Positions 1-47,961 of a stretch of 47,961 nucleotides of DNA are shown piece by piece. Position 1 is the stretch's first letter. Each line of letters opens with the position of its first letter. Source of the stretch: Octopus bimaculoides (taxonomy: Eukaryota); the NCBI RefSeq assembly GCF_001194135.2, contig NC_068991.1, forward strand, positions 15,456,770-15,504,730. Reading direction: 5' to 3'. The notes under the pieces were generated by a model that searched no databases, had not been told where the DNA came from, and worked only from the letters and a program-made list of their open reading frames with translations. The translations under genes were made by a program, and so were the position numbers.

Positions 1-229
1 TTCTTTGAGAAGAAGCAGTTGGGATTTCCCCTAACTACCTATATGTATGTTGTGGTATGTAGCCTTTTGCTGCTATTTCTAGCGGGTTAGATGTCCTATT
101 ACAGGCATCTCTGTATTTTAAATGAATAATACATAGTCTATTGACTGTTTTTTACTCTCGCTAGACCACTGGTGGTAAATAAAATTTCTAAAAAAATTTC
201 TAAAATTTTATTGCTACCCTGTATTTTAT

Positions 230-267
<38 letters not shown>

Positions 268-451
268 ATATACATATATATATTAAAATTAATTAAAGGA
301 CATAATAAGTATGTCTACCTGCTTGAAATAACAGTCAAAACTCATTATTAAATCGCCAAAAATACAGTGGTGATAACTACAGAAATCAAACGAAGGTAAA
401 TTTGGTTAAGACAATTAACGATACCTTTGTAAATTAATTATATATATATAT

Positions 452-625
452 AGGCACAGGTGTGGCTGTGTGGTAAGAAGTTTACTTCCCAAGCACATGG
501 TTCCAGCTTCAGTCCCACAGCATGGCACCTTGTGCAAGTGTCACCTATTGTAGCTTCTGTTTGACCAAAGCTTTGTGAATGGATTTGGTAGATAGGAACT
601 AAAAAAAGCCCATTCTGTGTGTATG
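452..625 (+). mobile_element. SINE type A head
   Basis: gtggctgtgtggtaagaag...ggatttggtagataggaac. Confidence 0.75.
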
Positions 626-1004
626 TGTGTGTGCATCACTGAAACAAATACAAGTTAAAATGATAAAAGATTTATATAATATTAAAAAAATATTTTCCCA
701 ATTATGACGCAATATATATCGTTTAATGGCGATCTTTTATTTGAAGATCAGAAAGTTTAAGTGAAACCATATCGTTAATAATCATCAATTACATGAACTG
801 AATGTTACTTGATTTATTTGTATAATGATTAAACTCTGAATGATTTATTACAGAAAGAGACAAGTGATTTATTACAATGAAGCATTATTTATTATGAGAG
901 ATTGGAGCGATTTATAACAATTATGATTCATCTTTATAAGTAAAATGTGAATGACCAAATGATTTATTATGAAGACCAACTCAAGTGTGATTAAGAAGCT
1001 AACT

Positions 1005-1385
1005 ACTAATCAACCATGTGGTTTTGGGTTCAGTCCCACCACATGGCACCTTGGTCAAATGTATTTTAATTGAGCCCTAGGCCAGTTAAAACTTTGTGAG
1101 TGGATTTGGTTGACAGAAACTGAAAGAAGCCTTTTGTGTGTGTGTGTATGTGTGTCTTGTCTTGAAATTGTGATGATTGTCAATAAGCATCACCATCATG
1201 CTAGCGATGTCATTTATTTTCAGATTTCCATGGAATCCTTTTTGGCCCATTGGGAAATATTATCTTACTTGGAAACATGTGAGGGTTAGCAACAAGAAAG
1301 GCATCTGGTTGAGCAAAACCTGCCTCAACAAATTCTGTCCAACCTATGCAAATGTGAGAAAGTGGACATTATAATGATAATGATG
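1005..1385 (+). mobile_element. SINE type G: type A head joined to an RTE-like (GAT)n tail; also ~22715-23165, 14560-14770, 36190-36455
   Basis: A head, microsatellite, then ...AAGGCATCTGG...AACCTATGCAAATGTGAGAAAGTGGACATTATAATGATAATGATG. Confidence 0.65.
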
Positions 1386-2224
1386 ACTAAAATATGAAAT
1401 CAAAACTGATTGTTATAAAAAATCGAAAATCCATTATATGCAACTGAGACAGTTTTTAATTAAACCAACCATTTATACATCATATTTAATGTATGCACAC
1501 TGTCTCTAGGCCAGTTACTGCAGTATTTTTCCTGAAATAACATCTCTTGTGGACTTGTTTTTTAAAAACACCATAAATATCAGAGAGGGATCAAAATCTG
1601 GTCCAGCAGCAGCCAGTGCAAGCGCCAGATGCATTTCAGCATTCTTAGGCTTTTTCAGTGGCACATACTGTTAGCAGTCACATGCTTGGACAAGAATTTG
1701 TTGCCTCTGGTATGCCACTCCATCAGTTATAACAACAAGAGTTTCCAGTCGATCAGATCAATGGAACAGCCTGCTCGTGAATTTAATATGCAAGTGATAG
1801 ATAAGAATAAAATTAAGAATCCAATATATTTCTGGGAGATTTATCAAGGTACCGAATGTGACAAGGCTGGCCCTTTGAATTACAGGTCCAATTCATTTTG
1901 GCCAGCTGAGTAGAGTGGTACAATATTTTCTGTAACTCTGGTCCACATACATACTGTTGTTTGTATATATTGATGCATTGTTGGGATCAGCAAAGAGCAG
2001 ACTGTGATTTGCCATTAAATGGTTTTGGCAGTTGCTGGTGAGCATTGCAGCAATAAGTGATTATGCAGCTCCCTGGCAGCATTTGCTCATTCTTGTTCAC
2101 TGATGACCATTGACATATATTGATGATGAGCTTTACTTTCACTTTCTGATCTTCAAGCAAAATATCACCTGCTTAATATTATGTTAAAATCATTAAATAA
2201 AACATAAGGAAATAGAAATATTCA

Positions 2225-2530
2225 TGACTGTGGTTAGGACAGCAGACTTGCGGTCGTAGGATCGCGGTCTCGATACCCAGACCGGGCGTTGTGAGTGTTT
2301 ATTGAGCGAAAACACCTAAAGCTCCACGAGGCTCCGGCAGGAAATGGTGGCGAACCCTGCTGTACTCTTTCACCACAACTTTCTCTCACGCTTTCTTCCT
2401 GTTTCTGTTGTACCCGTAATTCAAAGGGCCAGCCTTGTCACACTCTGTGTTACGCTGAATCTCCCCCAAGAACTACACTAAGGGTGCACGTGTCTGTGGA
2501 GTACTCAGCCACTTGCACGTTATTGCAAGT
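2225..2530 (+). mobile_element. SINE type D, 3'-truncated
   Basis: gtggttaggacagcagacttgcggtcgtaggatcgcggtctcgatacccagaccgggcg... Confidence 0.85.
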
Positions 2531-3319
2531 GCTAGCCACATGTTCAAGTTTTACCTCAGTCATTCATTATGCTTTCTTGTAACCAGTGACTAGACGTCCC
2601 CTCCCTCTCTCTCTCTCTGTCTCTTTCTCTTTCTCTTTCTTTTGCACAAACTCAAAACACTAATTTTTTTCAAAGGTATTTCCTATAAGAAACCCTCTAA
2701 CTCCCCTTGTTCCACTTTGCTTGTCTGATAAAAAGTTAATTAACATGGTCGAGTGGATTTGCAGTTAGGGAAGGCTCTCAGCTGCAATAAATATAAATAA
2801 ATAAATAAATAAATGCCACTTAAAAATTGTTCCACCAAAGGAAACCCTTGTAGCCATTCAGGCGTGGAAATATTGGAATGTAGAACAATTATAACCGATA
2901 AAATAAATAAACTTAATTAAAAATAAAAATATATTAAGTCTTAAACCAAATTGATTATTTAGCTTTTGAATATAATTAATTATATTATACTCACTGATTA
3001 TCAGTTACACATCAATAGTTATATTTTTTAATTTGTTCATTAGCTGCTGATTAATTTAAGTACATGCAAGGGAGGAAGGAGAGAACTTCTACATGGTTTT
3101 CTCAGCTTGCTAGAAGCAGCAGTCAAATTTCCATCATGTCACACAAAGGAATGGGGACACATTAGATAATGTAGTCCCAGATATGCATGTAGACAATAAA
3201 AGATTTTTTTTTGTTGTTGTTTAGCCCTAGGTCAGCCTCAGTCAAGCATGCCTGTGATTAACCTGTTTGTTGCCATATTTCTACTGATGCAACATGATTT
3301 TATTTCAGTTAATTTTGAG

Positions 3320-3621
3320 ATGGGTAAAGAGTAAAGATCCCCGTTTCGGTCATGAATGACAATGGGATTGCACCTAGAAAGTTCCCCTCCAAGGCACAAG
3401 TCTGGGCAGAGTTGTTTATGGAAGACCAGCAAACACCTATGCATACCAGCCTCCCCCTCTCCATGCCACTGCTGTTATCCAAGGAAAAAGAAAAGGTTGG
3501 TACAGCTTGGAACCAGTGACTTCGCAACTCATTTCTACAGCTGAGTGAACTGAAGCAACATGAAATAGAGTATCTTGCTCAAAAATACAATACACAGCCC
3601 AGTGTGTCTGTCTGTCTGTAT

Positions 3622-3668
<47 letters not shown>

Positions 3669-4040
3669 NNNNNNNNNNATCGTCCAACCCATGCTAGCAT
3701 GGAAAGCGGACATTAAACGATATATATAATTCATTCATATAAAAGGGTAAAGACCCCTTTCGGTTTGGTCATGAATGACCATGGGATTGCACCTAGAAAG
3801 TTCCCCTCCGAGACATAAGTCTGGGCAAGGTTGTTTATGGAAGACCAGCAGTTGCCCAAGCATACAAACCTCTCCTCTTCACACCACCGACGTTATCCAA
3901 GGGAAAGGCAAAGGGGCTGATACAGCTTGGCACCAGTGATGTTGCAACTCATTTCTACAGCTGAGTGAACTAGAGCAATGTGAAATGAAGTGTCTTGCTC
4001 AAGAACACAACACACAGCTCAGTTTGGGAGTTAAACTCAT
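3320..4040 (-). mobile_element. Two tandem SINE type F copies (~3320-3605 and ~3744-4040)
   Basis: Both read GGGTAAAGA..CCC.TTTCGGTCATGAATGAC...CAGCTGAGTGAACT.GAGCAA..TGAAAT on +; share the E core. Confidence 0.75.
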
Positions 4041-4149
4041 AACAACTTTGTCGTTATATCACTAGTGTCAGGAATATGAATTAACATGGAAACTGCATAG
4101 CCTTGGATTCAGTTCCACCACATAGCACATTGGACAAGTGTTTTCAAGT

Positions 4150-4640
4150 GTAGTTGTGTGGTAAGAAGATGGTGGCGAGCTGGCAGAAACGTTAGCACGC
4201 CAGGCGAAATGCTTAGCGGTATTTCGTCTGCCATTATGTTCTGAGTTCAAATTCCGCCGAGGTCGACTTTGCCTTTCATCCTTTCGAGGTCGATAAATTA
4301 AGTACCAGTTACGCACTGGGGTCGATGTAATCAACTTAATCCCATTGTCTGTCCTTGTTTGTCCCCTCTATGTTTAGCTCCTTGTGGGCAATAAAGAAAT
4401 AAGAAGTTTGCTTCCCAACCATATGATTTTCAGTTCAGTCCCACTGCATGGCACCTTGGGCCGGGTGTCTTCTTGGGTTGATCAAAGCCTTTTGAATGGA
4501 TTTGGTCGACAGAAACAGAAAAAAACCTATTGTGTGTGTGTATGTGTATTTGTCCGCTACTAATGCTTGATAACTGATGTTGGTGTGTTTACATCCCTGT
4601 AACTTAGTAGTTTCACAAAAGAAACGTATGTACGTGTGTG
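4150..4640 (+). mobile_element. SINE type A interrupted by a type B insertion
   Basis: Head GTTGTGTGGTAAGAAG, then SINE B, then TTTGCTTCCCAACC continuation. Confidence 0.75.
4169..4406 (+). mobile_element. SINE type B, full length
   Basis: GGTGGCGAGCTGGCAGAAACGTTAGC...GAGTTCAAATTCC...GGGCAATAAAGAAATAAGAAG; flanked by TAAGAAG at 4162-4168 and 4400-4406. Confidence 0.88.
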
Positions 4641-4891
4641 TGTGTGTGTGTTTCTTTGTCTAGACATCATGTGATGGTGGTGGATTATCTGTGGCCTGAA
4701 TCCCATCGTGTAACCATCCATCATTTGTTTCGAAGTTAAGTCATATATCCTTTTTGACTGGACAGTTGTCACACGAGTCTGGAAATAAATTACACCACTT
4801 GTAGACGGTTGTGGTCATTTGCAACCATCATATAATCTCAAGGTGACAAGGTGTACACACAAAAACACACCCACATGCATCCGCATCATTC

Positions 4892-4922
<31 letters not shown>

Positions 4923-4990
4923 TATTTGAATGTCTACTTTTCCATCCCTGAAAGTATCAGTAATACATTTCATGTGTGTGTGTGTATGTC

Positions 4991-5029
<39 letters not shown>

Positions 5030-5931
5030 CGCCTAGTTTAGAATAGAGGCAGCTGATGAAGAATTAATCCAAGTGGCTATTTGTTTTCCTATGTGTTCGT
5101 TCCGTTGTCTGTAGTTCATTTTTCTAACATCCTGTACCCGAATATGCATCTATATACACATGTAGATGTAAGTATATACATATATGTGTGTATACATGCT
5201 TATATATCCTTCGTACTATTATATATATATATATATACATATACATGTGTATATATATATATATATATATCGATATATACATGTATGTATGTATGTGTGT
5301 ATATCTATATATATATATATATCTNNNNNNNNNNNNNNNNNNNNNNNNNNNNNNNNNNNNNNNNNNNNNNNNNNNNNNNNNNNNNNNNNNNNNNNNNNNN
5401 NNNNNNNNNNNNNNNNNNNNNNNNNNNNNNNNNNNNNNNNNNNNNNNNNNNNNNNNNNNNNNNNNNNNNNNNNNNNNNNNNNNNNNNNNNNNNNNNNNNN
5501 NNNNNNNNNNNNNNNNNNNNNNNNNNNNNNNNNNNNNNNNNNNNNNNNNNNNNNNNNNNNNNNNNNNNNNNNNNNNNNNNNNNNNNNNNNNNNNNNNNNN
5601 NNNNNNNNNNNNNNNNNNNNNNNNNNNNNNNNNNNNNNNNNNNNNNNNNNNNNNNNNNNNNNNNNNNNNNNNNNNNNNNNNNNNNNNNNNNNNNNNNNNN
5701 NNNNNNNNNNNNNNNNNNNNNNNNNNNNNNNNNNNNNNNNNNNNNNNNNNNNNNNNNNNNNNNNNNNNNNNNNNNNNNNNNNNNNNNTTCTTTTAAGAGT
5801 ACACATAAACAAAAAGAACAAAAAACAGAAACAAGTAAAAGAAAGTAAAGAATTTGCTGAGTGTTTCATATTTCAGTGATGCATTCTGAGGCTGGAAATG
5901 AAACACAGGGTGTATTTTTTTGTTTTTTTAA

Positions 5932-6149
5932 CCCTTTAGTGTTTAAACCGGCTGTATCCGGCCCAAATATTCTACTCATTTTATGCTGAAACTGGCCAGA
6001 ACCAGCATCTCACACCTACCCTGCAATGTCATTCTAAAAATAAACAATTACATCTTTCAAATCTTGAAGTTACATGATAATACTAGATTAATTTTTTAAA
6101 ATGTAAATGAATAAGGATTACTTTTGACATTAATTTGAACACTAAAGGG
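5932..6149. mobile_element. piggyBac-type MITE (218 bp)
   Basis: TTAA at 5928-5931 and 6150-6153 flanking 12-bp TIRs CCCTTTAGTGTT...AACACTAAAGGG. Confidence 0.8.
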
Positions 6150-6164
6150 TTAAGGTGATGATGC

Positions 6165-6445
6165 TTATTGTCATCATCATCATCATCATGGCACACTGGA
6201 AGACTGTGACAGGCTCCAGTCTGATTCAGCATGGTTTCCTACGGCTGGATGCCCTTCCTAACGCCAACCATTCCAAAGGTGTAATGGGTGCTTTTACATG
6301 CCACCGGCACGGGTGCCATTTGTGTGACACCGGTATGTGCCACGACTGCAATTTTGCTCGGTTTGATGGGTCTTCTTCTCAAGCATGACATAATGCCAAA
6401 GGTCTCGGTCATTGCCTCCGTGAGGCCCAATGCTCAAAAGGAACT
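6165..6445 (-). mobile_element. RTE 3' end / tail fragment
   Basis: Includes the GLTEAMT RT end and the shared tail GGAAGGGCATCCAGCCGTAG. Confidence 0.75.
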
Positions 6446-6454
6446 GGTTTTCAT

Positions 6455-6573
6455 AACCATCATCATCATTGGCATCATAATTGTCATCATCATTATGGTT
6501 GTTGTCATCACTGACATCATCATCATCATAATCATCATCACTTTCATCATCGTAATCATTATCATTATCACAG

Positions 6574-6606
<33 letters not shown>

Positions 6607-7155
6607 CCATCATTGTCATCATCATCATTCTCATCATTAAAGTGGTGAACTGGCAGAATCGTTAGCACACCGGGCGAAATGCTTAGCGGTATTTCACTCA
6701 TCACTATGTTCTGAGTTCAAATTCTGCCGAGGTCAACTTTGCCTTTTATCCTTTTGGAGTCGATAAATTAAGTACCAGTGAAACCCTGGGGTCATTGTAA
6801 TCAATTAGTACCTCTCCCCACAAGCCTTGTGCCTTTAGCAGAAAGGATTATCATTATCATAATTATTGTCATCACCATTCTCATCATCATCATCATCATC
6901 ATCATCATTTTCATCATCATCAGTAACATCATCATTGTTGTTGACATCATCATTGTCGGTGTCCTTCTTGTCATCGTTACCGTCATCATAACAGTCAGCA
7001 TTATAATTATTGTCATCATACTTATCGTTATCATTGCCTTCACCATCACAATCAGTGATGTCATTATCTTTGTCACGATTAACGTCATCATCAATAGTTT
7101 AATTCTTATCATCATCATCATCGTCATCATCATCATCGTCATCATCATCATAATC
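6455..7155. repeat. Degenerate (ATC)n tracts flanking a SINE B; similar tracts at 33870-34110 and 45290-45870
   Basis: Direct reading; source of spurious poly-I, poly-D and poly-M ORFs. Confidence 0.9.
6643..6850 (+). mobile_element. SINE type B within (ATC)n
   Basis: GTGGTGAACTGGCAGAATCGTTAGC...GTCGATAAATTAAGTACCAG. Confidence 0.8.
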
Positions 7156-7257
7156 ACCAGTTTGATAGTGTAGTTGACATTTCTTCTTCCCCTTTCACTA
7201 TCTTTCTCTTTCTTTTCTCTCCATATATATAGTTATATCTCTCTATTTATTTATCTA

Positions 7258-7299
<42 letters not shown>

Positions 7300-7648
7300 A
7301 TTTTATTAATGCTGAAAAATCTTCACAAATCTTGACTTGGAGTTTCATGTGACCGGTCATCTGATACTTGTGACATTATACTGAGTTGCTTTGCTTCTCT
7401 GTGTGTGTGTGTGTGCGTGTGTATACATATATACACATCTATACATATATACACATATATACATATATACACATATATACATATATATATATATATTTAT
7501 TTAAATACGGCAATAAGAAAATGGAGGGGATCAAGAGGTGGTATTCATCAACTTTTAGACATTATATTATGTCTATTTATTTATTTGAAAAAAAAAACAA
7601 TTATAACAATATACATACATGTATAACAGATTATGCGTTACATATATA

Positions 7649-7718
7649 AAAATACCAGTAATTATTAAAATATATAACATAGAACATAGTTATATATATT
7701 AATAATTACTGGTATTTT
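7649..7718. repeat. Hairpin, 30-bp arms (1 mismatch), 10-nt loop
   Basis: aaaataccagtaattattaaaatatataac / gttatatatattaataattactggtatttt. Confidence 0.85.
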
Positions 7719-7779
7719 GGGGGGAATTAATTTCCTTAAAATAATAGGTGTATATATAAAAATATATAGTTTATATTCA

Positions 7780-8106
7780 TATAAAAGAAGAAAAGGAAAA
7801 TGGAGATTGTGAAGTTGATAATCGTATATTATTAAGAGCAAATTAATCATCATCCCTTACAGCTGTTTCAGTTAATACTCAGTAAACATTAAATTTATGT
7901 GACCTGAGCATAATATCTTTGGATGGAAAAAATATACCATTGGATGTTTTATGTGTTGAAGACATTATGCTCAGTTAATATAAATTTAATATTTACTTAA
8001 TATTTACTGAGTATTAATTGAAACAGCTGTAAGGGATAATGATTAATTTGCTGTTAATAATAAACAATTATTAACTTCACCATCTACATTTTTCTTTTTC
8101 TTCTTT

Positions 8107-8110
<4 letters not shown>
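7780..8110. repeat. Long fold-back, ~140-bp arms, ~39-bp loop (MITE/foldback-like)
   Basis: 7780-7919 is complementary to 7959-8110 with scattered mismatches and one ~10-nt indel. Confidence 0.85.
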
Positions 8111-8154
<44 letters not shown>

Positions 8155-8197
8155 TACACACACACACACATATGTGCATGTATGCATATATCACCAT

Positions 8198-8633
<436 letters not shown>

Positions 8634-8773
8634 CCTCTGTTTAGACGAACTTTCCTACCTTTTCGTACAAAACCTTTTGTAACCTTCGTCCTATCTTTGT
8701 CCTTAGATGTTTTTAATTGATATTAGCCCTTGTGGCCAATAAAACGAATTAATTATTATCATTATTATTATTA

Positions 8774-9000
8774 AGGTGGCAAGCTGGCAGAGTTGGTTAG
8801 CACACTGGGCAAAATGCTTAGCAACATTTTGTTCCATCTGCATGATCTGAGATCAAATTCCACCGAGGTCGACCCTGCCTTTCATCCTTTCAGGGTCGAT
8901 AAAATAAGTACCTGTTGAACACTGGGGTGGATTGTAATCAACTAGACAACCTTTCCCCACCAAAAATTTCAGGCCTTGTGCTTATAGTCGAAAGAATTAT
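8774..9000 (+). mobile_element. SINE type B variant
   Basis: GGTGGCAAGCTGGCAG...GTCGATAAAATAAGTACC...CTTGTGCTTATAGTCGAAAG. Confidence 0.8.
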
Positions 9001-9309
9001 TATCATTATTGTATTTATGTATGTATGTATATGTATGCATGTACTTTTATATGTATATATGTGTAAACTGTGTACAGGCAGGGGCCTAAATCTTGATAGG
9101 GTGATAAGGACATTGTTGTTGTTTTTGCTGTTGTTTTCATTATATGTATGTATGTATGTAAATGTGTATATGTATATATAATTCATTATATAAATAGATA
9201 ATTTTTCAGAAATAAAATGAAAACGAAGGAAAAACCTTTACTATTGTTATCTAATCGTTATGACTAAATTATAACTAATACCACCCCTGCTACTACTACT
9301 ACTACTACT

Positions 9310-9313
9310 ACTC

Positions 9314-9352
<39 letters not shown>

Positions 9353-9388
9353 GTAATAATAATAAGAATAATAAAAATAATAATGATA

Positions 9389-9419
<31 letters not shown>

Positions 9420-9523
9420 TGATAATAGTAATAATAATAATAAAAATAATAATGATAATAGTAATAATAATAATAATAATAATAATGATAATAGTAATAA
9501 TAATAATAATAATAATAAAGATA

Positions 9524-9560
<37 letters not shown>

Positions 9561-9604
9561 TAATAGTAATAATAATAATAATAATAATAAAAATAATAAT
9601 GCTA

Positions 9605-9647
<43 letters not shown>

Positions 9648-9659
9648 TAATAGTAATAC

Positions 9660-9692
<33 letters not shown>

Positions 9693-9694
9693 TA

Positions 9695-9732
<38 letters not shown>

Positions 9733-9750
9733 GATAATAGTAATAATAAT
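9310..9750. repeat. Long compound (AAT)n array with higher-order GATAATAGT punctuation
   Basis: Direct reading. Confidence 0.95.
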
Positions 9751-10624
9751 CCCCTTATTATTACCGTTACTTTTACTTTTACTACCTGATGTGTCTTATT
9801 GTTGTAGTTATAGTTGTGGTGCTAATGAACTGGTAGACTACAATAGTTGCCACTATGGTATATTCTACTACTCAGTTACATTAGTATATCCAGTCTGACA
9901 GTTATTGATTTTTCTTCTTTTTTTTTTTATCGTGTGTGTGTGTGTGTATGTTTTGTTGTCTTTTTCTTCTTTTCTGTCTTCTTCTTTTGCAGTAATTAGA
10001 ACCGATTCTGTCTTCATATGAGGACACAGATTATTATAGACATGTCTTGTCTCACAGAGGAAGACCATTTGCCTTGAGCAGGGCAAACTAGATTGAAGCT
10101 ATATTCCTACGCACTTCATGCCTACCACCACCTACCCACCGACTGCATACACACACACACGCACATTCTTCCTTCTAACTTTCAATTTTTAATTAGTTTG
10201 CACTTTAAGACATCTTCGTTAATATTGGTTTGTCATTGGTCTTCAGATTTCAGGATTTCACAGAATTGTAGGTATATCTGGGAACTGGAAATGTTACATG
10301 CGGTAGATTGGCGTCCTTAACGAGGCAAAAATGGCCTGAATAATGACCTATAAGAATCATGATCACCATCATCGTTTAACATCTGTTTTCCATGCTGGTA
10401 ATCGGATGGACAATTTGACTGAAGTTGATGAGTCAGATGACTGACTTAAAGTCCAATGCTTTAGCATAGTTTCCACAGCTGGATGTCTTTTCTAATACCA
10501 AACACTACACAGAGTATGCTGGATGCTTTTTCCATGGCACCAACACTAGAGAGGTTACCAAGTAATTTGCAAAACAGTATCCTCTCAACTGAGCGAGGGT
10601 GTATTATTGAGGGAGGTGATTTTG

Positions 10625-10910
10625 TGCTTGGCGTTCAGCGACTTATTCTTTGTAAGCCTAGTACTTATTCTATTGGTCTATTTTGCTGAACCGCTAAGTT
10701 ATGGGGATGTAAACACATCAGCATCGGTTGTCAAGCGATGTTGGGGGGACAAACACAGGCACACAAACACACACGAACACACACACATACACGCGCGCGC
10801 GCACACACACACACACACGCACGCACGCACACACACACACACACACACATACATACATATATACAATGGGCTTTTTTTCAGTTTCCGTCTACTAAATCCA
10901 CTCACAAGGC
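10625..10910 (-). mobile_element. SINE type A body with expanded CA microsatellite
   Basis: gacttattctttgtaagcctagtac...ggggggacaaacacag, then (CA)n and a partial head. Confidence 0.75.
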
Positions 10911-11637
10911 ATGGAAAGCGGACGTTAAACAATGACAATGATGATGATGATGTTGATGATATATCCAATACATATATACAATGCAGACATATATACATAC
11001 ATACTAGACTTATACATACATACATACATACATACATACATTACGTATGTATATACAATACATACATACAATACATATATACCTACGTACATACATATAT
11101 ACATGCATACATACACACACACACACATACACGCACTCACATACATTGTGACATACAGACAGACAGAGAGGGCAGGAGATGGAGGGAGATAGACATGTCA
11201 CAACAATAAGCTGAAATAAGTGCTATGTTTGTATTATTCCATGACATAAATGGACAATTAACCCCCCACCCCCCCATTCCATTTCTCCTATTATTCCAAT
11301 AATGGATGTTCTGCCTTGCTTCCAATAANNNNNNNNNNNNNNNNNNNNNNNNNNNNNNNNNNNNNNNNNNNNNNNNNNNNNNNNNNNNNNNNNNNNNNNN
11401 NNNNNNNNNNNNNNNNNNNNNNNNNNNNNNNNNNNNNNNNNNNNNNNNNNNNNNNNNNNNNNNNNNNNNNNNNNNNNNNNNNNNNNNNNNNNNNNNNNNN
11501 NNNNNNNNNNNNNNNNNNNNNNNNNNNNNNNNNNNNNNNNNNNNNNNNNNNNNNNNNNNNNNNNNNNNNNNNNNNNNNNNNNNNNNNNNNNNNNNNNNNN
11601 NNNNNNNNNNNNNNNNNNNNNNNNNNNNNNNNNNNNN

Positions 11638-11910
11638 GAGTGGATTTGGTAGACAGAAACTGAAAGAAGCCCGTCATATATATATATATATATGTATGTA
11701 TTTGTGTGTCTGTGTTTGTCCCCCCAACATCGCTTGACAACTGATGCTAGTGTGTTTACGTCCCCGTAACTTAGCAGTTTGGCAAAAGATGCCGATAGAA
11801 TAAGTACTAGGCTTCCAAAGAATAAGTCCTGGGGTCGATTTGCTCGACTAAAGGCGGTGCTCCAGCATGGCCACAGTCAAAAGACTGAAACAAGTCAAAG
11901 AGTAAAAGAG
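11638..11910 (+). mobile_element. SINE type A (head lost in gap)
   Basis: GAGTGGATTTGGTAGACAGAAAC...CAAGTCAAAGAGTA. Confidence 0.85.
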
Positions 11911-12566
11911 TATGTGAGGGAGTTCTGGAAAGTTCCTGGCTCTAAGGGTATTGCGAAAGGTCTGATTGGAAGCCCAACCTCTCTATCTATCTATCTATCT
12001 ATCTATCTTATTCTTTCACTGACTAAATACAGAGAATACATTCTTCTCTCCACCCTCACCTCACATACTCACTCACTATCTACAAACTTTGCATCTCTCT
12101 GATTGGTACTTCTCTCTCTCTCTCTCTCTCTCTCTTTTATCTCCTACTCTCAGTCTCTCACATACTGCCATGCTCTCTCCTCCCCCTCTCTCTCTCTCTC
12201 TCTTTCTCTCATTCTCACACCCAGATGTACTAAATAACACCATTTCTTTTCTCTTCCAACCAGACTTCTAAAGAAAATCTCCAAGACATTGATTAACTTG
12301 GTGTAATAATTGTGCAGGTGCAGCAATACAGCAAAGCTGCGATACTGCATCATAGCAATACTGCGATACAGAACAAGCCATTATCATGGGCATTCATCTT
12401 ATTCTTTAGGCTTTTAATTATTCTGTATTTCATAAAACCACACTCACTCTCACACATATCCACACACAAAGGTAGCATACACACACACACACTAGCAACA
12501 CATACACTCATTCTGCACCAGTATTGACTATACAATATCTATAATAACTAACTATATAGACATATA

Positions 12567-12612
<46 letters not shown>

Positions 12613-12706
12613 ACAGGAATGGCAACAAAAGAAAGAAAGAGACCTCAATATTATGCAAATAGAGGAATTTATCTGTAAAAATATGTGACACTTATTCAGT
12701 AGCCAT

Positions 12707-12768
12707 GATAAAACTCTGAGTTTCGGATGGCAGGGTGGGGGATCCAGCCCAACATCTCTTCAGTTATC
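12707..12768 (-). ncRNA. Second copy of the candidate hammerhead ribozyme, inverted
   Basis: Reverse complement reads GAUAA CUGAAGA GAUGUUGGGCUGGAUCCCCCACCCUGCCAUCC GAAA CUCAGAG UU UUAUC; same 62-nt architecture as the + copy. Confidence 0.55.
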
Positions 12769-12931
12769 CAGCCATTGAAAATTCCTTTGAAAAANNNNNN
12801 NNNNNNNNNNNNNNNNNNNNNNNNNNNNNNNNNNNNNNNNNNNNNNNNNNNNNNNNNNNNNNNNNNNNNNNNNNNNNNNNNNNNNNNNNNNNNNNNNNNN
12901 NNNNNNNNNNNNNNNNNNNNTTCAATGGCTG

Positions 12932-12993
12932 GATAACTGAAGAGATGTTGGGCTGGACCCCCCACCCTGCCATCCGAAACTCGGAGTTTTATC
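12932..12993 (+). ncRNA. Candidate minimal type I hammerhead ribozyme (Penelope-like element type)
   Basis: GAUAA (stem I, 12932-36), CUGAAGA (12937-43), GAUG...CAUCC (stem II, one bulge), GAAA (12976-79), CUC-G-GAG (near-palindromic stem III), UU (predicted site after 12988), UUAUC (stem I', 12989-93). Confidence 0.55.
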
Positions 12994-13026
12994 ATGGCTA
13001 CTGAATAAGTTGTCACATATTTTTAC

Positions 13027-13060
<34 letters not shown>

Positions 13061-13062
<2 letters not shown>

Positions 13063-13310
13063 CTTGCTTGCTTCATGCTTTTGCTTGATGGCGGCAGAGG
13101 TCTTCCTGAGTTAGTGGTGCCAGGGGCGTCATCTTGCATAGAGCCAACCAGGTCCTCCACCCCTTCCCATTGCTGGTGATTCTGTGTCAACCCCTCTGCA
13201 TCCTCCAAGATGACATTGAGCCTCTGGTGATCTTCCTTATTCACATCCAACCATTTGATGAGGGGCCTGCCATGGGACCTCTTTCAACCCACAGCTGCTG
13301 CCTTGAACAA
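13061..13310 (-). mobile_element. Old RTE-like LINE 3' end (third family), (GCAA)n tail
   Basis: Minus: G*KRSHGRPLIKWLDVNKEDHQRLNVILEDAEGLTQNHQQW, then short UTR and GCAA repeats. Confidence 0.55.
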
Positions 13311-13319
13311 GGCTCATAT

Positions 13320-13785
13320 ATCATCATCATCATCATTGTTTAACGTCCGCTTTCCATGCTAGCATGGGTTGGATTATTTAACTGAGGACTGGCGAACCAG
13401 ATGGCAACACCAGGTTCCAATCTGATTTGGCAGAGTTTCTACAGCTGGATGCCCTTCCTAACGCCAACCACTCCGGGAGTGTAGTGGGTGTTTTTACGTG
13501 CCACCGGCACAAAGACCAGTCGGGCGGTACTGGCAACGGCCACGCTCAAAATGGTGTACTTTACATGCCACCTGCACAGGATCCAGTCCGGCAGCACTGG
13601 CAATGACCTTGTTCAAATGTCTTTTCCCGTGCCATCAGCACAAGTGCCAGGAAGGTGACGCTAGTAACAATCACGCTCAATTGGTGCTATTTAATGTGTC
13701 ACTGGCGCGGAAGCCAGACAGCTGCTCTGGCAATGATCACACTTGGACGGTGTTCTTAGCACTCCACTAGCACAGGTGCCATCAC
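13320..13785 (-). mobile_element. RTE 3' UTR fragment
   Basis: catcattgtttaacgtccgctttccatgctagcatggg...ctggatgcccttcctaacgcc. Confidence 0.85.
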
Positions 13786-14065
13786 ATATATATCCTATTA
13801 TAAATTTGAGTGATGTTTCCCTGTCCATTACGTTTTTATGTTCGTTAACTCCTCCTGGACCGTTGGTGCAAGGACAACGAAACTCAAACCAGCAATTACC
13901 CTAATCCCAGGGAATGTCCTAAGAGGATCTATTTTTTTGAGGGCTACCTAATTGGGGCCCCACTGACCCACCGCCCTCTTTTTACTGCATTTTAAACTAA
14001 ATATATGGCATTGGCAACCAAATCGGAGCAATGACAATGGATTTCATACCATGAACTCCCAAGGA

Positions 14066-14240
14066 CTCAACACAGAGGCATACATCAAGTGCCTGGAGGA
14101 GGTAGTGCTGCCCCGGGTTAAGAGAATCGCTGCTGGAAGAGCTCTCCACCATCCCACACAAGCAGAAGAACCTAGTCATGGCTGTCAGACAATTTCTGTG
14201 ACCACATCACCCCCAACATCTGGCCACCTTATACCCCAGA
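14066..14240 (+). mobile_element. Tc1/mariner transposase fragment, same family as 32107-32533
   Basis: GLNTEAYIKCLEEVVLPRVKRIAAGR...SWLSDNFCDHITPNIWPP..PD (frameshifted); resembles the WPPxSPDLNP motif region. Confidence 0.7.
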
Positions 14241-14944
14241 CTTGGTTATATATATATATGTATGTATGTATTCATTCTATCTATCAAAGAAAGCACAAAC
14301 ACACAAGTTCACATGTACCAGAGTTTTTGCCTTCCATATTCACTCACAAGCCTTTGATCAACTCAAGACTATAGCAGAAGGTATTTGCCCAAGGTTTCGC
14401 ACAGTGGGAGTGAACCTGAAACCATGTGGTTGGGAAGCAAACTTGTTACCTGCACAACCATGTCACCCACATACAAATGGTTCTGTCTCCTTGCTTTGAC
14501 TTCATGTGATACTTGTAAAACGAATGTTTCTGTCATGCAAAAAGTGTCCTTCATTTCCAATCTTCCTTGATCTTTAAAATGTGTCTGGTTGTGGAGAAAT
14601 ATTGCTTTACTTGGAAACAGGTATGGGTTGGCAATAGGCAGGGCATTCAGCCATAGAAACTCAATCTCAACAAACTCCGTCTGTCCCACCAACCAATGAC
14701 AAGCATGAAAAACAAGATGTTAGACGATGATGACGATAGCTATGACGACAACAATGATGATGATGATGATGATGTTAGAGACCTTTCAGTATGTGTGTGC
14801 GTGTGTGTGTGTATTTATAATCCTCAAAACTTTTGGCCTGTGAATTATTTATTTAGCTCTAAAACCAAATAAAAATATACATACTCTTGGATTCTTGAAT
14901 TTTGCATTGTATTTATCATGTTTATTCAATGAAGACTCTCGCTT

Positions 14945-14948
14945 TCTC

Positions 14949-15008
<60 letters not shown>

Positions 15009-15120
15009 CTTCTCTCTGTCTCTTTTTCATTCTGTCTCTTTCTCTTTTTCTTTCTCATTCTCTATATGTATGTTTGTGAATACGTGCATATACCTACACA
15101 GATGTACAAACTACATATGT

Positions 15121-15180
<60 letters not shown>
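14945..15180. repeat. (CT)n and (TG)n microsatellites
   Basis: Direct reading. Confidence 0.9.
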
Positions 15181-15181
<1 letters not shown>

Positions 15182-15884
15182 AATATAGATATATGTATAT
15201 ACATACATTCATACATACATACATTTACATACACATACATACAATAAGATGTTATATAATGAGAGCCAAAAAAGGAAAACAGGCACTTGGAAATATAGGT
15301 CACATATATCAAGAAATAGGACATATATATATATGTATATATATATATATAAACATGTGTAATGTATTTATTTTCAAGTGTTTATTCATTTCTGGCTATA
15401 ATTAGACCATCAGTCAGAATGTATTGCGATATTTCCTGCAGCTCTACGCAGGAAATATTTCAATTTGTGTATATAAGGAACCACTTTTCACCTAAACACC
15501 TCTTATTAAAAAAAGACGATAGAGCTCAAATTTTCTCTTTTATTAAGGATGTTTTTGTGTTTTCTTTTCAGTCTTTTTACATGTCTGTGATTAGTTGTCA
15601 TTTCTAAAACACATCTACGTTTAAATTAAACACTGTTTATTCATTTATCGTATGCAAACCTAAATACATTCTGTTTTATGGATGTAAGTAAGAATCATAT
15701 TTGCTTATATATGATATGAATTCATGTATAATATATACCCATAATTAAGGGCAATAAACTCTCGGAAGCAAAACATATTTTTCATTTATAATAGGCAGTG
15801 ACTTTTCTTTAGTATTATTACGTTTTAGACTGTTTAGTCAGATTTATTATAATTGCTGTGTAAAATGCAGCAATTATAATGCAG

Positions 15885-16285
15885 CAGCACCTTGAGGGGT
15901 TCAGTCAAACAAATTGACTCCAGCACTCTTTTTTTTAACCTTGGTACTTATTTTATCAGTCTTTTTAGGTAAACTACTAAGTTATGGAATGTAAACCAAC
16001 ATCCACTGGTTGTCAAGTGGTGTCAGGGGACAAACGCTAACACACTCACTTGCAGGGGACACACATACATGCACCCCCACACACACACGTATGAACACAT
16101 ACACACTCACACATGGACATGCTCATGTATATTGACAATAGGCTTGTTTCAGTTTCTCTCAATCAGATCCACTCACAAAGCTTTGTCAGTCCAAGGCTAT
16201 AGTAGAAGACACTGCCCCAAAGTATCACACAGTGGAACTAAACCTGGAACCATGTGGATGGGTAGCAAACTTCTTACCACCTGAG
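15885..16285 (-). mobile_element. SINE type A (diverged), flanked by a 29-bp direct repeat
   Basis: Homology to type A; repeat at 15831-15859 and 16288-16316. Confidence 0.7.
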
Positions 16286-16904
16286 AATGTTTAGCCAGAT
16301 TTATTATAATTGCTGTATAAATATATTTAATGACATAAAAAATGCATGGGCATATTAGATGCATCTCTATATCAGCAGTACATATTCAGGAAAAATATTT
16401 TTAGTGTATGAGAGCTTATAATATTTAAAGTAACTTCACATATATGGAGTTGCTTTTTCAAGACATTGTTTCAGAAAAAAATAGTGTCTTATAAGTCATC
16501 AAATAGCTTACATCTCTTAAATGAACCAAGAATTAAATTCAAATGTGACAACAACTTCTCACTTACAGCCTAAACCAGTAGAGTTTTAAAATCTTTACTG
16601 GTTTAGGCCCATAATTGTAAAGCTGTTTTGATATGAACATTTTGGGTATCACATAATTATATCTTTTAATGAAATAAAGCATATATTACATTTATGAATT
16701 TTTTTTCCGAGATTCTTGATGTGAAATTGGGTGATGAAGCATATTGTTATATTTCGGGATTGACTTTTTTAAAATTTTTTCTGGTGGGTGGGCAGCAAGG
16801 GTAAAAAACGAAAATGACCATCCTGAAATATAACAAAACAATTATTTTTCGTATGTGTATTTCGTGTGCAAGATTCTTGATGTGGATACGTGTGTTGAAA
16901 GAAA

Positions 16905-17125
16905 TACAATTAAACCTTGGGAGAGGCATTATGCTGGTAATAAACACACGCACTATTTCAGTCCTTTATTAATTTATCTTATTTAGGTAAACAACTAAGT
17001 TATGGAATGTAAAAAAAATAAATAAATAAATAAAAAACTAAATACTGTTTATAAATTAATAAAGGACTGAACCAGTGCGTGTGTTTATTACCAGCGTAAT
17101 ACACCTCTCCCAAGGTTTAATTGTA
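16905..17125. repeat. Inverted repeat, ~73-bp arms, enclosing a SINE-A fragment
   Basis: tacaattaaaccttgggagagg...tttattaatttat (16905-16977) vs its reverse complement at 17051-17125. Confidence 0.9.
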
Positions 17126-17292
17126 AAGCAATTATTATTACACATGAATAAATATGATATATCTTCAGTGAAGCAAAAATGTATCTCAGCCCTTTAAAAT
17201 GTATGATAGAGTGACAAGCTCAGATATCAGCAAGAATATAAACCTACCGTTCTAAAATTCTATCTTTCTCTCTCTCTCTCTCTCTTGCACAG

Positions 17293-17736
17293 GTATCTGC
17301 TTCCCACCCCTATTTGGTGAAGCCACGCCGCCGTAGCCGTTGGATATTGTCTGACAACAGCCCAGTAGCCACTCGAATCTGTGTCTTAGACATTGTCTGT
17401 CTACTTCCGTCGACCAGCACCTGGATCCCTATTCCGAGAGGTGACACTCGCAAGATGCTTGCCGATAGCGGCCTCATCAAGAAGCTACAGATCACGTCAA
17501 CATCGACGGAAGACGAGCTGAAGCATATGATCTCGAACCTCTTCAGCGTGTCGTTCAACCTCGCTGAAGATGAGCTGCTTCCTTTCGACTACTTGCGAAC
17601 GCAACCGAGTTGTAAGCGTCTGGTGCGTCCGGAAGTTACAGAGGACTGGCACTGGGGTGGACGTGAAGTGGCTAACCTGGCAGGTCAAGGCTGTTTGTAT
17701 ATCGTCTCCAAGATCCCATTGTCTTTAGATTCAAAG
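17293..17736 (+). CDS. Internal coding exon A (148 aa, phase 0-0) of an uncharacterised protein; domain copy 1
   Basis: (CT)n pyrimidine tract then ttgcacAG at 17291-17292; open frame VSASHPYLVKPRRRSRW...GQGCLYIVSKIPLSLDSK; donor AAG|GTAAGA at 17737. Residues 17374-17721 align without gaps to exon B. Confidence 0.85.
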
Positions 17737-17824
17737 GTAAGACAAATCAGTTCCAATCTTGCTTGTTCGTGTTTTTAATTTGTTACTGTCGTTATTACTA
17801 TCATCCTCCTCATCATCATCGTTA

Positions 17825-17866
<42 letters not shown>

Positions 17867-18054
17867 TTACTAAGGAACAATAAGAAGAATGCGACTGTTA
17901 TTGTATGAAGAATATTTCTATACTTCATGTGTCTTCCACAAGTTCAAAATAATCATCTCAATCTACTTCATTTTGGTAATATTTAAGGATTAATTTTACT
18001 CCTCCCAAAGGTAAAGGAACAATAAGAAGAGCGCAACTGTTATTGAATGAACAA

Positions 18055-18086
<32 letters not shown>

Positions 18087-18088
<2 letters not shown>

Positions 18089-18313
18089 TGTAAAGAATAA
18101 CAAGTTTAGAAAGGTATAACAATGCATGCACTATAGAACAAAAAATGGACTATATACCTGTTGTAACAGACTCCAGCAAATAAGATCTGAAGAAGGAATT
18201 GTAATTCCAAAATATCATCGGACTATAAATAACCAAGTTACAACAGGTATATAGTCCATTTTTTGTTCTATAGTGCATTGTTATACCATTCTAAACTTTT
18301 TATTCTTTACAAA
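18087..18313. repeat. Inverted repeat, ~80-bp arms, 69-bp spacer
   Basis: 18087-18167 is near-perfectly complementary to 18237-18313. Confidence 0.9.
18184..18219 (+). ncRNA. Decayed hammerhead-like motif
   Basis: GAU CUGAAGA A GGAAU-UGUA-AUUCC AAAA UA UC AUC. The core GAAA reads AAAA, so probably inactive; stem I is only 3 bp. Confidence 0.3.
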
Positions 18314-18347
18314 CAATACACAATGCTTCAAGCGAACTACAATACTC

Positions 18348-18381
<34 letters not shown>

Positions 18382-20992
18382 CCAGCATTCCAACACACAG
18401 CCTAGTGGTTATGGTGTTGCACTCACGATCTAGAAATCAGGATTTCAATTCCTAGACTGGGTGGTGCGTTGTGTTCTTGTGCAAAACGCTTCATCTCACC
18501 TTTGCTCTACAATCACTTGGACACCTGACATGTGGTACACTGTGCACCTGTTCAGACAACGTCAATTTGATGGAGCGGCTGAGCTAATGTGCAGCATGAA
18601 CATTTGATCATTATAAACTTGTGCTGGTCATTCAGCAAAAAGCTGAACGCTCATACGCCATCTGCAACAGGAGAACCCATCATTAAAGCATTGGCCAAAA
18701 TACCTTTAAATTCTGAGTTTAGCTCCTGCCAAGGTCAACTTTGTCATCCCTCACTCTAACAATTCTGCCAGCTCAATAATAACAATTGTTATTTCTAATA
18801 TAGGCACAAGGCCTGTAATTTGAAAGAGAGGGCTGGTCACTTACATCAGCCCCAATACTTAGCTAGTACTTTAGCTAGTAAGGATGAAAGGTAAAATTGA
18901 CCGTATCAGAATTTGAACTCAGAATGTAATGAGCCAGAAGAAGTACACTAAGCATTTTGCCTGATGCACTAACGATTCTACTGGCAATTTTAGGGAGATC
19001 AGGTAAGTAGATGACATCAACCCCAGTACTCAGCTGGTACTTATTTTATCAATAGCCAAAACGATGTCAGGTAAGGTTGACCTTGGCAGCATTTGAACTC
19101 ACGATGTAAAGAACCAGAAGAAATGTCATTAAGTGTTTTTTCGAATATGCTTATAATTGTGCTGCTTTGATGATAATAATAACAATAATGATTTCTTTCT
19201 TTTCTTTTTTTTTTTTTTTTGCCACAGTGACATATTACGAAGGGGACATTACAAGGAGAGTTTACAATTTCTGTTGGGGTTTTGCATAAAAGATGGAGGC
19301 AAGAAAAGAGGGAAAATGAGATAAACATATGCATTGTTTGCAAAATATGTGAATACATTTATGATGCTACCCTCCTGATACAGAGGAACCTCTAGTTAGG
19401 GCCAATCAATGAACCCCACTGATCCAAGATGACCCTGACCACCAAGGGCACAAGTTTTCGCCCCCAAGTGTTGTTCTTCAATCTGCAAGAACATGTTTAG
19501 AGAAGGTCCATTCACCCTAACCACTTTTGTCACAGTCATCAACTTTTTGATAGACTTTCCAATGGGAGAACATTTCCCTCTCGACCCACACTTTCCATTC
19601 CAGTTGGATTTACAAAAAGTCAATGGGGACTTAACCAAAAATGATGTCTGTCCTCATCCATGTATGCAACCTCCTTTTTCCATGACCACTAGACAAAGGA
19701 ACACTGTCTGCCTTACCTTGTTAAAAGTAGGTGGTGGAACAATCTTCACTATGGTCTTGGACAAACAGCTCTTTTGATTTAACTCCACAAGTCAGCAATA
19801 CTTGAACACTGCATGAGTGCATGCAATGCAGTTTTGTCACTTTGCACACATCTCCAGTAGACCCACCTGGTTGTACTTCTGTCTTTGTATGGTTTATCTT
19901 AAATGAACAGTGCTCCTCAGTAGCATTGTCAAGCCAGGAATTTCTGGAAGTTATCCATGGTTGTCCCTGGTCTAAAAAGTGGAGGCATATGGCTCAGTGG
20001 TTAGGGTGTTGGACTCATGATCATAAGATTGTGGTTTTGATTCCTGGACCAGGCAACGCGTTGTGTTCTTGAGCGAAACACTTCATTTCACATTGCTTCA
20101 GTCCACTCAGCTGGCAAAAATGAGTAATCATGCGACGGACCAGCGTCCCATCCAGATAAGGGAATATGTACGGGGTTGATAAAATAAGTACCAGTTGAAC
20201 ACTGGGGTCGATGTAATCAACTCATCCCCTTCCTCCAAAATTGTTGCCCTTGTCTAAAAACTGACCAGCATCCTGTTCAGGTGGGGAATTTATATACCAT
20301 GGCCCTTATGAGTCAACATGACCCAAGAAAGTAATTTTACTTTTACCTGGTCTAAAAGTCATCTGAAACAGACCAGGTAGTTCATTCTCATCACCGCCTA
20401 CATTTCCCAAGAATATCATTACTCTTACCTACCTCTAGATCTCTGTATATTGCTAACATAGAATTCCACCAACTGCACAGCTCGACTGGTGGTAAGCAAT
20501 GTGCACCTGATGACATTACAGGTGCCAGGCACCTAGTGTTGGTCTTTTCTTGTCCCACGAATACTATTCAAAGAGATGAACTGCAGAAAGACATATCTTA
20601 CAAACAGAAATGACACCTGCTCATTGTCCAGAAAAATCTGCAGGTGTCACGGCCTCAGCTTGTGTCTGTGTAATAGCCATGGCATGTCAAGACAGCCTTC
20701 AAGAAGTTGCTGGCAACAGGTGGACCGTCTGACCAGTGGAATGCATTCTTCAGCAAAAAATGGAAAAGTAGATGGCTGCAGTCTGACCAAATGTGAACTG
20801 GGACAAGATACAGCAGTGAGGTGATAAGTTATTACAGGGGTGGACAGATCTATTAGGGATCACACACTAATATCAATAATAATAACGATGATGATTTTAA
20901 TAACAATTGTAATTATACCAATGAAATCAGAAATAATATTAGTGATAGTAATATTATTGTTATTCTGCATTCACTCAAATTAGTAGTTAGTT

Positions 20993-21376
20993 GTTGTTGG
21001 CACTCCGTCGCTTACGACGTCGAGGGTTCCAGTTGATCCGATCAACGGAACAGCCTGCTCGTGGAATTAACGTGCAAGTGGCTGAGCACTCCACAGACAC
21101 GTGTACCCTTAACGTAGTTCTCGGGGATATTCAGCGTGACACAGTGTGACAAGGCTGACCCTTTGAATTACAGGCACAACAGAAACAGGAAGTAAGAATG
21201 AAAGAAAGTTGTGGTGGAAGAGTACAGCAGGGGTCGCCACCATCCCCTGCCGGAGCATTGTGGAGGTTTAGGTGTTTCCGCTCAATAAACACTCACAACG
21301 CCCGGTCTGGGAATCGAAACCGCAATCCTATGACCACGAGTCCGTTGCCCTAACCACTGGGCCATTGTGCCTGCAC
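20993..21376 (-). mobile_element. SINE type D, full length, tRNA-derived head, (CAA)n tail
   Basis: Minus: TGGCCCAGTGG A box and GTTTCGATTCC B box; high identity to 24154-24537. Confidence 0.9.
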
Positions 21377-21494
21377 TTTCACTCAAATTACGATGTAGGA
21401 AAAATGAAAGGACCTGTATAGAGATCATTCCAGTCATTTGACTTGTCAGATTGAACTCCTGTCACCAGATATAACAGTTAAGATATAATATATA

Positions 21495-21800
21495 CGTGTA
21501 AAGACATTCGAGCGAGATCGTTGCCAGTGCCGCCGAACTGGCTCCTGTGCAGGTGGCACGTAAAATACACCATTTGAGCGTGGCCGTTGCCAGTACCGCC
21601 TGACTGGCCTTCATACCGGTGGCACATAAAAGCACCTACTACACTCTCGGAGTGGTTGACATTAGGAAGGGCATCCAGCTGTAGAAACTCTGCCAAATCA
21701 GATTGGAGGCTGGTGTAGCCATCTGGTTTCACCAGTCCTCAGTCAAATCGTCCAACCCATGCTAGCATGGAAAGCGGACTTTAAACGACGATGATGATGA
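21495..21800 (+). mobile_element. RTE 3' UTR fragment
   Basis: Shared tail core and (GAT)n. Confidence 0.85.
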
Positions 21801-22272
21801 TCCTCCCACGAAGGATGATGACAGCTACACATCATGGAAAATTGAACTAAAGAAGCTGTAGGTATGGTTGGTGTAAATATCTCGGCTTGCTTATTATAAT
21901 TCCTACCTCTTTGTCGTTTTTACCGCAAAGTGCTTGACCAGCAAATTGAATTCACAGAAAACCAATTTCTTTTTTTGCTGTTTTAAAATCACAGATCCAT
22001 TTAGCTAATCACCCACTTGAAATATTCATTATGATATCATCATCATCATCTTTATCATTGTCGTGATGATCATTTTAATGTCCGATTTTTCATGTTTGCA
22101 GGGGTTAGACAGAATTTATTGAGGCATATTTTTCTGCCTGGGTAACCCCTTCTTTCACCAGCATCCCCTGTTTCCTCATGGCCAGCCATGTTTTCATGAA
22201 AGGCTGGAAATGATTGATATTGCTTGTATGATGGTGATGCTCGTTTACAACCTACATGCAATGTTGTGATGA

Positions 22273-22312
<40 letters not shown>

Positions 22313-22316
<4 letters not shown>

Positions 22317-22706
22317 TCTTTTACTTGTTTCAGTCGTTTGACTGCGGCCATGCTGGAGCACCGCCTTTAGTCGAGCAAATCGACCCCAGGACTTATTCTT
22401 TGTAAGCCTAGTACTTATTCTATCGGTTCCTTTTGCTGAACCGCTAAGTTACGGGGACGTAAACACACCAGCATTGGTTGTCAAGCGATGTTGGGGGGAC
22501 AAACACAGACACACAAACACATACACACACATACATATATATACATATATACGACGGGCTTCTTTCAGTTTCCGTCTACCAAATCCACTCACAAGGCTTT
22601 GGTCAGCCCGAGGCTATAGTAGAAGACACTTGCCCAAGGTGCCACACAGTGGGACTGAACCCAGAACCATGTGGTTGGTAAGCAAGCTACTTACCACACA
22701 GCCACT
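22313..22706 (-). mobile_element. SINE type A, near full length
   Basis: Reverse complement of the 42354-42746 structure. Confidence 0.88.
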
Positions 22707-22895
22707 ATATAGACACCAGTGTGACTGTATTTTTGAGAAGCCTACTTCCCAACTATGTGTGTTTGGGTTCAATCCTACTGCACAGCACCTTGGACAAGTG
22801 TCTTCTGTTGTAGCCCTGGACTGAATAAAGCCTTGTGAAAGGATTTTGAAGACGGAAACTGAAAGAAGCTCAAATATGTGTGTGTGTGTTTGTAT

Positions 22896-22942
<47 letters not shown>

Positions 22943-24153
22943 TGCACCCTTGTCTAGACATCATATGTTGGTTGTAAATGAGTATATATGTCATGCATGC
23001 GAGGTTATTCTTTCCCAGTTTTCTGTAAAAAAGCATGTCTAGCAATGGGAAGATATTACTTTTCTTGGAAACAGATTAGGGTTGGTTACAAGAACGTGGA
23101 TCTGGTTGTAGCATATATACCTCAACAAATCCTATCTGGAAAAGTGGATGTCAAAAATAACAACGAGCTTCTTTCAATTTCCATCTATTAAATCCACTTG
23201 CAAGGCTTTGGTCAGCCTAGGGCTACAGTAAAAAGCACATGCCCGAGGTGCCATGCACTGGGAGTGAACCTAGAACCTCATGATTAGCATTTCACTTTTG
23301 AAATCTTTTAAAACTACACAGATACACTGCTATGTGTGTGTCTTATATGATTGCTTTTGTAAAATTTGATTATCTTATTTTAACTCCTGGATTTAGCCAT
23401 CGTTTCTTCTATACTGTATAAGAATGGCACTCCATAGGTTAGAACAATGAGGATTCTAGGTGATCCAAGCAACTGAATAGTCTGCTTGTGAAATTAACGT
23501 GTACGTGGCTGAGTATTCCACAGACATGTGTACACTTATTGTAGTTCTCAGAGAGATTCAGTGTGACACGAGTATGACAAGGCTGGTTCTTTGAAATACA
23601 GGTACTACTCATTTCTGCCAGCTGAGTGAACTGGAGCAACATGTCACCAGGAATTGAACTCATGAACTTGTGATTGTGAGCCAAATAACTTAACCACTCA
23701 GCCATGTGCCTTCACTCATATAAGAATACAGGCATCACATTCTAAATACTCATTTATGGCACAGTTCTGTTTGTTCTAATACAATTTTTGGTCTATCACA
23801 GTAAATTTTATTATCACCCAGATTTCAGTCCGTTGCCACATGTCACTCATTCTTTGGCCTCTGTTCCTCAGAGCCATCTAGTCTGGTGCCACCTTCACAG
23901 GTGCACTCTCAACTAAACTCATTATCCCTCTTATTTTTACCCTTATGTCCAAACTCCCATACCCGGCACTTACCACTATTCTACATCTGCCTCCTCATAA
24001 TATTGGTCCTCTAGAATCCCCCCACCCCCTGCACGATGTTCATTGTATCAATTCCACCAGTCTTGGAGGACTTGTGAAAACCATGAGCAATTGCTCCTTC
24101 TGTCCGGATCTAATTGCTGAAATAAAGACAATCTGCATTCCACAAATTGTTTT

Positions 24154-24537
24154 TGTTGGCACTCCATCGCTTACGACGTCGAGGGTTCCAGTTGATCCGA
24201 TCAACGGAACAGCCTGCTCGTGAAATTAACGTGCAAGTGGCTGAACACTCCACTAGACACGTGTACCCTTAACGTAGTTTTCAGGGATATTCAGCGTGAC
24301 ACAATGTGACACGGCTGACCCTTTGAATTACAGGCACAAAAGAAACAGGAGGTAAGAGTGAGAGAAAGTTGTGGTAGAAGAGTACAGCAGGGTTCGCCAC
24401 CATTCCCTGCCGGAGCCTCCTGGAGCTTTTAGGTGTTTTCGCTCAATAAACACTCACAACGCCCGGTCTGGGAATCGAAACTGCAATCCTATGACCGCGA
24501 GTCCGCTGCCCTAACCACTGGGCCATTGCGCCTCCAC
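24154..24537 (-). mobile_element. SINE type D, full length
   Basis: Same structure as 20993-21376. Confidence 0.9.
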
Positions 24538-24779
24538 GCATTCCACAAACACACAGAGTGCAATGGGAAGACTTTTTTGAGAGGAGAAATATCTCGGTCT
24601 TCACAGCATTTATTTTCATCTTTATCCTACAACACTTGGCAGTGAAGCCATTTAATACAAGCTGGAGATTATCTTCTGATCAACCAAATAGTACCATGTC
24701 ATCTACAAATGTGAGCCAACCAATCCCCACTTAATGAAGGATCTTTGGAATATCATTACTCAAGAAGGTGTGTAGCTTG

Positions 24780-24952
24780 GAGTCTTTCCGAGTTCAAGCT
24801 GCTACTTCTCCATATCAAGAGGTTACAGCTCTGATACTATGGATATGTGGTCAGAATGCTGCAGGAAAGAATTATACAACAGATTCTTCAACTAAGCCAA
24901 CTAGCAGGAGACCTAGTGGTAGACCATAAATGGAATGGTTGGATAATAATAA
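24780..24952 (+). mobile_element. Old RTE-like LINE 3' fragment (second family)
   Basis: LLLHIKRLQL*YYGYVVRMLQERIIQQIL/KPTSRRPSGRP*MEWLDN (frameshifted). Confidence 0.6.
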
Positions 24953-25669
24953 TAATAATACCCATCGTCTCGGTTGTGCATGGGAATCCAGCAGGAAAGT
25001 TTATTGACAGTTTCTTCTGACAGGACCCTATGGAGGGAGAAAATGCATGACAGGACCCTATGGAGCAAAAGCATAAGGATTCTACCCCCCCCCCCNNNNN
25101 NNNNNAGCAAAAGCATAAGGATTCTACCCCCCCCCCCGCCTCACCCTGTGACTTTTCAAGAAATAGTGAGTAACGAAAATGGATGGATGGAAAACAACTT
25201 GTTAAATAAATATATTTCTGTCACAATTATTCCTACTGTTACATACCCTTCTGCTGTCACACAAATTTGACCATGTCACATTTCACTCAGTCACATTAAT
25301 CCCTGCTGTTACTCATTCTATTCCAATGGAATATTCCATATGCTGTCACTCAAATTTTACTGTCACACTTCACTCTATTGTCTTGTCACATTACTCTCAG
25401 TTAACACACTAATCTGTTTCTGTCACAATATGTTCTGCTGTTACATGTCCTACTATTCTGGATACTATTAAACAAAAGAGTTCCTATTGTCAAACCTTAT
25501 CCAAAAATTGTTTCTGCAATCAAAAAAATGTTATGTTTGATTCAATTATTTCTCTTTAAACTGATACTACATTTTGTTACAATATTCTGTTACAAATTCT
25601 GTTATAGTTACCCCTTCTGTCTCATAAAGCTGATCTGATTCTGTTACATATTTTTTCTCACTCTTGGCA

Positions 25670-25945
25670 CAAACTTGGTTGTGTGGTTAAGAGGTTTGCT
25701 TCACAACCACATGGTTTCAGGTTCAATATCACTGCTAAACACTTTGAACAAGTGTCTTTTACTAAAACCACGAGCCAATCAATATAAACAACGAGCTGTT
25801 CTGTTCCCACCTACCAAATACTCTCACAAGGATTTGGTCAGATCAGGGGCAAAACACACTTGCCGAAGGTGACATGCAGTGAGATTGAACCTGAAGCCAT
25901 GTGGTTAGAAATCAATCTTCTTAACTACACAGCTATGCCATGCCT
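25670..25945. mobile_element. Two SINE-A heads in inverted orientation (25670-25790 +, 25800-25945 -)
   Basis: Both match the type A head. Confidence 0.65.
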
Positions 25946-26272
25946 ACACCTATATACATATATTAATATGTAGCAGAAGCAACGGAGTGACTCAAGGGCT
26001 GAGAATTTTGTGTGTTGGCACTTATCAAAAGCTCTCGGCCCTTTGATAAATGTACAAAACTGAAATTTAGTACCACTCAACCAAAACTCTTGAAAGTGAT
26101 GCCATAGCATGGTTGAAACCAATAAAGGAATAATATAATTGAAGAAAAGACTATAATGTTTTGCTCAAAAATGATATTGGGGTTACACATTGGTGTTAGC
26201 TCACTGTGCTGGCCTCTGTGATAAATAGTAAAGATATATCTCAAATCTTATTCTTCATTTGTTTCTTTCCAG

Positions 26273-26869
26273 GCTCCACTGAAATCAATAGTGCAGGAGG
26301 TGCAGAGACAAGCTGCTGCAGCTGCTGCCGTCGCTGCAACATCTATTGTAAGCACGTTGACCACGACAACCAGCATGACGACAGGAATCTCACTGTCTGT
26401 AGATGGCCAGACGGCTTCTCTGTCCCAAGTCCACTCTGCTGCCCCACTCTCGGCTACCGCCCAGACACATGCTCTTGCACCGCTCTCAGACAGCAGAACA
26501 CGCATGCGGATATGTACAAAGGAGATCGTTTGCCTCCTGCCAACCTGCATCACTTCTATACCAATCCCAAGAAGGTACACCCGGCGCATTCTAGCTGAGA
26601 AGGGTCTCGTTCAAAAGATACGTATCGCCACCTATTGGACAGAAGAACAAATTAAAACCGAAATCTCATCTCTGTTTCGTAAGCCCTACGGACTTCAACA
26701 GGGCGAAATCCTTCCGTTTGACTATCTATGTACAAAGCCAAACTGTAAACGACTGGTCAGAGCTTCAGCATCCGATTCCGTCCAGTGGGGTGGTCAAGAG
26801 GTCGCTAGGTTGGCTGGCCAGGGGTGTCTATACATAGTTTCCAGGATTCCATTATACACAAATACAATG
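26273..26869 (+). CDS. Internal coding exon B (199 aa, phase 0-0): Ala/Thr/Ser-rich linker plus domain copy 2
   Basis: Acceptor ttcatttgtttctttccAG at 26271-26272; open frame APLKSIVQEVQRQAAAAAA...GQGCLYIVSRIPLYTNTM; donor ATG|GTGAGT at 26870. Residues 26507-26854 are 66/116 identical to exon A by hand count. Confidence 0.85.
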
Positions 26870-26896
26870 GTGAGTGAAGCATGTTTGCATTTTTAT

Positions 26897-26947
<51 letters not shown>

Positions 26948-27001
26948 ATGTATTTATAATGTATGTTGGGCTTTGTTTGTCTGTTCTGTTATTTTTCACA
27001 G

Positions 27002-27007
27002 GTTTAA
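27002..27007 (+). CDS. Candidate terminal exon start (Val-stop) after a 132-nt intron
   Basis: Strong acceptor tttgtttgtctgttctgttatttttcacAG (27000-27001); phase 0 from exon B reads GTT TAA. No transcript evidence. Confidence 0.25.
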   Translation, partial: V

Positions 27008-27508
27008 TTTCAAGCAAGGAGTCAAAGATGGCCAACCAAGTTGTTTAAAGGATTATCATGCTGCCAAACGAAGTGATCAAAGATTCATATCATATAGATA
27101 TCTCATCACAGAGTTTGCACTCATCTCCATGGGCCCTAAACCTAGAGTCTTCAACATTTGCTGCCTCATTTGACTTGGTTATTAATAAGTACCATGGGGT
27201 GTGGTGTAAGGTGCAAGTTATTCGCTTAAGGGAGTCAGTAAAAGAAATGTGAGGACTGGTTTTTCAAATGTTTTTTAATGATTTCGTTAGCTTGTGAGGT
27301 GAAGGGCAAATAGATTTTTGTCTCTCACTGGTTCAAGTGACCTAGCTGTTGACCGGTAGCCCATAGGTATTGGACAAGAAAATCATATCTCAACAACTGA
27401 ATATTTAATGAAATTGCGGGCCGTATAATTGTTTGAATAATGTGTTTTAAGTGCTTGTAATATTCAATGAACCTTTACCAGGCTTGGTTGACTGAGCAAC
27501 TTTTAGAC

Positions 27509-27804
27509 CAGGGGTTTTCAAACTGTGGTCCGCGGACCACAGGGGTCCGCAAGGACAAGACAGGGGGTCCGTAGACAGCAAATACTTTTTATGGGCAATT
27601 TGATTTTATATATGTTTTTTAATCTAAATCTTTTAATTGACAATAAACCTATTTGTTAAATACTGCTAAATAAATAAATGTAAAAATATATGTTATTTTA
27701 AGCAAATATTTATGTATAAATTTCATAAGCGTTTATAAGAGGGTCCCTAAGGTAAAGCCTGAAATATAAAGGGGTCCGCAAGTCAAAAAGTTTGAAAACC
27801 CCTG
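27509..27804. mobile_element. hAT (Charlie-like) MITE (296 bp)
   Basis: 15-bp TIRs CAGGGGTTTTCAAAC...GTTTGAAAACCCCTG; 8-bp TSD ttttagac/ctttagac; repeated subterminal GGGGTCCGC. Confidence 0.85.
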
Positions 27805-28153
27805 CTTTAGACATCATGAAGGTAGAAGGGAGTTATATGTAGAAGGGAGTTATATATTTTATCGAAATCCTTCCAGTATAGCTTAGTTAAGCTATACACA
27901 AAAAAAAAAATCAACAGAGAACAAGAGTGTGTCGATATAGAATTTATTTTGTTACGTTTGGTTATACACCATGAGGGTGAAAGCAATTGGCTGACTGGTG
28001 CCACAGAGAAGTCCTGCTAACCAAAAGTCCCTTCACTGCCGACCAGCTCACTAGCTAGCCTGCAGTGAAGTTCCTGTCTACAGTTTGTCTGTTATAAGTC
28101 CTTGAGCAGTGCACGACACAAGAACAATTCATATATTTTCACACATACACATA

Positions 28154-28988
28154 AAGCCAGTATGCTCCGTTGGATGTGTAATGTCAATGTGAATACCCGT
28201 CAGAGTGTAAGTATCTTGAGAGAAAAGCTGAACATTAGAAGCATCAGTTGTGGTGTGCAAGAGAGACGATTGCGCTGGTATGGACATGTGGTGAGAATGG
28301 ATGAGGATAGCTGCGTGAAAAAGTGCCACACCCTAACAGTTGAGGGAACCCGTGGAAGAGGTAGGCCAAGGAAGACCTGGGCTGAGGTGGTGAGGCAAGA
28401 CCTTCGTACATTGGGCCTCACCGAGGCGATGACTACTGACCGAGACCTTTGGAAATGTGCTGTGCGNNNNNNNNNNNNNNNNNNNNNNNNNNNNNNNNNN
28501 NNNNNNNNNNNNNNNNNNNNNNNNNNNNNNNNNNNNNNNNNNNNNNNNNNNNNNNNNNNNNNNNNNNNNNNNNNNNNNNNNNNNNNNNNNNNNNNNNNNN
28601 NNNNNNNNNNNNNNNNNNNNNNNNNNNNNNNNNNNNNNNNNNNNNNNNNNNNNNNNNNNNNNNNNNNNNNNNNNNNNNNNNNNNNNNNNNNNNNNNNNNN
28701 NNNNNNNNNNNNNNNNNNNNNNNNNNNNNNNNNNNNNNNNNNNGCGGGTGGCACATAAAAGACACCATTTCGAGCGTGGCCGTTTTCGTGCGGGTGACAC
28801 GTAAAAGCACCCACTACACTCTCTGAGTGGTTGGCGTTAGGAAGGGCATCCAGCTGTAGAAACTCTGCCAAATTAGATTGGAGCCTGGTCTTGCTATCCG
28901 GTTTCACCAGTCCTCAGTCAAATCGTCCAACCCATGCTAGCATGGAAAGCGGACGTTAAACGATGATGATGATGATGATGATGATGAT
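28154..28988 (+). mobile_element. 5'-truncated RTE-clade LINE (RT C-terminus, 3' UTR, (GAT)n tail), gap inside
   Basis: SMLRWMCNV...LRWYGHVVRMDEDSCVKKCHTLTVEGTRGRGRPRKTWAEVVRQDL; ends GCATGGAAAGCGGACGTTAAAC(GAT)n. Confidence 0.9.
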
Positions 28989-29151
28989 CTACACAGATGC
29001 ACACACCCACTCTTACACACACAGAAGTACAAATAAATATAGACACATATATCTACTCACTTGCTTCACACCCACTTATCATATTTGTCTCCTAAGTCAC
29101 TCCTTAAACCAAACAATCAGATGTCTTTTTTATTATTTGCTGAATCTGTAG

Positions 29152-29193
29152 GTAGGGGTAGAGCCCATGATCCTTGCACCCCCTCTGAGACAG
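29152..29193 (+). CDS. Candidate 42-nt phase 0-0 micro-exon (VGVEPMILAPPLRQ)
   Basis: T-rich tract then ctgtAG (29150-29151); donor CAG|GTGAGA at 29194; open in phase 0. Could be chance. Confidence 0.22.
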
Positions 29194-29662
29194 GTGAGAT
29201 TGATAGCATTAATATTCCATTTAAACTTCTGCAAGGAAGTTTCCAATTGTTCTAATATTCTTTGAAGAAAGAACTAGGCACAGTTGTTTGAGCAGGCTTT
29301 GGATGCAAAAGGACCTTGGAAGTGAATGAAGACCATCTCATCTAGCCCTGCCTTTTCTTTTCCAAACACTTATAGAAGCTACCATATCAACAGCTAGAAA
29401 TTTGACCATTACAAGAACGTAAAATACTTTGACTTCTAGTCAGAGAAGATGCATGGTCAACCTCATAAATAGCTGTTGCATTTTTTTATGATAAAGATAC
29501 AATCATGTGTGTGTGTGTGTGTCTGTGTGCGTGTGTGTGTCTGTGTGTGTGTGTGTGTCTGTGTGCGTGTGTGTGTCTGTGTGCGTGTGTGTGTGTGCAT
29601 TATTGATGCCGGAAAACCTTCACAAATTGTTACTCAGCTTCATATAAACATTTAATTATATA

Positions 29663-30105
29663 TATCATCATCATCATCATCATCGTTTAACATCCGCTTT
29701 CCATGCTAGCATGGGTTGAATGATTTGACTGAGGACTGGCAAGCCAGAAGGCTGCACCAGGCTCCAATCTGATCTNNNNNNNNNNACTGGCAAGCCAGAA
29801 GGCTGCACCAGGCTCCAATCTGATCTGGCAGAGTTTCTACAGCTGGATGCCCTTCCTAACGCCAACCACTCCGAGAGTGTAGTGGGTGCTTTTATGTGCC
29901 ACTGGGACGAGGGCCAGTCACATGGCACTGGCAATGGCCACGCTCAAAAAGGTGTTTTTTATGTGCTACCTGCACGGGAGCCAGTCCAGCGGCACTGGCA
30001 ATGACCTCACTTGAATGATTTTCTAATGTGCCACCAGCGCAAGTGCTAGAAGGCAACGCTGGTAACGATTACACTCTAATGATGCTATTTATGAGCCACT
30101 AGCAC
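29663..30105 (-). mobile_element. RTE 3' UTR fragment
   Basis: Shared tail core; small gap with flanking overlap. Confidence 0.85.
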
Positions 30106-30359
30106 TATACATATATATATGTATATATATATATATATATAGGTTATGAGCGATAGTGGTGTCAATTAGATCCAAGGGTTTCAAGTAATGCTGAGTAAAG
30201 TGCTATGGATAGACCACAGTTAAGCCTCAGGTTCGGAGACTATGCGAATAAGGGGTCCAATGTAGGTACTATATCAGCGTGTGAATATCAGGATTTACTT
30301 TTTGTAATGAGATAAAAAACCAAGGCTGTGTATAATATAGAATGTAACCTGGTGCAAGG

Positions 30360-30560
30360 TTACTGGACATGCAGAAGACAGCACTTTTTGGTACAGCAAG
30401 GATCTTAAGGAAAGTCTTGTCTGTTTAAGGCACAGGAGAGGAAGGAGTAAAGGACTTTTGTCTCAGCTTGGTGTTGACTACTCCCTAACTGAAATTGTCC
30501 AGACCATTCCACATCTAAGTGTCTGAAATTTACAAAAATGAAGCATAATAATTTAGGTCA
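30360..30560 (+). mobile_element. Second, diverged R4/Dong-like 3' end
   Basis: MQKTALFGTARILRKVLSV* (30369-30428), then UTR ending in ATAATAAT. Confidence 0.6.
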
Positions 30561-30709
30561 GGAAAGATTATTAGGAGAGTTCTAAGTATTTGAAGGACTA
30601 TTGAGAGCTAGTGGATATCTAAGGTTACAGTTAGTAACTGGCTACCCACATAGATCCTGCCAGGAATATGCCAAACTTGTGTCAAATTAATAATGATAAT
30701 AATAATAAT

Positions 30710-30895
30710 CCTTTCTACTAAAGGCACAAGGCTTGAAATTTGTGGGGAGGGAACTAGTCCATTATATTGACCCCAGTGCATAACTGGTACTTATTTTATC
30801 AATCTTGAAAGGATGAAAGGCAGAGTCAACCTCAGTGGAATTAGAACTCAGAATGTAAAAGACAGACAAAATGCCGCTAAGCATTTTGCCTGGCA
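30710..30895 (-). mobile_element. SINE type B variant (similar copies at ~18790-18980, 36625-36790, 37710-37840, 40590-40690, 47660-47800)
   Basis: Shared core GAAAGGATGAAAGGC..AGTCAACCTC..GGAATT.GAACTCAG. Confidence 0.75.
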
Positions 30896-31039
30896 AAGCT
30901 TGTTGTACACACACACACATACATAACATGTGTATATGTATGCTGCAGTGTGTATCCCCAACCACGTGATGTTAGTTTGTTTACATCCCTATAACACTGT
31001 GGTTTGACAAAAAGAAAAAATAAGTACAGGGTTTCAGTG

Positions 31040-31355
31040 AAGATGCGTGGCATGGTGGTTAGGGTATTTGGTACATGACCGTAAAGTCGTGAGTTCGAAA
31101 ACTGACAGTGCATTGAGTCCTTGAGCAAAACACTTTATTTCATATTGTTCCAGTCCACTCAGCTGGCAAAAATGAGCAGTACCTGTATTTCGAATGACCA
31201 GCCTTGTCACACTCTGTATCATGCTGAATCTCCCAGAGAATTATGTTAAGAGTACGCATGTCTGAGGAGTACTCAGCCACTTGAATGTTAATTTCATGAG
31301 CAGGCTGATCTGTTGATTAGATCAACTAGAACTTTCATCATCGTAACCAACAAAG
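31040..31355 (+). mobile_element. SINE type E (own head and core, D-type 3' half); other copies ~1727-1915, 18395-18560, 19980-20135, 23437-23715, 44478-44790
   Basis: Core TCCTTGAGCAAAACACTTTATTTCA...CCACTCAGCTGG, then CCTTGTCACACTCTGT... as in type D. Confidence 0.75.
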
Positions 31356-31532
31356 TACTAATTACATGGCATCAGTTTGTTCACCTAAAAACCTTCACAG
31401 CTGTGCTACAGTATGGCTGTAGGCCAATGACTGAGACCTGTAAAAGATAATTACCACATAAGCATAGCTTCACACACACGCATATCCCCCACCGGGGCTT
31501 TTAAATAATTTTACAAGGCTCTGATGCTCTAA

Positions 31533-31760
31533 CGTTTCTTATTTCTTTATTGCCCACTAGGAGCTAAACATAGAGGGGACAAACAAGGACAGACAAAGGG
31601 ATTAAGTCGATTACATCAACCCCAGTGCGTAACTGGTACTTAATTTATCGACCCCGAAAGGATGAAAGGCAAAGTCAACCTCGGTGAAATTTGAACTCAG
31701 AACGTAACGGCAGACAAAATACCGTTAAGCATTTCGCCCGGCGTGCTAACGATTCTGCCA
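31533..31760 (-). mobile_element. SINE type B, full length
   Basis: Near-identical reverse complement of 4169-4406. Confidence 0.88.
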
Positions 31761-32106
31761 ATCCACATCCTTTAATTATCACAGTCTTTCCCCTTGTTAT
31801 CCACAGCATGGTGACACGGTGATCGGGGCTCTTAATCCTCTATATCTGAATCATTTATTTCACATCTGTCTTTTTTTTCCAGAGTAGCATGGGTTAGATG
31901 AATATATTATTGAAGCATTGTTTTACAAGATGCCCTTCCTGTCACCAAACCTTAGCGGTTTCTCAAGATAGGGAGCTCTCATTTTGCACATCTCTGCTGA
32001 CATGAGTTGGATAGGAGCCCCAGCTTCCATAGTCTGTTTTGGCTTGGTTTCTATAGCTGGATGCCCTTCATAATGCCAACATAGGGTGTTCCAGTAGCCA
32101 CCCTGT

Positions 32107-32533
32107 TGACTCAGGGCAGCACTACCTCCTCCAGGCACTTGATGTAGGCCTCCGTGTTAAGTGTAAGGTCATGTAGGAAGATGAACGGAGGCATAACGTC
32201 GCCATCACTAGTGATCACTCCAAACACCACTATGTTGACTGAATGTTTGATTTTTATCACTCTTGCTACATGTCCTCAGATTGCACTGTCCTCAGTTTGA
32301 CACCCAAACACTCTGAAATGTTCGTATTGACGCTTCCTGTGTGAATGCCAAGCAGTACAGCATGTCGTTCCCAAATTTCTGGCAGAGTGAATTGTGTCAC
32401 GGTGCCATTTTTCTTACAGATGGTGCCCAGCTGACCCTACTATACCGTGTAGTCGACAAAATCAAAAACAAACTGTGCGCATGTGCGAAATTAAAAATAT
32501 AAAATGGTAACAATTTACCCATCGCACCCTCTC
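32107..32533 (-). mobile_element. Internally deleted IS630/Tc1/mariner element (left end, HTH remnant, DDE remnant)
   Basis: Minus strand: TA then terminus GAGAGGGTGCGATGGG; peptide LPEIWERHAVLLGIHTGSVNTNISECLGVKLRTVQ joined to KHSVNIVVFGVITSDGDVMPPFIFLHDLTLNTEAYIKCLEEVVLP. Confidence 0.75.
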
Positions 32534-32613
32534 TATTCCCAAGCATTAAACTAATACATCCTTTTGTTGTTTACACCACCTGTCCTCGTCTGTTGTTTTT
32601 TTCATAAATTCTC

Positions 32614-32645
<32 letters not shown>

Positions 32646-33438
32646 NNNNNNNNNNNNNNNNNNNNNNNNNNNNNNNNNNNNNNNNNNNNNNNNNNNNNNN
32701 NNNNNNNNNNNNNNNNNNNNNNNNNNNNNNNNNNNNNNNNNNNNNNNNNNNNNNNNNNNNNNNNNNNNNNNNNNNNNNNNNNNNNNNNNNNNNNNNNNNN
32801 NNNNNNNNNNNNNNNNNNNNNNNNNNNNNNNNNNNNNNNNNNNNNNNNNNNNNNNNNNNNNNNNNNNNNNNNNNNNNNNNNNNNNNNNNNNNNNNNNNNN
32901 NNNNNNNNNNNNNNNNNNNNNNNNNNNNNNNNNNNNNNNNNNNNNNNNNNNNNNNNNNNNNNNNNNNNNNNNNNNNNNNNNNNNNNNNNNNNNNNNNNNN
33001 NNNNNNNNNNNNNNNNNNNNNNNNNNNNNNNNNNNNNNNNNNNNNNNNNNNNNNNNNNNNNNNNNNNNNNNNNNNNNNNNNNNNNNNNNNNNNNNNNNNN
33101 NNNNNNNNNNNNNNNNNNNNNNNNNNNNNNNNNNNNNNNNNNNNNNNNNNNNNNNNNNNNNNNNNNNNNNNNNNNNNNNNNNNNNNNNNNNNNNNNNNNN
33201 NNNNNNNNNNNNNNNNNNNNNNNNNNNNNNNNNNNNNNNNNNNNNNNNNNNNNNNNNNNNNNNNNNNNNNNNNNNNNNNNNNNNNNNNNNNNNNNNNNNN
33301 NNNNNNNNNNNNNNNNNNNNNNNNNNNNNNNNNNNNNNNNNNNNNNNNNNNATATACACCCATATGTATATATATATACACGCACATATATGTATGTGTA
33401 TATATATATGTATGCATGTATGTATATATATATATATA

Positions 33439-33481
<43 letters not shown>

Positions 33482-33895
33482 CGGATGTAGAGGGATGTCA
33501 GTTTTGTGTGAGGTTGTTAAGAGGGGGACGAGGGGTTTGCAACAAGGAGAGATATGGAAAGTGGGTATGTGGAAGGGGTGGAAGATTTGTTAATCCCCCC
33601 CCCCCTCGCCGAATATCTTGTGTTGGAGCAGCTAAACTAACGAAAATATCTAAATGTGGCAACCACTTTGATTAATTAATTACCGCAGTTAACCTCCTCA
33701 CCTCCTGTTACCCCCACTCTGCCAACACCACCTTCCACACGCACGATCTGGATCTCAGTGGCGAGGGGGCAAGCCAACACCTACAATAACATCAACGGCA
33801 TCGTTGTTGTTATTGTTGTTATTGTTAACAAAACTCTAATTGGAAAAGCTTGGGATATCACAGCTGTTATCAACATCATTATCACCATTGTCATT

Positions 33896-33936
<41 letters not shown>

Positions 33937-34075
33937 AATTATCATCATCATCATCATCATCATCATCAGTTAATTATCATCACTCTTGTTGTCATCCTTG
34001 TTGTTAATTATCTTCAAAATAACTATTACTATCAACATTATTAATCATCTTTGTAATCAACATTATCATCATCAA

Positions 34076-34106
<31 letters not shown>

Positions 34107-34269
34107 GTCATCATAGTTTCTTACTTAGGAACAAGAGTCGCAATTCTGAGAGGTGGGAGTTAACTGATTAAATCAGCCCCTGTACTTAAACTAGTACTTT
34201 ATTTTATTTATGCCAAAAGGATGAAAGACAAAATTGGCCTCGGTGGGATTTGAACTCAGAATGTAAAGA

Positions 34270-34590
34270 TCCCAGCATGGCTGTGTGGTTAAGTTTGTTT
34301 CCCACCCACATGGTTCTGGGTTCAGTCCCATTGCATAGTGTACCTTCTTGAGGCAAGTGTCTTTTATCATAGCCTTGGGCCAACCAAGGCCTTGTGAGTG
34401 GATTTGGTAAATGGAAACTGAAAGAAGCCCATCGTGTGTGTCCTTGTGTCTGTGTTTGTCTCACCCCACCACTTGACAACTGATAGAATAAGTATCAAGC
34501 TTGAAGAAAATATAACTATAAGAGTCAATTCGTTCAACTAAGGTTCTTCAAGGTGATGCCCCAGCCTGGCCATAGTCTAATGGCTAAAAC
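34270..34590 (+). mobile_element. SINE type A (internally deleted)
   Basis: TGGCTGTGTGGTTAAG head; partial body. Confidence 0.7.
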
Positions 34591-35636
34591 ATCTTCATCA
34601 TCATCATAATCAACAGCATTAGACAGCTGACCTCAGTGATGACTGGCAAGCTGGATGTGTGAGTCGAAGCATTACCATTTAAGCATAACTTCACACACCC
34701 CTCCTGGGGCTTTTTTTAAAAAATGATTTTGGGTTAAACTTGTTCGTTGTGGTTTCTGGAGGGAAGGACTAAATGTTTTGGTTTCAAAACTGACCCTCCT
34801 GCTTCAACAACAGGAACAACATCAATAACATCATTCAATATTAGAAACAGAGAGAGAGAGAGAGATCTACATGGTCACTGGGCCTGCTAGAAACAGCAGC
34901 GACATCTCCTTCAAATAACACCTTACACATGCACACACACATCATCATCATCATCATCATCATCATAGTTATCATCATTGGCATTTAATGTCTGCTTTCC
35001 ATACTGGGGTGGGTTGTATGGTTTGACAAGTGCTAGCAAGCCAGAAGACTGCACCAAGCTCTCTTGGCTGTTTTGGCATGGTTTCTAGGTTTGGATGCCC
35101 TTACCAACACCAGCCACTTTACAGAGTGTACTGGATGCATTTTTTTTTTTTTTTTTTTTTTTTTTGTGGCACCAGCTCTAGTCAGGTCACCCAGTTACTT
35201 GCAAGACAGGACCCCTCAACTGAGTGGGGTTGGAGAGTAGTATTGAGGGGAGTAGCTTGTGCCAGGTGATGAGAGATTAGTGAATGACAGAGGGACAGAA
35301 ACAGGTATCTTGCTGTAGTGGTGATACATGGCTGCCCTTGTTGAGAAAAGAGGGAGAAGAGAGATAGAAGATGGTAAAGATGATGTGTCAGAGCATATTC
35401 TCAGGCAAATGTATATACGTGAACTGGTACAGAGAACTGAAAACATTGAGCGGACAGGTAAGTTCGTCAGAGTGAGAAAGGAAAGTGGGAGAAGGACAGG
35501 GAGAGGACAATGAGGGGGTGTTGGGAAGATATGTTGTGGGGGAGGGGGAGTTTTATCAGGGACAGATTATATGCAGGGGCAGAGACATAAATGACGTATG
35601 TTTAGGACCTTAGTTTTATTTAGAATTAACTGTATG

Positions 35637-35980
35637 GATGACTAGACCATATTCCACTTCACCAGATATTTTAAGCATTTCATTTGTAATTCTTCATGGA
35701 CCAAGGGTTTTCCTTGTCTTTATATCCTCAATAGCTTTATCTATAATACTGCTGTCAGCTCAGTTAGCTGCTCCCTCTCTAGGGCCCATATTAGGAAGAT
35801 TCTTCTTCTCCCATACATTCTCCTCATTTAGTAGCCTTTCACAGTGGCACTTCCACGCCTCTTTCTTTTCAAAATCACTAAGTGCAAGTGTTTCTTCATC
35901 CATTTGTGCACACTTCTCTCTCAGATCATCATGATTCTACTTGCTCTGTAGATATTCATAGATTTCCCCATGTATATCTG
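35637..35980 (-). mobile_element. RTE LINE ORF fragment (pre-RT linker and RT start)
   Basis: Minus: KKEAWKCHCERLLNEENVWEKKNLP...IDKAIEDIKTRKTLGP*RITNEMLKISGEVEYGLV, with in-frame stops. Confidence 0.75.
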
Positions 35981-37073
35981 GTAAAAAAAATGGGGTTCAT
36001 CTGTATGATAGCCAATACCTGAAAGAGGAGCTTTGGAAAGCATGCTATTAAGTTATAATTTAGATAATATAAAATATATACATATATATTAAAGTTGACA
36101 TTGGAGCTCATTGCAACCCTGTGCCTCACTGGATCCTGTCAAACTATCCAACTCTTGCTAACATGGAAAACAGACTTTAAAGGATGATGATGATGATAAA
36201 TATATATATGTACATGTTTCGTGTCTCCTTGTCTTGACATTACATGATAGCTGTAAACAAGTGTCACTGTCACACAAGCAGTGTCATTTGTTTCCAATAA
36301 TTTGCACAAACATGTCTGACAATGAGGAAATGCTACCTTGCTTGAAAACCGATGAGAGCGTTTTCAGGATGGGTATCCAGCCGTAGAAACTCTGCCTCAG
36401 TAAGTTCCGTCTAACTCATGCAAGCATTGGAAAAGAAGACATTAAAAACTGATGGTGATACAAACACACACACACACACACACACACACTTGCTGCCAGT
36501 TATGCAAACCACAGTATTTGAAGGTCAACTGAATTTATGTTTTGACAAGACTAATAGTCAAAATATAAATACAATTACTGGAACAAAGAACAGTAGTAGT
36601 AGTAGTAGTAGTAGTCCTTTCTATTAAGGTACAACATGGCCTGAAATTTGGGGGCAGGAGAAAGTCCGATTACATCGATCCCCAGTACGTAACTGGTACT
36701 TATTTCATTGACCCTGAAAGGATGAAAGGCGAAATCGACCCTGATAACATTTGAACTCAGAATGTATAGGTGGACAGCATTTTTCCCTGCATGTCGATGA
36801 TTATGCCATTAATAATAATAATAATAATTCTTTAATAATAATGGTTTCAAATTTTGGCACAGAGCCAGCAGTTTTTGAGTGGGCTGGTCAGTCAATTACA
36901 TCAATCTCCAGGTGCACAGTGTGCCACATGTCAGGTGTCGAAGCGATCACAGAACAATGCGAGATGAAGTGTTTTGCTCAAGAACACTATGTATCACCCG
37001 GTCTAAGAACTGAAATCCTGATTACTAAATCATGAGTTCAACACCCTAACCACTAGGCCATGCACCCTCAGTA

Positions 37074-37135
<62 letters not shown>

Positions 37136-37139
<4 letters not shown>

Positions 37140-37612
37140 TACAGAAAATTGCACTACTGGGTACTGCACACATTCTACGCAAAACACTTTCAATACAGTA
37201 AACATAAGAGCACCACAGCAAACCACAGCACATACCCAAGGCGNNNNNNNNNNNNNNNNNNNNNNNNNNNNNNNNNNNNNNNNNNNNNNNNNNNNNNNNN
37301 NNNNNNNNNNNNNNNNNNNNNNNNNNNNNNNNNNNNNNNNNNNNNNNNNNNNNNNNNNNNNNNNNNNNNNNNNNNNNNNNNNNNNNNNNNNNNNNNNNNN
37401 NNNNNNNNNNNNNNNNNNNNNNNNNNNNNNNNNNNNNNNNNNNNNNNNNNNNNNNNNNNNNNNNACTGGGTACTGCACACATTCTACGCAAAACACTTTC
37501 AATACAGTAAACAAAAGAGCACCACAGCAAACCACAGCACATACCCAAGGCGCACAGAGCTGCGCTCGGTAGTGAAGTGAAAGCACGTTATAAAAATAAA
37601 AATAAAACTACT
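37136..37612 (+). mobile_element. R4/Dong-like 3' end embedded in (TAA)n; duplicated across gap
   Basis: NIQKIALLGTAHILRKTLSIQ* (37136-37201), then 3' UTR; (TAA)n on both sides. Confidence 0.7.
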
Positions 37613-37638
37613 GAATAATAATAATAATAATAATAATA

Positions 37639-37700
<62 letters not shown>

Positions 37701-37710
37701 CATCATTATT
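37613..37710. repeat. Abutting (AAT)n and (ATT)n runs (self-complementary)
   Basis: The R4-like tail meets the tail of an oppositely oriented SINE B. Confidence 0.85.
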
Positions 37711-37854
37711 CTTTCTACTGAAGGCACAAGGCCTGAAATTTGGTGGGAGGAGACTGGTCAATTACATCAACCCAAGTGTTTTACTGGTACTTAATTTATC
37801 AACCTCAAAAGGATTAAAGGCAAAGTCAACCTCAGCGGAATAATAATAATAATC

Positions 37855-38670
37855 ATCATCATCGTCGCTTAACGTCACTTAACGTCCGCTTTCCATGCTG
37901 ACATGGGTTGGACAGTTTGACTGAGGACTGGTGAGCCAGAAGCCTGCACCAGGCTCCAATCTGATCTGGCAAAGTTTCTACAGTTGGATGCCCTTCCTAA
38001 TGCCAACCACTCCAAGAGTGTAGTGGGTGCGTTTACGTGCCACCGGCACGAGGGCTAGTCAGGTGGTACTGGCAATGACCACTGGCAATGTGCACAGCAG
38101 CACTAACATCGGCCATGCTCAAATGTTGTTTCTCACATGCCACCGGCACATGTGCCAGTAAGGCAATGCTAGCAACGATCATGCTCAAATGGTGCTTCAT
38201 GTCAGCGATTTTGATTTTGATTTCACTTGCCTCAATAGGTCTTCGCATGCAAAGTCTATTGTCCAATGAATGAAGAGTACTCATAAGTGGGCTGGTTATA
38301 CACCACTGGCATAGGCCACGGGTTATGGTCTCACTTGGCTTGTCAGGTCTTCTCAAGCACAGCATATCTCCAAAGCTCTCGGTCACTAGTCATTGCCTCG
38401 TTGAGGCCCAATGTTCGAAGGTCATGCTTCACCACCTCATCCCAGGTCTTCCTGGATCTACCTGTTCCACAGGTTCCCACAACTGCTAGGGTGTGACACT
38501 TTTTCACACAGCTGTCCTCATCCATTCGCAACCTAGACCATACCAGCGCAGTCGTCTCTTTTGCACACCACATCTGATGCTTCTTAAGTCCAACTTTTCT
38601 CTCAGGGCGCTTACACTCTGTCATGTATGCACACTGACATTACACATCCAGCGGAGCATACTGGTTTCTT
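37855..38670 (-). mobile_element. 5'-truncated RTE LINE, same family
   Basis: Minus: ...RMDEDSCVKKCHTLAVVGTCGTGRSRKTWDEVVKHDL, then 3' UTR and (GAT)n. Confidence 0.88.
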
Positions 38671-38671
38671 G

Positions 38672-39190
38672 CCGTTTATTCAATTTTTTTTATATCCACT
38701 CTACTAATATGTGGTGTTGCAAAGTCACATTTTTTTCCTTTACAATCATATCTGGTCTCCTTAACTTAGTAGTATTGTCAGTCTTTATGGAGAAATTCCA
38801 TAAAATCTTGTAATTACTGTTCAGTATCACAGTATCTTGCTCGTGTTCACACAACTTTTCTGCTACTAATCTTGTTTGTGCTTATACTCTTTATATGCTA
38901 GCTTACTGCTTTTACTTCAGAGATGGTTAATACTTTCATCACTTTTTCTACAGATTCAGCATTTACTCTCTGACTTAGTTTTATCAATCTTTGCCTTTAT
39001 CAAATTAGTTCTAACGGCTTTCTACTGAGCAGCTATAATTTGAGATTCAATTTCTTGTTTCAAGTTTCGATCTGTCAGCCACAGCCAGCATTTATTTTTT
39101 ACTTCCAAAATCTTTTGTTTATTGCATGAATTGGCCGTGTTATTCCTTCTCTTTCCAATTATCTGTCTTGTTATTTTTCTGAAGTAGGCT
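38672..39190 (-). mobile_element. R4/Dong-like (RLE-clade) retrotransposon ORF remnant: zinc knuckle and restriction-like endonuclease start
   Basis: Minus: WKEKE*HGQF...LKQEIESQIIAAQ*KAVRTNLIKAKIDKTKSESKC*ICRKSDESINHL...ILWNFSIKTDNTTKLRRPDMIV; many stops. Confidence 0.75.
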
Positions 39191-39519
39191 GAAATTTGAA
39201 GGAGATTTGCCTGCTGATGCTAACAGGTTGAGTAACTATGTATCTTATTATTTGGCTCACTTCTTTGATTGGAAGGAGATGATTAAGTACAGCTGTTTGG
39301 ACACTAACAATTTGGCATGGCTAACTGGACATTCAACTTGGCATGGATGGGAATCACAGACACACACACACACACACACACACACATTCATGCATGTACG
39401 TGCATGCAGGAATATACATATAAACATATGTGTGACTGAGAGAGAAAGAGGGGGTGAGAGAGGGACAGAGACCTTATAATTGACTTATGATTACTTTGGT
39501 TTACTACGTCTTCTTCATT

Positions 39520-39927
39520 GGACACGAGACTCGGCTTGTGAAGACCTGTTGGGGCAAGCGAAGTGAAATCATGATGGCACCTGTGCCCAGCGTCGCCTTT
39601 CTGGCACTTGTACCAGTGGCATGTGTTAAGACATTCAAGTGAGATCATTGCCAGTGCTGCAGGACTGTGCAGGTTGCATGTAAAATGCACCATTTTGACC
39701 TTGGCCGTTGCCAGTACCTCCTGACTGGCCTTTGTGCCTGTGGCACGTAAAAGCACCTACTACACTCTCGGAGTGGTTGGCGTTAGGAAGGGCATCCAGC
39801 TATAGAAACTCTGCCAAATCAGATTGGAGCCTGGTGTCGCCTCCTGGTCCACCAGTCCTCAGTCAAATCGTCCAACCCATGCTAGCATGGAAAGCGGACG
39901 TTAAACGGTGATGATGATGATGATGAT
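39520..39927 (+). mobile_element. RTE 3' UTR fragment
   Basis: Shared tail core and (GAT)n. Confidence 0.85.
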
Positions 39928-40769
39928 CAACTCACTCCATTAACTAACTCTTTCATTAATGCATTCCTGCATTGACTCACTCTTTCATTGATTCCTTCCC
40001 CTATTGACTCACTCCATTCACTCACCGTTCTCATTCACTTGGCTCCTTCATTGATCCATAAACCTCAGATAGATCAAAGCTATCAGTACTTACTTAGAAG
40101 GAGAAACAATTACAAAATTATTCACTTCCTGGTATGAAGATGGTACTTATATAATTTTTTTTCTGTATGTATTATATTTTTTACTTTATTTTTTTTCTTG
40201 TGTTTATATGTATTCTGTATTTTTCTTTTTTGCATCTTGTATATGTTATTTGTTTTATATGTTTATATGTTATCTTATATTTTATTATGCATTTTATTTT
40301 CGAAGTTTAGTAAATGAAAACCGCATGGAAAAAAACTCCCACTTCATTTGGTTGAGCATTCAGCAGAATACCTTGTGATGTTTGGTGGCATCCACTTATA
40401 TATAAACAGGTGGTGGACCTCTTAAATCCCATTCTAATCAATTTTGCCTTTCCTCTGCATTCTCGGGCAGTTGATAAAGTAAGAGTACCAAGTTTGGGTC
40501 GATATAATTCAATATTTTTTTTATCTCTTCCCAACTCCTTCCTGGCCACTCCCACCCTCTCTTCTATAATCTGTATAGCTATATAAAGATGGCAAGCTGG
40601 CAGAATCTTTAACATGTCAGGTAAAATTTTGGTCACCTGTATGTTCTGAGTTCAAATTCCACTAAGGACCACTTTGCCTTTCATCCTTTCCAGTTTGACA
40701 AAGGGCTAAGATACCTGGCCATTGTCAAGAAAACCTGTACCCCGCAGCAGAAGTGTTAAGACCAATCCT

Positions 40770-41195
40770 GCTGGTGGCATAAGCACTCGTGATGGTGCCA
40801 TATAAAAGCGTCTGTATGGTGCCACGTAAAAGCACCCATGTGGCACCATGTAAACGCATCCATGCAGCGTCACATAAAAGTGCCTGTGCAGTGCCATGTA
40901 AAAGCGCCCATGTGACACCACATAAAAGTGCCCATGTGGTACCATGTAAAGGATCCTGTGTGGGTCACATTGCGCCCATGTAAAAGCTCCCATACGGTGT
41001 CACATAAAAGTGCCCATGTGGTGTCTTGTAAAAGCACCCAGCACACTCTGTAAAGTGGTTGACATTAGGAAGGGCATCCAGCCATAGAAACCATGCCAAA
41101 TCAGACTGGAGTCTGGTGCAGCTCCCCGGCTTGTCAGCTCTGGTCAAGCTGTCCAACCCATGCCAGCATGGACAATGGACGTTAGATGATGATGA
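40770..41195 (+). mobile_element. RTE-type 3' tail preceded by an expanded 24-bp minisatellite
   Basis: The array runs directly into AAAAGCACCCAGCACACTC...GGAAGGGCATCCAG...(GAT)n. Confidence 0.75.
40799..41045 (+). repeat. 24-bp minisatellite, ~10 diverged units (consensus ~CAYRTAAAAGYRCCCATGTGGYRY)
   Basis: Head-to-tail units without spacers; one irregular 34-nt unit. Confidence 0.85.
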
Positions 41196-41530
41196 TGATT
41201 ATGATGATAATGATTATGAACACTAGGATCGCTGTCATCGACCTGCCTCCTCCCCCGAAATTGTGCCTTGTGCCAAAATTTGAGACCAATATGTATAGCC
41301 ATGTAGCTCCTCTACAGCAAGAAATCTATTGTTTTAGTTCCATCTCTTATACATTAACCCCTACCCCCTACATCTAACATAAAGCTACCTCCCTTTCTGT
41401 TGTAGTGACACTCAGGACATCCTAGTCTTGCAAACTGCTGCATGACAACTTCACTAGTGCTGGTGCCAGGGGAAAAAAGCCTCCAGTACACACTGTAAAG
41501 TGTTTGGGTTAGGAAGGGCATCCAGTTGTA

Positions 41531-41657
41531 CAGGGTGTCCACAAAGTCTAGGTACATGGGGATTAACACATACTTTAAGAAATTATTATTTCTTATATTT
41601 AATTGTATATGTTATGATTTTATTTACTCCATGTACCCAGACTTTGTGGACACCCTG
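41531..41657. mobile_element. Tc1/mariner-type MITE (127 bp) inserted in an RTE 3' tail
   Basis: 29-bp TIRs CAGGGTGTCCACAAAGTCT(A/G)GGTACATGG; TA on both sides; interrupts the ...GGCATCCAG(C/T)TG-TA-GAA... tail motif. Confidence 0.85.
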
Positions 41658-42353
41658 TAGAAGCCATATCACGACTGACAATGTTGCATGATGCAGTCTT
41701 CCAACCTGTCAGATCTTGTCAAAATATCTGACCCATGCTAACATAGAACATGGATGTTAAACAATGATGACAAAGATGATTTTTCTAATCTCTTAGTGGC
41801 TTCAGCATCTTCTGTACAGGGTTTCTGATGTGAATTGTATCAATTCCAATTCTATAATTCTCGTTTTTCAACATGGCCATCAAAAGTTGAAAGGCAAAAT
41901 CCACACTTAGTATAAAGGAACATAACAAGAATGTATTTTTGCCTAATGGCCAACCAATTCCACCCACAAATATACAGTGTGTGTGTGTGTGTGTGTACTT
42001 TTTTATTAAAGCTGTAGAAACATCACAAAATTACTCAGAGTTTCGCATTTCTGTCATCAGAAATAAAACTGTGGTGATACATGTAATATATGATTTGATA
42101 TAATCTAATTTGATGAATAAGCATTTGAATTTGATTGGGTTATGACTGGGGAGAGTCAATTTCTTTTTGTGCTTTATAATTTAACACACTCACTGGTAAA
42201 ATTTCCACTTATTTCTTATTTCTATTTTCCTAATATTTTCATTGCGTCTTGCAACCTTTTCAATTGTCTTGATTGGGCTACTTATTTTCAAAATATAAAC
42301 GGTGTTATATTTTCTAATGGTTGGGAAGGTTGGGGGTGTATAAATTGAACAGT

Positions 42354-42519
42354 AGGAGTGGCTGTGTGGTAAGTAGCTTGCTTACGAACTGCATGGTTCT
42401 GGGTTCAGTCCCACTGCGTGGCACCTTAGGCAAGTGTCTTCTATTATAGCCTCGGGCCGACCAAAGCCTTGGGAGTGGATTTGGTAGACGGAAACTGAAA
42501 GAAGCCCATCGTATATATG

Positions 42520-42557
<38 letters not shown>

Positions 42558-42746
42558 AATGTTTGTGTGTCTGTGTTTGTCCCCCAACATCACTTGACAA
42601 CCGATGCAGGTGTGTTTACATCCCCATAACTTAGCAGTTCTGCTAAGTACTAGGCTTACAAAGAATAAGTCCTAGGGTCGATTTGCTCGACTAAAGGTGG
42701 TGCTCCAGCATGGCCACAGTCAAATGACTGAGACAAGTAAAAGAGT
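42354..42746 (+). mobile_element. SINE type A, near full length (tRNA-like head, internal TA/TG microsatellite, 3' body)
   Basis: TGGCTGTGTGG A-box-like and GGTTCAGTCCC B-box-like head; body ends CAAGTAAAAGAGTA; matches 22313-22706. Confidence 0.85.
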
Positions 42747-43114
42747 ATATATATATTATATTATATAATATCAATAAAAAAAACCTTGAGTGAAGAAGGG
42801 AGTAATGCATGTTCAATCTATACACCTCCAACCCATCCAACTGTTAACAAATACAACACCGTTTATGTTTTGAAAATAAGTTATCCAATGAAATTCAAAT
42901 GCTTATTCACCAAATTGGATTATACCAAATCAATTATTACATGTACCATTGCAATTTTGTTCCAGCCTTGATAACAACTGTCCAACAAATGGAAAAGTAA
43001 AACTCTGAGTAACAGTTTTATGATGTTTTTGCAGTTTTAATAAAAAAGCATATTACTCTACCTTTGGCATTCGAGTACTATTTTTTCCACCTTGTTTTGC
43101 ATTTATGTACTTAC

Positions 43115-43167
<53 letters not shown>

Positions 43168-43249
43168 TGTGTATGAATATGTATATATATGTATGCATGT
43201 ATGTATGTATGTATGTATGTATATATGTGTGTATATATATATATATGTA

Positions 43250-43294
<45 letters not shown>

Positions 43295-44179
43295 ATTACG
43301 ATGAACGTAAACAAACAAACGAAGTTTGCTTTTAGAAGCGTTGAGATGTCTTAGAAAGTTACAGAAGTGATTTTAAATTCTCAATCGCAGGATAATGCTA
43401 ATAATATAGCCTGAACAGGATAAACTACCCCTATGTGCTCATACACACTCATGCACATACACACTCATGCACATAAACACTCATGCACATACACGCACAT
43501 CTAGCTAAATATTTACACATATATATATAACCTTAGAGGTGCCACACAAATTTCTATTTACCAAATTTCATTTGTCTGGATTTGGTCAACTCAATGTAGA
43601 AGTTATGTGCCCAAGGTGCCATGCAGTGACACTTTGGGCAACCCATTCCTTGCATCCTCTCCACCCTATTGATATGATCCAGAGACAAACTGAGGCAAGA
43701 AATCCAGTACCCAAATTGGTAACAGAATCAGAGATGTGAGTGTGCCATGATGTCAGGTGTAAGCGAAATCATTCCCCAAAATGTCCAGTGCCATACCTGG
43801 CATATCTGGATTTATATCAGAGTGACCTCCAAGAGAGATGCTTTAACGAAAGCTGGGGTGTGCCTCACTCCTAGTGGTCATCCCAGCACACCAGACACCA
43901 ACTTGAAATTTCTGATGACCCCCATGTTATAGCTCAATGGTCATTGGACTTACCCTGAGTTTGTCCATCCTTTTCACAGGTCTTTTTTTAGTCCTGTTGG
44001 GTTTCTAGCGACCCTCCTCACCAAGCTACCCAGTGGTGTGTTGGGAACAGGGTGGGGGGGCAGATTAGTCACTGATGACCCAACCGTGCTCATCAGTGGT
44101 CGTACTGGGTCTCATCTTACCAAAAGCACTCATGAGAGACCTCACTAGTTACTTGACATATGTGTGCATATATTCTTTT

Positions 44180-44438
44180 ATTCTTTTGCATGTTTCAGTT
44201 ATTTGACTGCAGCCATACTGGAGCACCACCTTAAAGGGTTTTTTTTTAGTTGAAGAAATCGACCCCAGGACTTATTCTTTGTAAGCCCAGTACTTGTTTC
44301 ATCGGTCTCTTTTGCCGGACCGCTAAGATATGGGGACATAAACACACCAGTATTAGTTGTCAAACGATGGTGGGGGGATGAACACAGACATACACATAAA
44401 CATACACACACACACACACACATTCACACACACACACA

Positions 44439-44473
<35 letters not shown>

Positions 44474-44817
44474 GGAGCACTCTGTCAGTTACAACGAGGG
44501 TCTCAGCTAATATGATCAACAGAACAGCTTGCTCATGAAATTTACATGCAAGTGGCTGAGCACTCCACAGACACGTGTACCCCTAACATAGTTCCCAGGG
44601 AGATTCAGCGTGACACAGAGTGTGACAAGGCTGGACCTTTGAAATACAGGTACAGCTCATTTTTGCCAGCTGAGTGGACTGGAGCAACGTGAAATAAAGT
44701 GTCTTTCTCAAGGACACAGTGTGTCGCCGAGAATTGAATTCACGAGCTTACAATCATGAGTCGAATACTCTAAACACTAAGCCACACACCTTCACACACA
44801 CACACACACACACACTC

Positions 44818-44867
<50 letters not shown>

Positions 44868-45022
44868 AACAGGCTTCTTTCAGTTTCCATCTACCAAATC
44901 CGCTCACAAGGCTTTGGTCGGCCCAAAGCTATAGTAGAAAACACTTGCCCAAGGTGCCACACAACAGGACTGAACCTGGAACCATGTAGTCAGGAAGCAA
45001 ACTTCTTACCACACAGCCACAC
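44180..45022 (-). mobile_element. SINE type A with a type E SINE nested in its internal microsatellite
   Basis: A body 44180-44395, E 44478-44790, A head 44866-45022. Confidence 0.75.
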
Positions 45023-45920
45023 CTATATACATACATTTATGTATATACACATATATGAATGTGTTTGTATATTTGTATTTATTTTACACCTTTATTGTAT
45101 TTTATTTATTTTTATGTTTTTTTTTCATTTAAATTTTATTTCTGTTATTTATGTTTTTATGTGCTTTCATTTTCTTTTTCCACCTGTTTTTTTTTCTTTT
45201 TCTTTTTCTCAGCCTCATATTGTGTCCATGTCCAAATCATCTTCACCCTCAACAGCTCGTTATTCGCTAATTGCAAATAACTATTACGGTAATAATTATC
45301 ACGAAGATAGCGATGATGATGATGGTGGTGGTGGTGGTGGTATCGGTGTCAGTGGTGGTGGTGGTCATGGTAATAGTGGTGTCGGTGTTTGCAATGATGA
45401 TGATGTTGATGATGATGACAAGGATTACTTGCATATGAAAATATATCCTGTGTTTTAAAAGCACCTCCCCCCACCCCGAAAGAATTACAGGAAAAAAAGT
45501 AATTTAAAAGCAAAAAAAAAGAAGAAGAAAAAACATAAAATAGAATGAAGCATGAGGACGAGAAGACTGTCAATGATGATGATTCTGGTGATGATGATGA
45601 TGATGATGATGATGACTATGATGGTTACTGTTGCAATGGTGAAGACTATTTACTTATGAGGTTGTACCCTGGATTGTTAGACCCAGAAATAGATTTGGTG
45701 GGTGAGATTCAATAATGTGATGGTGGTGGTGGTTGGGTGGTGGTGGTGGTGGTGGTGGTGGTGATGGTGATGATGATGGTGGTGGTGGTGGTGGTGGTGG
45801 TGGTGGTGTGAAATGTAATTGTTTATGCAGAGAATGATGACGATGATGACGATGACGACAATGACTGATGATAATCTAAAAGTATTCTTCAAAGAAATGT
45901 AAGCATGAAAATACCACAAA

Positions 45921-45964
<44 letters not shown>

Positions 45965-46254
45965 ACACGCTCACAAATAAAACACACGTTAAATAATGAG
46001 AGTAACACTGCATGAGCAGCAGCGGTCACTTAGGGACAGTTGACTGTCCCCAGACATTAAAATATGCTTCAACACACGAATTCACATAAAGAATCTTGCA
46101 AACCAAATACATAATGAGGGGGTGCACCTCATGTGTATGTCAATATATATGTATATATATCATCATCATCATCATCATTATCGATTAACATCTGCTTTCC
46201 ATGCTAGCATGGGTTGGACGATTTGACTGAGGACTGATGAACCAGATGGCTACA

Positions 46255-46324
<70 letters not shown>

Positions 46325-46737
46325 GCAAGTGAGTGAACAAATAAAAAGAAAGTAATAACCCATAATCTAGCTGGAGTTACTCGTATTTGATAACAGGGAC
46401 TCAGCTCCACATTACTTCGAGTTTCATGGGTGTACAATATGTGTGTGGCGTGTGTGTGTGTGTCTATTTATATATAATGTGAAGTGACCAAAATGACACA
46501 TATAAAGTATGTTGTTAAGTTATATATTATCGCCATGATATGGTAACCACTTATTAGACATCTACCACCATTTTCGAACTCTAGGCAGATAACTTTCATA
46601 TGGATAGTCTGTTTCAAAACTTTTTAACGAACAGTCCTGAAGGGAATCACCCCTGGAAGTTGGTAAGAATGAATAGATGTCCTACGAGTGATAAATATCT
46701 TGGTATGGTGCACATACACACACACACACACACACAC

Positions 46738-46770
<33 letters not shown>

Positions 46771-47961
46771 NNNNNNNNNNNNNNNNNNNNNNNNNNNNNN
46801 NNNNNNNNNNNNNNNNNNNNNNNNNNNNNNNNNNNNNNNNNNNNNNNNNNNNNNNNNNNNNNNNNNNNNNNNNNNNNNNNNNNNNNNNNNNNNNNNNNNN
46901 NNNNNNNNNNNNNNNNNNNNNNNNNNNNNNNNNNNNNNNNNNNNNNNNNNNNNNNNNNNNNNNNNNNNNNNNNNNNNNNNNNNNNNNNNNNNNNNNNNNN
47001 NNNNNNNNNNNNNNNNNNNNNNNNNNNNNNNNNNNNNNNNNNNNNNNNNNNNNNNNNNNNNNNNNNNNNNNNNNNNNNNNNNNNNNNNNNNNNNNNNNNN
47101 NNNNNNNNNNNNNNNNNNNNNNNNNNNNNNNNNNNNNNNNNNNNNNNNNNNNNNNNNNNNNNNNNNNNNNNNNNNNNNNNNNNNNNNNNNNNNNNNNNNN
47201 NNNNNNNNNNNNNNNNNNNNNNNNNNNNNNNNNNNNNNNNNNNNNNNNNNNNNNNNNNNNNNNNNNNNNNNNNNNNNNNNNNNNNNNNNNNNNNNNNNNN
47301 NNNNNNNNNNNNNNNNNNNNNNNNNNNNNNNNNNNNNNNNNNNNNNNNNNNNNNNNNNNNNNNNNNNNNNNNNNNNNNNNNNNNNNNNNNNNNNNNNNNN
47401 NNNNNNNNNNNNNNNNNNNNNNNATATATATACTTATGTGTGTGTCGGTGTGGGTTTTATATATAAATATACCTATAGACAATCAAATTTTAACTGGAGA
47501 AGCACTCAATACACAAAGTGTATGACATTTATTTTCACTCAGAATATGTTGACATTGACCACAACGTTTTGCTGATAACATGTGTGTGTGTATGTATGTA
47601 TACGTGTGTGTGTGTGTATGTATACGTGTGTGTGTGTGTGTGTCTGAAGAGGGGTGTAGGTGGCTGGGTGGCGGAGCTACACAACATCATCACGTCACTG
47701 GAATTCGTCCACCCCAGTTCTGAGTTCAATTCTTTCCAGGGTCCAACTCACATTTGCAATTGTTAACAGCCAAAGGAATAAGTACCAGTAATATACTGTG
47801 GGTCATTCAATCATTTATTACCTTCCCCCTTCACCCCTACTTACCTCATACACAGTAACTGGTCTTTAACTAAATAATAAAAAAAAATAAAAGGAATTAC
47901 AATCACCATTGTTCCTAATTTTATTTTTTTGTTCTTGTGTGTGTGTGTGTGTGTGTATGTG

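What the first reader, a model, noticed from the sequence alone, without database searches (positions are those of the whole stretch)
17293..26869. Gene built from tandem, symmetric exons each encoding one copy of an unnamed ~116-aa domain
Seen: two phase 0-0 exons 8.5 kb apart encode a gapless repeat (RIC..IVCLLP...IPIPR..TR..LA..GL..K..I....TE...K..IS.LF.....L...E.LPFDYL.T.P.CKRLVR........WGG.EVA.LAGQGCLYIVS.IPL; 66/116 identical by hand). Both frames are open among decayed repeats, which implies purifying selection. Exon A has a basic KPRRRSR stretch (possible NLS); exon B has a poly-Ala/Thr linker. Inference: an exon-duplicated module. From memory it resembles the unannotated CL...P...L..AGLG.K.I...GQ..IYIRP module seen upstream of G2E3-like HECT domains in fish and invertebrates, possibly a ubiquitin-like/beta-grasp fold. 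No gene name can be supported. The symmetric phases allow cassette or mutually exclusive splicing.
Basis: partly seen in the sequence, partly recalled or inferred. Interest (0 to 1): 0.7.

Follow-up and report, generated by a model that had tools for sequence, protein, structure and literature searches.

The report
Unnamed ubiquitin-like domain, duplicated in octopus
Two exons of an uncharacterised Octopus bimaculoides gene each encode one copy of a strongly conserved ~116-residue animal protein domain that has no Pfam model, is predicted to fold like ubiquitin and Ras-binding domains, and sits in front of a HECT ubiquitin-ligase domain in fish, a sea lily and a priapulid worm.

Summary
Exon A (17293-17736) and exon B (26273-26869) have canonical AG/GT sites and are both phase 0-0. 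Their 116-residue cores align without gaps (66/116 identical). The assembly gap lies inside the intron and touches neither frame.

They belong to LOC106869718 ('uncharacterized protein'). Transcript contigs from a related species join A directly to B, and no contig skips either exon.

Both cores are under strong purifying selection. They show 0/232 amino-acid changes against O. sinensis, and dN/dS is below 0.02 against the distant relative, whereas the linker has 37/83 changes.

The domain has no Pfam model and no PDB sequence match. It does have 330 HMMER relatives in a coral, a priapulid, a crinoid, teleosts and frogs.

A 59-sequence alignment gives an AlphaFold2 model with pLDDT 94.8. Every top Foldseek match is a ubiquitin-like beta-grasp domain (RA/RBD, UBL, RAWUL), but all are weak (E >= 0.017). 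A basic, NLS-like patch precedes the domain across the family.

Best reading: two constitutive exons of a nuclear adaptor carrying two ubiquitin-like-fold binding modules. The biochemical function is inferred, not shown.

The parts
17293..17736 (+). Exon A (444 nt, phase 0-0): 27-aa lead with a basic patch, domain copy A, and a 5-aa tail
   Evidence: AG|GT sites seen. Identical to residues 6-153 of XP_014771050.1. The orthologous segment is joined to the exon B segment in transcripts.
17320..17340 (+). KPRRRSR basic patch (NLS-like) just upstream of copy A
   Evidence: Read directly from the sequence. It is 100% conserved in O. sinensis and in the distant relative. The 26 residues at this position in relatives average 6.3 K/R and 1.0 D/E, against a background of about 11% each.
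17374..17721 (+). Domain copy A core (116 aa, RICVLD...SKIPL), predicted ubiquitin-like beta-grasp fold with an insert
   Evidence: Family HMM E 4e-37. AF2 pLDDT 94.8, pTM 0.87. Foldseek top hits are RA/RBD/UBL domains. dN 0.040 with dS about 2.4 against the relative.
17737..26272 (+). Phase-0 intron of about 8.5 kb, full of short interspersed repeats; it contains the assembly gap 25096-25105, which has duplicated 32-nt flanks
26273..26869 (+). Exon B (597 nt, phase 0-0): 78-aa Ala/Thr/Ser-rich linker, domain copy B, and a 5-aa tail
   Evidence: AG|GT sites seen. Identical to residues 154-352 of XP_014771050.1. The linker evolves fast: 37/83 aa differ from the relative and dN is 0.33.
26507..26854 (+). 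Domain copy B core (116 aa, RICTKE...SRIPL)
   Evidence: Family HMM E 1e-37. 66/116 identical to copy A. 2/116 aa differ from the distant relative and dN is 0.019 with saturated dS.
45213..45458 (+). Annotated last coding exon (81 aa plus stop): an Asp/Gly-rich, low-complexity tail of doubtful status
   Evidence: It follows ...ctcag| and matches residues 353-433 of XP_014771050.1. It accounts for 12 of the 15 differences from O. sinensis X1. The relative's transcripts and O. sinensis X2 end instead with ISWTGCNNNQQT, which was not found in the window.

Best explanation
SHOWN:
- Exons A and B are constitutive, phase-0 coding exons of Octopus bimaculoides LOC106869718.
- Each encodes one copy of a ~116-120-residue globular domain. 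The family is widespread in animals (soft coral, priapulid, crinoid, cephalopods, teleosts, frogs) and has no Pfam model.
- The two copies arose by an old tandem duplication, and each is kept almost unchanged by purifying selection.
- The predicted fold is a ubiquitin-like beta-grasp (beta-beta-alpha-beta-beta-alpha-beta). It carries an extra strand and helix in the first hairpin, and this insert holds the best-conserved motif, IPxPRGxxRxxLxxxGL.
- In a related species the full protein is about 690 aa. It consists of a short N-terminal helix motif shared by the family, about 300 aa of Gln/His/Ser-rich disordered sequence, a basic patch, copy A, an Ala/Thr-rich linker, copy B and a 12-aa tail.

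INFERRED:
- The basic patch acts as a nuclear localisation signal.
- The domains are non-catalytic binding modules. In other lineages the same module sits N-terminal to a G2E3-like HECT catalytic domain, where it would recruit a substrate or partner or regulate the ligase.
- The octopus protein has two such modules and no catalytic domain. It would therefore act as a nuclear scaffold, or as a competitor for the same partner.
- The ligand is unknown.
For: Gene and splicing:
- The RefSeq models of O. bimaculoides and O. sinensis contain A and B.
- Uninterrupted 689-aa ORFs on 2.7-3.2-kb Logan contigs from three sequencing runs join ...GATTCCAAG|GCCCCTCTG..., matching the end of exon A and the start of exon B.
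- About 70 contigs in that cluster carry both exons in all spliced forms.

Selection.

Family:
- 330 HMMER hits at E <= 1e-3 and 104 at E <= 1e-10.
- No Pfam family for the octopus proteins, for 59 diverse domain segments, or for the full-length transcript protein.
- No PDB sequence match.

Fold:
- AF2 pLDDT is 94.8 and all five models score 94.0-94.8.
- Foldseek against PDB gives NORE1A RA (3ddc_B, prob 0.96), Rgl2/RalGDS RA, plexin RBDs, PI3K ABD, TBCE Ubl and RING1B RAWUL.
- TM-scores normalised to the target are 0.43-0.57 for the named single-domain matches.

Context:
- HECT lies downstream of the domain in teleosts and a crinoid. In the priapulid, P0003 aligns to a fish protein over both the domain and the start of the HECT region.
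- A UIM-like motif lies between the domain and HECT in three teleost lineages.
- Myb/SANT-like DNA-binding domains are partners in frogs and in one unnamed contig.
- The basic patch is family-wide and is weak or absent in front of internal copies of tandem arrays. This fits a signal that is needed once per protein.
- The N-terminal helix motif is shared by 12 distinct members.
Against: - No experiment or ligand supports any function.
- The Foldseek matches are all below the usual significance level (best E 0.017, TM normalised to the query about 0.46). The fold class is therefore likely rather than proven, and it rests on a predicted model.
- The NLS role is inferred from composition alone.
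- The window itself holds neither the N-terminal exon(s) nor the conserved 12-aa tail exon, and neither was found within 10 kb of the annotated gene. The full O. bimaculoides protein is therefore extrapolated from a relative whose species I could not identify.
- No O. bimaculoides RNA-seq was examined.
- InterPro, PANTHER, CDD and AlphaFold DB could not be consulted. A name or model may exist there.
Confidence: 0.6

Rival explanations
1. The domain is a true, very divergent Ras-association/Ras-binding domain, and the protein is a small-GTPase effector. Conserved arginines on the first hairpin would contact the GTPase switch region, as they do in RA and RBD domains.
For: The best Foldseek matches are RA/RBD domains solved in complex with Ras, Rap or Rnd: 3ddc_B, 4m8n, 8au4, 1rax and 3q3j, with prob up to 0.96. 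The near-invariant R25 and R29 lie in the insert of the first hairpin.
Against: No Pfam RA, RBD or ubiquitin hit in any of 59 members, even at E <= 10. E-values are 0.017 or worse. Other UBL classes (TBCE Ubl, RAWUL, SUMO, UBX) score almost as well. The partner domains seen (HECT, Myb/SANT, UIM-like) and the NLS-like patch point to nuclear ubiquitin or chromatin biology rather than membrane GTPase signalling.
Confidence: 0.12
2. The two symmetric exons are used as cassette or mutually exclusive exons, so the gene makes single-domain isoforms with different specificities.
For: All introns are phase 0, so skipping A or B keeps the frame. The two copies differ at 50 of 116 positions, and each is conserved separately.
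Against: Both O. sinensis isoforms and the O. bimaculoides model contain both exons. In the relative, all spliced transcript forms contain A joined to B: 689-aa forms on 24 contigs, 414-aa forms on 34 and a 466-aa form on 12. Variation is confined to the 5' start, the 3' end and one retained-intron fragment.
Confidence: 0.07
3. The domain binds nucleic acid rather than protein. The conserved arginines and the flanking basic patch would form a DNA- or RNA-binding surface.
For: There is a family-wide basic patch, and R25 and R29 are conserved. The domain occurs with Myb/SANT-like DNA-binding domains and once with an integrase zinc-binding domain.
Against: The UBL-fold matches are protein-binding modules. 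The basic patch lies in a disordered segment outside the fold and is missing before the internal copies of tandem arrays. The most frequent partner domain is HECT.
Confidence: 0.1
4. The exons are fragments of a transposable-element ORF, or of a TE-captured module, and not a host gene.
For: The family is multi-copy in some fish: 17 members in one 90%-identity cluster in loach. One relative (P0140) combines the domain with zf-C17orf113 and Integrase_H2C2 in one ORF. Myb_DNA-bind_4 partners are often TE-derived (my own knowledge).
Against: Only two copies are in the window, and both have canonical splice sites. No repeat overlaps them. They are spliced into one mRNA. dN/dS is below 0.02 across a saturated divergence. 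One of the 49 longer relatives carries TE-type domains (Integrase_H2C2 with zf-C17orf113, in P0140); two more carry Myb_DNA-bind_4. The viral structure library gives only weak ubiquitin-like hits.
Confidence: 0.03

Closest known systems
N-terminal module of teleost 'G2/M phase-specific E3 ubiquitin-protein ligase-like' (G2E3-like) HECT proteins, e.g. Misgurnus XP_055049467.1 and Betta XP_040928000.1
   Same: It is the same sequence family (HMMER E 1e-26, about 40% identity). These proteins share the basic patch in front of the domain and the N-terminal helix motif.
   Different: The fish proteins continue into a UIM-like motif and a HECT catalytic domain. The octopus protein has a second copy of the module instead, and no Pfam domain at all. 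The module itself is unnamed in those proteins too.
Ras-association / Ras-binding domains (NORE1A RA 3ddc_B, RalGDS RA 1rax, Rgl2 RBD 8au4, plexin RBDs)
   Same: These are the best structural matches. They share the ubiquitin-like beta-grasp core, and TM normalised to the target is 0.43-0.57 for the single-domain entries.
   Different: There is no sequence-profile relationship and E >= 0.017. The octopus domain is about 25-30 residues larger, with a conserved strand-helix insert (IPxPRGxxRxxL) in the first hairpin. GTPase binding is untested.
Non-conjugated ubiquitin-like domains (TBCE Ubl 1wjn, RING1B RAWUL 3ixs, USP7 UBLs, UBX, SUMO)
   Same: They have the same fold class and score nearly as well as RA domains. 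They are likewise embedded as binding or regulatory modules in ubiquitin-system proteins.
   Different: There is no match to Pfam ubiquitin-type families. The domain has no C-terminal Gly-Gly: both octopus copies end ...IPLS/IPLY, so it is not a conjugatable modifier.
Human G2E3 and fish NHRE3 (PMC13623101)
   Same: Both belong to HECT ligases of the G2E3 type, whose non-catalytic N-terminal region sets specificity. The paper states that the N-terminal regions of G2E3-like fish proteins differ from those of other animals.
   Different: NHRE3 is described there with an NHR domain at residues 12-358. Human G2E3 has PHD/RING-type zinc fingers (my own knowledge). Neither was shown to contain this module, and the octopus protein has no HECT domain.

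Membership tests
Unnamed 'PRGxxR' domain family (this report's alignment A3) | Significant match of the whole ~116-residue core to the family profile | tested here: met
   E 4e-37 (copy A) and 1e-37 (copy B) against the A3 HMM. The reciprocal search gives 330 relatives.
Unnamed 'PRGxxR' domain family (this report's alignment A3) | Near-invariant residues C12, L13, P24, R25, R29, L32, G36, L37, F60, F74, L77, L86, W97, Y112 | tested here: met
   All are present in both octopus copies.
Unnamed 'PRGxxR' domain family (this report's alignment A3) | Basic (NLS-like) patch within about 20 residues upstream of the first or only domain copy | tested here: met
   KPRRRSR lies before copy A. Copy B has only a weak patch, like the internal repeats of the 12-copy relative.
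Unnamed 'PRGxxR' domain family (this report's alignment A3) | N-terminal helix motif (A-phi-x-x-A-V-x-x-A-phi-basic-x-S/A-L) at the protein start | tested here: inconclusive
   It is present in the relative's 689-aa transcript protein (LLQAIEKAVSAGVKEAL) and in 11 other distinct members. The exon is not in the window or within 10 kb of the annotated gene.
Ubiquitin-like (beta-grasp) superfold | beta-beta-alpha-beta-beta-(alpha)-beta topology and structural superposition on known UBL domains | tested here: met
   The elements of the pLDDT 94.8 model are in the right order, with an insert. Essentially all of the top 50 PDB matches are UBL-type domains and TM normalised to the target reaches 0.57, but E >= 0.017, and this is a predicted rather than solved structure.
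Ubiquitin family proper (conjugatable modifiers, Pfam PF00240) | Profile match and a C-terminal Gly-Gly for conjugation | tested here: not met
   No Pfam hit in 59 members at E <= 10. The domains end ...KIPLSLDSK and ...RIPLYTNTM and are internal to the protein.
Ras-association domain (Pfam RA, PF00788) / Raf-like RBD | Sequence-profile match to the family | tested here: not met
   No hit in any of 59 members at E <= 10, and no PDB sequence hit.
Ras-association domain (Pfam RA, PF00788) / Raf-like RBD | GTP-dependent binding of a Ras-family GTPase | not testable with these tools
   This needs binding assays. Only weak structural similarity is available.
G2E3-like HECT E3 ligases | C-terminal HECT catalytic domain with the active-site cysteine | tested here: not met
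   There is no HECT or other Pfam domain in XP_014771050.1, in the O. sinensis isoforms' shared part, or in the relative's full-length 689-aa protein. HECT is present in the fish and crinoid relatives.
Transposable-element ORF | Transposase, RT or integrase domains, a multicopy DNA repeat, and no host-type splicing or constraint | tested here: not met
   No TE domain was found, the exons do not overlap any window repeat, the exons are spliced, and dN/dS is below 0.02. A single relative has an integrase zinc-binding domain.

The most novel reading that the evidence does not exclude
The module is an ancient, so far undescribed ubiquitin-like/RA-like domain. It is present from cnidarians to vertebrates and serves as the partner-recognition or autoregulatory unit of a whole clade of G2E3-like HECT ligases. 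Cephalopods would have kept it as a HECT-less nuclear protein with two copies, acting as a scaffold or decoy for the same, still unknown, ligand.
Probability: 0.25. Interest if true: 0.6.

Novelty: new variant of a known kind. Interest (0 to 1): 0.45.

Why it matters
- It defines a conserved animal protein domain that the current Pfam copy does not cover and that no paper in the searched library describes.
- It supplies a high-confidence fold prediction, conserved motifs and a set of domain architectures: alone, 2 copies, 12 copies, with HECT, with Myb/SANT, and fused to PAICS in frogs.
- This gives a handle on a large, unnamed and in places expanded group of fish 'G2E3-like' ligases, and on hundreds of 'uncharacterized protein' entries in invertebrates.
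- It also shows that the RefSeq model of the octopus gene probably lacks its real N-terminal exon(s) and carries a doubtful last exon.
- The importance is moderate. The fold is a familiar one and no function has been demonstrated.

Tried and rejected
- The word-index homology search with one copy found nothing, and with the family alignment it found only 6 proteins. The exhaustive HMMER search was needed.
- AF2 with only the two octopus copies gave pLDDT 45 and was discarded.
- PDB sequence searches gave only chance-level hits: GST E 0.16 and MecI E 0.024.
- The BFVD viral structure search gave only weak ubiquitin-like hits.
- Rfam found nothing in the window.
- A 13-aa 'GQGCL..' match at 3820-3858 suggested a third copy, but it was noise.
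- Exon 1 (MDEQN) was searched for in the window and is absent. It lies 4.97 kb upstream of the window start.
- O. sinensis DNA could not be fetched because the gene range is 140 kb, so no dN/dS was computed for that pair.
- The N-terminal exon and the ISWTGCNNNQQT exon were not found within 10 kb on either side of the annotated gene. Only low-complexity matches appeared, and several assembly gaps lie there.
- Literature searches for G2E3-like or ubiquitin-like N-terminal modules, and for the locus name, found nothing relevant except the NHRE3 paper, which describes a different N-terminal domain.
- Other window ORFs have no Pfam domains.

Full report
**1. Observation**

The window is Octopus bimaculoides DNA. 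It lies on chromosome record CM046611.1 of assembly GCA_001194135.2; window position = L004 position minus 6971.

- Exon A (17293-17736, 444 nt) is bounded by ...cttgcacag| and |gtaagac.
- Exon B (26273-26869, 597 nt) is bounded by ...ctttccag| and |gtgagtg.
- Both lengths are multiples of three and both frames start at the first exon base, so both exons are phase 0-0.

BLASTP of the two translations gives 53% identity over 133 residues, E 7e-49. The cores RIC...IPL (17374-17721 and 26507-26854) align without a gap, with 66/116 identical residues. A family HMM run on all six frames finds only these two copies (E 4e-37 and 1e-37); everything else has E > 1.

The flagged assembly gap (25096-25105) lies in the intron, far from both exons. 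It is flanked by the same 32 nt on each side, a sign of overlapping contig ends. It affects only the stated intron length.

**2. The gene**

The exhaustive HMMER search returned the RefSeq product of this locus, XP_014771050.1 (LOC106869718, 'uncharacterized protein', 433 aa). It consists of MDEQN + exon A + exon B + an 81-aa tail encoded at 45213-45458. The annotated start lies 4.97 kb upstream of the window. It sits in a 39-nt segment that follows an AG acceptor and is open in frame back to that acceptor.

O. sinensis has an orthologue (LOC115217591) with two isoforms. Both contain A and B and differ only at the 3' end.

The last word-index search found P0196, a 689-aa protein that is 85% identical over the A-B part. 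It is encoded as an uninterrupted ORF on 2.7-3.2-kb Logan contigs from three sequencing runs. In the genome the same coding sequence is split by an 8.5-kb intron, so these contigs must be spliced transcripts. At the junction they read GATTCCAAG|GCCCCTCTG, against GATTCAAAG|GCTCCACTG in the window.

The cluster holds nine protein forms on about 70 contigs:
- long forms (689 aa);
- forms with an alternative start (414 aa);
- one form reading through the donor of exon B (tail VSE..., matching gtgagtgaa in the window);
- one fragment retaining the intron before exon B.

Every spliced form has A joined to B, so the exons are constitutive. No cassette or mutually exclusive use is seen.

The relative's protein also shows what the RefSeq model probably lacks: about 327 N-terminal residues, comprising a helix motif followed by Gln/His/Ser-rich sequence. 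It ends in ISWTGCNNNQQT, the same tail as O. sinensis isoform X2. Neither of these parts was found in the window or within 10 kb of the annotated gene. Several assembly gaps lie in that region.

**3. Selection**

| Comparison | Region | Result |
|---|---|---|
| Copy A vs copy B | cores | identity at codon positions 1/2/3 = 69/78/24%; pS 0.92 (saturated), pN 0.28 |
| O. bimaculoides vs O. sinensis | two cores | 0/232 aa differences |
| O. bimaculoides vs O. sinensis | rest of protein | 15/205 aa differences (Fisher p 9e-6) |
| Window vs relative's transcript | core A | dN 0.040, dS about 2.4 |
| Window vs relative's transcript | core B | dN 0.019, dS saturated |
| Window vs relative's transcript | linker | 37/83 residues changed, dN 0.33 |

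The duplication is therefore old and the similarity between copies is maintained at protein level. The two copies are each other's closest relatives (54% identity, against at most 45% to any other taxon). The duplication thus happened in the lineage leading to cephalopods and predates the split from the relative.

The window is full of short interspersed repeats (194 pairwise matches). None overlaps the exons.

**4. The domain family**

Pfam has no model for it:
- nothing for the two exons at E <= 10;
- nothing for the whole proteins;
- no consistent hit in 59 diverse domain segments at E <= 10.

PDB sequence searches are negative.

HMMER finds 330 relatives at E <= 1e-3. The named ones come from:
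- Priapulus caudatus and the soft coral Xenia;
- the crinoid Antedon;
- many teleosts (Misgurnus, Paramisgurnus, Betta, Megalops, salmonids, Paramormyrops);
- frogs (Xenopus, Engystomops, Pristimantis, Pyxicephalus, Ranitomeya).

Architectures observed:
- Domain followed by a G2E3-like HECT domain, in teleosts and the crinoid. In the priapulid, P0003 aligns to fish P0004 over both the domain (E 2e-30) and the start of the HECT region (E 2e-7), and the next called gene has a weak HECT hit.
- RING + B-box + domain + HECT, in one tarpon gene model.
- Myb/SANT-like domain + this domain + PAICS, in frogs.
- This domain + a Myb/SANT-like domain.
- One ORF with zf-C17orf113 + domain + Integrase_H2C2.
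- Twelve tandem copies in a 2,095-aa intronless ORF on a metagenome contig.
- Many short stand-alone forms.

Three further family features emerged:
- A basic patch lies just upstream of the domain. It averages 6.3 K/R and 1.0 D/E in 26 residues, against about 11% each in the background. It is weak before the internal copies of arrays. The octopus KPRRRSR is this patch.
- An N-terminal helix motif occurs in 12 distinct members, including the cephalopod transcript, the coral and the fish.
- In three teleost lineages a UIM-like motif (for example EEDEALEEAIQRSLLEE) lies between the domain and HECT. This was read by pattern and not confirmed by a profile.

The 'one exon per domain' layout is not general. 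The priapulid gene has an intron inside the domain, and the 12-copy gene has none.

**5. Fold**

With only the two octopus copies, AF2 failed (pLDDT 45). With 59 diverse homologues it gave pLDDT 94.8 and pTM 0.87, and all five models scored 94.0-94.8.

The order of elements is: strand 5-13, short strand 20-22, helix 26-34, strand 38-44, helix 49-59, strands 74-80 and 85-87, helix 99-106, strand 110-115. I read this as the ubiquitin beta-beta-alpha-beta-beta-alpha-beta core with a strand-helix insert in the first hairpin. The insert carries the near-invariant P24, R25, R29, L32, G36 and L37.

Foldseek against PDB found no match at E <= 1e-3. Its top 50 are essentially all ubiquitin-like-fold domains: NORE1A RA (E 0.017, prob 0.96), Rgl2 and RalGDS RA, plexin RBDs, PI3K ABD, SNX17 FERM-F1, TBCE Ubl, RING1B RAWUL, USP7 UBLs, SUMO, UBX and ISG15. 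TM normalised to the target reaches 0.57. The viral library gave only weak ubiquitin-like hits.

The fold class is well supported. Membership of any named sequence family is not.

**6. Mechanism**

Shown: two constitutive exons, an old duplication, strong constraint on each copy, a globular UBL-type predicted fold, and the listed architectures.

Inferred:
- The protein is nuclear. This rests on the conserved basic patch, on the Gln/His-rich disordered region typical of nuclear regulators (my own knowledge), and on Myb/SANT and G2E3-type partners elsewhere.
- The domain is a non-catalytic binding module.
- Where it precedes HECT, it most likely recruits a substrate or partner, or regulates the ligase.
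- With two modules and no catalytic domain, the octopus protein would act as a scaffold or competitor.

Rivals are scored in their own section: a true RA-type GTPase binder, a nucleic-acid binder, alternative single-domain isoforms, and a TE fragment.

**7. Novelty and verdict**

The gene is annotated but unnamed. In the resources I could query, the domain is uncatalogued (Pfam-A copy with newest models from 2025, PDB, and the paper library). The fold is familiar.

I rate it a new variant of a known kind: a new sequence family of the ubiquitin-like fold with a characteristic insert and flanking motifs. Interest is moderate.

I could not check InterPro, PANTHER, CDD or AlphaFold DB.

Noticed in passing
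window 25064-25095 and 25106-25137: The 10-N assembly gap is flanked on both sides by the same 32 nt (AGCAAAAGCATAAGGATTCTACCCCCCCCCCC). The two contig ends probably overlap, so the gap may be spurious.
   Followed up: partly
window 45213-45458: The annotated last exon encodes an Asp/Gly-rich, microsatellite-like tail that is poorly conserved even in O. sinensis. The relative's transcripts and O. sinensis isoform X2 end with a different, fully conserved 12-aa tail (ISWTGCNNNQQT), which was not found in the window.
   Followed up: partly
L004 1977-2015 (4.97 kb upstream of the window start): The RefSeq start codon (MDEQN) lies in a 39-nt segment that follows an AG acceptor and is open in frame back to it (DLHSEWSVMDEQN). 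In the alignment it lines up with the internal ...IEMDQPGRNPELQ of the relative's 689-aa protein. The model probably lacks about 330 N-terminal residues.
   Followed up: partly
L001 5001-11288: An intronless 6,288-nt ORF on an 837-kb contig of ENA metagenome assembly ERZ21736675 encodes 12 tandem copies of the domain with a period of about 165-175 aa. Three central repeats are nearly identical, which indicates recent repeat expansion. The organism is unknown.
   Followed up: partly
proteins P0018, P0042, P0076, P0091, P0123 (frogs): In five frog genera, gene models place a Myb/SANT-like domain and this domain upstream of, and fused with, the purine-synthesis enzyme PAICS (paics.2.L in Xenopus laevis). 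It is unclear whether this is a real fusion isoform or a recurrent merging of neighbouring genes.
   Followed up: no
protein P0140 (Logan contig, 2,675 nt): A single 680-aa ORF combines zf-C17orf113, this domain and an integrase zinc-binding domain (Integrase_H2C2). It is the only link to a transposon-type domain among the 49 longer relatives.
   Followed up: no
proteins P0004 (304-320), P0006 (312-328), P0019 (354-370): A motif fitting the ubiquitin-interacting-motif pattern (acidic run, L/I, xxA, xxxS, acidic) lies between the domain and the HECT domain in three teleost lineages.
   Followed up: partly
L002 1897-2494: A second, diverged copy of the domain (42-56% identical to P0003) lies about 1 kb upstream of the Priapulus gene. 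It is split into two pieces at the same place as the annotated copy.
   Followed up: no
window, e.g. 2230-2522 vs 21068-21357 and 24227-24518; 8343-8538 vs 21623-21801, 28803-28988, 39749-39927: The window is dense with short interspersed repeats of 100-300 nt at 70-94% identity (194 pairwise matches), with mono- to trinucleotide microsatellites and with ten N gaps.
   Followed up: partly
window 28102-28466: An ORF running into an assembly gap reads ...RLRWYGHVVRMDE...GRGRPRKTW...DRDLW. From memory this resembles the C-terminal tail of retrotransposon ORFs that are common in invertebrates. Pfam gave no significant hit.
   Followed up: partly
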